NCBI GenBank assembly: GCA_963718525.1 | Contig: OY970355.1 | Location: forward strand, 2,400,001-2,464,000 | DNA from: Candidatus Dormiibacterota bacterium | GTDB taxonomy: Bacteria; Chloroflexota; Dormibacteria; Aeolococcales; Aeolococcaceae | Reading direction: 5' to 3' | Length of the DNA stretch: 64,000 nucleotides | Shown: positions 1 to 64,000 of the stretch, piece after piece | Numbering within the stretch: position 1 is the stretch's first letter | Layout: the number at the start of each line of letters is the position of its first letter | The notes under the pieces: generated by a model | The model's input: only the letters and a program-made list of their open reading frames with translations | Database searches by the model: none | Told to the model about the DNA's origin: nothing | Program-made: the position numbers and the translations under genes

Positions 1-613
1 AGCGGGCGTGGACAGGACGGGCGACGTCGAGTCCGATCATCACCGCGGGCCGGGGAGTACCGCGCTTGCGCGCGGCGATGACTGACCCCCCCTTTGCGTC
101 GAGAATCTCGAGGGCTCGGATCACCCGGCGTGGATTGCGCTGATCGATCTGGGGGGCACCGGCCGGGTCCCGCCGGCGCAGCTCGGCGGCGAGCGTCTCC
201 AGGCCCTCGGGGGTTGCAGCCAGCTCGGAACGGTCCGCGCGCCGCACCGGGTCCGGTGGCACCTGGGCGAGATCGAAGCCGTCGATCAGGGCGGTGACGT
301 AGAGGCCGGTCCCTCCGGCCACGACAGCCCGGGTCCCGGCGCGATCGAGCCGCTCCAGGCTGCGCCGCGCGGCCATGAGCCAATCGGCGACGGTGAACGT
401 CTCGCCGGGGTCGCAGAGATCCAGCAGATGGCAGCGCACGCCGTGCAACTCCGACGGCCTGGGCGCACAGGTGCCGACACGAAGCCCCCGGCGCACCTGT
501 CGCGAGTCCGCGTTGAGCATCTCCGCCGGAGCGAGCCGTTGAGCGGCTGCCACCGCGAGCGCCGTCTTGCCGGAGCAGGTTGGGCCGACGACAACCAGGA
601 GCGGGTGGCTCAC
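1..613 (-). CDS. miaA: tRNA dimethylallyltransferase (partial, runs off window start)
   Basis: Not in ORF track; manual translation from GTG 613 gives MSHPLLVVVGPTCSGKT...NADSRQV...GGTGLYV...NPRRVIRALE. GTGA overlap with the mutL stop. Confidence 0.93.
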   Translation of the reverse strand, partial: MSHPLLVVVGPTCSGKTALAVAAAQRLAPAEMLNADSRQVRRGLRVGTCAPRPSELHGVRCHLLDLCDPGETFTVADWLMAARRSLERLDRAGTRAVVAGGTGLYVTALIDGFDLAQVPPDPVRRADRSELAATPEGLETLAAELRRRDPAGAPQIDQRNPRRVIRALEILDAKGGSVIAARKRGTPRPAVMIGLDVARPVHAR

Positions 614-2354
614 CGCGACGGTCTCCGGAAGGCCCGGCGAAGCGTCGCGTCGTCGAGCACGACGACCGACGGACGCCCGTGCGGGCAGGTGGTGCCGCCG
701 GGGGTCGCCACCAGCTGGTTGAGCAGGCGCTGCTGGGCGACGATGTCGAGCCGGTCGCCGAAGCGAACCGCTGCATGGCATGCGACCAGTGCCGCGAGGC
801 GATGATGCCGCTCCTCGGTGCCTGCGTCGCGCTCGTCGATGCGGTCGATCAGCTCGGCGACCAATGCCTCGGGGTCTGCCCCCGCGGCCGCCAGCGGCAC
901 GGCGGTGCAGCGGACCGCCCCCGGGCCGAAGGGTTCGATGCTGAACCCGCACCGCGAGAAAAAGTCATGTTCGGCAGCAACTTGAGCGGCTCGAGCCGGT
1001 CCGCATTCCAGCACCACGGGCATCAGCAGCAGTTGCGAACCCGAAGCTTCCGGCGTGCTCTGACGCCAGCGCGCCAGCAGCTCCGTGTACAGGACCTTCT
1101 CGTGCGCGGCGTGAGGATCGACGAGGACCACCGCGTCGCCGGCTGTCGCGACGAGAAAGCCGCTGCCTGCCTGCCCGAGCGCATCCATCTGCAGGAGCGC
1201 CGTCGCATCGCCAGCGGCGCCGGCCGGTGTGGCGTTGCCTGGGGACCAACCGCCAGCGGGGTCCTGCGGCGGCGCGATGGGCCGGCCGATGATCGCCATG
1301 TCACCGTCACCCATTTCGAGCGGTCCGCTCCCGAATCCCCCCCGGAGGCGGTCTCCGCCAAGCGCAGGTGCCGCACGCAATGTGGCCCAGCACGCGCGCT
1401 GCACCGCGCTGAACACCGCACGGTCGTCGCTGAATCGCACCTCGCGCTTCGCCGGGTGCACGTTCACGTCGACGGCGCCTGCCGGCACGTCCACGGCCAC
1501 CACGCCATAGCCGTGGCGGCCGCCGGGGACGAGCCCTCGGTACAACTCATCAATCGCGGCGAGCAGCGCCCGATTGTGTACGAGGCGGCGGTTCACGATG
1601 AGCACGAGGCCGCCCCGGGTTGCGCGGTGTGCGTGCGGTGACGAGATCGCTCCGCCGACGGCGATGTCCCCGGGCGCGTCCACGTCGAGCAGGTCGCGCG
1701 CGGCGCGGGTGCCGATCACCGCACGCATCGCGTCGCGCAACGTCCCACCGGAGGTGCGCAGCACCACACGCGAGTCGTTGGTGCACGTGAACGCCACCTC
1801 GGGGTGCGTGATCGCGAGGTCGCCGGCGACCCGCACGGCAGCGCTCGCCTCGGTTGCCACCGAACGCAGGAACCGCAGGCGGGCCGGTGACGTGGCGAAC
1901 AGCTCGCAGACCTCCACACGTGTCCCGGGGGCGCTCGCCGCCGCGGTGCGGGCGAGCACGTCACCGTTGCGGAGGTGGAGCATGGCCCCACCGACGGTGT
2001 CTCGCGTGCGCGTGGTGAGGCGCAACTCCGCAACGGCAGCGATGCTCGCCAATGCCTCGCCGCGAAAGCCGAGGGTGCGCACATACGCGATGTCGTCGGC
2101 GACAGCGATCTTCGAGGTGGCGTGTCGCTCCACGGCGAGCTCCAGGTCGTCGCTCGCAATTCCCGCGCCGTCGTCGGTCACGGTGATGCGAACCAGTCCC
2201 CCGCCTTCGATGGTGATGTCGATCCGGCTCGCGCCGGCGTCGAGCGCGTTCTCCACGAGCTCCTTGAGCACCGACGCCGGCCGTTCGATGACCTCACCGG
2301 CGGCGATGGCGTCTGCGACAACCTGAGGGAGGCGGCGGATGGGTGCGACGGCAA

Positions 2355-2358
<4 letters not shown>
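610..2358 (-). CDS. mutL: DNA mismatch repair endonuclease MutL
   Basis: IAAGEVIERPASVLKELVENALDAG, GFRGEAL, VDVNVHPAKREVRF, C-terminal CHAAVR and CPHGRP. Confidence 0.97.
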
Positions 2359-6394
<4,036 letters not shown>

Positions 6395-6445
6395 CGTCGA
6401 AGCCTAGCAGTGTGCCCGGGCAGCCAATCGGCGCCCCCTGATGCG

Positions 6446-6706
6446 TTAGCGGACTTCGACGACCAAACGGATTCCGGTGCGTTCCTCACCGTCGATGGAG
6501 ATGTCGATGAAGGACGGAATGCAGACCAGGTCAAGCCCGCCGGGCGCCACGTAACCGCGCGAGATCGCGATCGCCTTGATCGCCTGGTTGATGGCCCCGG
6601 CGCCGATGGCCTGGACCTCGACCCGCTTCTGCGTGCGGACGACGCCGGCAATCGCACCGGCGACGGCGACTGGCTTGCTCGTTGCTGAGACTTTGAGAAT
6701 TTCCAA
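6446..6706 (-). CDS. spoVS: Stage V sporulation protein S family (SpoVS), 86 aa
   Basis: TTG start 6706: MEILKVSATSKPVAVAGAIAG...QAIGAGAINQAIKAIAISRG...DGEERTGIRLVV. Confidence 0.93.
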   Translation of the reverse strand: MEILKVSATSKPVAVAGAIAGVVRTQKRVEVQAIGAGAINQAIKAIAISRGYVAPGGLDLVCIPSFIDISIDGEERTGIRLVVEVR

Positions 6707-6818
6707 TGGGGGTGTCACCCCGGGGGCGTCATGTGAGGGCGGTGAGTAGGACGTGGTCATTATCGGCCGCGATTGTCGCCTCCCGCAGCGCAGCGCACGG
6801 GGCGGCGCGATGCAATCG

Positions 6819-8360
6819 TTACTTGGCGTACTCGACGCTGCGGGTTTCGCGCAGGACGACCACCTTGACGCGTCCGCTGTAGCTCCCCTCGCCGTGGAGA
6901 CGCTTTGCAATCTGGCGCGCCATGATCTGCGCCTCATCGTCGCTGATCTCGTCCGGCTTGACGAGAACGCGCAACTCCTTGCCCGCCAGCACGGCAAAGC
7001 TGCGCTCCACCCCGCGGAACTCGTTGGAGATCGCCTCGATGCGTTCGAGCCGTTTGATCGTCGAGGCGAGCGACTCCCTGCGGGCACCCGGTCGTGCAGC
7101 GCTGATCGCGTCCGCCGTCATGAGGATTGCCGCCGCAGGCGATCGCGGCTCCTCGTCGTAGTGATGCGAGCGCACCGCCTGAACGACTGCCGCCGGCCGC
7201 CCGAGCCGGGCGAGGATCTCGCCCCCGACGATCGCGTGAGGACCATCGACGTCATGCTCGACCGCCTTGCCGATGTCGTGGAAGAGCGCCGCCTCCTTGG
7301 CGATCTGCTCGTCGAAGCCGATCTCCGCGGCGATCATCCCGGCGAGCGCGGCGGTGTCCTGGCTGTGCGAGAGGACGTTGTGGCCGTACGAGTTCCGGTA
7401 GCGCAGCGTGCCCAGCAGCCTGGCGAGCTCGGGGTGGACGTTGGTGAGCCCGATGTCCTGGCACGCCTGCTCGCCCTCCTGCTTGATCTGTTGCGCGAGC
7501 TCGTTGCGAGCCTTGACCACCATCTCCTCGATGCGCGCGGGATGGATGCGTCCGTCGCTGAAGAGGCGTTCGAGCGTGGCCCGGGCGACCTCGCGTCGCA
7601 CCGGGTCGAAGGAGCTGAGCACGATCGCTTCGGGAGTGTCGTCGACGATCACGTCCACCCCGGTGGCCGCCTCGAGCGCGCGGATGTTCCGTCCCTCGCG
7701 GCCGATGATCCTCCCCTTGAGCTCATCCGAGGGCAGGTGAACCACCGTCACCGACGCCTCGCCGCTCTGCTCGGAAGCCTGGCGCTGCATGGCGGCGATG
7801 AGAATCTCGCGACTGCGCTCCGCCGCCTCCTCGCGCACCTGCACCTCGGCGTGCCGGATCCGCTCGGCGATCTCGGGAACCAGCTCGCCCTCGACACTCC
7901 GCACGACCTCGACCCGCGCCTCCTGCTCGGAGAGTGCCGCGACCCGCTCCAGTTCCCTGGTGATGAGCGCACGCTCATCCTCGACGGTCTGACGCAGCAC
8001 CTCGAGCTCCGCCTCGCGGCGGGTCAGCCGCTGCTCGTTGGAGTCGAGCTCGCGGAGCCGGCGCTCGAGCCCCTCCTCGCGCTGGTTGGTGCGTTGCTCG
8101 AGCCGCGCGATCTCCGCCCGGCGGTCGCGAACCTCTGCTTCGGCCTCGTCGCGCCGGCGGGCCGCCTCCTCCTTCGCGGCCAGCAGCACCGACTTCGCTT
8201 CCTGCTCGGTTGCTCGAACCTGTTCGAGACGGCGCTCAGCATCAGCGTCGTGCGTGACGCGGCTCTGCGCCACCGATTTGCGTGCGTAGAGGAGTGCTGC
8301 AACCGCAAACGCGGCCGCAACAATCACCAGCCCTACCAGGGCGAGGATCTCGATGCCGAT
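6819..8360 (-). CDS. rny: Ribonuclease Y (start probably ATC at 8360; first canonical GTG at 8327)
   Basis: N-terminal TM helix, coiled coil, KH (KGRIIGREGRNIR), HD (FHDIGK), ADAISAARPGARRE. Confidence 0.95.
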   Translation of the reverse strand: MGIEILALVGLVIVAAAFAVAALLYARKSVAQSRVTHDADAERRLEQVRATEQEAKSVLLAAKEEAARRRDEAEAEVRDRRAEIARLEQRTNQREEGLERRLRELDSNEQRLTRREAELEVLRQTVEDERALITRELERVAALSEQEARVEVVRSVEGELVPEIAERIRHAEVQVREEAAERSREILIAAMQRQASEQSGEASVTVVHLPSDELKGRIIGREGRNIRALEAATGVDVIVDDTPEAIVLSSFDPVRREVARATLERLFSDGRIHPARIEEMVVKARNELAQQIKQEGEQACQDIGLTNVHPELARLLGTLRYRNSYGHNVLSHSQDTAALAGMIAAEIGFDEQIAKEAALFHDIGKAVEHDVDGPHAIVGGEILARLGRPAAVVQAVRSHHYDEEPRSPAAAILMTADAISAARPGARRESLASTIKRLERIEAISNEFRGVERSFAVLAGKELRVLVKPDEISDDEAQIMARQIAKRLHGEGSYSGRVKVVVLRETRSVEYAK

Positions 8361-8508
8361 GGGATGGAACCTCGGAGGTCGGGCGCGGTGCGCCCTGCTT
8401 GAAATGCCTCACGTCGGGAAGGGGACCGGGGCGAGACCCACAACGTCTCGAGAATCCGGTCGGGGCCGGCCCGCTTCTGGCCGGTCGTTCACGACGGAAG
8501 ACACTCCC

Positions 8509-8514
8509 ATTGTA
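8509..8514 (-). promoter_or_regulatory. Putative -10 element TACAAT for rny
   Basis: TACAAT on the minus strand ~150 nt upstream of rny, followed by a hairpin-rich leader; -35 weak. Confidence 0.45.
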
Positions 8515-8576
8515 CGAGCCAAAACGGCTTACTCGCATGCTTCGATCAATGACACGTGGCGGGCTACCCTAGACAC

Positions 8577-9863
8577 ATGGCTGATACGGAGGTCGCCAGC
8601 TTGGTCGAGGCGTCTGGCGATGATGAGCTGCGCAATACCGCTCCGCGAGCGATTGGAGCGTTGCTTATCGCCACCGGCCTGCTCCGGGTGGGATCGGTGG
8701 GAGTGGGTGTGGCGGTCCAGTTCCGGCTCAGTGACCTGTCGGGTGGGAGACCGAGCGCGGTCAATATCGGCTTGGTTGGTGCAGCTCAGGCAGCGACCGA
8801 GATGGTGTTCGCGCCGATCCTGGCGCGCTACGCGGATCGATTCGGCCGCCGGCGGTTCCTGGTGGCCGGTCCGATTGTTTGCGTCGTGGCCGTGCTCCTG
8901 GTCGCGCTCGGCGTGCGTCCGGCTGAGCTGGGCGGGGCACGGCTTCTCGAGGGCCTCGGCGCCGCTGCCTTCGTGCCGGTCGCGTTGGGCACGATCGCCG
9001 CCGCCACCTCGGCCGATCGCAAGCGTCGCGCAGGAGCCAGCGGCGCCTTCGAAGCCTCGACGCTGATCGGCTACGCGGGCGGGTTCGGGCTGGGCTCAGT
9101 CGCGTACTTCGGGTTGCATCGCTGGGCCTTCGTCCTGCTCGCCGGCCTGTATGCCTGCGCAGCAATCGTCTGCCTGCTCTTCGTGCCGCGCGTCCCCCCG
9201 CTGCCGGTGCACTCCCTGCGTGTGGTCCTCCGGGCCGCGGTCGGGCCGGGGCCGATGCGGACGTTCCTCCCGGCGTGGATCATGTCGTTCGCGCTCATCG
9301 GAGCGTTCGTTGCCAACCTGCCCTCGCTGCTGCGCCACCAGGCGGTCGCCTCACAGTCATTGATGCATCACTTCGATGTGCGCGTGATCGGCCTGTTCCT
9401 GATCGGCTGGGTCGCGGTGTTCCTGGTCGGCATCATCCTGTGGACGCCCTCGGTCGCCCGCCTCGGTCCGGCAATCGTGATGCGGCGAGCAGTGCCGGGA
9501 GCCTGGCTCACCATGGTTGCGCTGCTTGCGATCAACCATCTGCACTCAGTCGGCATCGTGCTGGTCGTGCCGTTCCTGGTGCTCGGCATCCTCTGGCTCG
9601 CAGGTTTCGGTCCGGCCGCGGTGACCTACCTCGCCGATTGCTCGGAGAGTCTGAGCGCGGATCGCTCGGCGCTCATGTCCTTCTATACCGTGGCGCTCGC
9701 GGGCGGCGGTGCGCTCGGAGCAGTGATCGGTGGTTTTGCCGCGCACCTGCTCTACGTCGACGGTCTGGTCATCCTGGGGCTCCTGCTTGCGACCGCGACG
9801 TTCTTCACGCTCGGCCCGGTGGTGCGCTTCGCGCGTATCGCCAACGGCGCGGCTGGCGCCTGA
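8577..9863 (+). CDS. MFS transporter
   Basis: About 12 hydrophobic segments, motif A (ARYADRFGRRR), ARLLEGLG. Confidence 0.88.
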   Translation: MADTEVASLVEASGDDELRNTAPRAIGALLIATGLLRVGSVGVGVAVQFRLSDLSGGRPSAVNIGLVGAAQAATEMVFAPILARYADRFGRRRFLVAGPIVCVVAVLLVALGVRPAELGGARLLEGLGAAAFVPVALGTIAAATSADRKRRAGASGAFEASTLIGYAGGFGLGSVAYFGLHRWAFVLLAGLYACAAIVCLLFVPRVPPLPVHSLRVVLRAAVGPGPMRTFLPAWIMSFALIGAFVANLPSLLRHQAVASQSLMHHFDVRVIGLFLIGWVAVFLVGIILWTPSVARLGPAIVMRRAVPGAWLTMVALLAINHLHSVGIVLVVPFLVLGILWLAGFGPAAVTYLADCSESLSADRSALMSFYTVALAGGGALGAVIGGFAAHLLYVDGLVILGLLLATATFFTLGPVVRFARIANGAAGA

Positions 9864-9872
9864 TCCCGGCCG

Positions 9873-10844
9873 CTACCAGGCCCAGACCTCCGGAGCCGGC
9901 CCCGGACCGGGGAAGATCGTGTCCAGCTGCTCGAGAGTTGCATCATCGAGGTCGACCTCCAGCGCATGCAGGTTGCTCTGGAACTGTTCGACGGTCCGTG
10001 GCCCCACGATCGGTCCGGTGACGCCAGGCCGGCGGAGCAGCCATGCGAGCGCAACCGCCGAAGGATGCTCGCCGATCTGCGCGCAGAGCGCCTCGTAGCG
10101 CTCGATCTTCTCGCGGTGCTTGGTGAGCAGGTTTTGCGTGGTCTCCGACGCGGAGCGTCCGGTGTCGCGCTGCTTGGCCAGGATGCCGCCGAGCAGACCG
10201 CGCATCAACGGGCTCCAGGCGATGATGCCGACCCCATAGTGCTGGGCGGCCGGCACCACCTCCTCCTCCGCGTGGCGCTCGACGAGGTTGTACAGGCACT
10301 GCTCGCTCACGAGCCCGAGGAAGTGACGGGATCGAGCCACCTCCTGAGCCTGCGCGATCGTCCAGCCCGCGAAGTTCGATGAGCCGACATAGATGATCTT
10401 GCCCTGCCGGACGAGCACCTCCATCGCCTCCCAGATCTCGTCGAACGGCGTGCTCCTGTCGACGTGGTGCATCTGGTACAGGTCGATGTGATCGGTCTGC
10501 AGGCGGCGCAGCGATGCTTCGCACGCGTTCCGGATGTTGCGGGCGGACAGGAACGTGTCGTTGGGCCAGTCGCTCATCGATCCGTAGAGCTTGGTGGCGA
10601 TGACGACCTTCTCGCGACGTCCGCCACCCTGCGCGAACCACCTGCCGACGATCTGCTCGGTGATCCCTTCGCCCTTCTTCCAGCCGTAGACGTTGGCGGT
10701 GTCGAAGAAGTTGAGTTCCGCGTCGAGTGCGGCGTCCATGATCTGGTGCGAGGTGGCTTCGTCCGTCTCCGGGCCGAAGTTCATGGTGCCGAGGCACAGC
10801 CGGCTGACAGAGAGGCCGGAACGGCCGAGATGTGTGTATTCCAT
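9873..10844 (-). CDS. Aldo/keto reductase
   Basis: VSRLCLGTMNFG, FDTANVYG, SLRRLQTDHIDLYQMH, GSSNF, WSPL. Confidence 0.95.
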   Translation of the reverse strand: MEYTHLGRSGLSVSRLCLGTMNFGPETDEATSHQIMDAALDAELNFFDTANVYGWKKGEGITEQIVGRWFAQGGGRREKVVIATKLYGSMSDWPNDTFLSARNIRNACEASLRRLQTDHIDLYQMHHVDRSTPFDEIWEAMEVLVRQGKIIYVGSSNFAGWTIAQAQEVARSRHFLGLVSEQCLYNLVERHAEEEVVPAAQHYGVGIIAWSPLMRGLLGGILAKQRDTGRSASETTQNLLTKHREKIERYEALCAQIGEHPSAVALAWLLRRPGVTGPIVGPRTVEQFQSNLHALEVDLDDATLEQLDTIFPGPGPAPEVWAW

Positions 10845-10860
10845 CCGGCGAGTTTGACAG

Positions 10861-11343
10861 TCAGGTCAATCCACGCATCACCCGGAAGACCAGCGATGAC
10901 GAGAAACCCCGACGCTGGAGCGCACCTGCGACGCGCATGCGCGCCCGTTCATCGTGCGCACCCGATGTGCCCGCGCGCTCCCAGAGTTGCTGTGCCACCG
11001 CCAGCGCTGCGGCCTCTTCGGTATCGCTCTGGCCGTCGAGCGCCTCGCTGATGAGCTGGGTGGAGACGCCCTTCGCCTTGAGGTCGGCGGCGACGCGGGC
11101 CCGACCGTGACCGGCGCGGCGATGCCGTGCAGCGACCGATGCCGCCATCGCGGCGTCATCCACGTAGCCGGACGTTGCACACCGCCCCACCGCCTCTGCG
11201 GCCGCCTCGGCGGTGTAGCCCCGTCGCTCCAGCTTTCGCTGCAGCGCTGCCGCGGACTGGCCAGCTCCGCGGAGGATGCGGAAGGCTGCATCCTCCGCGG
11301 CGTCAGCACTGTCCGGCGCCGCGGGCGGTGTCGGCTCCCTCAC
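10861..11343 (-). CDS. recX: Regulatory protein RecX
   Basis: Directly downstream of recA; GYVDDAAMA, GRARVAADLKAKGV, LQRRGF. Confidence 0.88.
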   Translation of the reverse strand: MREPTPPAAPDSADAAEDAAFRILRGAGQSAAALQRKLERRGYTAEAAAEAVGRCATSGYVDDAAMAASVAARHRRAGHGRARVAADLKAKGVSTQLISEALDGQSDTEEAAALAVAQQLWERAGTSGAHDERARMRVAGALQRRGFSSSLVFRVMRGLT

Positions 11344-11354
11344 GGGTGGCGGGC

Positions 11355-12420
11355 TCAGCCGGGCGAGACGATCGGTGCGGAGATCGGCGGTGCTTCGCCG
11401 TTCAGCTCGACGATGGCGTCGTGCAGCACCGGTTCCGGCAGAGCCGCGATGCGCACCTTCGCCGCCACCTCCTCGAGGAGATCGGGATTCTGACGCAGGA
11501 AGTCGCGGACGTTCTCGCGACCCTGGCCGAGGCGCATGTCCCCATAGGAGAACCAGGCACCGCTCTTGTCGATGATGTGTGCATCGATTCCCATGTCGAG
11601 GACGCTCCCGGCGTATGAGATGCCTTCGTTATAGAGGATGTCGAATTCCGCGGAGCGGAACGGTGGCGCCACCTTGTTCTTGACAACCTTGACTTTGACC
11701 CGGCTGCCGACGACGTCGAGCCCCTGCTTGATCGAGTTGATCTTGCGGATGTCCAGACGCACCGAGGCGTAGAACTTCAGCGCGCGACCACCGGTGGTCA
11801 CCTCGGGGTTGCCGAACATGACGCCGATCTTCTCGCGCAGCTGGTTGATGAAGATGACCGACGTGTTGGAGCGGCTGATGGCGGAGGTGAGCTTGCGCAT
11901 CGCCTGGGACATCAGCCGGGCCTGCAGACCGACGTGGCTGTCCCCCATCTCACCATCGATTTCGGCCTTCGGGACCAGTGCGGCAACCGAGTTGATCACG
12001 ACCACGTCGACAGCACCGCTGCGCACGAGCACCTCGACGATCTCGAGAGCCTGTTCACCCGTATCCGGCTGCGAGATCAGCAGTTCCTCGGTGTTCACGC
12101 CGATGCGAGCGGCGTACTGCGGGTCGAGCGCGTGCTCGGCGTCGATGAACGCTGCCACGCCGCCACGGCGCTGGGCCTGGGCGATGATGTGCAGCGTCAG
12201 CGTCGTCTTTCCCGATGAACTCGGGGCCGTAGACCTCGACGATGCGGCCGCGCGGGATGCCGCCGACCCCGAGCGCGATGTCCAGCGTCAGTGCGCCCGT
12301 CGGGATGATGTCGATGTGCTGAGCATGAACGTCGCCGAGACGCATGATCGCTCCCTTTCCATGGGCTCGTTCGATCTGCCCGAGGGCCGTCTGCAATGCC
12401 CGATCCCGCTCAGTCGTCAC
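11355..12420 (-). CDS. recA: Recombinase RecA, with a +1 frameshift at 12218-12219 in this sequence (probably an artefact)
   Basis: GTG 12420 after GAGGAG. N-part ...[15 protein letters not shown] joins ...SGKTTLTLH...[10 protein letters not shown]...[10 protein letters not shown]...[10 protein letters not shown] if one base is removed. Confidence 0.95.
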
Positions 12421-12493
12421 CGGCTCACTCCTCTCGTCACGGGGCGCTCGAGCACGCCGCCCGCTCACTTCTACGACCGGCTCGACAGCATCG

Positions 12494-12522
12494 ATGGTAC
12501 GACTTGCCAGTGTGTTCGTCAA
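12494..12522 (-). promoter_or_regulatory. recA proximal sigma70-type promoter TTGACG-17-TACCAT
   Basis: -35 at 12517-12522, -10 at 12494-12499, 17-nt spacer. Confidence 0.6.
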
Positions 12523-12619
12523 AGCTGTACTCCAAGGGTTGGTGGAATTGATTGGAGATGCGGCTGGGATGCCGTAGGGGCGTCGCGACGGGCGGCGCGT
12601 CCGGGCTCACCCGGTGGGG

Positions 12620-12659
12620 CGAACATTTGTACTGTACTCCCTTCGCTGGGACGTGGCAA
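12620..12659 (-). promoter_or_regulatory. recA distal promoter TTGCCA-17-TACAGT with overlapping LexA-type box CGAACATTTGTACT
   Basis: -35 12654-12659, -10 12631-12636, box 12620-12633 (GAAC-N4-GTAC variant of GAAC-N4-GTTC). Confidence 0.7.
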
Positions 12660-12702
12660 GCCCGAAACCCGGACCCGGCCAACGGCCTCCCGGAGGTGCT
12701 CG

Positions 12703-13263
12703 TCACGGCGCCCCACCAGGACCCGGGTCATAGCTCGCGCCGACCACCTCGGCGCAGATGCGAAGCGCGGCCTGGACCGCGTGCGCCCGGTTCAGCTCGC
12801 GTCCATGGTCGTCGGCAAGCCGGATCACCCGGACCGCGACGGGATCGGCGACGGCGATGAATACCAACCCTGGCGGCTTCTGCTCGCTCGCGTCCGGGCC
12901 GGCCACGCCGGTGATGCCGACGCCCAGGGTCGCCTCGTAGCGGGCCCGTACCCCCGATGCCATGGCGGCGGCGACCTCGGGGCTCACCGCCCCGTGGGTC
13001 GCGAGCAGGTGCCGGCCGACGCCGAGGTGCTCGGCCTTGACGTCATCCGCGTATGCGATCACCCCGCCTCGGACGTAGGCCGACGAACCGGCGGCGGCGG
13101 TGAGCACCGCGCCGAGCAGGCCGCCGGTGCAGGATTCCGCGACCGCGATGGTCAGTCCCGCTCTGGCCAGGGCTCGCCCCAACCAGGCTGACTCGGGAAA
13201 TGCGGTCTCGAGAACGGGCAGCCTGTCGTCGGCGGAGGCCGTCGGCGCCTGCGGCTCGGTCAT
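12703..13263 (-). CDS. CinA C-terminal domain / NMN amidohydrolase (PncC-like)
   Basis: AVAESCTGG, GSSAYVRGG, GAVSPEVA, GITGVAGP; upstream of recA. Start could be GTG 13287. Confidence 0.88.
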   Translation of the reverse strand: MTEPQAPTASADDRLPVLETAFPESAWLGRALARAGLTIAVAESCTGGLLGAVLTAAAGSSAYVRGGVIAYADDVKAEHLGVGRHLLATHGAVSPEVAAAMASGVRARYEATLGVGITGVAGPDASEQKPPGLVFIAVADPVAVRVIRLADDHGRELNRAHAVQAALRICAEVVGASYDPGPGGAP

Positions 13264-13317
13264 CCGGTCAGCCGGAGATGCCGCCACTGAGCGATACGCA
13301 GTCCAGGCGGCGCCCCG

Positions 13318-13809
13318 TCACCGGTAGTTGGTGAACTGCAGGGGGACGTCGACATCGCTGTCGCGCAGCTGCTGGATCACCGCCTGAAGCTCGTCCTTGT
13401 CCTTGCTCGACACCCGCAGCTGGTCACCCTGAGTGCGCACCTGCGCCTTGGGGTGCTCAGCGCGGATCCGCTTGGTCAGGTCCCGGGCGAGCTCCTCACT
13501 GATGCCCTTGCGCAGCTTGACGACCTGGCGGACGTTGCCCTTGGCTGCCGCCTCGGGCTTCTGCGGATCCAGCACCTTGAGGTCGATGCCGCGGCGGTGC
13601 GCCTTGCTCTGGAGGACGTCGATGATCGATTTGAGCTGGGAGTCGGTGCCGGTGAGCAGCGTGATCGTCTCGTCCTCGAGCGTGATCTCGACGGTGATCC
13701 CTTTGAAGTCGTACCTGGTCGTGATCTCCCGTCGGGTCTGGTCCACCGCGTTGACCAACTCCTGACGGTCGAATTCACTGACGACGTCGAAGCTGTGGTC
13801 CTGAGGCAT
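13318..13809 (-). CDS. yajQ: YajQ family nucleotide/cyclic di-GMP-binding protein
   Basis: SFDVVSE, NAVDQ, RYDFKG, QGDQLRVS, PLQFTNYR. Confidence 0.95.
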   Translation of the reverse strand: MPQDHSFDVVSEFDRQELVNAVDQTRREITTRYDFKGITVEITLEDETITLLTGTDSQLKSIIDVLQSKAHRRGIDLKVLDPQKPEAAAKGNVRQVVKLRKGISEELARDLTKRIRAEHPKAQVRTQGDQLRVSSKDKDELQAVIQQLRDSDVDVPLQFTNYR

Positions 13810-13890
13810 GACTGATGAGGATAGCGATCCGTGTCGCGGCGCAGCGGCCGAGCAGACGGTGTCGCGGCGGCCGACGCCCAGGCGGCAGCG

Positions 13891-16203
13891 TTATTCGTCA
13901 CCCAGGTCGGCGAGCAGCTCGTCGACCTGGAACACATCCATCAGCACATCGCGAGACTTGCTGCCCTCGAACGGACCGACGACGCCGTGCTCGGCGAGCT
14001 GGTCGATGAGGCGGGCGGCGCGCGTGTACCCCACGCTGAGCTTGCGTTGGAGCAGCGAAGCGGCCGCGCGCCCCTCGGCCGCGACGGTATGCGCGGCCTT
14101 GGCGAACAGCGGGTCTCGCTTGGAAGCGTCACGTGCCCAGGACACAGTCGCCTCGACGGTGAAGATCTCTTCCTGATAGTCGGGCTTGCCCTGCAGCTTC
14201 CAGTGACCGATCAGCGCGTCGAGCTCACGGTCGCTCACGAACGCTCCCTGCAGGCGCCGGGGCTTGCCTTCGTCGATGGGCAGATAGAGCATGTCGCCGC
14301 GGCCGAGCAGCTTCTCCGCCCCCATCTCATCGAGGATGACGCGCGAATCGACACCGCTCGAGACGGCGAACGCGACGCGGCTCGGGATGTTCGCCTTGAT
14401 GAGCCCGGTGATGATGTCCGCGGACGGACGCTGCGTGGCGACGATCAGGTGGAGGCCCACGGCGCGCGCGAGCTGAGCGATCCTGCAGATCAGGTCCTCG
14501 ATCTCCCCCGCCGCGACCATCATCAGGTCGGCGAGCTCGTCGATGACGATGACGATGTACGGCAGCGGCGCAACACCGAGGCCGGGTGCCTTCTCGTTGA
14601 ACGCGACGATGTTTCGCGCCGCGTGCGACGCGAAGAGCTTGTAGCGCTCCTCCATTTCCTTCACCGCCCAGCGCAGCGATGCCACAGCCGCCTCGGGTTC
14701 CACCACGACCGGGACGAGGAGATGGGGCAGGTCGGCGAAGTTGGACAGCTCGACCCGTTTGGGATCGATGAGGATCATCTTGAGCTGCGCAGGCGTGGCC
14801 TGCAGGAGGAAACCACCCAGCACCGCATTGATGCACACCGACTTGCCGCTGCCGGTCGCGCCCGCAATCAGCAGATGGGGCATGCGCGTCAAGTCGCCGA
14901 TCACCGGGTGGCCGCTGACATCGGCGCCGAGCGCGACGCTGAGCTTGTGGCGCCGGTCGGTGAATGCGGGGGACTCGATGGTCTCCTTCAGGCTCACCAG
15001 CTGCGCCGCCTTGTTGGGCACCTCGACACCGATGGCCGACTTGCCCGGGATGAACGGCTGGATCCGGATCGGTGCTGCCAGCGCGAGGGCGAGGTCGGTC
15101 TGGTAACCGAGGATGCGCCGAACCGGAACGCCGACAGCCGGCTGCAGCTCGTACTGCGTCACGGTCGGCCCGCTGTTGGCCCCGACGATCCGCGTCTCGA
15201 TGCCGAACGACTGCAGGGTGCTCACGATCTTGTCACCTGTGGCACGAACCTCGGCGGCGAGACGTTCTCGCTTGCCGGTGATCGTGTCCAGCAGCTCGGG
15301 GGTGGGGAGCACCCAGATCTTGTCCGGCTCGTCGTTCACCATCACGGCGTGTCCGAGGCCGACCTCGGGCACCGGCCCGATCAACGTCACCGGCGCATCA
15401 CCCGGCGTGGCCGGGACGCCTTCGAATTCTCGCGTGAATCCGTGTTCGCCCAGGTCCTCGCCGGTCGCCTGTGGTTCCTCAGGGTCGAGAAACGCCGTGA
15501 GTGGCGGAGCCGCCCTGGGCGGATCGAACGGCAGCACCATCGGGACGCCGGTGAGCTCGGTCGAGGGCTCTGGAGCCGGCGCCGGGAAGGCGCGGACGCC
15601 CGCTTCGGAACTGGTCCCCGATCGATCGCGGCGCCGACCCTCCCCTTCGGCCGCGAACCATCGAGCGAGCGCGCGGATGATCGTCCCGGTCCGCAGGTCG
15701 GTCGCGAGGATGAGACCGAGAACTGTGACGACGACCAGTGCCGCGCCCGCCCCTGCCGTGCCGAGCACTCGTCCGACGCCCGTGCCCACGCCGCGTCCCA
15801 CGGCGCCGGCGTCGGCGCCGACCATGCCGATCAGTCCGAGGAGGGCAACCATGGCGATCGCGCTGCCGAGCGCCGCCAGCGTGCCGGCGCGCCACTCCGG
15901 GGTCATGCACAGGCGCGCCCCGGTCAGGAACAACCCGGCGACGCCGATCCACGCTCCGATCCCGAAGGCGCCGAAGAGACCGTCATGGACCGGCCCGGCG
16001 ATGGCTCCCCCGCCGGGAAGGATCAGCACCGCCGCGAGGATGACGCCCGCCCCGATCGCCCCGATCCCGGTCAGCTCACGACGGAGGTCTCGATGCAGCA
16101 GTGGGGGGCGGGACGACGCCGAGACACGGGTTCGGGGACGCGATGCCGCACGCCGCGATGGCGTGCGCTTGCGCGCTGGACGGGTTGGGGCGGAGCGAGC
16201 CAT
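13891..16203 (-). CDS. ftsK: DNA translocase FtsK/SpoIIIE
   Basis: N-terminal TM region, PHLLIAGATGSGKS, IDELADLMM, ATQRPS, GAEKLLGRGDML, gamma domain LLQRKLSVGYTRAARLID. Confidence 0.96.
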   Translation of the reverse strand: MARSAPTRPARKRTPSRRAASRPRTRVSASSRPPLLHRDLRRELTGIGAIGAGVILAAVLILPGGGAIAGPVHDGLFGAFGIGAWIGVAGLFLTGARLCMTPEWRAGTLAALGSAIAMVALLGLIGMVGADAGAVGRGVGTGVGRVLGTAGAGAALVVVTVLGLILATDLRTGTIIRALARWFAAEGEGRRRDRSGTSSEAGVRAFPAPAPEPSTELTGVPMVLPFDPPRAAPPLTAFLDPEEPQATGEDLGEHGFTREFEGVPATPGDAPVTLIGPVPEVGLGHAVMVNDEPDKIWVLPTPELLDTITGKRERLAAEVRATGDKIVSTLQSFGIETRIVGANSGPTVTQYELQPAVGVPVRRILGYQTDLALALAAPIRIQPFIPGKSAIGVEVPNKAAQLVSLKETIESPAFTDRRHKLSVALGADVSGHPVIGDLTRMPHLLIAGATGSGKSVCINAVLGGFLLQATPAQLKMILIDPKRVELSNFADLPHLLVPVVVEPEAAVASLRWAVKEMEERYKLFASHAARNIVAFNEKAPGLGVAPLPYIVIVIDELADLMMVAAGEIEDLICRIAQLARAVGLHLIVATQRPSADIITGLIKANIPSRVAFAVSSGVDSRVILDEMGAEKLLGRGDMLYLPIDEGKPRRLQGAFVSDRELDALIGHWKLQGKPDYQEEIFTVEATVSWARDASKRDPLFAKAAHTVAAEGRAAASLLQRKLSVGYTRAARLIDQLAEHGVVGPFEGSKSRDVLMDVFQVDELLADLGDE

Positions 16204-16338
16204 GTGGTGAACTCGATGTGGACGTGTGGAAGACGGGCTACCGAGGCCCCTGGATCGGGCCCGATGCTATCAGCAAATCGGCCCTCGCAAATGCGGGATC
16301 AGGTTGTGGGGCGGGCCGGCCGAACCGGCGGTGCTTGG

Positions 16339-16359
16339 CGAACATCCGTGCCCATACTA
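16339..16359 (-). promoter_or_regulatory. ftsK -10 (TAGTAT) with adjacent LexA-like box CGAACATCCGTGCC
   Basis: -10 at 16354-16359; box 16339-16352, one mismatch to GAAC-N4-GTTC; same geometry as the yebC box. Confidence 0.45.
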
Positions 16360-16395
16360 CACGAATGTGTTGTCGCGGAGACTCTCTTTTGAGCC

Positions 16396-18063
16396 TTAGA
16401 CCTCGGTGACCAGTGGGAGGATCAGCGGGCGCCGCTTGGTCTTCTTGTACAGGAATCGCGAGAGGCCTTCGTGGATCGCGCCCTGCCACGCGGTATATCC
16501 CGCGTCCGGCGTGAGCCGCGCCACGAGGGTGAGAACGTGCTCGCGCGCCTCATCGAAGAGCGCGTCGGCATCGTCGGCGACGAACCCTCGGGACACGAGG
16601 TCAGGCCCCGCGACGACAGCGCCGCTGCTTCGCTCGACGGTCACCACCACCAGGATGACGCCGTCCTGGGCCAGCTGTTGACGATCGCGGAAGACGACAT
16701 CACCCGCCTCTTCGATGCTGAGCCCGTCGACGTAGACATAGCCGGTCCGGACGCGCTCGCCAGTGGCGCGGACGCCGTTCTCATCGACGGCGATGACGGT
16801 GCCATTGTCGATCGCCAGGACCCGTTCGGCGGGGATGCCGACGGAACGGGCCAGGGCGGCGTGGAGCGCGAGGTGCCGGTACTCCCCATGCACGGGGATG
16901 AAGTAGCGAGGCCGCGTGAGCGTCAGCAGCAGCTTGAGCTCCTCGCGGCTCGCATGCCCCGACGCGTGGACCCCGTGGCGCGAGGAGTTGAAGACGCGAG
17001 CCCCGCGCCGGTAGAGGTTGTTGATCGTCCGATGCACCGATTCCTCGTTGCCCGGAATGGGATTTGCACTGATCACCACCGTGTCGGCCTCACGCAGGCT
17101 CACCATCCGGTGCTCGCCCGCGGCGATGCGCACCAGCGCTGACAGCGGTTCGCCCTGCGCACCGGTGCAGAGGATCGCGAGCTCGTCATCGGGGATACGC
17201 TCGTGCTCCTTCGGCGTGACGAACATGCCCGGTGGAACGTGCAGGTAGCCGAGTTCCTCGGCCACCTTGATGTTCTTGAGCATCGAGCGTCCGACGATGA
17301 AGCAGCGCCGTCCGCAGGCCTGCGCCGCGTTGATCGCCTGCTGCAGTCGGGAGATGTTGGACGCGAACGTGGCCATCAGGATCCGGCCCTGGGCGGCGGC
17401 GAAGATGGGCGCGAGTCCCTCCCCCACGGTGCGCTCGCTGGGCGTCGTTCCCTCCTGTTCCGCGTTGGTGCTGTCGCTCAGCAGCAGCAGCACGCCCTCA
17501 TCCCCGATGCGCGCCAGGCGAGCCAGGTCGGGGGGTTCTCCCTGTACCGGGGTGCTGTCGATCTTGAAGTCGCCGGAGTGCACGATCGTGCCCGCCGGTG
17601 TCCGAACCACCAGTGCGCATGCGTCCGGGATGGAATGGGTCGCGTGCACCCATTCCACATCGAAACACCCCAGCGAGCGTGAATCCCCGGGCCGCACGGT
17701 GTGCAACTCCGTGGTCTCGATGAGTCCGTGCTCGCGCAGCTTGTTGCGCAGGAACCCAAGCGTGAGCGCCGTGCCGTAGACGGGCGCCGGCAGGCGTGGG
17801 AGCACGTATGGCAGCGCGCCGATGTGATCCTCGTGCCCGTGGGTGAGGACGATCCCCCGGATGTTCGCAACCCGCTCCTGCAGCCAGGCGATGTCCGGGA
17901 TCACCAGGTCGACGCCGAGCATCTCCTGCTCCGGGAACATCAAGCCGGTATCGATGACCACGATGTCGTCGCCGCAGCTGAGCGCGAGCATGTTCCGGCC
18001 GATCTCGCCGAGGCCCCCGAGCGGAACCAGCGTGAGCTGTGCCGAGCTCGGTGCGTCGCTCAA
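16396..18063 (-). CDS. rnj: Ribonuclease J
   Basis: PLGGLGEIGRNM, THGHEDHIG, HSIPD, SDSTNA, TGAQGEP, HASGHA, PVHGE. Confidence 0.96.
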   Translation of the reverse strand: MSDAPSSAQLTLVPLGGLGEIGRNMLALSCGDDIVVIDTGLMFPEQEMLGVDLVIPDIAWLQERVANIRGIVLTHGHEDHIGALPYVLPRLPAPVYGTALTLGFLRNKLREHGLIETTELHTVRPGDSRSLGCFDVEWVHATHSIPDACALVVRTPAGTIVHSGDFKIDSTPVQGEPPDLARLARIGDEGVLLLLSDSTNAEQEGTTPSERTVGEGLAPIFAAAQGRILMATFASNISRLQQAINAAQACGRRCFIVGRSMLKNIKVAEELGYLHVPPGMFVTPKEHERIPDDELAILCTGAQGEPLSALVRIAAGEHRMVSLREADTVVISANPIPGNEESVHRTINNLYRRGARVFNSSRHGVHASGHASREELKLLLTLTRPRYFIPVHGEYRHLALHAALARSVGIPAERVLAIDNGTVIAVDENGVRATGERVRTGYVYVDGLSIEEAGDVVFRDRQQLAQDGVILVVVTVERSSGAVVAGPDLVSRGFVADDADALFDEAREHVLTLVARLTPDAGYTAWQGAIHEGLSRFLYKKTKRRPLILPLVTEV

Positions 18064-18716
18064 AAGAGGTCCATCTGGTCACCACCGGCGGCAGCCGCGA
18101 CCTGGCGCATCTCCGATGCGGACGCACCGCCCGCGCGCCGTGCACGCGCTGCCTCAGCGTCGGCGAGATAGCCGCGCACACGCCGCATGTCGGCCTCGAG
18201 GGTCTCCCTGAGGCCACCGTTGTAGAGCGCTGCCGCCGGGTGATACAGCGGTACGTACACCCTGTTGTCGCGTCGCACGCATTCGCCGTGAAGGCGTGAG
18301 ATGCCACCGACGCCGGGGAGCAGCCGGGTCAGCGCGTGACGGCCCAGCAGCAGGATCACGTCGGGCTGGAGGAGCTCGATCTGCTCATCGAGAAAATGGC
18401 TGCACGCCTCGACCTCCGCCGGCTCAGGGTCGCGATTGCGCGGCGGGCGGCATTTCACGATGTTGGTGATGTAGATGTCGCGACGATCGAGTCCGGCCAA
18501 CTCGAGCAGGCTCGTGAGCAAGCGGCCTGCGGCGCCGACAAAGGGTTTGCCCTCGCGGTCCTCGCTCTCACCGGGGGCCTCGCCGACCGCCATCACGCGC
18601 GCCGTCACCGGGCCATATCCGGGTACCGCCTGGATGCGTGTGAGGTGCAGCGGGCATGCCGTGCACTCGCGAACCCGCCCGTGGAGCTCGAGGACCTCTT
18701 CGGTCGTCGCCACCAT
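18060..18716 (-). CDS. Uracil-DNA glycosylase, family 4 (Fe-S)
   Basis: CxxC, VGEAPGESED, PFVGAAG, NIVKCRPPRNRDP, YHPAAALY. Confidence 0.93.
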   Translation of the reverse strand: MVATTEEVLELHGRVRECTACPLHLTRIQAVPGYGPVTARVMAVGEAPGESEDREGKPFVGAAGRLLTSLLELAGLDRRDIYITNIVKCRPPRNRDPEPAEVEACSHFLDEQIELLQPDVILLLGRHALTRLLPGVGGISRLHGECVRRDNRVYVPLYHPAAALYNGGLRETLEADMRRVRGYLADAEAARARRAGGASASEMRQVAAAAGGDQMDLF

Positions 18717-18772
18717 TGGCGGAGTTTAGAGCACCACGCCGGGCGTGCCCGGGCGAGTCATGTCGTGCGTGT

Positions 18773-19783
18773 TCATCGCGCGCCCAGCAGGAGCTCGGCC
18801 ACCTGCACGGCGTTGGTCGCCGCACCCTTGCGCAGGTTGTCCGCGCTGAAGAACAGCGCAATGGCGTTGTCGCGGCCGGTGTCGCGGCGTATGCGTCCCA
18901 CCTGGACGTCGTCGCTGCCGGCGACCGCTCGGGGCATCGGATACTGCTGGGTCGCGGGGTCGTCGACGATGAGGATCCCCGGCGATTCCCGCAGCAGCGC
19001 GCGCACCTCGTCGGCATCGGCCGCGGCGTCGAGCTCGATCCACACCGCGGCGCTGTGCCCGATCGCCACGGGAACGCGGACCGTGGTGATGCTGATGCGA
19101 AGCTCTGGCGCATCAAGGACCTTCCGGGTCTCGGCGATGACCTTGATCTCCTCCTCGGTGTCGGCCCCCTGCATGGTCCACCCGCCCGGGACCACGTTGC
19201 CGTGGATCACGTGCGGGTATCGATGCGCCGTCGGCGTGACGCCGGCGGCGTCGTCGCGCGTCTGCGTCTCCAGCTCGTCGGCGAGGCCGATGCCGGCTCC
19301 GGTCGCAGCCTGGTACGTCGCGACAGTGACGTGGCGGAGCCCGAATGCGGCGTGCAGCGGCGCGAGCACGATGCTCAGCGGGATCGCGACGCAGTTGGGA
19401 TTCGCGACGATGCCGTGGTGCCGTCCGAGCGTGGCGGCGTTGACCTCCGGGACGACGAGCGGAACGGCCGGATCCATGCGGTACGCGCTCGACTTGTCGA
19501 CGGCGATGCCGCCCGCCTCGGCGACCGCCGGGGCGTGACGGCGCGAGGTGAGAGCACCTGCGGCGAAGAACACGATGTCCGCGCCGCGCAATGCATCAGG
19601 CGTCAGCTCGCGCACGTCGACATCGCCGAGATGCGTGCTCAGCGTGCGGCCGGCGCTCCGCGCGCTCGCGAACAGGTCGAGCGTGGCCGCCGGAAAGGAG
19701 CGCTCGCCGAGGATGCGCACGAGCGTGCCCCCGGCGGCGCCGGTCGCACCGACGACGGCGACGGCCGGTCCCTCAGACCGCAC
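18773..19783 (-). CDS. asd: Aspartate-semialdehyde dehydrogenase
   Basis: VVGATG, SSAYRM, VPEVN, ANPNC, RVPV, DNLRKGAATNAVQ. Confidence 0.95.
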   Translation of the reverse strand: MRSEGPAVAVVGATGAAGGTLVRILGERSFPAATLDLFASARSAGRTLSTHLGDVDVRELTPDALRGADIVFFAAGALTSRRHAPAVAEAGGIAVDKSSAYRMDPAVPLVVPEVNAATLGRHHGIVANPNCVAIPLSIVLAPLHAAFGLRHVTVATYQAATGAGIGLADELETQTRDDAAGVTPTAHRYPHVIHGNVVPGGWTMQGADTEEEIKVIAETRKVLDAPELRISITTVRVPVAIGHSAAVWIELDAAADADEVRALLRESPGILIVDDPATQQYPMPRAVAGSDDVQVGRIRRDTGRDNAIALFFSADNLRKGAATNAVQVAELLLGAR

Positions 19784-19794
19784 CGGGTTGCTCG

Positions 19795-21948
19795 TTACGC
19801 GGGCCCGCCGGCACCATTGCCGCCGGCTTCCTGCTGCTGCCTGGAGAGGTCGCGGATCGCCTCACGCCTCGACAGGTTGACACGGCCGCGGTCGTCGACC
19901 TCGATGACCTTGACCATGATCTCGTCGCCGATGTTGACGACATCCTCGACCTTGTCGACATGATGCTCGGCGAGCTGCCCGATCCGGACCAGGCCCTCTT
20001 TCTTCGGCATGATCTCGACGAAGGCGCCGAAGCCCATGAGGCGTGACACCTTGCCCTTGTAGATCTTGCCGATCTCGATGTCATCGGTGAGGTCGTGGAT
20101 CATGGCAACGGCCTGCTCGCGCGAAGCTGCGTTGGCCGACGCGATAAACACGCGACCGTCGTCTTCCACGTCGATCTGCGCGCCGGTCTCCTCGACGATC
20201 TTGCGGATCATCTTGCCGCCCGGGCCGATGACGTCGCGAATCTTGTCGGGGTTGATGTTGATCACCTCGATGCGAGGTGCCCACGGACTCAGCTCCGACC
20301 GCGGCCCGGAAAGCACCTCGGTCATCTTGCCGAGGATGTGCAGACGGCCGACGCGTGCCTGCTCGAGCGCGCGCTCCATCAGGTCCCAGGTCAGGCCGCT
20401 GATCTTGCAGTCCATCTGCATCGCGGTGATACCGGTCGCGGAGCCCGCGACCTTGAAGTCCATGTCGCCGAGCGCATCCTCCATCCCCTGGATATCACTG
20501 AGGATGGCCGCGTGCTCGGCGCCTTCATCGGTGATCAGCCCCATCGCGATGCCCGCGACCGGCGCCACCAGCGGGACGCCCGCGTCCATGAGCGCGAGGC
20601 ATGAGCCGCACACCGATGCCATCGACGTCGAGCCGTTGCTCGAGAGGATCTCGCTGACGATGCGCACCACGTAGGGGAACTTCTCCTCTTCCGGCATCAC
20701 GTTGTGCACCGCACGCTCCGCAAGAGCACCGTGGCCGATCTCGCGACGGCCCGGAGAACGCAAGGGTCGAGCCTCCCCAACCGAGAATGGCGGGAAGTTG
20801 TAGTGGTGGAAGAAGCGCTTGAAGTTCTCCAGGCCGAGCCCGTCGATTTTCTGCTGATCCTGGCCGGAACCGATGGTGACGACCGAGAGTGCCTGCGTCT
20901 GTCCGCGCGTGAACAGCGCCGACCCGTGGGTTCGGGGAAGCACGCCGACCTCGCACCAGATGGGCCGGATCTCGTCGGTGCGCCGGCCGTCGGGGCGGAT
21001 GCCCTCGTTGAGGATCGCGGCGCGCACGGCCTTCTTGACCTCGAACTCGTAGGCCTTGACGACGTCGGAACGGCCGTCGGGGAAGCGCTCCTCGAGTGCC
21101 GACACGGTCTGCTGCTGGAGCTGATCGAGCGCGGCCTCGCGTGACGCCTTGTCCGGGTTGCGCGCGGCGCTGCCGACCCGATCGGCAACGGAGTCGTGCA
21201 CTGCCGCGGTGATCTCAGGGGAGATCTTCTGCGACGGGTAGCTCATCGTCGGCTTGCCGATCGAATCGTGGAGCCCCCGCTGGAATTCCACGAGCTTGCG
21301 GATCTCGCCGTGCGCCATGCGCAGCGCGTCGAGCATGGTGTGTTCGGAGATCTGATGCGCTCCTGCCTCCACCATGACGATCGCGTCCCACGTGCCCGCG
21401 ACGACCAGGTCGAGCGCGGACTCGTTGATCTGCGTCAGGGTCGGATTGAGCATCAGCTGGCCGTCGAGCATGCCGACGCGAACGCAGGCGACCGGTCCCG
21501 CATGAGGAATGCCGCTGATCTGCAGCGCGCACGAGGCGCCGGTGACCGCGAGGGTCGCCGGGTCCTGCTCCTGGTCAGCGCTCAGGACGGTGGCCACGAT
21601 CTGCACGTCGTTGCGGAAGTCCTTGGGGAACAGCGGCCGCATCGGGCGGTCGATCATCCGGCTCGTGATCGTTGCTGCCTCACTCGGCCTGCCCTCGCGT
21701 CGAGGGAACGATCCGGGGATCCGGCCTGCCGCGTAGAGCTTCTCTTCGTAGTCGCACGTCAGCGGAAAGAAGTCGATGCCCTCGCGCGGTGCTTTGGATG
21801 CGACCGCGGTGACGAGCAGCACGGTGTCACCCAGCCGCAGCATCACCGCGCCATTCGCCTGCTCGGCGACGTACCCGGTTTCGACGATCAGTCGCTTGCC
21901 GCAGAAGTCCGTTTCAAATGTTTTCTTGAGATTGTCGGGGATGGCCAC
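19795..21948 (-). CDS. pnp: Polyribonucleotide nucleotidyltransferase
   Basis: DFFPLT, RMIDRPMRPLF, HGSALFTRGQTQ, SNGSTSMAS, GDMDFKVAG, KH and S1 domains. Confidence 0.98.
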   Translation of the reverse strand: MAIPDNLKKTFETDFCGKRLIVETGYVAEQANGAVMLRLGDTVLLVTAVASKAPREGIDFFPLTCDYEEKLYAAGRIPGSFPRREGRPSEAATITSRMIDRPMRPLFPKDFRNDVQIVATVLSADQEQDPATLAVTGASCALQISGIPHAGPVACVRVGMLDGQLMLNPTLTQINESALDLVVAGTWDAIVMVEAGAHQISEHTMLDALRMAHGEIRKLVEFQRGLHDSIGKPTMSYPSQKISPEITAAVHDSVADRVGSAARNPDKASREAALDQLQQQTVSALEERFPDGRSDVVKAYEFEVKKAVRAAILNEGIRPDGRRTDEIRPIWCEVGVLPRTHGSALFTRGQTQALSVVTIGSGQDQQKIDGLGLENFKRFFHHYNFPPFSVGEARPLRSPGRREIGHGALAERAVHNVMPEEEKFPYVVRIVSEILSSNGSTSMASVCGSCLALMDAGVPLVAPVAGIAMGLITDEGAEHAAILSDIQGMEDALGDMDFKVAGSATGITAMQMDCKISGLTWDLMERALEQARVGRLHILGKMTEVLSGPRSELSPWAPRIEVININPDKIRDVIGPGGKMIRKIVEETGAQIDVEDDGRVFIASANAASREQAVAMIHDLTDDIEIGKIYKGKVSRLMGFGAFVEIMPKKEGLVRIGQLAEHHVDKVEDVVNIGDEIMVKVIEVDDRGRVNLSRREAIRDLSRQQQEAGGNGAGGPA

Positions 21949-22006
21949 GCGTGTCTCCTGGTGGTGACCCGCGCCGGACTGGCTCCGCTTCGCCGCGCTC
22001 TCCAGC

Positions 22007-22096
22007 GGTGAGGTGTTGGGGACTGGGCATCAGGGCCTGCGGCTCGCGCTGCAGCTGCGGCACCGCTTCCTGACACACGGACCCCAACGTCTCACC
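22007..22096 (-). promoter_or_regulatory. Long irregular stem-loop in the rpsO-pnp spacer (possible RNase III-type processing site)
   Basis: GGTGAG..GTTGGGG pairs with CCCCAAC..CTCACC; inner GTGTCAGG/CCTGATGC. Confidence 0.55.
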
Positions 22097-22185
22097 TGTG
22101 AGTGCGACGTCGCCGGAAAGGTGCCGGCTCCGGGTCGGTTGATTGGTGTGTGTTTCTTGGGTCTGATAAGTGGCCGCGACTGACA

Positions 22186-22452
22186 CTATCGGCGCAAACC
22201 GAGGCGCCCGATCAGTGCGCGATAGCGCTCGACATCGGTGCCCGACAGGTAGTCGAGCAGCCGGCGGCGCTGACCGACGAGCTTGAGCAACCCGCGGCGC
22301 GACGCGTGGTCCTTGGGGTGATCGCGAAGGTGTTCGGTAAGCGAGCTGATACGTTCAGACAGCACTGCCACCTGGACTTCCGTGGAGCCGGTGTCCGTTT
22401 CGTGGCGCCGATGCTCCGCGATTATCTCGGATTTGGATCTAACGATTGGCAC
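22186..22452 (-). CDS. rpsO: 30S ribosomal protein S15
   Basis: GTG 22452; [35 protein letters not shown]. Confidence 0.97.
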
Positions 22453-22496
22453 GATTGTTCGCCGCAAGTCTAACAGGAGACCGTCCATCGCCGCCC

Positions 22497-23438
22497 TCAC
22501 TGCGCAGGCTGCGATTTCCGCCGCACCATACCGCGGGTGCGCTCGATGTCGCGACTCATTGCAGATTTGAGCGCTGCAATCGAATTGAATGCACGTTCGG
22601 CGCGGAGCCGCCGTGTCAACGCAAGCCGGACCCGGCGCTCGTACAGGTCGCCATTGAAATCGAGCACGTGGGCCTCGACCGTCACCGCCCCGCCCCCGAA
22701 CGTTGGGCGAGTGCCGATCCCGGTGGCGGCGGGACGCCACCCATCGCCGAAGTTCAGCCAGCCTGCATACACCCCAGGCGCTGGAACGCAGCGCTCCCGG
22801 TCGACGCGAAGGTTTGCCGTCGGCACGCCGAGCCCGGCGCCGCGCCCTTCGCCGCGTTCGACCACGCCATCGAGGACATAGGGTCGCCCGAGCATCGAGA
22901 TCGCCTCCGAAAAGCTCCCTGCGGTGATCGCATCGCGAATCCTCCCCGAGGAGACTGCCCGCCCACCGCGCTTCGATGGAGCCACGGTGGTGACCCCGAA
23001 ACCGCTCTGAGCTCCGAGCCGCCTGAGAAACTCCAGATTGCCCTGGCGTCCATGGCCCAGCGCGAAACCGGGACCGACGATGAGCTCCCGCATCCCCAGG
23101 CTCTCGATGAGGGTGGTCGCGAAGCGATCTGCACTCCAGGTGCTCAGCTCGCGGGTGAACGGGATGACGAGGATGCGGTCGGCGCCGCACTCGCCGAGCA
23201 GTCCGAGGCGGGCGTCGAGGCTCGTGAGCAGGGGCGGGCAGCCCCGCGCGTCGACGACACAGCGAGGATGCGGATCGAACGTGACCGCGACCGCGCTCAT
23301 CGCCCGGCGCCTGGCCGCGTCCCGCACGCGCCGGAGCAGCCGCTGATGCCCGATGTGCACGCCGTCGAAGCTGCCGATCGTCACAACCGACCCTGGGCCG
23401 CCCGCCACCCCTGCGGGGAACTCATGGAGCAGTTCCAT
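22497..23438 (-). CDS. ribF: Bifunctional riboflavin kinase/FAD synthetase
   Basis: [38 protein letters not shown]. Confidence 0.96.
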
Positions 23439-23445
23439 CGCGATC

Positions 23446-24387
23446 TCAGCCGGCCAGCACCTTGGTCGGCCGGAGCAGGCCGCCGTTCAGTTCTCCGATT
23501 CCGATCAACTCGCCACTGGGATCATGCATGCGGCACTCTCCGGCGACCTCGGGAAGGATCGATCGGGGCAGCCAGACAGACTGGCCGCGACGCACCTGCT
23601 GGACCTGGGCGGGTCCGAGCTGCACGAGCGGGAGATGGGCGACCGCCACATCAGGCGGCAGCAGCGCCGACCACGGATCCTCCATCGCCTCGAGCTGGTC
23701 GAGCGTGATCGATGAGCCGAGCGTGAGCGTGCCGTAGCTCGTCCGCGAGAGCCAGCCGAGGAGTCCGCCGGTGCCAAGAGCATCGCCGAGGTCGGCGGCG
23801 AGGACGCGCATGTATGCGCCCTTGCCGCTGACCACCACGATCTCGGCCTCGGCCACAGGGCCGGGACGGTAGTCGACAAGCTCCGCCGAGTGGATGGTCA
23901 CCGTGCGCGGCCGGCGGACCACTTCCTCCCCGGCACGCGCCAGCTCGTAGAGGTGGCGTCCCTCGTGGCGGACCGCGGAGTGCATCGGGGGAATCTGATC
24001 GATGTCGCCCGTGAAACGGGCCAGCTCAGCGCGAATCCGATCGGTTGCGAGGCCGCTCGCGTCGGCGCCCGTGACGATGACCCCCTCGGTGTCACAGGTG
24101 TCGCTGCGCTCGCCGAGGCGGACGACGCAGTGATAGGTCTTGGGCTGAGCGTGGAAATAGTCGACGAAGCGGGTGGTGCGACCGACGCAGATCGGGAGCA
24201 GGCCGGTGGCTGTGGGGTCGAGCGTCCCGGCGTGGCCGACGCGCCGCTCGCCGAGGATGCGACGAACCTGACGGACTGCGTCAAACGACGTGATCCCTGC
24301 GGGCTTGTCGAGCGGGAGCACGCCTCCTCTGCGCGCGACCGCCGACCCCGAGCGTGGGCCGGCGCCCGCCGCGGCGACTCCGGTCAC
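23446..24387 (-). CDS. truB: tRNA pseudouridine(55) synthase
   Basis: DKPAGITS, GHAGTLDP, QIPPMHSAV, GKGAYMR; GTG start overlaps the nrnA stop. Confidence 0.95.
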   Translation of the reverse strand: MTGVAAAGAGPRSGSAVARRGGVLPLDKPAGITSFDAVRQVRRILGERRVGHAGTLDPTATGLLPICVGRTTRFVDYFHAQPKTYHCVVRLGERSDTCDTEGVIVTGADASGLATDRIRAELARFTGDIDQIPPMHSAVRHEGRHLYELARAGEEVVRRPRTVTIHSAELVDYRPGPVAEAEIVVVSGKGAYMRVLAADLGDALGTGGLLGWLSRTSYGTLTLGSSITLDQLEAMEDPWSALLPPDVAVAHLPLVQLGPAQVQQVRRGQSVWLPRSILPEVAGECRMHDPSGELIGIGELNGGLLRPTKVLAG

Positions 24388-25385
24388 CCTGCTAAGTCGA
24401 TCAGCCGGCGAGCCACGTCGAGCACCTTTCGCTCCGCGGCGGGAAGGCCGTCGTGGAGCTCGGCGCCGGCTGCCCGTCGGTGGCCTCCACCTCCGAACGG
24501 CGTGCAGACGTCGGTCGCGTCGAATGGATCGCGCGTGCGCACGCTGATCTTGACGCGGTCGGCTGCGGTTTCCTTGAAGAGAATCGCGATCTCCATCGTG
24601 GCGATGCTCTGGAGCGCGTCGATGATGCCTTCGGCGTCCTGCATGTCGGCTCCAGTCTGCTGCAGCATCGGCAGCGTCACCTCGGACCAGAGCAGACGGC
24701 CGTTCATCTCGGAGCGCATCTGCGCGATGGCGAGGCCCTCGAGCCGTACCTGTGCGATGGAGCGCGACTTGTAGCTCTTCAGAGCCACCCACCCGGGGTC
24801 CGCTCCAGCCGCAACCAGCGAGGCGGCGAGGCGCAGCGCGGGTTCGGTGGTGTTCTCATGCCGGAAGCCACCCGTGTCGGTGAACAGCGCGGCGTAGAGA
24901 TTGATCGCGACCGCCGGGATGATCGGAGCGCGAAGCTCCTGGAGCAGGCGATGGATCACCTGGCCCGTCGCGCTCGCCGAGGGATCGACGAGATTGATCG
25001 TGCCGAAGCACGTGTTGCTGGTGTGGTGATCGATGTTGACGACGGTCCGAGCGCGCTCGACCTCGCCGCGGCGCTCACCGAAGCGGCCGAGCGTGGCGCA
25101 GTCGAACGTGAACACGGTGTCGCCGAGCGGGGCGCCGCCGGTTTCCACCGTTTCGAACCCGGGGAGGTAGTCGAGCAGCCGCGGCATGGGCTCGGGGACG
25201 ACCACGCGGATTCGGAGCCCCATCGTCCGCAGGGAGGTGGCGAACCCGAGCGCGGAACCGAGGCTGTCGGCATCAGCGTCCTTGTGCGCCAGGCAGGTGA
25301 TCTGATCGGCGCCCTCGATGATCGTGCGGATCGGGTCGATGACGTCCTCAAGTCGCGGCCAGACGGCGGGTGCTGCAACAGTCAC
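24384..25385 (-). CDS. nrnA: DHH/DHHA1 nanoRNase/pAp phosphatase
   Basis: HKDADADSLGS, NIDHH, TDTGGF, GGGGHRRAAG; between rbfA and truB. Confidence 0.9.
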   Translation of the reverse strand: MTVAAPAVWPRLEDVIDPIRTIIEGADQITCLAHKDADADSLGSALGFATSLRTMGLRIRVVVPEPMPRLLDYLPGFETVETGGAPLGDTVFTFDCATLGRFGERRGEVERARTVVNIDHHTSNTCFGTINLVDPSASATGQVIHRLLQELRAPIIPAVAINLYAALFTDTGGFRHENTTEPALRLAASLVAAGADPGWVALKSYKSRSIAQVRLEGLAIAQMRSEMNGRLLWSEVTLPMLQQTGADMQDAEGIIDALQSIATMEIAILFKETAADRVKISVRTRDPFDATDVCTPFGGGGHRRAAGAELHDGLPAAERKVLDVARRLIDLAG

Positions 25386-25780
25386 TGTGGAACCTCCACG
25401 ACCACCTCGGCGGGACCCTCTCCGGCGAGGTCTCTCAGGAGCGTGCTCACCCTCACGCTGTATGCGATCAACTCGTCCAGCTCGAAGTGGAGTCGGGGGA
25501 TACTCCGCAAATTCTCGAGCCGCCTGCCCAGTTGAGCACGAAGGTACCCCTCGGCGTGCCCGAGGCCGTCGACGACCTTCTGGCGGTCGGGGTCATCGCC
25601 GAGCGCACTCACGGCAAGCCATGCCTCGCGCAGATCCGGGCTCACCCGGACACGTGAGATCGAGGCCAGGCGCACCCTCGGATCCTTGATCTCGCTGAGC
25701 ATCATCGCCGAGATCTCCTCACGAAGCTGCTCGCCCACCCGATCACGGCGCGGGCTGCGAGCTCCGGAGCGAAGCGTCAT
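25382..25780 (-). CDS. rbfA: Ribosome-binding factor A
   Basis: RVGEQLREEIS, IKDPRV, VSPDL, IPRLHFELD. Confidence 0.95.
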   Translation of the reverse strand: MTLRSGARSPRRDRVGEQLREEISAMMLSEIKDPRVRLASISRVRVSPDLREAWLAVSALGDDPDRQKVVDGLGHAEGYLRAQLGRRLENLRSIPRLHFELDELIAYSVRVSTLLRDLAGEGPAEVVVEVPQ

Positions 25781-27576
25781 GCGTTCTGCTGCTCCAGGGT
25801 GAAGGCTTCGAGGATGTCGCCTTCATGGAAATCGCTGAAGTCGGCAAGGGTGATGCCGCAGTCGTAGCCGTGGGTCACCTCGCGGACGTCGTCCTTGAAC
25901 CGCTTGAGCGCATCGATACGGCTCTGGGCGATCTCCTTGGAGTCCCGAAGCACGCGGCAGGTCGCATTCCTCGTGATCCTGCCGTCGAGGACGTGGGAAC
26001 CGGCGATGGCCGGCCTGCCGTCGACCTGATAGACGCGCCGGACCTCGGCCCGGCCCTGGGTCACCTCGATCATGGTCGGCTGATACAGGCCCTTGACCGC
26101 CTTCACGATGTCGTCGGTGACCTGGTACACCACGTCGTAGAAGCGGACGTCGACGCCCTGCTCTTCCGCCGCTGCCTTGGCATGGTCGTCGGGGCGGACG
26201 TTGAAGCCGATGACGATCGCGTCGGTGACCGCAGCGAGGTTGACGTCGGATTCGCTCACCGCCCCGACCCCTTCGCCGACGACCTTGATCTTGACAGTGG
26301 GATCCTCGATCTGAGTGACCTGGCTGCGAAGCGCTTCAAGGGAGCCGTTCGCCTCGGCCTTGAGCACGAGGTTGAGGCTCTTCATCTCGCCTTCCGAGAT
26401 GTTCTGGGCCAGGTCCGCGAGCGTGATGCGACGGACCGGCTGCGCCAGGCGCTGCTTCTCGGCAAACCCGCGCTGTTCCGCCTTGGCGCGCGCGCCGCGC
26501 TCGGTCTCGACGACCTCGAATATCTCGCCGGCCATCAACACGTCGGAGAGCCCGGTGACCACGACGGGCGTGCTCGGCCCGGCTTCCTTGATGCGCTTTC
26601 CAGTGTCGTCGATGAGGGCGCGCACCTTGCCGAACGCGGAGCCTGCGACGAGGTTGTCGCCGACGCGCAGCGTGCCGTTCTGGACCACCAGCGTGGCAAT
26701 CGCCCCGCGACCCCGCTCCAGGTGCGAGTCGATGACTGTTCCCACGGCACGGCCGCTCGGATCTGCCTTCGGCTCGACCAGGATGTCGGAGACGGTCAGC
26801 ACACTTTCGAGCAGATCGTCGATGCCTTCCCCAGTCCTGGCGCTGGTCCTCACGACCGGTACATCGCCGCCGTAGGGCTGCTCGGCAACGACGCCGCGGT
26901 CGGCGAGCTGCTGGAGCGCGCGATCTGGGTTCACTCCGTCCTTGTCGATCTTGTTCATCGCCACGACGATGGGTACACCCGCGGCGTGGATGTGCTGGAT
27001 GGCCTCCTCGGTCTGCGGCATGACCCCGTCGTCGGCGGCCACCACCAGAATCGCGACGTCCGTCACGTCCGCTCCGCGGGCACGCATCGCCGTGAACGCC
27101 GCATGGCCCGGGGTGTCGATGAAGGTGATCAGGCGGCCGTTGCGCTCGACCTGGTATGCACTGATCACCTGGGTGATCCCGCCCGCCTCGCCGGCCGCAA
27201 CCTTGGTCTTTCGAACTGCGTCGAGGAGCGATGTCTTGCCATGGTCGACGTGGCCGAGCACCGCCACGATCGGCGGCCGGGCGACCAGCGCCCCCGGAGC
27301 GGCATTGGAGAGATCGATCAAGGGATGCTTGCGCCGGCCTCCCGCAGACGACGTGCCGTTGGCGTGCTCCGCAACCGATTCCTCGGATTCGGCTTCGAAG
27401 CCGAAATGATCGGCCGCCAGGGCCGCGGTGTCGAAGTCCACCGTCTGGTTGAGCGCGGCCATGACGCCGTTGCTCATCAGGTACTTGATCAGCTGGGGAC
27501 CCGACACCTCGAGGCGGTCGGCGAGCTCAGCGACCGTGAGACCTGCCGGCAGGGTGACTTTCTTGACCGTGGCTAT
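25777..27576 (-). CDS. infB: Translation initiation factor IF-2, short form (probable ATA start at 27576; first canonical GTG at 27507)
   Basis: [28 protein letters not shown]; in-frame upstream TVAELADRL segment and GGAGG SD. Confidence 0.96.
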
Positions 27577-27878
27577 GTCGATTCCTCCATGACGAGCTCC
27601 CGCAGCGCTGCGGCGAGGGTGGGCTCGTCGATTACATCATCCCCGACCCGAAGCGAGCGCGCCAGGGACCGGTGCCGCCGTGACTGGCGCAAACAGGTGA
27701 TACCCGTTTCCCGGCAGAGGTATGCGCCCCGGCCGGGAGAGCGGCCGGACGGGTCAAGAATAACCCGCCCTGAGGATGCGGTGACCGCCAGGCGGACGAG
27801 CTCGCCCTTGGGGCGGACCGTTCGGCAGCCGGTGCAGGTTCGGAGCGGCTCGGCATTGCTCACGTCGCGGTCAACCAT
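27573..27878 (-). CDS. ylxR: YlxR family RNA-binding protein
   Basis: PLRTCTGCR, GRGAYLC; between nusA and infB. Confidence 0.9.
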   Translation of the reverse strand: MVDRDVSNAEPLRTCTGCRTVRPKGELVRLAVTASSGRVILDPSGRSPGRGAYLCRETGITCLRQSRRHRSLARSLRVGDDVIDEPTLAAALRELVMEEST

Positions 27879-28914
27879 GGCCAGACGGTTCTTCGCGCGG
27901 CTCGCGCCCCAGCTCGTCGCTCGGCTCGTCTCCCCGGTCGTCTCCATGGTCGTCTCCCAGGTCGTCCCCATGGATGTCGATGCGCCATCCGGTCAGGCGC
28001 GCGGCGAGACGCGCGTTCTCGCCACCACGGCCGATGGCAAGGGAGAGCTGGTCTGAGGCCACGGAGATGTGCGCGGTTCGGGATTCGCCGTCGAGCTCGA
28101 CGGCGCGCGCCACCGCGGGGATCAGGGAGTTCATGACGAATGTGGACGGGTCGGCGGACCAGGCCACGATCTGCACCTGTTCCTCACCGAGCTCGGAGGT
28201 GACCGCCCGCTGGCGCACCCCGTTTCTACCGATGCAGGCTCCCTGTGCGTCCACATCCCCTTCGGGAGCGTCGACGGCGACCTTGGTTCTCCTGCCCGGA
28301 TCGCGAGCGATGGCGCGGATCACGACCTGCCCGGTCTGCAACTCGGGAACCTCCTGCTCCATGAGGCGCTGCACCAGTTGCGGATGGGATCGCGACACCA
28401 CGACCACCGCGTCCGGCCCCTTCCGACGACCTTCCACGATGACCACCTTGATGTGATCCCCGACGGCGAGGCGTTCGCCTGGAATCTGCTCCTCGGGAGG
28501 CAGCATCCCCGGCACGCCGGCAGCGTCGACGTACCAGATGGTCCCCATCCGCCGCTCCACGATCGCGTCGCGGAGCACGCCGCGCTGGCTCGAGCCCTCG
28601 CCGAGGATCCGGCGCTGCTCGACCCCGGCCAGCCGCTCGGCGACCGCCGTTCGAGCGGCGGCAGCGGCCTGTCTCGGAAAGTCCGGGACATCCACGTTCA
28701 ACGATTGCTCGCTGCCGTCGTCCCCGACCCGAAACACCACGAACGTCCCCGATTCCAGGTTCACCCTGGCACGGACCTGGGGATCGTCGGCGACGAGGCG
28801 CCGGTACGCCGTCGCAACCCCCTGCTCCACCGCACTGGCGATGTCGGCCTCGCTGAGGGGCGTCGCGGCCGCGAGGTCGCGCAGCGCCGCGATGGTCACT
28901 GCAGGCGCGGCCAT
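27871..28914 (-). CDS. nusA: Transcription factor NusA
   Basis: VVSRSHP, ARDPGRRTKVAV, GACIG, QLSLAIGRGGENARLAARLTGWRIDI. Confidence 0.95.
   Translation of the reverse strand: MAAPAVTIAALRDLAAATPLSEADIASAVEQGVATAYRRLVADDPQVRARVNLESGTFVVFRVGDDGSEQSLNVDVPDFPRQAAAAARTAVAERLAGVEQRRILGEGSSQRGVLRDAIVERRMGTIWYVDAAGVPGMLPPEEQIPGERLAVGDHIKVVIVEGRRKGPDAVVVVSRSHPQLVQRLMEQEVPELQTGQVVIRAIARDPGRRTKVAVDAPEGDVDAQGACIGRNGVRQRAVTSELGEEQVQIVAWSADPSTFVMNSLIPAVARAVELDGESRTAHISVASDQLSLAIGRGGENARLAARLTGWRIDIHGDDLGDDHGDDRGDEPSDELGREPREEPSGHG
27925..27972. repeat. Four imperfect 12-bp tandem units at the nusA 3' end
   Basis: CTCGTCTCCCCG GTCGTCTCCATG GTCGTCTCCCAG GTCGTCCCCATG; encodes HGDD-LGDD-HGDD-RGDE. Confidence 0.75.
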
Positions 28915-29384
28915 CAGATGTCGACGACGATCCGGGCCGCGAGCACCGACTCGAGTGAGAACTCGACCGCTCGAGTGGTGCGACGGTCGCGGACCTCGAT
29001 CTCGGCCACCTCTCCGGTGGTCGAGACGAGCTTGCCTTCGAGCACCAGCTCCGAATCGCCGGCGCGGAGCCGGACGTTGACCCGCCGGCCAACCGCGGCG
29101 GTCCACTCCTCGGTTCGGCGGATCGGCCGCTCCGCACCTGGTGAGCTCACCTCGAGCCGGTACGGGTGGTCGATCGGGTCACTCGCGTCGAGCACTGCTG
29201 AGGCGGTGTTCGAGGCGCGCTCGCAATCGTCGAGCGTGACCCCGCCGCCGGCGCGGTCGATGGTCAGGCGAAGCACAGCGCCGCGTCCACGGCCCGACCA
29301 CTGCACGTCGACGAGCTCGATGCCCAGATGGGCGAACGAGGGACGCAGCAGGGAGGCGATGCCGGAGACGTCGTCGGTGTTCAT
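28914..29384 (-). CDS. rimp: Ribosome maturation factor RimP
   Basis: GVTLDDCERAS, YRLEVSSPGAERP; upstream of nusA. Confidence 0.94.
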   Translation of the reverse strand: MNTDDVSGIASLLRPSFAHLGIELVDVQWSGRGRGAVLRLTIDRAGGGVTLDDCERASNTASAVLDASDPIDHPYRLEVSSPGAERPIRRTEEWTAAVGRRVNVRLRAGDSELVLEGKLVSTTGEVAEIEVRDRRTTRAVEFSLESVLAARIVVDI

Positions 29385-29413
29385 GTGTGATGGTGCCCTC
29401 GGGGCGGGTACGC

Positions 29414-31882
29414 CTAGGCCGTCCGCGGAGCGACCCGTCTCCTGCCCGCAGGTGGCGTGACCGTCTCGGTGCCACGAGCCTTCTCCCACGCCACCAGGAG
29501 CGTGCTGGCATTGAAGATCGAGCTGTACGTACCGGTGACGATGCCGATCAGCAGCGCGAGCACGAACCCGCGGATCGAGTCGCCGCCGAAGATGACCAGG
29601 GACAGCAGCACGAAGACCACGGTGAGCGACGTATTGAGCGAGCGCGTCATCGTCTGCACTGTCGAGAGATTGATCACCTGGTCGAAGGTCAGCCGCGGTC
29701 CGACGCGGAGGTTCTCACGCACGCGGTCGAAGACCACGATGGTGTCGTGGATCGAGAACGCCACCGACGTCAGGATCGCGGTGACGAAGAGCGAGTCGAC
29801 CTGACCCAAGTTCGAGAAATGTCCGAGGATCGCCCAGATTCCGGCCAGCACGAACACGTCGTGGAGCAGTTTGAAGAATGCGCAGGCGCTGAAGCGCCAC
29901 GGCGAGATCGCTCGTTGACGGCGGAACGCGAAGGCCAGGTAGACGGCGATCGCCCCCGCCGAGACGAGGATCATGATGATCGCGCCGGTCACGAGGCTCG
30001 CGGCGATCGTGGGCCCGACCTGCTGCACGCTGATGTCCGGCGCCCCGTTCTTGGTGGTGATGGTGAAGTTGCTGTTCAGCGTGTTCTGAATCTGCAGAAT
30101 CTGCTCACTGTCAGAAGGCAGGGTGCTGATGGCGAAGTGGCTCTTCTCGTTGCCCGTGTTGCTCTCCTGCTGCACCTGCGCGCGCAGGCTGGCGAACTGC
30201 TTGTCCATGACCGCCGTGACCTGAGCCTGGGTCACCGATTTTGCAAATCCGACGTCGATGACATTGCCACCCTTGAAGTCGATCCCCAGGTTGAATCCCC
30301 AGAAGAGGATCGCCAGGATGCCGGGGATGATGACCGCGAGCGATCCCGCGAAGAACCAGTTGCGGTTCTTGACGATGTCGAAGCGTCCCCGGGGCGGATG
30401 GTCCGCGAATTCCTCGTGGATCTCGGTGTAGAGACGGGGCTCGCGCCCGATCCTCCACGTCAGCACCCACGCGAACAGTGACCGCGTGATCGTGATCGCG
30501 GTGAAGAACGAGACGATGACGCCGATCGCCAGCGTGATGGCGAAGCCTTTGATCACGTCGGTGCCGAAGAACGCAAGGATTGCGCAGGTGATCAGGGTGG
30601 AGATGTTGCTGTCACGAATGGCAGGGAATGCGCGGCGAAAGCCGGTCTCCACGGCCAGGGGCACGCTGCGTCCGTGACGCAACTCGTCACGGGTGCGTTC
30701 GAATATCAGCACGTTGGCGTCGACCGCCATGCCCACGCTCAGGACGAAGCCCGCCAGTCCCGCGAGCGACAGGGTGACCGGGATGAGCTTGAACAGCGCC
30801 AGGACGATCGCGGCATACACGATGAGCGCGACCGTGGCCAGGACGCCCGGGAATCGGTAGTAGCCGATCATGAAGATGACCACGATCAGCAGTCCGATCC
30901 CACCGGCGATCAACGAGAGGGTCACCGACTGCTGGCCGAGCGACGCGCTGACGGTGGTGCTGGCCACGGTCGTGATCTCCGCCGGCAGCGCACCCGCGCT
31001 GATCAGGTTGGCGAGGGTGGTGGCCGAGTCCGATGTGAAATTGCCGGTGATCTCGGTCTGGTTGCTCTGCCCCCCGCCGGTCACCACGGGCGCCGTCAGG
31101 ACCTGATTGTCCAGGAAGATCGCGATCTGCGCCGTCGGAGGCGGATTGGTGGTGTTGCTCGAGTACGCGTTGAACGCGGCGGTCGTGATCTTCGACCACT
31201 CGCTCGCGCCTGCAGCGTTGAAGTTGATGTCGACCGCGATTGCTCCGCTGGTCGCATCGGTGCCCACGGAGGCGGAGTTGACGTCCTTGGCCTCGAGATT
31301 GTTGTCGATCTTCCAGTGGTATCCGGTCGGGTAGTACAGCGTGTCCGGGAACTGATTGACGTCGTACAGGCCCTGCTGATCTGCGATCAGTGCTGAGCTC
31401 GGGGGATTCGTCGCGGCGCCCGGTACCGCTGTGGCGAAATACAGCTTGGACGTCGTCCCGATGGTGTCGATCGCCTGCTTGAGGCTCACGCCGGGGAGCT
31501 GCACCAGGATCTGGTCATTTCCCTGCGCCTGAACGCTCGCCTCGGAGACGCCGAGTGAGTTCACGCGCAGATCGAGGATCGGAATGGTCGCCTGCTGTGC
31601 CTGGGCGAGCGTGGCTCCGGGCGGAGGGCCGCTCCGGCAGTCGGCGTTGGGGTTGTTGGGCCCGTGGCAGATCTCGATGGTCAGCTCGGTGCCGCCCTGA
31701 AGATCGAGGCCCTTGTGGATGTACAGCTGCCGGCCGAGGAACGTTGGCGCGGAGGTCAGGGTCGTGCCGAGCGGCTGGTGAACGACCAGGTAGCGGTAGA
31801 TCAGGCTGTAGCCGTCGATGAAGAAGGCACCCACCACCACGAGCAGGACGACAGCCAGGCGAAAACGCGTGATCCTGAACAC
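29414..31882 (-). CDS. secDF: Fused protein translocase subunit SecDF
   Basis: GLDLQGG, GMAVDANVLIFER, DSNIST, LGIDFKGG, DTIVVFDRVREN, GTYSSIF in one frame. Confidence 0.95.
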   Translation of the reverse strand: MFRITRFRLAVVLLVVVGAFFIDGYSLIYRYLVVHQPLGTTLTSAPTFLGRQLYIHKGLDLQGGTELTIEICHGPNNPNADCRSGPPPGATLAQAQQATIPILDLRVNSLGVSEASVQAQGNDQILVQLPGVSLKQAIDTIGTTSKLYFATAVPGAATNPPSSALIADQQGLYDVNQFPDTLYYPTGYHWKIDNNLEAKDVNSASVGTDATSGAIAVDINFNAAGASEWSKITTAAFNAYSSNTTNPPPTAQIAIFLDNQVLTAPVVTGGGQSNQTEITGNFTSDSATTLANLISAGALPAEITTVASTTVSASLGQQSVTLSLIAGGIGLLIVVIFMIGYYRFPGVLATVALIVYAAIVLALFKLIPVTLSLAGLAGFVLSVGMAVDANVLIFERTRDELRHGRSVPLAVETGFRRAFPAIRDSNISTLITCAILAFFGTDVIKGFAITLAIGVIVSFFTAITITRSLFAWVLTWRIGREPRLYTEIHEEFADHPPRGRFDIVKNRNWFFAGSLAVIIPGILAILFWGFNLGIDFKGGNVIDVGFAKSVTQAQVTAVMDKQFASLRAQVQQESNTGNEKSHFAISTLPSDSEQILQIQNTLNSNFTITTKNGAPDISVQQVGPTIAASLVTGAIIMILVSAGAIAVYLAFAFRRQRAISPWRFSACAFFKLLHDVFVLAGIWAILGHFSNLGQVDSLFVTAILTSVAFSIHDTIVVFDRVRENLRVGPRLTFDQVINLSTVQTMTRSLNTSLTVVFVLLSLVIFGGDSIRGFVLALLIGIVTGTYSSIFNASTLLVAWEKARGTETVTPPAGRRRVAPRTA

Positions 31883-31894
31883 CTGTGCCCCAGT

Positions 31895-33007
31895 CTACCG
31901 GGGCGCCGAGCGGAGCCGGCCATCGCGATCTGCCCGAAAGGCTGCGAACCGTCCCTCGCGGATAGCCGACCTGGCGCCGTCCATGAGCCGTGCCAGGTGG
32001 GTGATGTTGTGCAGGCTGACAAGGCGGTGGGCGAGGATCTCGCCGGCCTGGAACAGATGGCGGAGGTAGGCGCGCGAGAAACCGGTGCATGCGGCGCAGG
32101 GGCACTCGGGATCGATGGGTCCGTATTCGTCGCGGGCCGCCGTGTTGCGCAACGAGAGGCGTCCGTCCGGGGTCAGCGCGCTCCCATTGCGCGCCAAGCG
32201 CGTCGGCACCACGCAGTCGAACATGTCCACCCCAAGGGCGATCGCAGCGAGGAGCTCGGCGTCGGTTCCCAGCCCCATGAAATACCGGGCGCGGCCGGCG
32301 GGAAGCTCGGTCACGCTCGCCTCGGTCATGGCGAGCATCGTCTCCACGGGCTCCCCCACCGCCAGGCCCCCGATCGCGACCCCGTCGAAGTCCAGCCCGG
32401 ACACGAACTGCGCCGATTCGCGCCGGGCAGCAGCATCGAAGCCTCCCTGGGCGATGCCGAACAGCAGCTGATCGCCACCCGGGTGTGCGGCCCGGCAGCG
32501 CTCCGCCCAGCGATGCGTGCGCTCGGTGGCCTCGCGCGTGTCGCCGGGATCCGTGCCGTGCGCAACGGGGTGATCGAGGCACATGAGGACATCGGCGCCG
32601 AGGCGCGCCTGGTTGCGCACCGCATCCTCCGGGGTCACCCGCAGCTTCGACCCGTCGTACGGTGAGACGAAGGTCGCGCCCTCGTCGTCGACCCCGGCGA
32701 CCTCTGCCAGGCTCACGAGCTGGAAGCCGCCGCTGTCGGTGAGGATCGGATGCTCCCAGTTCATGAACCTGTGGAGGCCGCCGGCGCGCTCGATGACGCC
32801 GAGCCCGGGTCGCAACGCAAGGTGATACGCGTTGCAGAGGAGGATGTCGATACCGGCTGCGCGCACCTCCTCCGGATGCAGTGCCTTCACCGTGGCGTGC
32901 GTGCCGACGGGCATGAATGCCGGCGTGCGGACGGTGCCGTGCGCGGTGGTCAATGTTCCAGCACGCGCGTGACCGTCGACCGTCTCCGTCGCGAAGGCGG
33001 CCCTCAC
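31895..33007 (-). CDS. tgt: tRNA-guanine transglycosylase
   Basis: TPAFMPVGT, NAYHL, TDSGGFQ, DMFDCVVPTR, CPCAAC. Confidence 0.97.
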   Translation of the reverse strand: MRAAFATETVDGHARAGTLTTAHGTVRTPAFMPVGTHATVKALHPEEVRAAGIDILLCNAYHLALRPGLGVIERAGGLHRFMNWEHPILTDSGGFQLVSLAEVAGVDDEGATFVSPYDGSKLRVTPEDAVRNQARLGADVLMCLDHPVAHGTDPGDTREATERTHRWAERCRAAHPGGDQLLFGIAQGGFDAAARRESAQFVSGLDFDGVAIGGLAVGEPVETMLAMTEASVTELPAGRARYFMGLGTDAELLAAIALGVDMFDCVVPTRLARNGSALTPDGRLSLRNTAARDEYGPIDPECPCAACTGFSRAYLRHLFQAGEILAHRLVSLHNITHLARLMDGARSAIREGRFAAFRADRDGRLRSAPR

Positions 33008-34032
33008 TGCGCTCGCCAGCAGAGCATGCAGTCACCCCACGAGAGGAACCGATATCCGGCGTCGAGCGCGTGCGCGTATGCGCTCCGCCAGCGGTCGTCG
33101 CCGGTGAATGCGGCGAGCAGCACGAGGAGCGACGACCGGGGTTGATGAAAGTTCGTCAGCAGTCCGTCGACGGCGTGGAAACGATGTCCGGGATGGATGA
33201 ACAGGCCGGTGGTCCCACTCCCGGCCCGGAGCGTTCCGTCCTGTGCGCACGTCTCGAGAACGCGAACCACGGTGGTCCCGACAGCGACGACACGACCGCC
33301 ATTGCGCTGCGCGTGCTCGATCGCCTCCACGGTGGAGGCTGGGAGCGTGTAACGCTCCTCGTGCATCGGGTGATCCTCGACTCGCTCGGTGCGAATGGGT
33401 GCGAAGGTGGCGAGACCGACGTCGAGGCGCAGGGTCGCCCAGCCGACATGCGCGTCGCGAAGGCGGTCGATCATCCGCGCGGTGAAGTGCAGCCCCGCCG
33501 TGGGTGCTGCCGCCGAGTCCGGGTCACCGGTGGCGTACGTCGTCTGGTACCGCTCGGGGTCGCGAAGGTCGGTGTGGATGTACGGCGGGAGCGGTGCGAC
33601 ACCCTCGTCTTCGATGGCAGCGTCGGGGTGGTCCGCGTCGAAGATGACGGTGCGTCCGCCGCGATGCATCGCCGAAACGCCGACCACGGTGGCCTGAAGT
33701 TCGGTGCCGATATGGAGGACGGCGCCGGGTGTGGCCAGCCGTGCCGGGCGGGCGAGGCACTGGTACCTGCCATTCGGCTCGCGCTCGAGGACGAGGAGTT
33801 CGACATCCCTGCCGGCTGCGTCGACGGCGCGCAGGCGGGCGCGCCGCACCCGGGTGTCGTTGACGACCATCAGGTCCCCGGGTTTGAGCAGCCCCGGCAG
33901 GTCGAGAAATGCCCGGTCCTCGATGGCGCCGTCAGGGGTCAGGTGCAGCAGGCGCGACGCGTCCCGCTCGGCCAGGGGTTCCTGCGCGATCCGCTCCACG
34001 GGGAGCGGGTAGTCGAAGTCGCGGGACCTCAA
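33004..34032 (-). CDS. queA: S-adenosylmethionine:tRNA ribosyltransferase-isomerase
   Basis: PLPPYI, RYQTTYA, AAPTAGLHF, AVGTTVVR, TNFHQPRS. Confidence 0.97.
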   Translation of the reverse strand: MRSRDFDYPLPVERIAQEPLAERDASRLLHLTPDGAIEDRAFLDLPGLLKPGDLMVVNDTRVRRARLRAVDAAGRDVELLVLEREPNGRYQCLARPARLATPGAVLHIGTELQATVVGVSAMHRGGRTVIFDADHPDAAIEDEGVAPLPPYIHTDLRDPERYQTTYATGDPDSAAAPTAGLHFTARMIDRLRDAHVGWATLRLDVGLATFAPIRTERVEDHPMHEERYTLPASTVEAIEHAQRNGGRVVAVGTTVVRVLETCAQDGTLRAGSGTTGLFIHPGHRFHAVDGLLTNFHQPRSSLLVLLAAFTGDDRWRSAYAHALDAGYRFLSWGDCMLCWRAQ

Positions 34033-35075
34033 CGCTCGAAGAGCGCGGTCTGCGCCTCTGAGGCGCCGGGTGCGCCGGCCGGTACCGAGAGCCCGAGGTG
34101 CTCGTAGGCCGCGGCGGTGGCAAGGCGCCCGCGCAGCGTGCGTGCGAGCAACCCACGGCGGATGAGGAACGGCTCGACGACATCCTCGATGGTGTCCGGG
34201 TCCTCCTGGACGCTGACCGCGATCGTCTGGACGCCGACGGCGTGGCCGCCCAGGGTGCCGCAGAGCACATTGAGCACGCGCCGGTCGAGCTCGTCCAGCC
34301 CGATCGAGTCGATGCCGAGCACGTCGAGCGCGGCGGCCGCCACGCCGACGTCGATGCGGCCCTCTGCGCGCACCTGGGCATAGTCGCGGGCGCGCCGGAG
34401 CAGCCGGTTGACAATCCGTGGGGTGCCACGGGAGCGTCGCGCAATCATCGCTGCTCCCTCTGGCTCGAGCTCGATGCCGAGCAGACGCGCCGACCGGTTG
34501 GCGATGGCCACCAGGTCGTCGGTGTCGTAGAAGTCGAGCCGGAAGGTGACCCCGAACCGATCCCGGAGCGGCGCGCCGAGGGCGCCTGCCCGGGTCGTGG
34601 CACCGATCACGGTGAAGCGGTTGAGCGTGAGCCGGAGCGTCTGCGCACCGGCCCCCTTGCCGGCGACGAAGTCGAAGGCGAGGTCCTCCATCGCGGGATA
34701 GAGCGCCTCCTCGACCGCGCGGTTGAGGCGGTGCACCTCGTCGATGAAGAAGACGTCGCGCTCCTCCAGGCTCGTGAGGATCGACGCGAGCATCCCCTGG
34801 TGCTCGAGCGCAGGGCCGCTCGTCAGTCGAACGTTGACGCCCATCTCGACGGCGATGATCTGCGCCAGCGTCGTCTTGCCGAGCCCCGGCGGGCCGTAGA
34901 GCAGCACGTGGTCGAGTGCGTCGCCCCGCTGGCGGGCAGCCTCAATCAGGATGCGCACCTGATTCTTGATGGCGGCCTGCCCCACGAAGTCGTCGAGGGT
35001 GCGTGGTCGCAGAGCGGTGTCGGCGACGCGCTCGGCTTCGAGCTCGTCCGGGCTGACGATGCGCTCGTCGCTCAC
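34029..35075 (-). CDS. ruvB: Holliday junction helicase RuvB
   Basis: LRPRTLDDFVGQ, GPPGLGKTT, FIDEVHRL, SRGTPRI. Confidence 0.98.
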   Translation of the reverse strand: MSDERIVSPDELEAERVADTALRPRTLDDFVGQAAIKNQVRILIEAARQRGDALDHVLLYGPPGLGKTTLAQIIAVEMGVNVRLTSGPALEHQGMLASILTSLEERDVFFIDEVHRLNRAVEEALYPAMEDLAFDFVAGKGAGAQTLRLTLNRFTVIGATTRAGALGAPLRDRFGVTFRLDFYDTDDLVAIANRSARLLGIELEPEGAAMIARRSRGTPRIVNRLLRRARDYAQVRAEGRIDVGVAAAALDVLGIDSIGLDELDRRVLNVLCGTLGGHAVGVQTIAVSVQEDPDTIEDVVEPFLIRRGLLARTLRGRLATAAAYEHLGLSVPAGAPGASEAQTALFER

Positions 35076-35686
35076 CGCGAGGCGCCTGCGGTGTCGAGCC
35101 GGCGCAGGGCTGCACCGACAAGGTCGGCGACGTCACGCCCGTTGCCGTCGACGGCGATCGCGGCGACGGCGCTGCGTGCTTCGGACTCGCGGAAGCCGAG
35201 ACCGACGAGGCCGGCGATCGCGGCCGCGACGGCTTGGTTTTCGCCGGTGGCTGCCGGATGCTGGGTGCCCGGAGGCTCGAGAGCACCGACCTTGTCGCGC
35301 AACTCGAGGATCACACGCTCAGCGGTCTTGCGCCCGATGCCCGGGACGGTGGCGACCAGCGCGATGTCCCCCTCCGCGATGGCGCGCACCAGGGTGGGGA
35401 GCTCGGCTCGGCCGAGTATCCCGAGTGCCGCCTTTGGCCCGATGCGTTCGACACCGATGAGCAGGCGGAAGAGGCGCAGCTCGTCATCGGTGACGAACCC
35501 GTAGAGGCGGATGGCGTCTGCGCTGACGCTGGTGTGCACGTGCAGCGTCACCTCGGTGTCGCGCGAAGTGTGCAGCGTGGCAATGGTGCGCAGGTGGCAG
35601 AACACCTCGTACCCGACGCCGCCGGTGTCGACGACAACCTGGTCGTCGCCGACCTGCACGAGCGCTCCACGGATCAGCGCGATCAT
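35072..35686 (-). CDS. ruvA: Holliday junction branch migration protein RuvA
   Basis: GGVGYEV, LYGF, IGPKAAL, VPGIGRKTAERVILEL. Confidence 0.96.
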   Translation of the reverse strand: MIALIRGALVQVGDDQVVVDTGGVGYEVFCHLRTIATLHTSRDTEVTLHVHTSVSADAIRLYGFVTDDELRLFRLLIGVERIGPKAALGILGRAELPTLVRAIAEGDIALVATVPGIGRKTAERVILELRDKVGALEPPGTQHPAATGENQAVAAAIAGLVGLGFRESEARSAVAAIAVDGNGRDVADLVGAALRRLDTAGASR

Positions 35687-36249
35687 GGAACGCTGCGCAC
35701 GAGCGATGCACGCGCACGGCTGACCGCGACGTCGAGTGCACTCTCACGGCGTTCCCGCGTTCGCGATGTGAGCGTGCCCAGGCGCGCGCGATGGTGGTGG
35801 CACACGGCGACGGCGCAGGCGTCGGCGACATCGTCGTGTCCCGGGATGTCCCGCACGCCGAGCAGGTTGGCGACCATGCGCGCGACCTGCGGTTTGCGGG
35901 CTGCGCCGTAGCCGCACACCGCCTCCTTCACCTGCGTGGGTGTGTACTCCGCAACCGCGACACCCTCGCGGGCGAGCGCGCACAGCACCACACCTCGTGC
36001 TTCGCTGACGCGCATCGCGGTGCGCCGGTTCGTCGAGAAGAACAGCTGCTCAACAGCGGCGACCTCGGGTCGAAGCGAGGTGCACGCACCGACCACGAGG
36101 TCGAAGAGGATCGCCAGTCGCGCAGCCTCGCTGGTCTGCGGCACCGTCTCGATGCATGCCGCGTGCAACAACACGAGGTTTCCCGGTGTCCCCTCGACGA
36201 TGGCCACGCCGGTGCGTGCGAGCCCCGGGTCGATCCCGAGGACTCTCAT
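35683..36249 (-). CDS. ruvC: Holliday junction resolvase RuvC
   Basis: LGIDPGLARTG, EQLFF, ARGV, KEAVCGYGAARKPQV, DDVADA. Confidence 0.96.
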   Translation of the reverse strand: MRVLGIDPGLARTGVAIVEGTPGNLVLLHAACIETVPQTSEAARLAILFDLVVGACTSLRPEVAAVEQLFFSTNRRTAMRVSEARGVVLCALAREGVAVAEYTPTQVKEAVCGYGAARKPQVARMVANLLGVRDIPGHDDVADACAVAVCHHHRARLGTLTSRTRERRESALDVAVSRARASLVRSVP

Positions 36250-36270
36250 CCGGCTCGGAGGGCGCAGCGC

Positions 36271-37029
36271 TCAGCTGACAGCGTCAAGGACGTCGTCCGG
36301 TATCTCGGCATTGGCGTAGACCTGCTGGACGTCGTCGTGCTCCTCGAGACCGTCGAGGAGGCGGAGGACCTGACGAGCCTGCGACGCGTCGAGTGGCACC
36401 GAGGTCGTCGGGTTCATGGTGACCTCCGCGGAGCCCACCGAGTAGTTGCGTTCCTCGAGCGTGCGCCGCACCTCTTCGAAACGGGATGGAGCCACGGTCA
36501 CGACCACCTCGTCGCCATCCACGCTCACATCACCGTCCTCACCGACGTCGACGGCGTCGAGCAGCTCGAGCGCGAGTTCGTCCGGGTCACGCTTGCCGGC
36601 TTCGATGGTGATGACCCCTTGTTGATTGAACATCCAGGCGACGCTGTTCGCCTCGCCGAGCGCGCCGCCAGAGCGCGTGAACGCGTTGCGGATCCCCGCG
36701 ACCGTGCGATTGCGGTTATCGGTCAGCGTGTCCACCATCACCGCGACACCGTGCGGCCCGTAGCCCTCGTATCGCACCTCTTCGAGCTGCACGCCATCCT
36801 TCCCGCCGGCACCCCGCTGGATGGCCCGGTCGATGTTGTCTGCGGGCATGTTCACCTCTCGGGCCTTCTGGATGGCAAGGCGCAGACGGAAGTTGCCCTC
36901 GACATCAGGGCCGCCCTCGCGGGCGGCGACCGTCAGCTCGCGTGTGACCTTGGTGAACACCTGGCCGCGACGAGCGTCGACGATCGCTTTCTTGTGCTTG
37001 ATTCCAGCCCACTTGCTGTGACCGGACAT
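36271..37029 (-). CDS. yebC: YebC/PmpR family protein
   Basis: MSGHSKWAGIKHKK after GGAGG, YEGYGPHGVA, TDNRNRT, DDVQQVYAN. Confidence 0.97.
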   Translation of the reverse strand: MSGHSKWAGIKHKKAIVDARRGQVFTKVTRELTVAAREGGPDVEGNFRLRLAIQKAREVNMPADNIDRAIQRGAGGKDGVQLEEVRYEGYGPHGVAVMVDTLTDNRNRTVAGIRNAFTRSGGALGEANSVAWMFNQQGVITIEAGKRDPDELALELLDAVDVGEDGDVSVDGDEVVVTVAPSRFEEVRRTLEERNYSVGSAEVTMNPTTSVPLDASQARQVLRLLDGLEEHDDVQQVYANAEIPDDVLDAVS

Positions 37030-37042
37030 GGATCCTCCGAGA

Positions 37043-37085
37043 CGAACAGGCGTTCCGATTCTAGCGCAGCCCAGAACCCAGTCTA
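37043..37085 (-). promoter_or_regulatory. yebC-ruvCAB promoter (TAGACT-16-TAGAAT) with LexA box CGAACAGGCGTTCC
   Basis: -10 37058-37063, -35 37080-37085, exact GAAC-N4-GTTC in 37043-37056. Confidence 0.75.
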
Positions 37086-37098
37086 GGACTCCCGGTCC

Positions 37099-37127
37099 TT
37101 GTGGTAAGCGGCGGACAGGTCTATGGT
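37099..37127 (+). promoter_or_regulatory. Putative promoter TTGTGG-17-TATGGT for the candidate ncRNA
   Basis: -35 37099-37104, -10 37122-37127, 17-nt spacer, divergent from yebC. Confidence 0.5.
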
Positions 37128-37133
37128 TAGGGG

Positions 37134-37462
37134 GAAGCGTCGGCAATCAGACGGAGGTAGGAATACCAATGTTGCGAGCCGTCTGGCACCGTTTTCGGCA
37201 CGGTCGAGCGGAGGGTTGAGGCCCGGCTGACGGGCCCCTGACCGCACGACCATGGCGCCCCCGTCGAGGTCGCTGGGCAATCGGCGTCCCCCGGGCTGGC
37301 CCGGACATGGGCGAGTGCGCGTTGTGCGGGCTGGGAGGCTCGTACCGGGCGTTTCTCCGAACCCGGCACCGGTTTCGGTGCCATCAAGAGCCCGGGAATT
37401 TCTACCGGGCTGCCGTATCAAACGGTGCATAAACCAAGGGGCCGGCTAGTCCGGCCCCTTTC
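37134..37462 (+). ncRNA. Candidate large structured ncRNA, family not recognised
   Basis: Long-range helix GCACCGTTT(37186-94)/AAACGGTGC(37420-28) closing several abutting hairpins; G-U pairs favour the + strand; flanked by promoter and terminator. Confidence 0.6.
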
Positions 37463-37466
37463 ATTT
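37436..37466 (+). terminator. Intrinsic terminator, possibly bidirectional
   Basis: AAGGGGCCGG-CTAGT-CCGGCCCCTT then TCATTT; abuts the convergent mpg stop. Confidence 0.75.
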
Positions 37467-38099
37467 GCCGCCCGGCGGTGGGTCACCCTCGCGCGGCACG
37501 GGTCGCGAGACGGCGGGATCACCGCGCCAGCTGAACCGCAGCAACCGGTCGGCGGCATTGCGCAGTCCGACACGGGTTCCGACGGCGATGGGAGGCGTCG
37601 AGGTCCGCGGCCGGATGTGCACTCGTGAGGCCGGATCGATCAGATCGATGCCGTCGTCCGCGCGGGTGATCCCCAGTCCCCGGCAGAGGTTGCCCGGTCC
37701 GCGAAGCAGCCCGGCGTCTTCGGCCCCGCCACGCCGTGCCGCCACCACGGGCCCACCCTCCTCCAGCGCGGCGGCACGAAGCAGCACCGCGCCAGCGGTG
37801 CCGTCCACCTCGGTGACCACGTTGGCGCAGTGATGCATGCCGTAGGTGAAGTACACGTAGAGGTGCGCAGCCGGGCCGAACATCACCCGCGATCGCGGGG
37901 TCGGACCGCGGAACGCATGGGACGCGGGATCGCTGGTTCCGAGGTATGCCTCGGTCTCCACGATACGGGCCACGGCGACGTTCGACGTTTCCGCGTCGAC
38001 GACGATCATGCAGCCCACCAGATCTCGGGCGACCTCTTCCGTTGGCCGCGCGAACCACTCGCGGGGCAGCTCGGTTACCGGCGAATCTCCGCGTCGCAT
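37461..38099 (-). CDS. DNA-3-methyladenine glycosylase (MPG/AAG family); start uncertain (ATG 38099 or GTA 38078)
   Basis: RIVETEAYLG, DPASHA, YVYFTYGMHHCANVV, AVLLRA, GPGNLC. Confidence 0.93.
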   Translation of the reverse strand: MRRGDSPVTELPREWFARPTEEVARDLVGCMIVVDAETSNVAVARIVETEAYLGTSDPASHAFRGPTPRSRVMFGPAAHLYVYFTYGMHHCANVVTEVDGTAGAVLLRAAALEEGGPVVAARRGGAEDAGLLRGPGNLCRGLGITRADDGIDLIDPASRVHIRPRTSTPPIAVGTRVGLRNAADRLLRFSWRGDPAVSRPVPREGDPPPGGK

Positions 38100-40564
38100 C
38101 GCTCGGCAAGCGCTCTGGCGATCACGTCCTGGGCGCGCTGTGCCTCCTCGCCCGTCAAGGTGCGGTCGGGTGCCCGGAACGTGAGCCGGAACGTCCAACC
38201 CTTCCTCCCCGCCTCGAGCCTGCCGCCCCGATACTCGTCGTACAGCTCGGCGCTTTCGAGCAGGGGTTCCCGTGCATCACGAATTGCGGCGATGGCATCG
38301 CCGGCCTGGCGGTCGGTGGCAACAGTCACCGCCAGATCCTGGACGATCGCGGGAAATCGAGGGGGTTGCACGTATCGGATCGGTCGTGGCGCCGCAGGCG
38401 CGATCGCATCGATGCGCAGCTCACCGACCGCGGCGCGTCCCCGAATCTCGAATGCTGCGGCGGTTTCGAACGACAGCTCGCCGAGAACGCCGACGGTGTC
38501 GTCGCCGAGCCGGAGGAGCGCACTGCGTCCTGGGTGCAGCCCCGATTCCGCTGACGGCCCGGAGCGAAGCTGGGCGCTCGCGAGGTCGCGGCTGATGCGC
38601 TCGAACACCGACTGCACGTGTCGAATCGCCCGTGCGGCGTCCTCAGCCGACCCGCTCGACACATGCACGGCGAGGCTGAGCAACAGGGGCTCGAGCGGCA
38701 GCGGGGGGAGCTCGCGGTCGGCACCGTCGGCCGTCGAGCCCGGCGGAAGCCCGGCTCGTTCGCCCTCCCAGAACGCGCGGCCGAGCTCGAAGAGCATCAC
38801 GTCGTCGGTGCCGCGGTTCACGTTGGACGCGAGCGCCGCGCAGAGCCGGGGGAGCTGCGACGTGCGCAGCAGGCTCCACTCATCACTGAGGGGATTGCGC
38901 AGTGGGAGTGGCGTGCGATCGCGCCCGAGCCCGGGCAGGAGCTTCGCATCGAGCGGACCGACGAACGAGAACGTGATTGCCTCGTCGAAGCCGGCCCCGA
39001 CGCAGACGTCGCGGATCTCATCGTCAAGCGGGGGTGGCGAAGCCGTTCGGCTCACCTCGACGCGCCGGCCCGGGAGCGTGCTCGGCACCCGCGAGTACCC
39101 GATCATCCGTCCGACCTCCTCGACGAGGTCCTCCGGAATCGACACGTCGCGACGGAAATACGGTGGCATGACGGTCAGGGTGGCTCCGTCCTGCTCCACC
39201 GCGAAACCGAGGCGCGCGAGTGTCGTGGCGATCTCGGTCGCGTCGATCGGGATTCCCAGCAGATCGCCCGTGAATCGTGCGGTCAGCGAGATCGGACCGA
39301 GCTCCGGAAGTGGCTGCGGCCATTGGTCGATCGTGCCGCTCAGCACGTGTCCGCCTGACAGCTCTGCGATCAGCGCCGCCGCGCGATCAAGCGCGATCGG
39401 TGGGAGTCGGTCGCTCACTCCCTTCTCGAAGACTGTCGAAGCATCGGTGCGCAGCCCCAGCCGCTTGGAGGTCGCGCGAATGGTCGGCCCATCCCAATTC
39501 GCCGCCTCCAGGAGCACGGTCCTGGTTGCGTCGGTGACCGCTGTCGCGCTGCCTCCGATGATCCCGGCGATGCTGGCGGGAGTCGCGCCGGCGCACACCA
39601 CGAGGTCGTCAGGAGAGAGCTCGCGGTCGATGCCGAGCAGATCGACGACGTGTTCACCCGCTGCGGCGCGGCGAACGATCACGTCGGCCGGCTTCGTAGC
39701 CCCGGCCTCAGCGAATCGATCGAGATCGAATGCGTGCAGGGGTTGACCGAGCTCGTGGAGCACGAAATTGGTGATGTCGACCACGTTGTTGATGGGTCGC
39801 AGGCCGACGGCACGCAGTCGTTGGCGCAGCCAGCCAGGCGATGGGCCGACAGCCAAGCCCTCGATCACTCGAGCCGCGAATCGCGGGCAACCGTCTGGAT
39901 CCTCGATCCGGACCTGCGCGCGCAGCTCGGCGGATGTCGCCGAAAGAAACTCCTCAGGTACGGAGGAGGGCGGTTCGTTCAGCCCCTCGCCGAGCGCCGC
40001 CGCGAGCTCGCGGGCGATGCCGACGTGGCACAGGCAGTCGGGCCGGTTGGTCGTGACGTCGAGGTCGAGGACGGTATCGAGCGCCAGCACTTCGCCGAGC
40101 CCCTGTCCCGGGATTCCCTCATCGAGGATGAGGATGCCATCGGCGTCCTCCCCCACCCCGAGCTCGATAGCGGAGCAGAGCATCCCGGGCGACTTGTGGC
40201 CGCGGATCGTCTTGACTCCGAGGCGCTCGTCGATCGCCGGAGGGCGCGATCCCGGCGGCGCGTAGGGGACCAGGTCGCCCACCTTGACGTTCGGGGCGCC
40301 GGTGAGGACTTTCACCGTCCCCGGCACGACGCTGAAGCTCTCGAGTGGCGCTGGGACCTGCCCGCCGAGATCGAGATCGGCAAATTGCAGGTGGGACGAA
40401 CCTGGAACCGGCCCGACCGACGTGATCCGCGCGACGAGGAGGCCTTCGCCCCCGAGTTCCACGGCTCCGACCTCGGTGCCGGTGTCGACGAGCGTTTTCA
40501 CGATCGTCGCAACGGGTGCGTCGAGGGTTGCGTAGTCGCGAAGCCAGCGAAGGGAGAACTTCAC
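38075..40564 (-). CDS. pheT: Phenylalanine--tRNA ligase beta subunit
   Basis: MKFSLRWL, SPGMLCS, TTNRPDCL, INNVVDITN, GQPLHAFD, EDLVEEVGR, FDX-ACB C-terminus. Confidence 0.97.
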   Translation of the reverse strand: MKFSLRWLRDYATLDAPVATIVKTLVDTGTEVGAVELGGEGLLVARITSVGPVPGSSHLQFADLDLGGQVPAPLESFSVVPGTVKVLTGAPNVKVGDLVPYAPPGSRPPAIDERLGVKTIRGHKSPGMLCSAIELGVGEDADGILILDEGIPGQGLGEVLALDTVLDLDVTTNRPDCLCHVGIARELAAALGEGLNEPPSSVPEEFLSATSAELRAQVRIEDPDGCPRFAARVIEGLAVGPSPGWLRQRLRAVGLRPINNVVDITNFVLHELGQPLHAFDLDRFAEAGATKPADVIVRRAAAGEHVVDLLGIDRELSPDDLVVCAGATPASIAGIIGGSATAVTDATRTVLLEAANWDGPTIRATSKRLGLRTDASTVFEKGVSDRLPPIALDRAAALIAELSGGHVLSGTIDQWPQPLPELGPISLTARFTGDLLGIPIDATEIATTLARLGFAVEQDGATLTVMPPYFRRDVSIPEDLVEEVGRMIGYSRVPSTLPGRRVEVSRTASPPPLDDEIRDVCVGAGFDEAITFSFVGPLDAKLLPGLGRDRTPLPLRNPLSDEWSLLRTSQLPRLCAALASNVNRGTDDVMLFELGRAFWEGERAGLPPGSTADGADRELPPLPLEPLLLSLAVHVSSGSAEDAARAIRHVQSVFERISRDLASAQLRSGPSAESGLHPGRSALLRLGDDTVGVLGELSFETAAAFEIRGRAAVGELRIDAIAPAAPRPIRYVQPPRFPAIVQDLAVTVATDRQAGDAIAAIRDAREPLLESAELYDEYRGGRLEAGRKGWTFRLTFRAPDRTLTGEEAQRAQDVIARALAERCDAEIRR

Positions 40565-41619
40565 TGTGCGTGCCGCTCCGCCGGCGCCTCGGGCACCACC
40601 TCGGGAACCAGGAAGCGGACGTCGTTGTCATAGATGAGGCGCAGGTCGGGGATGCCCCACGCCAGCATCGCGGCGCGCTCGATACCCATGCCGAAGGCGA
40701 AGCCGGAATAACGCTCGGGGTCGACCCCGCCGTTGCGCAGCACCTGGGGATGCACCATCCCGCTGCCCAGGAGCTCGAGCCATCCGCTGTGCTTGCAGAC
40801 GCTGCATCCCGACCCCCCGCATACGACGCAGGCGAGCTCCAACTCGAGCGAGGGCTCGGTGAAGGGAAAATGGTGCGGCCGCCATTGCAGCTTCGAGGCC
40901 GCCCCGAAGAACGATCGGGCGAAGAACTCGAGGGTTCCCTTGAGGTCACTGACCGCGATCCCCTCGTCGACGCAGAGCCCCTCGACCTGGTGAAACATCG
41001 GGCTGTGGGTGGCGTCGTGGTCGCGGCGAAATGCCTTGCCGGGAACGATCACCCGCTGCGGCGCGCCGCGGATGAGCATGCTGCGGATCTGCACCGGCGA
41101 GGTGTGTGTCCTCAGCAGCCGTGAATCATCGATGTAGAACGTATCCTGCGAATCGCGCGCAGGGTGGCCCGGCGGCTGGTTGACGAGCGTGAAGTTGTAG
41201 CGGTCGTACTCGACTTCAGGGCCTTCGACACTCTCGAAGCCGAGCAGTCCGAAGATTCGCCGCATCTCGCGGGCGGCAAGCGTCACCGGGCTCAGACGGC
41301 CCCGGCGAAGCGACGGAGCCGGTCGCGTGAGATCGAGCGTCTCCACTTCCATGCTCTGAGCCCTGGCTGCGTGCTCGATGGTGCGCTGGCGCTCGCCGAT
41401 GGCATCGGTCACCCGCTCGACGAGCACGTTGACCATCTGGCCCATCTGACGCCGCCCGTCAGGGTCCGGGATCTTGCCCAGCCCACGTCGGAAGGAGGTC
41501 AGCTCACCGTCGCCGCGGCCGAGGTACCGGGACCGCACCGCGTCGAGCGCGGCCAGGTCCGGCGCGGCGGCGACCGCCTCGAGAGCTTCCGCCGCCACGC
41601 TGTGGAGGTCGGCGGTCAC
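40561..41619 (-). CDS. pheS: Phenylalanine--tRNA ligase alpha subunit
   Basis: GTG 41619; [48 protein letters not shown]. Confidence 0.97.
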
Positions 41620-41978
41620 GCCTTGGTGAGAGCGCCCCGGGCGACTTCGACGAGCTGCTGAAACGACCCCGAATCCTTGACCGCGATGTCGGCGAGCATC
41701 TTGCGATTCACCTCGACGCCGGCCTCTTTGAGGCCGTGCATGAACTGGTTGTACGCAAGGCCGTGCTGCCGTGCCGCAGCGTTGATGCGCGCGATCCACA
41801 GACCGCGCATGTCACCTTTGCGCTGCTTGCGGTCGCGGTACGCGTACGCGAGCGAATGCATGACCGCTTCGTTGGCGTTCTTGTAGAGCCGATGACGAGC
41901 CCCCTGCATCCCCTCGGCCATCTCGAGGATCTTCCGGTGCCGAGCCTTGGCCGTCACCCCACGCTTCACTCTGGCCAT
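41616..41978 (-). CDS. rplT: 50S ribosomal protein L20
   Basis: [35 protein letters not shown]. Confidence 0.98.
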
Positions 41979-41987
41979 GTCGCTCTC

Positions 41988-42185
41988 CTAAAGGTAGGGT
42001 GCAAGCCGGATCACCTTGCGGCGGTCCGACGAGGACACCTCGTGTTGCATCCGGTACTGGCGCTTGCGCTTGGCGCTCTTGTGCTCGAGCAGGTGCGAGC
42101 GAAACGCCTTGCGCCGCATCACCTTTCCCGTCGAGGTGACGCGGAGCCGCTTCGCGGTTCCCTTATGGGTTCGTATCTTCGGCAT
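41988..42185 (-). CDS. rpmI: 50S ribosomal protein L35
   Basis: MPKIRTHKGTAKR...HLLEHKS. Confidence 0.97.
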   Translation of the reverse strand: MPKIRTHKGTAKRLRVTSTGKVMRRKAFRSHLLEHKSAKRKRQYRMQHEVSSSDRRKVIRLAPYL

Positions 42186-42816
42186 GGTCGTTGCTGCTCC
42201 CTGATTCGGCGCCGGCGTCTTCGACCGGAGTGGAGACGGTCATCTCAACCTCGTGCGTCGGATGCCGGTCATTCGTGTGCTGGTCGCCTTTCGCGTGCTT
42301 CTTGTTGAGCGGGCTCATGATCATGATCATGTTGCGGCCCTCGACGAGGGGGGTCCGCTCGATGATCGCCACCTCTTTCAGTTCGTCGGCCATCCGGTCG
42401 AGCAGCTTGCGCCCGTACTCCTGGTGCACCATCTCGCGGCCGCGAAACATGATGGTGAGCTTCACCTTGTCGCCGTCGTGGAGGAAGTGACGAACGGACC
42501 CGAACTTGGTCTGGAAGTCGTGCTCCGAGATCTTCGGACGCAGCTTCATCTCCTTGACGTTGATGGTGTTGTGCTCTTTGCGACTTTCCTTCTCCTTCTT
42601 CAGGGCTTCGAACTTGAAGCGCCCGTAGTCCATGAGACGGCACACAGGTGGTTGGGCCTGGGGAGCCACCTCGACCAGGTCCAGCTCGCGTTGGGCGGCG
42701 AGCTCTCGCGCTCGCTCGATGGTGACAATTCCCAACTGCTCGCCGGTGGTGTCGTCAAACAGACGAACGGTTGGGATGCGGATCTGGTCGTTGACCCTGA
42801 GCTCTCGGAATGCGAT
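42163..42816 (-). CDS. infC: Translation initiation factor IF-3 (ATC start)
   Basis: AAGGAGG-8nt-ATC; RVNDQIR, DLVEVAP, PPVCRLMDYG, GDKVKLTIMFRGRE. Confidence 0.96.
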   Translation of the reverse strand: MAFRELRVNDQIRIPTVRLFDDTTGEQLGIVTIERARELAAQRELDLVEVAPQAQPPVCRLMDYGRFKFEALKKEKESRKEHNTINVKEMKLRPKISEHDFQTKFGSVRHFLHDGDKVKLTIMFRGREMVHQEYGRKLLDRMADELKEVAIIERTPLVEGRNMIMIMSPLNKKHAKGDQHTNDRHPTHEVEMTVSTPVEDAGAESGSSNDHAEDTNP

Positions 42817-42839
42817 CGGCGCGGCCTCCTTGTGGATAT

Positions 42840-42869
42840 AAAAAACTGGACAGCGGTTCCGCTATCCAG
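42840..42869 (-). terminator. Attenuator-type terminator in the infC leader
   Basis: CTGGATAGCGG-AA-CCGCTGTCCAG followed by TTTTTT just 5' of the infC SD. Confidence 0.75.
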
Positions 42870-43003
42870 GGTTCGGGTGCTGGACCTTCAAGGCAAGCCC
42901 GGAAGGTGAGGGCCGCACCTGGCGGTCCTGCTTTGCGGCGCCCACCATGGGCGTCGGCCGCTGAATATAGCACGCGCGCGGGAGGCCCAAACCTACGGTG
43001 ATC

Positions 43004-43600
43004 TCAAGGAGATCGCCGGGCGTGGACGAGCGCCTCGACCGCCCCTCGTCCGCCGAGGACGGGCGATGGCATGGTGCCCACGACCTGCCAGCCGGCCGCG
43101 ACGATGCCAGTCGACGCGCGCGCGATGGCAGCCCCGACGATCCCGGGGTCCGATGGCGCCGTGGCGAGCCGGAGCTCGAACATCGGCTTGACCAGGCCGA
43201 TCAGGTCCGCGTCCGCAGCGATGGTGATGCGGTCCAGCTGCGCGACGGCGGCGGCCAGCGCGAGATAGGAGACGTCGACGGTCAGGACCTCGATGGCCTC
43301 AGGTATGAGGCGGCTGTCGAGTGCGGCGACATTGGTGGCTTCAAGGTTCACCACGCGCGGATCCTGGCGGAGCGAGCCGAGGAGCTGCCCGAACCCGGCG
43401 TCCACCGCATACACGCGCGAGGCGCCCGCCTCGAGGAGGACTCGGGTGAAGCCACCGGCAGCCGCACCGAGGTCGAGGCAGGCTCGACCCGCAATCAGGA
43501 CACCGAAACCTGATAGCGCGGCGCGCAACTTCGCCTCGCCGCGCAGCGGTGCATGGGCCGCACGCGGGCTCGGCGTGGGTCGCGGTCGGCCCCGTCTTAC
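43004..43600 (-). CDS. TlyA/FtsJ-like SAM-dependent methyltransferase lacking the S4 domain; start non-canonical or uncertain
   Basis: RGEAKL, CLDLGAAAGGFT, VYAVDAGFGQL, DVSYLAL, LVKPMFE. Confidence 0.8.
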   Translation of the reverse strand, partial: VRRGRPRPTPSPRAAHAPLRGEAKLRAALSGFGVLIAGRACLDLGAAAGGFTRVLLEAGASRVYAVDAGFGQLLGSLRQDPRVVNLEATNVAALDSRLIPEAIEVLTVDVSYLALAAAVAQLDRITIAADADLIGLVKPMFELRLATAPSDPGIVGAAIARASTGIVAAGWQVVGTMPSPVLGGRGAVEALVHARRSP

Positions 43601-45417
43601 TCGGGACGCCGCTCGGTCACCTCGGCGACGAGACGATCGACGAGTGCCCCGGCCGCGATGTCCTCCTGCAGGTTGCGGCGGACATCGCGAACGCGCACCA
43701 CGCCATCGCCGCGTTCGACGTCGCGTTTGCCGATGACCACGACGTAGGGAATGCGTTTGAGCTCCGCATCGCGGACACGCGCCTGCATGCGCTCGCCGTG
43801 GCGCTCGTCGACGGAAGCTCGGAGCCCGCGTGCGCGCATCTCCGCAGCGAGACCCCGGATGGACGCCATCACCTCCTCGCTGTCGTCCTGGACCGGGATG
43901 ATCGCGCACTGCACCGGCGCGAGCCAGAGCGGGAAGTGCCCCGCGTAATGCTCGAGGAGGATCCCGAAGAACCGCTCGATGGATCCGAAGAGCGCCCGGT
44001 GGATCATGATCGGCTGCTGCTCGGCACCGGTGTCGTCGATGAAATGCAGGTCGAAGCGCTGGGGAAACTGGAAGTCGACTTGAATCGTCGACATCTGCCA
44101 CGTGCGTCCGATCGCGTCCCGTGCCTGGACGGAGATCTTCGGGCCGTAGAACGCGCCGCCGCCCTCGTCCAGGACCAGCTCGAGATTGCGACCTTCGGCG
44201 GCGAGGCGCAGCGCGTTGGTCGCGACCTCCCACTCCTCCACGGTGCCGACAGCCTTGTGCTCGGGCCGCGTCGAGAGCTCCAGATAAAAGTCGGTGAGCC
44301 CGAAATCGCGAAGCAGGCCAAGGGTGAAATCGAGCAGCGAGATGAGCTCGTCCATCATCTGCTCGCGAGCGCAGAAGATATGCGCATCGTCCATCGTCAG
44401 GCCACGAACCCTGGTGAGCCCGTGGATCACCCCTGACTTCTCGTAGCGGTAGACGCTGCCGAATTCGAAGAGGCGCAAGGGCAACTCGCGGTACGAGCGC
44501 ATCCTGCTGCGATAGATGAGGATGTGCATCGGGCAGTTCATGGGCTTGAGGTAGTACTTCGTGCCCTCGTCGAGCTCCATGGGAGGGAACATGCCGTCGG
44601 CGAACCACTCGAGGTGACCGGAGACCTTGAACAGGTCCTCCTTGGTGATGTGCGGCGTGTTCACGAACGAATAGCCGCCCTCCTCATGGCGCTGGCGCGA
44701 GTAGTCCTCCATGAGCTTGCGAACCAGACCGCCGTTGGGGTGGAAGACAGGCAGCCCCGAGCCGATCTCATCCGGGAACGAGAACAGGTCGAGCTCGGCG
44801 CCCAGCCGGCGGTGATCGCGTTTGCGCGCCTCCTCGAGGCGGTGCAGGTACGCGTTGAGCTCATCCTCGGTGAACCACGCCGTCCCGTACACGCGCTGCA
44901 GCTGCTCGTTGCGCGCGTCGCCGCGCCAGTACACGCCGGCGATGCGAAGCACACGCACCGCCTTCAGCCAGCCGGTATCAGGCACGTGTGGTCCGCGGCA
45001 CAGGTCGACGAAGTCGCCGGTGCGGTAGATGCTGACTTTGGTGATGTCCTCGGGCAGCCGGTCGATGATGTCCACCTTGAAGTCCTGATGCAGCGTGGTG
45101 AACATTTCGATTGCCTGCGAGCGCGGGATCACCTCCTGTACGAACGGGATCTTCTTTTCTGCAAGCTCGCGCATTCGCAGCTCGAGCCGCGGCAGATCGT
45201 CGTCCACGAAGTGCTGTCCATCAGGCAGACGGAAGTTGTAGAAGAAGCCGTCTTCGATCGCGGGGCCCACGTCGTACTGGGCGCCGGGGAACAGCTCGAC
45301 CACTGCGGCTGCCATGAGATGGGCGGCGCTGTGGCGCAGCATCTGAAGAGTCGGCTCGGCCGGTGCTGGGAGTGGGGCGCCTGCCTCAGCGGCGTCGTCG
45401 ACGATCTCGTCTGGCAT
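43597..45417 (-). CDS. thrS: Threonine--tRNA ligase (no N-terminal TGS domain)
   Basis: RHSAAHL, DLCRGPH, RDHRRLG, KPMNCP, IHRALFGSIERF. Confidence 0.97.
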   Translation of the reverse strand: MPDEIVDDAAEAGAPLPAPAEPTLQMLRHSAAHLMAAAVVELFPGAQYDVGPAIEDGFFYNFRLPDGQHFVDDDLPRLELRMRELAEKKIPFVQEVIPRSQAIEMFTTLHQDFKVDIIDRLPEDITKVSIYRTGDFVDLCRGPHVPDTGWLKAVRVLRIAGVYWRGDARNEQLQRVYGTAWFTEDELNAYLHRLEEARKRDHRRLGAELDLFSFPDEIGSGLPVFHPNGGLVRKLMEDYSRQRHEEGGYSFVNTPHITKEDLFKVSGHLEWFADGMFPPMELDEGTKYYLKPMNCPMHILIYRSRMRSYRELPLRLFEFGSVYRYEKSGVIHGLTRVRGLTMDDAHIFCAREQMMDELISLLDFTLGLLRDFGLTDFYLELSTRPEHKAVGTVEEWEVATNALRLAAEGRNLELVLDEGGGAFYGPKISVQARDAIGRTWQMSTIQVDFQFPQRFDLHFIDDTGAEQQPIMIHRALFGSIERFFGILLEHYAGHFPLWLAPVQCAIIPVQDDSEEVMASIRGLAAEMRARGLRASVDERHGERMQARVRDAELKRIPYVVVIGKRDVERGDGVVRVRDVRRNLQEDIAAGALVDRLVAEVTERRPE

Positions 45418-45472
45418 GGACGCCGATTCTACGCAGTCCGCGCTACTGCGCCCTCTGAGCCTGGAGCTCGAG

Positions 45473-45814
45473 TCAGCCGGTGAGGCGGGACATGCCCGCG
45501 GGGACGTCCTCGCGTGCCTGGCACAGCTCGTTCAACTGTGCCTCGGGATCGAACCCGAGCGATTGGAACTCGAACCGCAGCTGACGCAGCATGGGGATGG
45601 GACGTGACGACGCGCGGCGCGCTTGACTGCGCAGACGTTCATGCCGCGCAGGATCTATCGAACAGCATTTGATGCTGCAGTACTTCGCTGTCGGCTTGTG
45701 CACTGGCTCGCCACATCCAACCCGTGCACAGATTCGGCGCGGCATGCTGGCTCGCTGTGAATGCCTCGACACGCCCGCCTCCGATGTCACCGACGGAGTG
45801 TACGCCGCGGCCAT
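45473..45814 (-). CDS. Hypothetical Cys-rich small protein (Zn-finger-like)
   Basis: AGGGGG SD before ATG; CARVGC-x9-YCSIKCC; fills the gap on the co-oriented strand. Confidence 0.6.
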   Translation of the reverse strand: MAAAYTPSVTSEAGVSRHSQRASMPRRICARVGCGEPVHKPTAKYCSIKCCSIDPARHERLRSQARRASSRPIPMLRQLRFEFQSLGFDPEAQLNELCQAREDVPAGMSRLTG

Positions 45815-45884
45815 GACCCCCTGTCAACCGTCATGTCGCCAACGGATTGCGCGCGCACTGCGACGCGTTTGATACGCGCTGGCC

Positions 45885-45945
45885 TGTGCACAATGTGGAC
45901 AACTGCGCACGTTGTTTGTGCAGTAAGGCACATGCCTGTGCGCAA
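45885..45945. promoter_or_regulatory. Cluster of DnaA-box-like 9-mers
   Basis: Minus strand TTGTGCACA (45885-93), TTGTCCACA (45894-902), TTGCGCACA (45937-45), plus two weaker copies. Confidence 0.5.
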
Positions 45946-46070
45946 CTTCGCCCATCGCGGGTTTGTTCGCGCGGCACCCATGTGGCTCCTGAGATTGAGA
46001 GTCGAATCACAGGATGCGCTCAACCCCGTGTAACAGTCGCGTCACTCCTTGAAAAGCGAGATGAACCGCG

Positions 46071-46616
46071 CTAACGAGCCGCGCCCTCGACCACCGCGGA
46101 CGGCGCGCCCGAGAGTTCCCGATCGGGCTGGATTTCACGCAGCCGGCCGCTGGTGACGTCGTACACGAAGCCGCGAACGCTGTCACGGTGCGGGATGAAG
46201 GGGCTCGCCTTGATGCGCGCGATGGACTGGCGCACATCATCGTCGGCGTCTGGAAACGCTTCGAGCGCGAAGGGCGGACGGATTCCCGTGTCCTCCTTGA
46301 TCTGCGCCTTGACCACGTCGTCGGAGAAGGTCGCCATGCCGCAGTCGCTGTGGTGGATAAGGATGATCTCCGTAGTGCCGAGCAATCGCTGCGAGATCAC
46401 CAGCGAACGAATAGCGTCATCGGTGACCACACCACCCGCGTTGCGGATGATGTGTGCATCGCCGACCTCCAGGCCGAGGATCGCGCTGACGTGCAGGCGC
46501 GCATCCATGCACGCGACCACCGCGACGCCACGCGCGGGAGGCAGCGGTGTCGCACCCTTGTTGAAACCTGCTGCGTAACGCTCGTTGTTCTTGAGCAGCT
46601 CGTCGGTGACAGACAT
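46071..46616 (-). CDS. Beta-class carbonic anhydrase, clade D/Rv1284-like
   Basis: MSVTDELLKNN, ACMDARL, IRNAGG, HHSDCGM, RGFVYDV. Confidence 0.93.
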   Translation of the reverse strand: MSVTDELLKNNERYAAGFNKGATPLPPARGVAVVACMDARLHVSAILGLEVGDAHIIRNAGGVVTDDAIRSLVISQRLLGTTEIILIHHSDCGMATFSDDVVKAQIKEDTGIRPPFALEAFPDADDDVRQSIARIKASPFIPHRDSVRGFVYDVTSGRLREIQPDRELSGAPSAVVEGAAR

Positions 46617-46713
46617 GACAGACCTCATGAAGAAAGAAGAAAGCTGATATCCGAATGTATGCGGCGCGCCGTTCCCACTCGCATACGCGAGCGTGGCGCG
46701 CGGAGTCGCCTGC

Positions 46714-46794
46714 TCAGCGACTACAGATGGCGGAACCGCAGCAGCCGTGGTCGAGCCACAGGCAACGCGTCAACCACACGGTTCCGGCACCCAT
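46714..46794 (-). CDS. Cys-rich leader peptide (uORF), 26 aa MGAGTVWLTRCLWLDHGCCGSAICSR
   Basis: ATG 8 nt downstream of the -10 element, no SD, 4 Cys, followed by alternative hairpins and the carbonic anhydrase gene. Confidence 0.6.
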   Translation of the reverse strand: MGAGTVWLTRCLWLDHGCCGSAICSR

Positions 46795-46802
46795 GTCGGC
46801 CG

Positions 46803-46832
46803 ACACTACCAAATCCCGACTCGTACGGTCAA
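46803..46832 (-). promoter_or_regulatory. Promoter TTGACC-18-TAGTGT (extended -10) for the leader peptide/carbonic anhydrase
   Basis: -35 46827-46832, TGn plus -10 46803-46808. Confidence 0.6.
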
Positions 46833-46947
46833 GTTTATGCCCGCTCCTGCCTCGGGTCGCGACTCGACGGAGAACGGCGGCAAGCCCCAGAGTCGCACGG
46901 TGTCCGAGGAGCTCCCGCCGCATACTCGCGCCACACCGGATCCGCAG

Positions 46948-48205
46948 ATGGAATCCGTCCCACGAGGGTCCGCCGTACGGCGCCGGCTGACGTCGCTCGC
47001 GGTCGATGTCACGCCGCTTCGCGAGTCGAGAGAATTCCGTCTGCTCTTCATCGGGCAGGGCGTTTCGTTCGCTGGGAGCATGATCACGTACGTCGCGATC
47101 CCGTTCCAGACATATGAGCTCACGCGGTCGTCACTGGTTGTCGGCCTCGTCAGTCTCGCCGAGCTGGTGCCGATTCTCGTGATGTCGTTCATCGGCGGTG
47201 CCCTCGCCGACGCCGTCGACCGGCGGCGCATGGTGCGCATCACGCAGATCAGCGCGTGCGCGGTGGTCGGCGTGCTCGTAGTCAACGCTACGCTGCCCCA
47301 CCCGCAGCTCTGGGTGCTGTTCTTCGCTGTCGTTGCCGCCGCGGGAGTTGACGCACTTGAGCGACCCTCACTCGACGCTCTCGTCCCCCGCATCGTGCGC
47401 CATGACAAGCTGAGCGCCGCCGCCGCGCTCGAATCGCTACGCGGCAATCTCGGCCAGGTCCTCGGGCCGCCGCTGGCAGGTATCCTCATCGCGACGGTCG
47501 GCCTTCCCGCGACGTATGGCGTCGACGTGGGCACGTTTCTCGTTGCCACAGTTGCGCTGACGCTCATGCGGGCGGTGCCGCCGGCGCCCGATGCCGAGGG
47601 AGTGAGCCTTCGAGCGGCGCTGGCGGGTCTGCGCTACGCGGCAAGCCGCCAGGACCTCCTCGGCACGTATCTCGTCGACATCAACGCGATGTTCTTCGGC
47701 ATGCCTATGGCACTATTCCCGCAGATCGCGACGGGGTTCGGCGGCCCCGTGGTGCTCGGGCTCATGTACACGGCTCCGTCGGCGGGTTCGCTCCTCGCGA
47801 CGCTCACGAGTGGCTGGACCCGGACCGTCCGTCACCACGGACGCGCGATCGCATTCGCCGCCGCGAGTTGGGGGGCCGCGATCATCGTCTTCGGGATCGC
47901 GCCGGCGCTCTGGCTGGCGCTGCTCGCGCTTGCGGCCGCGGGAGCGGCCGACATGATCAGCGGATTGTTCCGCAGCACGCTGTGGAACCAGACGATCCCT
48001 GAACTCGATGCGCGGCCGGCTCGCCGGCATCGAGATGATCAGCTACACGTCGGGACCCGCGCTGGGTAACCTCGAGGCCGGCGTGGTGGGATCGCTTGCC
48101 GGGGTGCGCGCATCGGTGATCAGTGGCGGCATTCTGTGCGTGGTCGGAACAGCAGTGCTGAGCGCCGTGCTTCCGCAATTCTGGAAATATCGCTCTACCG
48201 AGTGA
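46948..48205 (+). CDS. MFS transporter (EntS/DHA3-like), +1 frameshift at 48002-48003 in this sequence
   Basis: DVTPLRESREFRLL, GGALADAVDRRR; QTIP joins DSMRGRLAGIEMISYTSGP if one A is removed. Confidence 0.85.
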
Positions 48206-49220
48206 GCACCGCATAGCAGATGAATCCTGCGTAGGCGACCAGGAGCAGCACCGCACCGCGCCGTGTGAGCCGCACGCCGAGCAGGATGAGCGCGAGTCCG
48301 CTCATGCCCAGGAGCCAGACGACGTAGCCTGGTGGCACCGACCCGCGCAGGGCCGGGAAGAACACGATGGGGAAGGCGATGCCGGCGATGAGATTCAGGG
48401 TGTTGCTGTTGAATGTCGCGCTCACAACCGCGGCTCCGTGCCCGTCGAGCGCAAGGCGAATCGCGGCATACGCGTTCGGCAGACTGGTCGCCGCCGCCAG
48501 CGCCACCACACCGACGAGAACACTGGGGGCACCCGAGCGCGTTCCCAGGGTCAGCGCACCCTGCACCATCAAGTCTGCACCGACGACGATCACCACCAAC
48601 GCCGGGAGCATGAGCAACACAGGCCACCAGTTGGTCGACCGCGTGACCGGAGCGAGGTCCTCCAGCTCAGCCTCGAGCTCCATACCCTCGATGCCCGCTT
48701 CACGGGATGCATCCACGAGCAGCGCGCTCAGACGCTCCGGGAGTGGAAGACGGGCGATCGTGACGGGGCGCAGGATCAGGAACGCGACATAGGGAACGAA
48801 GACCGCAACGGTCAGGGCGAGACCGACGGGCACGGGGAGAACGTCGAGTACCACCAACGCCATCGACAGGGTCACGAGAATCGCGATCGCGCCGTCGACC
48901 ATGAGGGCGGGGCGTGGGATCCGTACCTCGCCTGCTGCGAGCGCTGCGCCGCCGAGCAGCACGGCGATGTTGAAGATGTTGGAGCCGAACACGATGCCGG
49001 CGGCAGTCGCGGCAGAGCCGCCGGCCACGGCGGAGATGGATGAAGAGATTTCGGGCGAGTCGGCGGAGAGCGCCACGACCAAGCCGACGATGCCGCCGAG
49101 CAGCCCGAGGTTCCCCGCCAGACGCCCGACTCCTCGCACGAGGACTTCGCTCGCCGCTAACGTCACCATCAGTGCGATGAGCGAAATCCCGATGACCGCA
49201 CCAGTCTGCAAACTCTGCAC
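48195..49220 (-). CDS. Sodium:calcium (CaCA family) antiporter
   Basis: Alpha repeats ADSPEI..GSNIFN and ATSLPN..NSNTLN; hydrophobic. Start uncertain. Confidence 0.85.
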   Translation of the reverse strand: MQSLQTGAVIGISLIALMVTLAASEVLVRGVGRLAGNLGLLGGIVGLVVALSADSPEISSSISAVAGGSAATAAGIVFGSNIFNIAVLLGGAALAAGEVRIPRPALMVDGAIAILVTLSMALVVLDVLPVPVGLALTVAVFVPYVAFLILRPVTIARLPLPERLSALLVDASREAGIEGMELEAELEDLAPVTRSTNWWPVLLMLPALVVIVVGADLMVQGALTLGTRSGAPSVLVGVVALAAATSLPNAYAAIRLALDGHGAAVVSATFNSNTLNLIAGIAFPIVFFPALRGSVPPGYVVWLLGMSGLALILLGVRLTRRGAVLLLVAYAGFICYAVLTR

Positions 49221-49265
49221 CGCGCACAGTGGAGCACGGTTGATGTGTCGCATGGAGGCGCTGGG

Positions 49266-50747
49266 GTGACGAGTGTCGTCCTCCGGCATGCGCGGCTCGC
49301 TCGCGACGCGCCTGCGCAGGATGTTCTGGTTGTCGCGGATCGGGTGAGCGCCGTGGGCACCGTCGGAGACGGATGTGGTGCTGATGAGGCCGTGGACCTC
49401 GATGGCCGGTTTCTCCTTCCGGGTTTGTGGGACCACCACGTGCACTTCGAGCAGTGGGCGCAGGTCCGCGCGCGTCTTGACCTCTCGGGCGCGGATTCCG
49501 CACGAGGTGCGGCGCACCTGCTCGCGGACCATGTCGCCCGTGACGAACGCGGTGACGGATCGCAAGTGGTCGGATATGGATTTCGCGGTGCGCTCTGGGC
49601 GGATGCTCCCCAGCGCGAGCTCCTCGATGAGGTGTGCCCTGACATCCCGGTGGCGCTGATCAGCGCCGACCTGCACAGCGTCTGGCTCAACACCGTCGCG
49701 CTTGGTCGTTTCGGCCATGCCGGCCATGCGACCGGGTTGTTGGTCGAGGAGGTCGCGATGCGCGTGATCGAGGAGCTCGGGCGCGTCGCTGATGACGTCG
49801 CCGACGTGTCGTGCCTCGCAGCGGCCCGTGCCGCGGCTGCGCGCGGCGTCGTCGGCATCGTTGACATGGAGAAGCCGTGGTCGCTCGCAGCGTGGCGGCG
49901 GCGGATCGGCGCCGGCAACCGATCCCTCCGCGTCGTCACCTCAGTGTGGCCGGAGCGATTTGACGAGGCCGTTGCGCAGCACCTCCGCACCGGTCAGGTC
50001 ATCGACGGCACGGGCGGGTTGCTCAGCGTCGGACCCTTGAAAGTCGTCACCGACGGTTCCCTGAACACGCGTACCGCCTACTGTGCCGAGGCCTACGCGG
50101 GGAACGATGTCGATGCCCGCGGCGTCCTGCTCGTCGCGGTCGTCGAGCTCTCGCGACTCATGCGGCGCGCGAAGGACGCCGGCTTCACCTGTGCCGTTCA
50201 CGCGATCGGGGACCGCGCAAACGCCCTGGCATTGCAGGCCTTTGCCGTGACCGGGGCTCGCGGGAGCATCGAGCATGCGCAGCTGCTTGATGATGCTGAT
50301 GTCGTCCGCTTTGCAGAGCTGGCTGTGATCGCGAGCGTGCAACCCGAGCATGCCCTCGATGACCGTGATGTCGCCGACCGCTACTGGTCCGGCCGTACCC
50401 GGCGCGCATTCCCGTTGCGCTCGCTGCTCGACGCAGGGACGGTGCTCGCCTTCGGGTCGGACGCGCCGGTGGCGCCGCTCGATCCCTGGCTGGCCATCGG
50501 CGCCGCTGTGCACCGCACTCGCGATGAGCGCCCTCGGTGGCATCCCGAACAGGAGATCACGGTCGACGAAGCGCTTGCCGCTTCGATGTCTCCAGGGCGG
50601 CGTGATGTGAGCATCAGCGTGGGCGACGTCGCGGACCTCGTCGTCATCGACCGCGATCCGTTCACTGCCGAACCCGGTGCGCTGCGAAGCATGCCGGTCG
50701 CGGCGACGATGCTCGCAGGCTCCTGGACTCACCGGGCTAGCGTCTGA
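49266..50747 (+). CDS. Amidohydrolase-3 (YtcJ-like)
   Basis: GGAGG-GTG; PGLWDHHVH, DGSLNTRTA, VHAIGDRAN, IEHAQ, FGSDAPV. Confidence 0.92.
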   Translation: MTSVVLRHARLARDAPAQDVLVVADRVSAVGTVGDGCGADEAVDLDGRFLLPGLWDHHVHFEQWAQVRARLDLSGADSARGAAHLLADHVARDERGDGSQVVGYGFRGALWADAPQRELLDEVCPDIPVALISADLHSVWLNTVALGRFGHAGHATGLLVEEVAMRVIEELGRVADDVADVSCLAAARAAAARGVVGIVDMEKPWSLAAWRRRIGAGNRSLRVVTSVWPERFDEAVAQHLRTGQVIDGTGGLLSVGPLKVVTDGSLNTRTAYCAEAYAGNDVDARGVLLVAVVELSRLMRRAKDAGFTCAVHAIGDRANALALQAFAVTGARGSIEHAQLLDDADVVRFAELAVIASVQPEHALDDRDVADRYWSGRTRRAFPLRSLLDAGTVLAFGSDAPVAPLDPWLAIGAAVHRTRDERPRWHPEQEITVDEALAASMSPGRRDVSISVGDVADLVVIDRDPFTAEPGALRSMPVAATMLAGSWTHRASV

Positions 50748-50781
50748 AGGAGGTCGCGCGACCAAGCCGCGGGTTCTCGCG

Positions 50782-51528
50782 TCAGCCGATACGGAGCCCC
50801 GCCATGCCGCCGTCGACCTCGAGCACGGCGCCCGTCGTTGACGCGGACAGAGGACTCGCCAGGTAGGCGATCGCGAACGCTACCTCCCCGGCGGTCACCA
50901 GCCGCCCCATTGGCTGGCGGGCCCGCAGTGCGTTTGCTGCCGCCTGCGCATCCGGCGCCTGCTCGAGCAGTCGCTGCACCCATGGCGTGTCCGCGGTGCC
51001 GGGGGTGACGGCGTTGACCCGGATACCCTGCTTGATATGGTCGGCGGCCATCGCCAGGGTCAACGCCTGGACTGCGCCCTTGCTCGCCGAGTAGAGCGCG
51101 CGCTGCGGGACTCCGACGTTGGCGAGCACCGAGCACGTGTTGACGATGGCCGCGTGGCTGGATCGGAGCAGGTACGGGAGCGCCGCGCGGGTGACCCGGG
51201 CGATGCCGATGACGTTGACACTCAGGACGCGATGCCATTCCTCGTCGTCGTTCTGGGTCACGTCGCCACTCGCGCCGATTCCGGCGTTGTTGACAAGAAT
51301 GTCGATCGACCCGAGCGAGCTTGCGACGGTCTCGATGGCCACACGTGCTGAGCCCGAATCGGCGACGTCGCACGGGACCTCGAGCACCTGTGCATTGGTG
51401 ACCGCCGAGTAGGAGCGATCAAGGGTCGCAACTGTCGCTCCCCGTTCGCGGAGCAGCGTTGCTGTGGCGGCGCCGATGCCGCTGGCGCCCCCCGTGACCG
51501 CCGCGACGAGGCCATCGAAATCATGCAT
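50782..51528 (-). CDS. SDR oxidoreductase (2-keto-3-deoxy-sugar-acid dehydrogenase-like)
   Basis: TGGASGIG, NNAG, YSASK, PGTADTPWV. Confidence 0.9.
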   Translation of the reverse strand: MHDFDGLVAAVTGGASGIGAATATLLRERGATVATLDRSYSAVTNAQVLEVPCDVADSGSARVAIETVASSLGSIDILVNNAGIGASGDVTQNDDEEWHRVLSVNVIGIARVTRAALPYLLRSSHAAIVNTCSVLANVGVPQRALYSASKGAVQALTLAMAADHIKQGIRVNAVTPGTADTPWVQRLLEQAPDAQAAANALRARQPMGRLVTAGEVAFAIAYLASPLSASTTGAVLEVDGGMAGLRIG

Positions 51529-51534
51529 CTCGCT

Positions 51535-52572
51535 TCACCTCTCGGGTGATGTTCGGTTGGACCGACGAGGGTCGATGTGCAGCTTCGGTCCCTCGGAGGC
51601 ACCGGCGGGTCGCCATCCCGACAGGACGTCGCCGACGCGGTCGAGTCCCACCGTGGCGGCGACCAGCGTTCGGGGGTCGATCGAGCCGCGGGCGTAATGC
51701 TCGATGGTGCCGGCGAGGCCCTGCGAGGCGGCCAGAATTCCCACCGCGGTGACATCCTTCAGCACGACCGCGCGGGTGTCGATGCGGCTGGGCGTCCCCG
51801 CAAGCCCGAGGTAGACCACCCGTTTGCCGGGCTCGACCAGGTGGAGGGCGAGTGCCGGGAGCTCGGCCGCATTCGAGGCGTCGATCACGGCGTCCCACCG
51901 CAGCGCGGGAACCTCGTCCCGCTGCCAGACGCCGGCGAAACCCAGCCCGCGGGCGAACTCGAGGCTCGGGATGGATCGACCCATGAGGTGCACCTCGACG
52001 CCGGCGGCGCGGGCGAACTGCGCAGCGAGCAGCCCCATGGTCCCGGCGCCGAGCACCAGCACGCGGTCACCGGGTGCCAGCGACGCCGCCCGGACCGAAC
52101 GGAGTGCATTGCCACCGGGTTCGACCATCGCTCCTGCGCTGTCGTCGACGTTGGCGGGGAGCTCCAGCAGCGTGGAGACGGGTACGGCAAGCTGCTCCGC
52201 CAGCGCACCGGGGAAACCGCCGCGGATCCCGATCTCGGCTCTGTCCGCGCAGACGTTGTGGCGCCCGGACAGGCAGCGGTCGCACCGTCCACATCCGAGC
52301 ATCGTGTCTCCGGTGACCCGCCGTCCGAGCCAGGCTGCGTCGACTTCGGTTCCGAGCGCCGACACCACTCCGCACCACTCGTGCCCGAGTCGCAGCGGAT
52401 AGGCCGCATGGCCCTCGTGGAGGTAGGTCATCTCGCCGGTCCAGAACTCGACATCGGTGCCGCAGACACCAACCCGGTGGATGTCGACGATGACCTGCCC
52501 GGGTCCGGCGACGGGATCCGCGACCTCCTCAACCGCGCCCACGTGCGGCGCGCTGACCACGAAGGCCTTCAT
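51535..52572 (-). CDS. Zn-dependent (MDR) sugar/alcohol dehydrogenase
   Basis: GVCGTD, GHE, CGRCDRC..C, GAGTMG. Confidence 0.92.
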   Translation of the reverse strand: MKAFVVSAPHVGAVEEVADPVAGPGQVIVDIHRVGVCGTDVEFWTGEMTYLHEGHAAYPLRLGHEWCGVVSALGTEVDAAWLGRRVTGDTMLGCGRCDRCLSGRHNVCADRAEIGIRGGFPGALAEQLAVPVSTLLELPANVDDSAGAMVEPGGNALRSVRAASLAPGDRVLVLGAGTMGLLAAQFARAAGVEVHLMGRSIPSLEFARGLGFAGVWQRDEVPALRWDAVIDASNAAELPALALHLVEPGKRVVYLGLAGTPSRIDTRAVVLKDVTAVGILAASQGLAGTIEHYARGSIDPRTLVAATVGLDRVGDVLSGWRPAGASEGPKLHIDPRRSNRTSPER

Positions 52573-53474
52573 GAGCGCTTCCTGCTCGCCGGGGCGACGG
52601 TGCCTGCCCAGGGATGAACCGCGAGCCCACGCACGCCCACGTCCGCGATGAAGAGCCGGCCCGAGTCGGGAAAGCGCGTGAGCTGCGCCTCAGACAGCTC
52701 GTCCGACGCCGTGGTGATCATGAGCAGGTCGAGGCCCGCGCCAACGAACGCGACGCTCGTGGTATTCGGCGCGGTCACGTCGACGACCGCTCGCTGCTCC
52801 CCGGCCGCGGAGTAGCAGCGAACCTCGCCGGCCCCCCACATGGCAATCCACAGGTTGCCCTCCGAATCTGCGCACAGGCCGTCCGGCGTGCCGTCGAGGC
52901 GGAGAAATTCGCGGCGGCGGCCGATCCCACCGTTCTGCGCCTCGTAATCGCGAATCCAGACAATCCCGGCCGTGGTGTCGACGCTGTAGAGCTGATCACC
53001 TGCCGGCGTGAATGCGAGGCCGTTGGAGAGCCCCAGGTCGTTGTCGATCACCAGGATCGTGCCGTCATCCTCGACGCGAACAAGGACCTCCTGCCGGAGA
53101 CGATCGTGAAGCGCAAGGCTGCCGACCAGGAAACGCCCGGCGGGATCGCATGTTCCGTCGTTGAGGCGGCTGGCCCGGTCGCCGGCGAGGATCTGCGCGC
53201 CGCTGCTCACGAGGCCCTCCGGCGAGACCGTGTGGAGCTCGCGCGCGCCGGCGACGAGGAGCTCGCCATGCACCGAGCTCACCACGGCGCCCACCGTGCC
53301 GGCGAACGCCAGCACCGACTGGTGGACGACCCTCGGCCCGGCGAGCCTGCCGCTGTGCACCTCGCCTGCGTTGATATCGACCCAGAGCACCCTGTCCCGT
53401 TCGGCGTCCCAGAGCGGTCCCTCGCCAAGGCTGTAGCGGTCGTCGGAGGCCGGGATCGCGCGAAATCGATTCAC
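52569..53474 (-). CDS. SMP-30/gluconolactonase family protein
   Basis: LGEGPLWD, RLNDG, SNGL, PDGLCAD; start uncertain. Confidence 0.92.
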   Translation of the reverse strand: MNRFRAIPASDDRYSLGEGPLWDAERDRVLWVDINAGEVHSGRLAGPRVVHQSVLAFAGTVGAVVSSVHGELLVAGARELHTVSPEGLVSSGAQILAGDRASRLNDGTCDPAGRFLVGSLALHDRLRQEVLVRVEDDGTILVIDNDLGLSNGLAFTPAGDQLYSVDTTAGIVWIRDYEAQNGGIGRRREFLRLDGTPDGLCADSEGNLWIAMWGAGEVRCYSAAGEQRAVVDVTAPNTTSVAFVGAGLDLLMITTASDELSEAQLTRFPDSGRLFIADVGVRGLAVHPWAGTVAPASRKRS

Positions 53475-53581
53475 GAGATGACCCGTGTGCGCCGGTCGGA
53501 GCGACGCCATGCCATCAGCGCTCGACAATATAGGGCCTCGTTCGAGGCCAAGGTTCGACGAAGTCGAAAAGGTGGGCAGCT

Positions 53582-55297
53582 GTGGCAGAGCAACGGAGCG
53601 CGCAGTGGTACGGGGGCACCGACCGCAACGCGTACATCCACCGGGCATGGATGCGTCGCGGTCTTCCTGCCCACGCCTTCGACGGCCGCCCGCACATCGC
53701 GATCGCCAACACGGCGTCCGACCTGACCCCCTGCAACGCGCACCTCAACGAGGTCGCCGAGAGCGTCAAGCACGGCGTCTTCGAGGCAGGCGGCATCCCG
53801 TTGAACCTGCCGGTGGTCTCCCTCGGGGAGACGCTGGTCCGGCCCACCGCGATGCTCTGGCGAAACATGGCGGCGATGGCCATCGAGGAGATGCTTCGCG
53901 CCAACCCGATCGACGGCGTGGTCCTGCTCGGCGGCTGCGACAAGACCATCCCCGCGCTCCTGATGGCCGCGGCGTCGGTCGATCTGCCCGCGGTGGTCAT
54001 CCCCGGCGGCCCGATGCTGACCGGCACGTTCCGCGGCCGGCCACTCGGCTGCGGCACCGATGTCTGGCGGCTGTCGGAAGAGGTCCGGGCGGGCACGCTG
54101 TCCGAAGCCGAGTTCATCGAGTCCGAGTCCTCGATGATTCGCAGCCGCGGCCACTGCAACACCATGGGCACGGCTTCCACCATGGGACTGCTCGCTGAGA
54201 CGCTCGGGATGGTGTTGCCGGGCCTCGCGGGCATCCCCGCAGCAGACAGCCGCCTGCTCGAACACTCCCATGACACCGGCCGCCTCGCCGTCGAGATGGT
54301 GGCTGCGCGACGAACCCCGTCGAGCCTGCTCACTCGCGGTTCGTTCCTCAATGCCATCGTCGCGCTCGCGGCGATCGGCGGATCGACCAACGCCGTGGTC
54401 CACCTGCTTGCCATCGCGGGGCGCCTCGGCATCGACCTCACCCAGGACGACTTCGATACCGCCGGATCCGACGTCCCGCTGCTCGTCGACCTCCAGCCTT
54501 CGGGGCGCTTCCTGATGGAGGACTTCTTCCGCGCCGGTGGGCTCCGCGCCGTGCTCCGCGAGGTCGAGGATCTGCTCGATCCGCAGGCCCTGACGGTCAC
54601 GGGCACACCGCTCGTCGACGGTCTTGGATCTGCCGAGATCTGGGATCCCGCGGTCATCCATCGGCGAGACGATCCGCTGGAAGCCCACGCCGGCATCGCG
54701 GTTTTGCATGGCAATCTCGCCCCCGACGGTGCGGTGATCAAGCCCGCGGCGGCATCGCCACGTCTGTTGCGCCATCGCGGGCGAGCCGTGGTGTTCTCCT
54801 CGATCGAGGACATGCACGCACGCATCGACGACCCTGACCTGGACGTCGATGCGAATAGCGTCCTGATCATGCGTGGCTGCGGCCCCAGGGGCTATCCAGG
54901 AATGCCGGAGGTGGCCAACATGCCCCTGCCGGCCAAACTCCTGCGCCAGGGCGTGCGCGATATGGTTCGTGTCTGTGACGGCCGAATGAGTGGGACCGCG
55001 TATGGCACCGTGGTGCTCCATGTCGCACCCGAGGCGGCTGCCGGCGGTCCGCTCGCGCTGGTGCGAACCGGGGACTTCGTGATCCTCGATGTCGCTGCCC
55101 GGCAACTCGATATCGATATTCCGGCGGAGGAACTGGCTTCACGGTCCCCGGATCCAGCGACCGTCAGTGCCTACGCGCAACCAACACGTGGCTGGGAGCG
55201 GCTCTATGTTGAGACCGTTCAGCAGGCCAACACCGGAGCGGACCTCGACTTCCTGGTCGGATCCAGCGGCGACAGAGTCTCACGCGAATCCCACTGA
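53582..55297 (+). CDS. IlvD/Edd family sugar-acid dehydratase (L-arabonate dehydratase-like)
   Basis: DLTPCNAHL, GCDKT, HCNTMGTAS, GGSTN, DGRMSGT, HVAPEA, C-terminal SRESH. Confidence 0.92.
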   Translation: MAEQRSAQWYGGTDRNAYIHRAWMRRGLPAHAFDGRPHIAIANTASDLTPCNAHLNEVAESVKHGVFEAGGIPLNLPVVSLGETLVRPTAMLWRNMAAMAIEEMLRANPIDGVVLLGGCDKTIPALLMAAASVDLPAVVIPGGPMLTGTFRGRPLGCGTDVWRLSEEVRAGTLSEAEFIESESSMIRSRGHCNTMGTASTMGLLAETLGMVLPGLAGIPAADSRLLEHSHDTGRLAVEMVAARRTPSSLLTRGSFLNAIVALAAIGGSTNAVVHLLAIAGRLGIDLTQDDFDTAGSDVPLLVDLQPSGRFLMEDFFRAGGLRAVLREVEDLLDPQALTVTGTPLVDGLGSAEIWDPAVIHRRDDPLEAHAGIAVLHGNLAPDGAVIKPAAASPRLLRHRGRAVVFSSIEDMHARIDDPDLDVDANSVLIMRGCGPRGYPGMPEVANMPLPAKLLRQGVRDMVRVCDGRMSGTAYGTVVLHVAPEAAAGGPLALVRTGDFVILDVAARQLDIDIPAEELASRSPDPATVSAYAQPTRGWERLYVETVQQANTGADLDFLVGSSGDRVSRESH

Positions 55298-55316
55298 TCA
55301 GAGGAACAAGAACGCA

Positions 55317-56324
55317 ATGCCAGAACCCATTGCCCATGGACGTCCGATTCGCTGGGGAATCCTCGGCGCCGGCGGCATCGCCGACACGGTGAGCGGCGAC
55401 ATCAACCTGACCGAAGGCAACGTCGTCACCGCTGTTGGCGCCCGTCATGCCGATCGTGCCGCGCGCTTCGCAGCCAAGCACGGTGCGACTCGGAGCTACG
55501 GCGATTACCACTCGCTCGTCAACGATGACGAGGTCGATGTGGTGTATGTCACCACGACGCACCCGCACCACCGTGCGCACGCGCTGATGGCGATCAAGGC
55601 AGGCAAGGCGGTGCTCATCGAGAAGCCCGTCTGTCTCAACGCTCGCGATGCGCGCGAGGTCTTCGCCGCGGCGATACAGGCCGATGTGTTCTCGATGGAA
55701 GCCATGTGGACGCGGACCAACCCGCTGATCCGCAAGGCGCAGCAGCTGATCGCCGACGGCGCCATCGGCGAGGTGCGCGGGGTTCGAAATGAGTTCGGTC
55801 TCGGAAGGGCCTTCGACCCCATGGACCGGCTCTACGAGCTTGCCAACGGCGGCGGGGCGCTTCTCGATCTCGGGGTGTACCCGGCCACGTTCGCTTACCT
55901 GTTCCTCGGGCCGCCGGACACCGTCCACGCCGTGGGCACGCTCTCCCCCACCGGATCCGACGAGACGGTCGCCATGCAATGGATGTATGGCGATCATCCC
56001 GGTGCCCAGCTCTGGACGTCGGCGCTCATCCACGCTCCCAACGAAGCGGCCATTCTTGGCACAAAGGGCTGGATGTCATTCCTGCCCGAGGCGTACCGCC
56101 CCACCGGTCTCATCCTCCACAACGAGGCGGGCGAAGACCACACGCCCGACCCGCTCGCCGGCAACGGTCATGGCTACCAACCCGAGATCGAAGAGGTTGA
56201 GCGCTGCCTGCGAGCGGGAGTCCTGGAAAGCCCATTGATCCCGCACGCCGACACCATCGCGATCCTCGAAATTCTCGATGGCGCCCGGGCCGCGGTCGGC
56301 GTCGTCTATCCGGGCGAGCGATGA
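55317..56324 (+). CDS. Gfo/Idh/MocA family oxidoreductase
   Basis: WGILGAGGIA, EKP, MEAMWTR, GGGALLDLGVY. Confidence 0.92.
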   Translation: MPEPIAHGRPIRWGILGAGGIADTVSGDINLTEGNVVTAVGARHADRAARFAAKHGATRSYGDYHSLVNDDEVDVVYVTTTHPHHRAHALMAIKAGKAVLIEKPVCLNARDAREVFAAAIQADVFSMEAMWTRTNPLIRKAQQLIADGAIGEVRGVRNEFGLGRAFDPMDRLYELANGGGALLDLGVYPATFAYLFLGPPDTVHAVGTLSPTGSDETVAMQWMYGDHPGAQLWTSALIHAPNEAAILGTKGWMSFLPEAYRPTGLILHNEAGEDHTPDPLAGNGHGYQPEIEEVERCLRAGVLESPLIPHADTIAILEILDGARAAVGVVYPGER

Positions 56325-57403
56325 TCGTCGAGTCCGCGACCCCGCCGCCCGTTCACGTCGACAGCGGTCCGATGCGCCCCGTACGGTTCGGCATGGTCGG
56401 TTACGGGTTTGGCGGCCGGTACTTCCATACCCCGCTGATCGTCGCGGCCCCCGAGTGCGATCTCATCGGAGTTATGACGTCGTCACCGGAACGCCAGGCG
56501 CTGGTTGCTCGTGAAGTGCCGGGCGCACGCACCTACGGATCGCTCGCCGAGCTCGTCGATGCCGGTGTCGAGGCTGTGGCCATCTCGACGCCGGCCGACA
56601 CCCACTCCAGCGTCACCGAGGAGGCGCTCAACCTCGGTCTCGCCGTCGTGTGCGACAAACCGTTTGCGCTCAATCCGGACGCCGCGCGGCACACCGTCGC
56701 ACTGGCAGACGAGCGCGGCCGGGTGTTGAGCCCATATCAGAACCGACGCTGGGATTCGGATTTCCGCACCGTTCGCAAGCTCGTTGCGGAGGGGGCACTC
56801 GGCACGGTGACACGGCTGGAGTTGCGGTTCGAACGCTGGGCTCCGGAGCGGGGACCAGGCCGCTCCGGCGGCGGCACCCTGCTCGACTTCGGAAGTCACC
56901 TCATGGACCAGGCGCTGGTCCTGCTCGGTCCAGCGGCCTCGGTGTACGCGGAATGGCGCATCCGCGAGTCCGGTCTCGAGGACGACGTCTTCGTTGCGGT
57001 GACGCATGCGAGCGGTGCCCGCTCGCAGCTCTGGGGAAGCTGGACCCAATCTGCGCCGGGTCCTCGATATCGAGTCACCGGGACGGCGGCGACCTTCGTG
57101 CTCGGCCCTGCCGACACCCAGGAACTTCTCCTGCTCGCCGGCCAAACGCCCGCGACCCTGGGTGAGCGATGGGGCGTCGAGCCGCCCGAGAGCCACGGCA
57201 CCCTCCACACGGGCACGGCGTCCACTGGCTATGCAACCGAGCGGGGCAGGTGGGATCTGTTCTACCCGACCTTCGCGAGAGCCGTCCGGGGCCTGAACGC
57301 CCCGCCTGTAGATGCCCACGACGCCGTCGCCACCGCGACCGCGCTCGAGGCCGCGCGGGTCAGCGCGTCCACAGGTGCCGTGGTGCCCGTACCCCAGCCG
57401 TGA
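56321..57403 (+). CDS. Gfo/Idh/MocA family oxidoreductase
   Basis: VGYGFGG..FH, DKPF, YQNRRWDSDF, LLDFGSHLMDQ. Confidence 0.92.
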   Translation: MIVESATPPPVHVDSGPMRPVRFGMVGYGFGGRYFHTPLIVAAPECDLIGVMTSSPERQALVAREVPGARTYGSLAELVDAGVEAVAISTPADTHSSVTEEALNLGLAVVCDKPFALNPDAARHTVALADERGRVLSPYQNRRWDSDFRTVRKLVAEGALGTVTRLELRFERWAPERGPGRSGGGTLLDFGSHLMDQALVLLGPAASVYAEWRIRESGLEDDVFVAVTHASGARSQLWGSWTQSAPGPRYRVTGTAATFVLGPADTQELLLLAGQTPATLGERWGVEPPESHGTLHTGTASTGYATERGRWDLFYPTFARAVRGLNAPPVDAHDAVATATALEAARVSASTGAVVPVPQP

Positions 57404-57894
57404 ACGACGTCGACTCTCAGCAACTTGCGGCGCTGCTCGCGGAAGAGCAGCGCCTCGTCTTTTCCACCTTCGACCTGGACACCTCGTGGCAGCTCGGGTC
57501 CCTTCTCCGCGCCGAGGCGCTGCGGGCGGCACTCCCGATCGCGATGTCGATTCGGCGAAACGGTCAGTGCCTGTTCCATGCGGCACTCCCCGGATCCTCG
57601 GCCGACAACGACGGATGGCTGCTGCGCAAAGGCGCCGTCGTGGAGCGGTACGGCCACTCGTCGTACTTCGTCGGCTGCAAATTCCGCGCCGAGGGCCGCG
57701 ACTTCGACGTCGATTCGCGGCTGGACAATGCGTATTTCGCCGCCCACGGCGGAGCCTTTCCCATCCTCCTCGGGGCGAGCGGCTGCATCGGCACGGTCGC
57801 GGTATCAGGACTGCCGCAGCTCGAGGATCACCGTTTCGTGGTGACGCACCTCGAGCGATTTCTGGTCGACAGCGGACAGATCTCCGCTCGCTAG
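57400..57894 (+). CDS. Heme-degrading domain / UPF0303 family protein
   Basis: GTG 57400; PGSSADNDGWLLRK, HSSY, AAHGGAFP, VSGLPQLEDH. Confidence 0.85.
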   Translation: MNDVDSQQLAALLAEEQRLVFSTFDLDTSWQLGSLLRAEALRAALPIAMSIRRNGQCLFHAALPGSSADNDGWLLRKGAVVERYGHSSYFVGCKFRAEGRDFDVDSRLDNAYFAAHGGAFPILLGASGCIGTVAVSGLPQLEDHRFVVTHLERFLVDSGQISAR

Positions 57895-57902
57895 GATCCT
57901 GT

Positions 57903-60900
57903 TCAGGCGGGAATCGATCGCTCCTGGGGCGTCGCTGCCCGTCTGGCCGCTGCGGCGGCGCGCTCGACCCACGGAGCGGCGCGCAGCTGCTCGAATGTTG
58001 CGAGCGCGGGAGCGAGAAGTCCGCGCGCCTCAGCCTCGCGGCCTTGCTCAATCAGCGACTCGGCGTGCTCGAGACGAGTGACCGCAATCCAGAACGGCCG
58101 GCTCAGCAGGGCGAATGCTTCGCCCGCACTCCGAAACAGCGCATCCGCTGCGTCGTGGTCGTCGCGCTCCGTGGCCAGACGTGCTTCCCAGCGCGCCACG
58201 TGCGCATCGATGGACGGCTGCCGTCCTGGACCGACATTGGCCCGGAAGTACTCAATGATCTCCTCCACTTTGGCAAGATGGCCCAGAGCGAACGCCGCGT
58301 CGACCGCTTCGATCAAGGCCAGGCGGAACGTCGCGAGATCGCGGACGAGGCTGCTCTTGAGCACCCGCTCGGCAAGCGCCAGTGCGGCCGCGTGATCGCC
58401 GTCAGCGTTCATCACCGCCGCCTGGGCACAATCCCGCAGGTCGAGAAGGTCCGGCCGAAGCTCCTTGCGAACGTACTGCGAGACGATCTGGTGGGCGGTG
58501 GCGGGGTCACCGCGTCTCGCGTACAGCCAGACGGATCCGACGACCAACTCGCTCAGATCCCAGTCGACCCCCAGTTCGGGCATCTCCACCTCGATGTACT
58601 GACGATGGATCGCCTCCGCCTCATCCCAGCGGCCGAGCTCGATGAGCCCCGCGATCCGATTCAACCGCGAGCCCACCAGCGCAAGTCGGTCGCCGAGCCG
58701 CTGCTGGAGCTCCTCCGATTGCTCGTAGGCCGTGAGTGAGCGCTCCACCAGGTCGACTTCCTCAAGGACCGTCGCGAGGCTCATGTATCCATACGCGGCC
58801 CGGTCGATCACGTCGTGGTCGACCGCGACCTTGAGCGCCATGGTGATCAGCGCTTCCCCCTCCACGCGCCGCCCGAGCGTGACGAAGATTCCGCCTTTGG
58901 TATCCAGCCCTGACACCAGCACGCTCCAGAGTTGCCCACGCTCCGCCAGCCTGAGGCAGCGTTCGACGTGCTCGAGTGCGCCCTCGGGATCGAGAGCGAA
59001 GAGGAGGCTGCGCGCCAGACGCATCTCGAATTGCGCCGTCAGAGCAGTGGTCTCCTCGTCGGCCGGAGCACCGGCCAGCAGGGTGAGGGCTTCGTCGAAG
59101 TGTTGGCGAGAGAGGTCGCGCTGTCCTAAACGGACTTCGACGGAAGCGAGCTCACCCAGCGCCTCGGCTTGGCGCAGCGTCTGTCCGGCTGCAAGGTACA
59201 GATCACGGGCAGTCTCGAGGTGGATTCGCGCCCGTTCTCGCTGGCCGAGGAGCCTGGCCGCCACCCCAGCCTGCAGGTGGAGATCCGCGCGAGACTCGTC
59301 GTCCGCCAGTTCCAGCGCGCGCTCGTAGTAGCGGCAGGCGGACTCGGGAGCGCCGAGCGAGTTGGCGTGCGCGGCAGCTCGGCCCAGCGCCTGTCGCGCG
59401 CGGGCGCCGATCTCCGTGGCATCGGGCGCGTTCGGATCGGCCTCGTACGCTTCCAGCAAGTGGGAGGCGACGACCTCCGCGATGTCGTCCTCGTCACCCC
59501 AGGAGCTGGTCATGTAGTCGGCGACGGCGAGGTGCCGCAGCTTGCGTTCGCGACGCGCCAGGGTCCCGTAGGCGACCGTGCGGACGAGGTCCTGGACGAA
59601 GATGTATTGACCTCGTTCCGGCGAACGCGGATCCGACTGGATCGCCAAGAGGTCCTTGCCTGCGAGCGCGCGAAGTCGCGGTTCAACCTCTTCGGCGGGC
59701 AGCCCGATGATTGCCGCAAGCGCAGCAGGGGTGAAGGATTTGCCGAGAACCGCCGCGTCCTGAACGAGCTGACGTTCGCCAATGCTCAAGCTGTCCAGCC
59801 GCGCCGCGATCAGTGCATGCAGGCTCTCGGGCACTTCGAGCTCCTGCAACGGTCCGACGGCGCGGTAGACGCCATCCCGCTCAACCACCAGGCCGCGGTC
59901 GAGCAGCATCCGCACCGTCTCCATGGCGTAGAGCGGGATCCCGGCCGCGCGTTCCTTCACGCGGGTCGCAAGCTCGCGCGGCAAACCTGGGACGAGCCCC
60001 TCGAGCAACTCGGTCATGGCGTCATCCGACAGAGGTTCGAGGTAGAGCGACGTGAACGCTCGCTTACCGGTCCCCCATCCGGGACGGCGTTCGGCAAGCT
60101 CCGGCCGGGAGAGCGTCAGGACCAGGATCGGCGACGATCGCGACCAATCGAGCAGATAATCGATGAAGTCGAACAGACCGGGGTCCGCCCACTGCAGGTC
60201 TCCGAAGAGCAGGACGGTCAGCCCCTCGGTGGCAAGACGTTCGAAGAACACGCGCCAGGCCGCGTACAGGTCGCGGGGATCGCTCGACGCAAGCTCCTCG
60301 AGCCCAAGGAGGTGGGCCAGGCGGGGCACCACCCACTGACGCTCGGTTGCGTCAGGCAGGAAGCTCTGCACGCACGTGTGGAGCTTCTGGCGAGCGCTGT
60401 CGGCTGGTTCATTCTCGGCAATGCCGGCGCGCATTCGGACCATCTCCGCCAGCGCCGAATACGCGACGCCTTCGCCGTAGCTCAGGCAGCGGCCGCGATG
60501 CCACCAGATGCCCTCGCTGAGCCCATCCACGTATTTCTCGAATTCCCATGCGAGCCGTGACTTGCCGACCCCGCCGACGCCGACGATCGACAGCAATCGG
60601 GCCTTGCCCTCCTCCGAGGTCGCATGCAGGAGCTCCTTGAGCACGCGGAGTTCGCGGTCGCGTCCGACGAATGGCGCCTCGAGCCCGGTCGGCCGGAGTG
60701 CGCCCCCTCTCGCGGCAACCACGCCCGTGGCGCGCCAAAGCCGTACCGGCTCGGGTTTGCCCTTGAGCTCGTGCTGCCCCGCGTCCTCGTAGCCGATGGC
60801 TGCTGTCGTCGCTCGCCAGGTGGCTTCGCCGACGAGGACGGTGCCCGGCAGCGCGGCACTCTGGACTCGCGATGCCATATTGACCATGTCGCCGGCGACC

Positions 60901-61484
60901 ATCCCTTCGCCGGTGACGCCGAGATTCACGGCTGCTTCGCCGGTCAGCACTCCCGCTCGGGCCTGCAGACCCGGGACGCCGACAGTCTCGCCGAATGCAC
61001 TCACCGCATCGACCAGCTCCAGCGCCGCGCGAACCGCGCGCTCGGCGTCGTCCTCCTGGGAGACGGGAACTCCCCAGACGGCCATCACGGCATCCCCGAT
61101 GAATTTCTCGATCGCGCCGCCATAGCGGCCGATGACGGTGCGTGCGGTGGCGAAGTACTGGCTCAGCAGCTCACGCACGTCCTCGGCGTCCCGCTGCCCC
61201 GACAGGACCGAGAATCCGACGAGGTCGGCGAACAGGACGCTGACGTGGCGGCGCTCCGAAGAAGGGAGCGCTGCGTCGGCCGGCCGCATCTGCTGAGCCG
61301 GGGTCGTCTGGGACCGGGTCTGTTCCCCGCTACCCGCACGCAGGTCCGAGCCACACTCTCCGCAGAATGAGTCGGCGGCACCGACCGAGCGTCCGCAGGA
61401 TGGGCAGGCTCTCGCGAGCGGGCTGCCGCAGTTGATGCAGAACCGCTTAGCCTGATTCTCGACCCCGCAGCTTGGGCAGATCAC
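57903..61484 (-). CDS. Zinc-ribbon + class III adenylate/guanylate cyclase + AAA NTPase + TPR-like protein
   Basis: Four CxxC pairs; FADLVGF, KFIGDAV, NMASRVQ; Walker A GVGGVGKS; helical C-terminus. Confidence 0.92.
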   Translation of the reverse strand: MICPSCGVENQAKRFCINCGSPLARACPSCGRSVGAADSFCGECGSDLRAGSGEQTRSQTTPAQQMRPADAALPSSERRHVSVLFADLVGFSVLSGQRDAEDVRELLSQYFATARTVIGRYGGAIEKFIGDAVMAVWGVPVSQEDDAERAVRAALELVDAVSAFGETVGVPGLQARAGVLTGEAAVNLGVTGEGMVAGDMVNMASRVQSAALPGTVLVGEATWRATTAAIGYEDAGQHELKGKPEPVRLWRATGVVAARGGALRPTGLEAPFVGRDRELRVLKELLHATSEEGKARLLSIVGVGGVGKSRLAWEFEKYVDGLSEGIWWHRGRCLSYGEGVAYSALAEMVRMRAGIAENEPADSARQKLHTCVQSFLPDATERQWVVPRLAHLLGLEELASSDPRDLYAAWRVFFERLATEGLTVLLFGDLQWADPGLFDFIDYLLDWSRSSPILVLTLSRPELAERRPGWGTGKRAFTSLYLEPLSDDAMTELLEGLVPGLPRELATRVKERAAGIPLYAMETVRMLLDRGLVVERDGVYRAVGPLQELEVPESLHALIAARLDSLSIGERQLVQDAAVLGKSFTPAALAAIIGLPAEEVEPRLRALAGKDLLAIQSDPRSPERGQYIFVQDLVRTVAYGTLARRERKLRHLAVADYMTSSWGDEDDIAEVVASHLLEAYEADPNAPDATEIGARARQALGRAAAHANSLGAPESACRYYERALELADDESRADLHLQAGVAARLLGQRERARIHLETARDLYLAAGQTLRQAEALGELASVEVRLGQRDLSRQHFDEALTLLAGAPADEETTALTAQFEMRLARSLLFALDPEGALEHVERCLRLAERGQLWSVLVSGLDTKGGIFVTLGRRVEGEALITMALKVAVDHDVIDRAAYGYMSLATVLEEVDLVERSLTAYEQSEELQQRLGDRLALVGSRLNRIAGLIELGRWDEAEAIHRQYIEVEMPELGVDWDLSELVVGSVWLYARRGDPATAHQIVSQYVRKELRPDLLDLRDCAQAAVMNADGDHAAALALAERVLKSSLVRDLATFRLALIEAVDAAFALGHLAKVEEIIEYFRANVGPGRQPSIDAHVARWEARLATERDDHDAADALFRSAGEAFALLSRPFWIAVTRLEHAESLIEQGREAEARGLLAPALATFEQLRAAPWVERAAAAARRAATPQERSIPA

Positions 61485-61671
61485 ATCGCAAGCGTACGTG
61501 GCGGCCCCGCAGACTGTCATCCCGATCGACGCCATCAGAGTCCGTCTGAGCTACTCCGACATGGCTCCTAACGGCTGCGGTGACTCAGCTTCACGAATGG
61601 CCGACGATCAAAGACGAGTCTCACCGAGCACGCGACGCACTGGGTTGCGCCCCACGATGCACCCTGTCAGA

Positions 61672-62094
61672 TCAATTGCGCGCTGGCAGGACGAGCACTG
61701 GGCACGGTGCGAGCCGCGGCATCCTCTGCCCGACGCTGTCCGTAACGAGACCGACCAGGCGGCCGTGCCGGCTGGCGCCGGTCACGATCAGGTCTGCCCG
61801 GCATTCCCTCGCGACCTCCGCAAGTGCCGGCGCAGTCTCACCGTATGTGGTCTGGACCTTGAGCTCAGCGTCCACGCCCGCCAGCTTCAGATCGGCGACC
61901 TGATGACGTACCTTCGTCTGCAGCACGTCCTCGTCGGCGGCGACTGGAAAAATGCCGCCGCGCACGGCCATCATCTTGTTGATGTGTGCGACCACAATTC
62001 TGGTACGCCCGTCTCGCGCCAGAGACCGGGCTACGGCCACCACCCGATCGGCCGAATCAGATCCGTCCGAAGCCACCAGAATTGTTGTAAACAT
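61672..62094 (-). CDS. Universal stress protein
   Basis: MFTTILVASDGS, ADLIVTG, APCPVLV. Confidence 0.92.
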   Translation of the reverse strand: MFTTILVASDGSDSADRVVAVARSLARDGRTRIVVAHINKMMAVRGGIFPVAADEDVLQTKVRHQVADLKLAGVDAELKVQTTYGETAPALAEVARECRADLIVTGASRHGRLVGLVTDSVGQRMPRLAPCPVLVLPARN

Positions 62095-62205
62095 CGAGCC
62101 TCACCGTGTAGCGCGGGTTGTTCCGTATGCCAAATGTAGGCGCCGCATCATCAACATCGCATCAACGATTCAGGCTGAAGAAGGACGACGTGTGCCGGTG
62201 ACGTC

Positions 62206-62904
62206 ATGATCATCGACGATATTCGGCGGGTCGACTACGGGTATTTCATCCGGCCTGCGTCGGAAACCGGGACCGGCGAAGCGCGTGTCGAGTCGCTCCT
62301 CGGGTACCTGATTGCGCATCCTGAAGGTTCAGTGTTGTTCGACACCGGCCTCGGTGTTGCCGATGCCGAGACCGAGGCGCACTATCGCCCGCGCAGGCGT
62401 CCTCTCGATGTCGCGCTCCGCAGCGCCGGCACTGCCGTGAATGACGTGCGCTGGATCGTCAACTGCCACCTGCATTTCGACCACTGCGGCGGCAACCCGG
62501 CGTTCGCTGGCTGTCCTATCGTGGTGCAGTCAGCGGAGCTGGCCAGCGCACATGAGCCCGGATATACCGTGCCCGAGGTGGTGGACTTCGGTGGTGCCAA
62601 TTACCAGGTGATCGATGGCGAGCTCGAACTGCTCCACGGGGTGTGGGTGCTCCCGACTCCCGGGCACACCGCAGGTCACCAATCCGTAGCTGTCAGCTGC
62701 GACGACGGCACCGTCGTGCTGGCAGGTCAAGCGCATGACACGGCATCGGAATTTGCGGCTGATTTGCGTGCTGCGGTGGTGCATCAAGCGAGCGCCGACG
62801 CATTGGTCCCGCCGTACAGTGCGTGGATGGACCGAGTGCTGCAATTCGACCCGCGACGCATCGTCTTGGCGCACGATATCTCGGTGGTCGAGCCACTTCG
62901 GTAG
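62206..62904 (+). CDS. N-acyl homoserine lactonase-like metallo-beta-lactamase fold protein
   Basis: LFDTG, HLHFDHCGGN, TPGHTAGHQS, LAHD. Confidence 0.88.
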   Translation: MIIDDIRRVDYGYFIRPASETGTGEARVESLLGYLIAHPEGSVLFDTGLGVADAETEAHYRPRRRPLDVALRSAGTAVNDVRWIVNCHLHFDHCGGNPAFAGCPIVVQSAELASAHEPGYTVPEVVDFGGANYQVIDGELELLHGVWVLPTPGHTAGHQSVAVSCDDGTVVLAGQAHDTASEFAADLRAAVVHQASADALVPPYSAWMDRVLQFDPRRIVLAHDISVVEPLR

Positions 62905-62922
62905 GCGCCTCTAGCGCCCTCG

Positions 62923-63083
62923 TCAGGGCGGCGGCTCCACCACGGCAATCCCGTCGGTGATATGGATGCGCCACCCTTCCTCGTGCACCGCACGGTGGTG
63001 CGGCCGGCACAGCGGGACCAGATTCTCAACTCGGTGCGACCACCGTCCGGCCAGTGGATGATGTGGTGCCCGTCAATCCACAA
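62923..63083 (-). pseudogene. C-terminal HNH endonuclease remnant (DUF222-HNH-like), frameshifted
   Basis: WIDGHHIIHWPDGGRTEL, then in another frame NLVPLCRPHHRAVHEEGWRI...PPP*; no upstream body visible. Confidence 0.75.
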
Positions 63084-63375
63084 ATGTACGTTGATAACCA
63101 GTGACGCGTGAGATCAGGGCCGCGTACGGCAGGAGGTCCCCTCCCCGCACAAGCGAGCGACGAAGACATCTCGCAGCGCGGCCTGTTGAACGTCATTGGG
63201 AGGAAGCGGTAGTGCTGGCCGAGCTGCCGTGCTCCGCGTGGATGTCACCGATCCGGTGCCGGGGCTCACCTGAGCAGGCGGTCGGCCCGCGTCGCCATCG
63301 AATGGCACGCCGGCGCGGGGGTTGGGTGGGCGCCATCGCCCGGGCCAACCCTGACCGCGATCGGCCTGGGAGCCT

Positions 63376-63415
63376 GGGCGTCGGCCGCGAGGGCGTCGGC
63401 CGCGAGGGCGTCGGC
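63376..63415. repeat. 15-bp tandem repeat, 2.7 copies
   Basis: GGGCGTCGGCCGCGA twice plus GGGCGTCGGC. Confidence 0.85.
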
Positions 63416-63563
63416 TGTTAGACCGATGAAACCCATTGCGGATCGTGCCGAACCGGGCAAGGCGAGGATGTGGCGAGAACGTGCACGGCGGCAAATGGGC
63501 CTGCAGCCCAGTATGCGTGCGTCGCGTGTCAGCAAAATCGCCTCCGGAGGCGTTAGTAAGGAT

Positions 63564-64000
63564 GTGATTGGATCAGCGAGCCGGGTGACGACGAACGAAT
63601 CCCTGCCCGAGCTGGAGTTTGAGGCCGTCGTGGCCGCCGACGCGAGGCGGCTGTACACACTCGCGCTCTCCATCCTCCGGGACGAAGGCGAGGCCGAGGA
63701 CGCGGTGCAAGAGACGCTGCTCAAGGCATGGCGATCGTGGCCCTCCATCTCAGAGAGCGATCACCTCGCGCGATGGCTGACCCGCGTGTGCGTCAACCAC
63801 TGCACCAGCGTGCGCCGGCAACTCCACGCTCGAGGCTGGCCACCACTCGCACTCTTCGACGCGGCCGGATCGTCCGGTGGCCCCGGCAACCCCGCCGAGA
63901 TCATCGACGTCGATCGTGCATACCGCCGCCTGTCGATCAGGCAGCGGGCAGCCATCACCCTCAACTACCGGTACGGCTACTCGGTCGAGGAGTCCGCCGG
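63564..64000 (+). CDS. ECF-type sigma-70 factor (partial, runs off window end)
   Basis: Not in ORF track; manual translation gives LYTLALSIL, EAEDAVQETLLKAW, WLTRVCVNHC, LSIRQRAAITLNYRYGYSVEESA. Confidence 0.9.
   Translation, partial: MIGSASRVTTNESLPELEFEAVVAADARRLYTLALSILRDEGEAEDAVQETLLKAWRSWPSISESDHLARWLTRVCVNHCTSVRRQLHARGWPPLALFDAAGSSGGPGNPAEIIDVDRAYRRLSIRQRAAITLNYRYGYSVEESA

What the first reader, a model, noticed from the sequence alone, without database searches (positions are those of the whole stretch)
37099..37466. Stand-alone ~330-nt multi-helix RNA between yebC and mpg
Seen: a 431-nt gap in an otherwise tightly packed region, with a + strand promoter (TTGTGG-17-TATGGT) and a strong terminator. 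The 5' hairpin CAGACGG(37148-54)/CCGTCTG(37179-85) contains GGTA-GGAA-TACC. A long-range stem GCACCGTTT(37186-94)/AAACGGTGC(37420-28) plus CGGCA/TGCCG closes mostly abutting helices: CGGTC/GACCG with GGCCCG/CGGGCC; CACGAC/GTTGTG with inner GGCGCC/GGCGTC and CCGGG/CCCGG; CGGGC/GCTCG; CCGGG/CCCGG; CACCG/CGGTG; GCCCGG/CCGGGC. Loops GGAG(37334-37) and CTCC(37355-58) could pair. G-U pairs work only on the + strand. No + strand gene lies downstream, so it is not a cis leader. I found no RNase P, tmRNA, SRP or 6S hallmark. Inference: a trans-acting structured RNA, possibly a new class. Caveat: short stems arise easily at this GC content.
Basis: partly seen in the sequence, partly recalled or inferred. 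Interest (0 to 1): 0.8.

Follow-up and report, generated by a model that had tools for sequence, protein, structure and literature searches.

The report
Structured RNA carrying a conserved mini-gene
Between yebC and mpg lies a stand-alone, roughly 330-base structured RNA found throughout one order of the uncultured soil lineage Dormibacteria; its first fifth encodes a conserved 15-16-residue arginine-rich peptide, so it is a new RNA family that is both folded and translated.

Summary
The gap (37030-37460) holds a real + strand transcription unit of about 332 nt (roughly 37134-37466), with a promoter and a strong terminator. It is as conserved as yebC in 36 of 36 genomes of the genus. A model of its 5' domain finds it in 48 of 48 sampled genomes of the two families of the order. 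It finds none in 102 other genomes of the class, and none in 145 genomes outside the own family in a sample of the phylum. Record titles name Candidatus Dormibacterota. No Rfam family matches.

A Shine-Dalgarno GGAGG (37153-57) precedes a 16-codon ORF (37169-37219, MLRAVWHRFRHGRAEG*). This ORF is under protein-level selection across the order: synonymous codon turnover, all three stop codons, ATG/GTG/TTG starts, and a frame-preserving 35-codon version in one genus. Codons 3-5 form the 3' arm of the 5' hairpin, and the stop codon sits in the base of the next stem.

Soil, peat and rhizosphere metatranscriptome contigs cover only this RNA, at higher depth than the flanks. It is therefore a new sORF-bearing structured RNA, a candidate dual-function RNA, and not a pure ncRNA. 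Its function is unknown; the mechanism I give is inference.

The parts
37099..37104 (+). -35-like hexamer TTGTGG
   Evidence: Sequence. TTG is conserved in the genus. Other genera have TTGACA or a near match at the same place.
37122..37127 (+). -10 hexamer TATGGT (TAnnnT), 17-nt spacer
   Evidence: It is conserved as TATGGT or TACGGT in the genus. A positionally conserved promoter pair occurs in 33 of 39 loci.
37134..37466 (+). Predicted transcript of about 332 nt. The 5' end is inferred from the -10 hexamer; the 3' end is the terminator T-run.
   Evidence: Model R1 matches 37131-37470. Metatranscriptome contigs lie wholly within 37146-37423.
37148..37185 (+). 5' hairpin H1: CAGACGG (37148-54) pairs with CCGTCTG (37179-85). 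The loop holds the rest of the SD and the start codon. The 3' arm is codons 3-5 of the sORF.
   Evidence: Invariant in the genus. Across the order 7 of 8 pairs show changes on both sides and 85% of cells are paired, on a model-fitted alignment. Example: GGTACACG/CGTGTACC in L074.
37153..37157 (+). Shine-Dalgarno GGAGG, 11 nt before the ATG
   Evidence: Invariant in 37 of 37 genus sequences. Present 8-15 nt before the start codon in the other genera.
37169..37219 (+). sORF of 16 codons plus TGA: MLRAVWHRFRHGRAEG*
   Evidence: These show synonymous turnover, use of three different stop codons, 0 of 52 distinct segments with an in-frame stop, and a frame-preserving 35-codon form in genus g9.
37214..37243 (+). 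Stem that contains the last sense codon and the stop codon. GGTT (37214-17) pairs with GACC (37240-43), enclosing the hairpin GGCCCG (37220-25) / GCTGA loop / CGGGCC (37231-36).
   Evidence: Alifold. In one search, helices 4 and 6 are 81% and 94% paired, with changes on both sides. A GC-rich hairpin starts 0-4 nt after the stop codon in nearly all loci.
37245..37326 (+). Middle domain closed by CACGAC (37245-50) / GTTGTG (37321-26). Inner hairpins are CGCTGG-GCAA-TCGGCG (37271-86) and GCCC/GGGC (37299-302 / 37309-12).
   Evidence: Compensatory changes at 5 of 6 closing pairs. For 179-191 the pair types are CG 20, UA 14, UG 3. The domain is absent or shortened in several genera and in family f2.
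37365..37382 (+). Hairpin GGCACC / GGTGCC
   Evidence: Across the order, helix 14 is 99% paired and 6 of 6 pairs change on both sides.
37390..37410 (+). Hairpin GCCCGG / CCGGGC. Its loop carries the only conserved single-stranded 3' motif (A-U-(U)-C-C).
   Evidence: (helix 15).
37412..37426 (+). Local hairpin GCCGT / ACGGT.
   Evidence: In one search, helix 16 has 5 of 5 pairs with changes on both sides and is 95% paired.
37436..37466 (+). Intrinsic terminator: 10-bp stem 37436-45 / 37451-60 followed by TTTCATTT. It overlaps the stop codon of the convergent mpg gene (37461-63).
   Evidence: (helix 17).
36271..37029 (-). yebC, the divergent upstream neighbour (context). Its promoter-like site is at 37085-37058.
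   Evidence: Pfam PF01709 and PF20772. Promoter scan.
37461..38198 (-). mpg (methylpurine-DNA glycosylase), the convergent downstream neighbour (context).
   Evidence: Pfam PF02245. It lies convergent next to the RNA in 31 of 39 loci.

Best explanation
What it is (the confidence figure applies to this part): an independent + strand gene for an abundant, roughly 330-nt structured RNA. It is specific to, and apparently universal in, one order of Dormibacteria. Its 5' end is translated into a conserved 15-16-residue arginine-rich peptide with consensus M-R-T-V-W-Q-x-L-R-H-G/T-R-A-E-x-stop. It is therefore an sORF-bearing structured RNA of a new family and a candidate dual-function RNA.

Anatomy that is shown:
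- a sigma-70-type promoter;
- a 5' hairpin whose 5' arm overlaps the SD and whose 3' arm is codons 3-5;
- a stop codon embedded in the base of a GC-rich stem-loop;
- a variable middle domain;
- three conserved 3' hairpins;
- an intrinsic terminator shared with the convergent mpg gene.

How it most likely works (inference, about 35%): translation and folding of the 5' domain exclude each other. A ribosome on the sORF must open both H1 and the stop-codon stem. The peptide is conserved most strongly near its C-terminus, and an invariant aromatic residue lies 9 residues before the invariant E. This pattern suggests that the nascent chain acts inside the ribosome, by pausing or arrest. A paused ribosome would be held on the 5' domain and would thereby set the fold, half-life or partner access of the 3' hairpin array.

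Nearly as likely (about 30%): the released basic amphipathic peptide is itself an effector, possibly bound to its own RNA.
For: Independent unit:
- A promoter pair lies 22-31 nt upstream of the SD in 33 of 39 loci.
- The terminator is compensatory at 10 of 10 pairs.
- No co-oriented gene follows.

Selection on the whole unit:
- Identity to the window per 60 nt is 0.79-0.91 across the RNA, against 0.76-0.97 in yebC and 0.58-0.86 in mpg.

Distribution:
- BLAST finds it in 36 of 36 genomes of the genus.
- R1 finds it in 112 of 151 genomes of the order.
- R2 finds it in f1 33 of 33 and f2 15 of 15, and in 0 of 102 genomes of f3-f5.
- In a sample of the phylum, R2 finds it in 3 of 5 f1 genomes besides the window's own, and in 0 of 145 genomes of other families.
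- An exact degenerate pattern matches 41 stretches in 185,579 species. All have Dormibacterota-type synteny or titles.

Structure:
- On the order-wide alignment 90.6% of cells are paired, against 37-50% when partners are slid. 73 of 82 pairs change on both sides (this alignment was fitted to the model).
- In the MAFFT genus alignment, compensatory changes occur in 121-125/204-208 and 178-181/189-192.

Translation:
- R9 is Arg in 75 of 75 sequences, using CGG, AGG and CGA.
- A stop codon occurs at codon 15 or 16 in 73 of 75 (TGA 56, TAG 12, TAA 5).
- Synonymous codon differences make up 35% in frame 0 against 15% and 14% in the shifted frames. Entropy at codon position 3 is 1.02, against 0.75 and 0.66 at positions 1 and 2. 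In-frame stops occur in 0 of 52 distinct segments, against 23 and 1 in the other frames.
- Starts are ATG, GTG or TTG, 8-15 nt after GGAGG.
- Genus g9 keeps a 35-codon in-frame version in two species.

Expression:
- Contigs of 267, 292 and 208+92 nt from three metatranscriptome studies lie wholly within 37146-37423. Their word depth is 35-74, against 2-15 for flank pieces.
Against: - There is no direct evidence of translation: no ribosome profiling and no peptide detection.
- Contigs give no strand, no ends and no reliable level. Run X1 gave only 39- and 30-nt pieces in the RNA.
- 4 of 39 loci are irregular. L069 and L073 have lost the stop codon, adding 4-5 residues. L072 and L079 lack a canonical start at the right spacing.
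- R12-A13-E14 were used to anchor the codon table, so their 75 of 75 is partly by construction.
- The order-wide pair counts come from an alignment fitted to the model.
- Against arrest at termination: the last residue and the stop codon both vary.
- The predicted unpaired probability of the SD (0.30) and of the start codon (0.31) is about the RNA's average of 0.34. Computed SD sequestration is therefore unremarkable.
- Nothing shown here says what the 3' domain binds.
Confidence: 0.75

Rival explanations
1. It is a plain small-protein mRNA. Only the peptide matters, and the roughly 250-nt 3' part is a stabilising or terminator-rich 3' UTR with no function of its own.
For: The sORF is the best-conserved element across the order. 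The middle domain is dispensable in several genera and in f2. The order-wide core is the sORF, some hairpins and a terminator.
Against: Within the genus the 3' part is as conserved as yebC coding sequence. Hairpins 14-16 are kept with compensatory changes across both families, and one loop motif is conserved. The untranslated part is about 5 times the length of the ORF. The high-depth contigs cover the whole RNA body.
Confidence: 0.15
2. It is a pure noncoding trans-acting structured RNA, and the apparent ORF is a by-product of structural constraint.
For: There are many covarying helices. Part of the ORF lies in helix H1, which also constrains its nucleotides: ACC in 60 of 75 and GTC in 64 of 75.
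Against: Variation has period 3, and synonymous changes are in excess only in frame 0. Arg is kept through CGN/AGR switches that change two bases. Three different stop codons occur at the same place. The SD and start-codon spacing are conserved. The g9 insertion preserves the frame. The alifold helix inside the ORF is unpaired in 29-30 of 45 sequences.
Confidence: 0.05
3. It is a leader-peptide switch that controls read-through of its terminator into the antisense strand of mpg-pheT-pheS, acting by transcriptional interference or as an antisense RNA.
For: The RNA is convergent with mpg in 31 of 39 loci across both families, whereas the upstream neighbour varies: yebC, a class I W/Y tRNA synthetase, and others. 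The terminator overlaps the mpg stop codon.
Against: The terminator is a 10-bp GC stem with a T-run, and I saw no conserved competing antiterminator (inspection only). Copies in genus g13 lie about 5 kb from mpg or elsewhere yet keep the same anatomy. The metatranscriptome contigs stop before the terminator (weak).
Confidence: 0.07
4. It is a 6S- or Ms1-like RNA that binds RNA polymerase.
For: Its size is close to that of Ms1 (about 300 nt) and it is apparently abundant. RF00013 finds no 6S in the window's own genome.
Against: It has no rod with a central bubble; the structure is a string of hairpins. Sub-threshold 6S-like matches lie at other loci in 16 of 48 genomes of the order that also carry this RNA. 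The Ms1 synteny of HAD-IB hydrolase and oxidoreductase (PMC9130861, passages read) is not present here. A translated sORF is not a feature of either family.
Confidence: 0.03
5. It is a recoded long ORF: a selenoprotein with UGA at 37217 read as Sec via the following hairpin, or read-through to 37432.
For: The frame 37169-37432 is open in the window apart from this TGA, and a hairpin follows the TGA directly.
Against: The stop codon is TAG or TAA in 17 of 73 sequences. 1-nt indels are frequent from alignment column 113 onward. Where the stop is lost, the frame ends 4-5 codons later.
Confidence: 0.01

Closest known systems
Dual-function (coding) small RNAs, e.g. SgrS/SgrT, RNAIII/delta-haemolysin, SR1/SR1P (recalled, no call)
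   Same: Each is a stand-alone transcript of a few hundred nt with its own promoter and terminator, a short translated ORF and conserved structured RNA outside the ORF.
   Different: No sequence or Rfam relation. The peptide here is only 15-16 residues and arginine-rich. The ORF sits at the extreme 5' end, inside two helices. Base-pairing targets are unknown. The RNA is universal in a whole order rather than a few genera.
rnTrpL / peTrpL of Sinorhizobium meliloti (PMC7968998 and PMC7298713; only titles and abstract openings seen in the listing)
   Same: A small RNA that encodes a peptide of about 14 residues, where RNA and peptide are both reported to act in trans.
   Different: That RNA derives from a trp attenuator upstream of trpE(G). 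The RNA here has no co-oriented downstream gene (31 of 39 loci are convergent with mpg), is three times longer and has no Trp run.
Regulatory ribosome-arrest peptides such as SecM, TnaC and SpeFL (recalled, no call)
   Same: A short ORF whose amino-acid sequence, not only its presence, is conserved. Conservation is strongest near the C-terminus, with an aromatic residue about 10 residues upstream. RNA structure abuts the ORF end.
   Different: Those peptides control a downstream gene in cis; there is none here. The last residue and the stop codon vary here. Arrest is untested.
tmRNA
   Same: A structured RNA of 300-400 nt that contains a short reading frame.
   Different: There is no tRNA-like domain: ARAGORN finds nothing at 36500-38000. 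The genome's tmRNA is elsewhere. This ORF has its own SD and start codon.
Ms1 / 6S RNA (PMC9130861, passages read)
   Same: Similar size and apparent abundance.
   Different: The structure, synteny, taxon and the presence of a translated sORF all differ.

Membership tests
Any Rfam 15 family | Match to a covariance model at or near its gathering score | tested here: not met
   There are 0 matches at gathering score in the window. At the locus only chance-level hits appear, with E of 1.8-5.4. In 20 related loci only two hits appear, with E of about 0.4.
Dual-function (coding) sRNA | Independent transcription unit | tested here: met
   Promoter and terminator are conserved in position. No co-oriented neighbour exists. 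RNA-only metatranscriptome contigs were found. This evidence is computational and indirect.
Dual-function (coding) sRNA | A translated short ORF | tested here: met
   The evidence is comparative only. There is no ribosome or peptide data.
Dual-function (coding) sRNA | A separate regulatory activity of the RNA, by base pairing or protein binding | not testable with these tools
   Only conservation and covariation of the 3' hairpins are shown.
Leader-peptide transcription attenuator | A co-oriented regulated gene downstream, and alternative terminator and antiterminator folds | tested here: not met
   The downstream gene is the convergent mpg in 31 of 39 loci. No conserved antiterminator was seen (inspection).
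Ribosome-arrest peptide | Sequence-dependent stalling of the translating ribosome | not testable with these tools
   The conservation pattern is compatible.
tmRNA | tRNA-like domain and a tag reading frame without SD or start codon | tested here: not met
   ARAGORN finds none. RF00023 matches elsewhere in the genome at 179 bits.
6S RNA | Rod-like fold with a central bubble; RF00013 match | tested here: not met
   There is no RF00013 match at the locus. The consensus structure is a string of hairpins. 6S-like hits at other loci coexist with this RNA.
Ms1 RNA | Actinobacterial; flanked by HAD-IB hydrolase and oxidoreductase genes; binds the RNA polymerase core | tested here: not met
   The synteny differs (against PMC9130861). 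Record titles name the lineage as Dormibacterota. Binding is not testable.
Bacterial selenoprotein mRNA (SECIS) | A conserved in-frame UGA followed by a SECIS hairpin and continued coding | tested here: not met
   The stop is TAG or TAA in 17 of 73 sequences. The frame is not kept downstream.

The most novel reading that the evidence does not exclude
This is an abundant, order-wide RNA that is gated by translation of its own mini-ORF. The 15-residue nascent peptide pauses or arrests the ribosome on the RNA's 5' domain, perhaps in response to a cellular signal. The parked ribosome, or the released arginine-rich peptide bound back to its own RNA, switches the conserved 3' hairpin array between active and inactive states. 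That would be a self-encoded ribonucleoprotein or translation-gated trans-acting RNA, with no cis target gene.
Probability: 0.15. Interest if true: 0.85.

Novelty: new variant of a known kind. Interest (0 to 1): 0.62.

Why it matters
Dormibacteria are an uncultured, globally common soil, peat and cold-desert lineage, and I found no paper on their RNAs (0 papers hold both 'Dormibacter' and 'ncRNA').

This element is present in every sampled genome of one order, usually in one copy. It appears to be among the more abundant non-ribosomal RNAs of these organisms in metatranscriptomes. It couples a very short, strongly conserved peptide to a conserved RNA fold.

Automatic annotation misses it twice: the ORF is too short for gene callers, and the RNA is in no RNA library.

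If the peptide acts in the ribosome tunnel or on its own RNA, it would be a rare case of a trans-acting RNA controlled by its own translation. It could be tested in vitro without culturing the host. At the least, it is a lineage marker and a new entry for RNA and small-protein catalogues.

Tried and rejected
- Rfam at gathering and at permissive thresholds, on the window and on 20 related loci, gave nothing.
- ARAGORN found nothing.
- Ms1 by synteny was rejected.
- A 6S substitute was rejected, because 6S-like hits coexist with this RNA.
- Selenocysteine or read-through was rejected.
- A macrolide-type R-x-R arrest motif was rejected. Position 7 is Arg in only 53 of 75 sequences and otherwise L, F, Y, S, Q, V or I.
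- Recognition of a specific loop in the post-stop hairpin (a boxB-like idea) was rejected. The loops differ between genera: tri-, tetra- and pentaloops of unrelated sequence.
- Pairing of the conserved 3' loop motif with the 5' leader gave only 4-bp matches and none in f2, by inspection.
- An all-against-all covariation screen with loose criteria was too noisy to use.
- The SD/start accessibility calculation gave average values and no signal.
- A search for an equivalent RNA beside mpg in 5 genomes of the other families of the class found protein-coding DNA there instead.
- Run X1 of the read laying gave only 39- and 30-nt pieces in the RNA region and says nothing either way.

Full report
**1. 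The observation**

The window has ruvB, ruvA, ruvC and yebC on the - strand, with yebC at 36271-37029. Further on, also on the - strand, lie mpg (37461-38198, PF02245) and pheT. The 431 nt between them carry several features:
- TTGTGG (37099-104), a 17-nt spacer and TATGGT (37122-27) on the + strand;
- a 10-bp GC-rich stem (37436-45 / 37451-60) followed by TTTCATTT.

The tool's stricter promoter scan listed only a - strand site, at 37085-37058, which fits yebC. The RNA folds better than shuffles on both strands, with z = -3.77 on + and -3.57 on -. Folding energy therefore does not choose the strand. The promoter, the terminator and the ORF do.

**2. Conservation and range**

- BLAST finds the stretch once in the window's own genome and in 36 of 36 other genomes of the genus, at 77-95% identity.
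- In a 3.3-kb alignment of 30 loci, identity to the window per 60 nt is 0.79-0.91 across the RNA. It is 0.76-0.97 in yebC and 0.58-0.86 in mpg.
- Covariance model R1, built from 37 genus sequences (A1), matches 112 of 151 genomes of the order: f1 92 of 106 and f2 19 of 44.
- Model R2, built on the 5' domain from 39 diverse sequences (A3), matches f1 33 of 33 and f2 15 of 15. It matches 0 of 102 genomes of the three other families of the class.
- In a sample of the phylum, R2 matches only f1 (3 of 5 besides the window's own genome) and 0 of 145 others.
- These tallies include a few genomes flagged as unpublished: G039, G044, G048, G056, G068, G071 and G116. Dropping them changes no conclusion, and no sequence from them was used.
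- An exact degenerate pattern for the SD plus ORF finds 41 stretches among one genome each of 185,579 species. Their titles read Candidatus Dormibacterota or Dormibacteria, some Chloroflexota. Four carry other labels but have the same yebC/ruvC/mpg/pheT neighbours.
- Five genomes of the other families have protein-coding DNA, not this RNA, beside mpg.

**3. It is not a known RNA**

- No Rfam family matches, at gathering or permissive thresholds, in the window or in 20 related loci.
- ARAGORN finds nothing.
- RNase P RNA, tmRNA and SRP RNA are elsewhere in the genome.
- RF00013 (6S) finds nothing in the window's own genome. Sub-threshold 6S-like matches sit at other loci in 16 of 48 genomes of the order that also carry this RNA. 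It is therefore not a 6S stand-in.
- The Ms1 gene neighbourhood, as described in PMC9130861 (passages read), is not the one here.

**4. The short ORF**

GGAGG (37153-57) is invariant in the genus. Eleven nt later, ATG (37169) opens 16 codons, MLRAVWHRFRHGRAEG, that end in TGA at 37217-19.

Within the genus:
- The stretch has no indel.
- The variable columns between codons 5 and 16 fall mainly on third positions: columns 65, 68, 71, 74, 80, 83 and 92.

Across the order:
- The peptide is kept as M-R-T-V-W/Y/F-Q/E-x-L/F/Y-R-H/R/Q-G/T-R-A-E-x.
- R9 is Arg in 75 of 75 sequences, through CGG (42), AGG (28) and CGA (5).
- R12 uses five codons and A13 uses three. R12-A13-E14 served as the anchor, so their invariance is partly by construction.
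- A stop follows at codon 15 or 16 in 73 of 75: TGA 56, TAG 12, TAA 5.
- Over codons 2-11 in 52 distinct sequences, 35% of codon differences are synonymous in this frame, against 15% and 14% in the shifted frames.
- Mean entropy is 0.75, 0.66 and 1.02 at codon positions 1, 2 and 3.
- No sequence has an in-frame stop, against 23 and 1 in the other frames.
- Starts are ATG, GTG or TTG.

Exceptions:
- L069 and L073 lost the stop codon and run on for 4-5 codons.
- L072 and L079 lack a canonical start at the right distance.

In the lower-GC genus g9 the ORF is 35 codons long. It has a second RT[VI]W motif, and the frame is kept in two species.

Downstream of the stop codon, 1-nt indels are common. 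The long frame to 37432 is therefore not real, and the variable stop codon excludes selenocysteine.

**5. The fold**

- The 5' hairpin, GGCCCG/CGGGCC, GCCCGG/CCGGGC and the terminator are near-invariant.
- CACGAC/GTTGTG has compensatory changes at 5 of 6 pairs.
- The long-range stem breaks at its fourth pair in 35 of 37 sequences.
- CGGTC/GACCG breaks in 33 of 37.

RNAalifold gives a different picture:
- GGTT (37214-17), which is the last codon plus the first base of the stop codon, pairs with GACC (37240-43) around the post-stop hairpin.
- There is a GCAA-capped hairpin at 37271-86.
- GCCC/GGGC (37299-302 / 37309-12) shows CG to UA changes: CG 20, UA 14, UG 3 at pair 179-191.
- There are local hairpins at 37365-82, 37390-410 and 37412-26.

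On 45 order-wide matches aligned to the model, 90.6% of cells pair, against 37-50% when partners are slid. 73 of 82 pairs change on both sides. The one helix predicted inside the ORF fails, being unpaired in 29-30 of 45. That alignment is fitted to the model, so these counts lean towards the structure.

The order-wide core is:
- H1, with the SD overlapping its 5' arm and codons 3-5 forming its 3' arm;
- the stem holding the stop codon;
- hairpins 14-16;
- the terminator.

The middle domain is missing or short in several genera and in f2. H1 covaries between genera, for example GGTACACG/CGTGTACC where the peptide has V-Y.

**6. Neighbours**

- mpg lies convergent directly after the RNA in 31 of 39 loci from both families. 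Of the remaining 8, two are cut by contig ends and six are copies in genus g13.
- yebC is the divergent upstream gene in 20 of 39.
- In three genera the upstream gene is a class I W/Y tRNA synthetase instead.
- g13 has 2-3 copies per genome, each a full unit from promoter to terminator.

**7. Expression**

- Fifteen soil, peat or rhizosphere metatranscriptome runs hold small shares of the 1.2-kb stretch.
- Four were laid. In X2, X3 and X4, which are three separate studies, contigs of 267, 292 and 208+92 nt lie wholly within 37146-37423. Their word depth is 35-74, whereas pieces on the flanks have depth 2-15.
- X1 gave only short pieces.
- Contigs show neither strand nor ends, so this is a moderate hint of a discrete, abundant RNA.

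**8. Reading**

What is shown:
- an independent, conserved, structured RNA gene that carries a short ORF under protein-level selection;
- restriction to one order of Dormibacteria;
- no match to any described family.

What is inferred:
- A ribosome on the ORF must melt H1 and the stop-codon stem, so translation and the 5' fold exclude each other.
- Peptide conservation is concentrated towards the C-terminus, with an invariant aromatic residue 9 residues before the invariant E. This pattern is typical of nascent chains that act in the exit tunnel (recalled knowledge, untested here).
- I therefore favour, at about 35%, a translation-gated RNA in which ribosome dwell on the sORF sets the state of the 3' hairpins.
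- A free basic peptide effector, possibly bound to its own RNA, is about as likely, at roughly 30%.
- A plain small-protein mRNA, an antisense switch acting on mpg-pheTS, a pure ncRNA, a polymerase-binding RNA and a recoded ORF follow in falling order.

**9. Limits**

- The host is uncultured, so there are no ribosome or peptide data.
- Supplements of the papers were not seen and do not bear on the claims.
- The literature statement rests only.

Noticed in passing
window 36979-37098: The yebC start, its 5' UTR and its promoter-like site (TAGACT-16-TAGAAT, 37085-37058, - strand) form the most conserved stretch of the whole 3.3-kb locus. Identity is 0.967 and 0.895 per 60 nt. It lies back-to-back with the RNA promoter, with the two -35 elements about 15 bp apart, so co-regulation is possible.
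   Followed up: no
L192 (G063:C11) and L193 (G065:C53), genus g9: In this lower-GC genus (51-58% GC in the loci) the sORF is 35 codons long. It has a second RT[VI]W motif and a 16-residue insert, the frame is kept in both species, and E is encoded by GAA.
   Followed up: partly
L089-L091 and L099-L101 (genus g13); L150, L151, L170, L177: Genus g13 carries 2-3 full copies of the unit per genome. None is adjacent to mpg: where mpg was found in the locus it lies about 5 kb away, and other copies lie next to unrelated genes such as an FAD oxidoreductase or a response regulator.
   Followed up: partly
L146, L148, L161, L163 (record titles): Records titled Micrarchaeaceae archaeon, Acidiferrales, Actinomycetes and Angelobacter carry the same sORF and the same yebC/ruvC/mpg/pheT neighbourhood as the Dormibacterota records. 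These labels are probably wrong.
   Followed up: partly
own genome G000 and order genomes: RF00013 finds no 6S RNA in the window's genome or in any of 9 other genomes of its genus. Only sub-threshold hits appear in other genera. The 6S RNA of this lineage is either divergent or absent.
   Followed up: partly
window 38075-38198: The listed mpg ORF (TTG start at 38198) overlaps the 3' end of pheT by 124 nt. The Pfam match starts at residue 48, so the real mpg start is probably further downstream.
   Followed up: no
sORF codon 9 in related loci: The invariant Arg at position 9 is encoded by AGG in 28 of 75 sequences, usually as CTG AGG. AGG is usually a rare codon in high-GC bacteria (recalled, not measured here). 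This also places a GAGG (SD-like) string inside the ORF.
   Followed up: no
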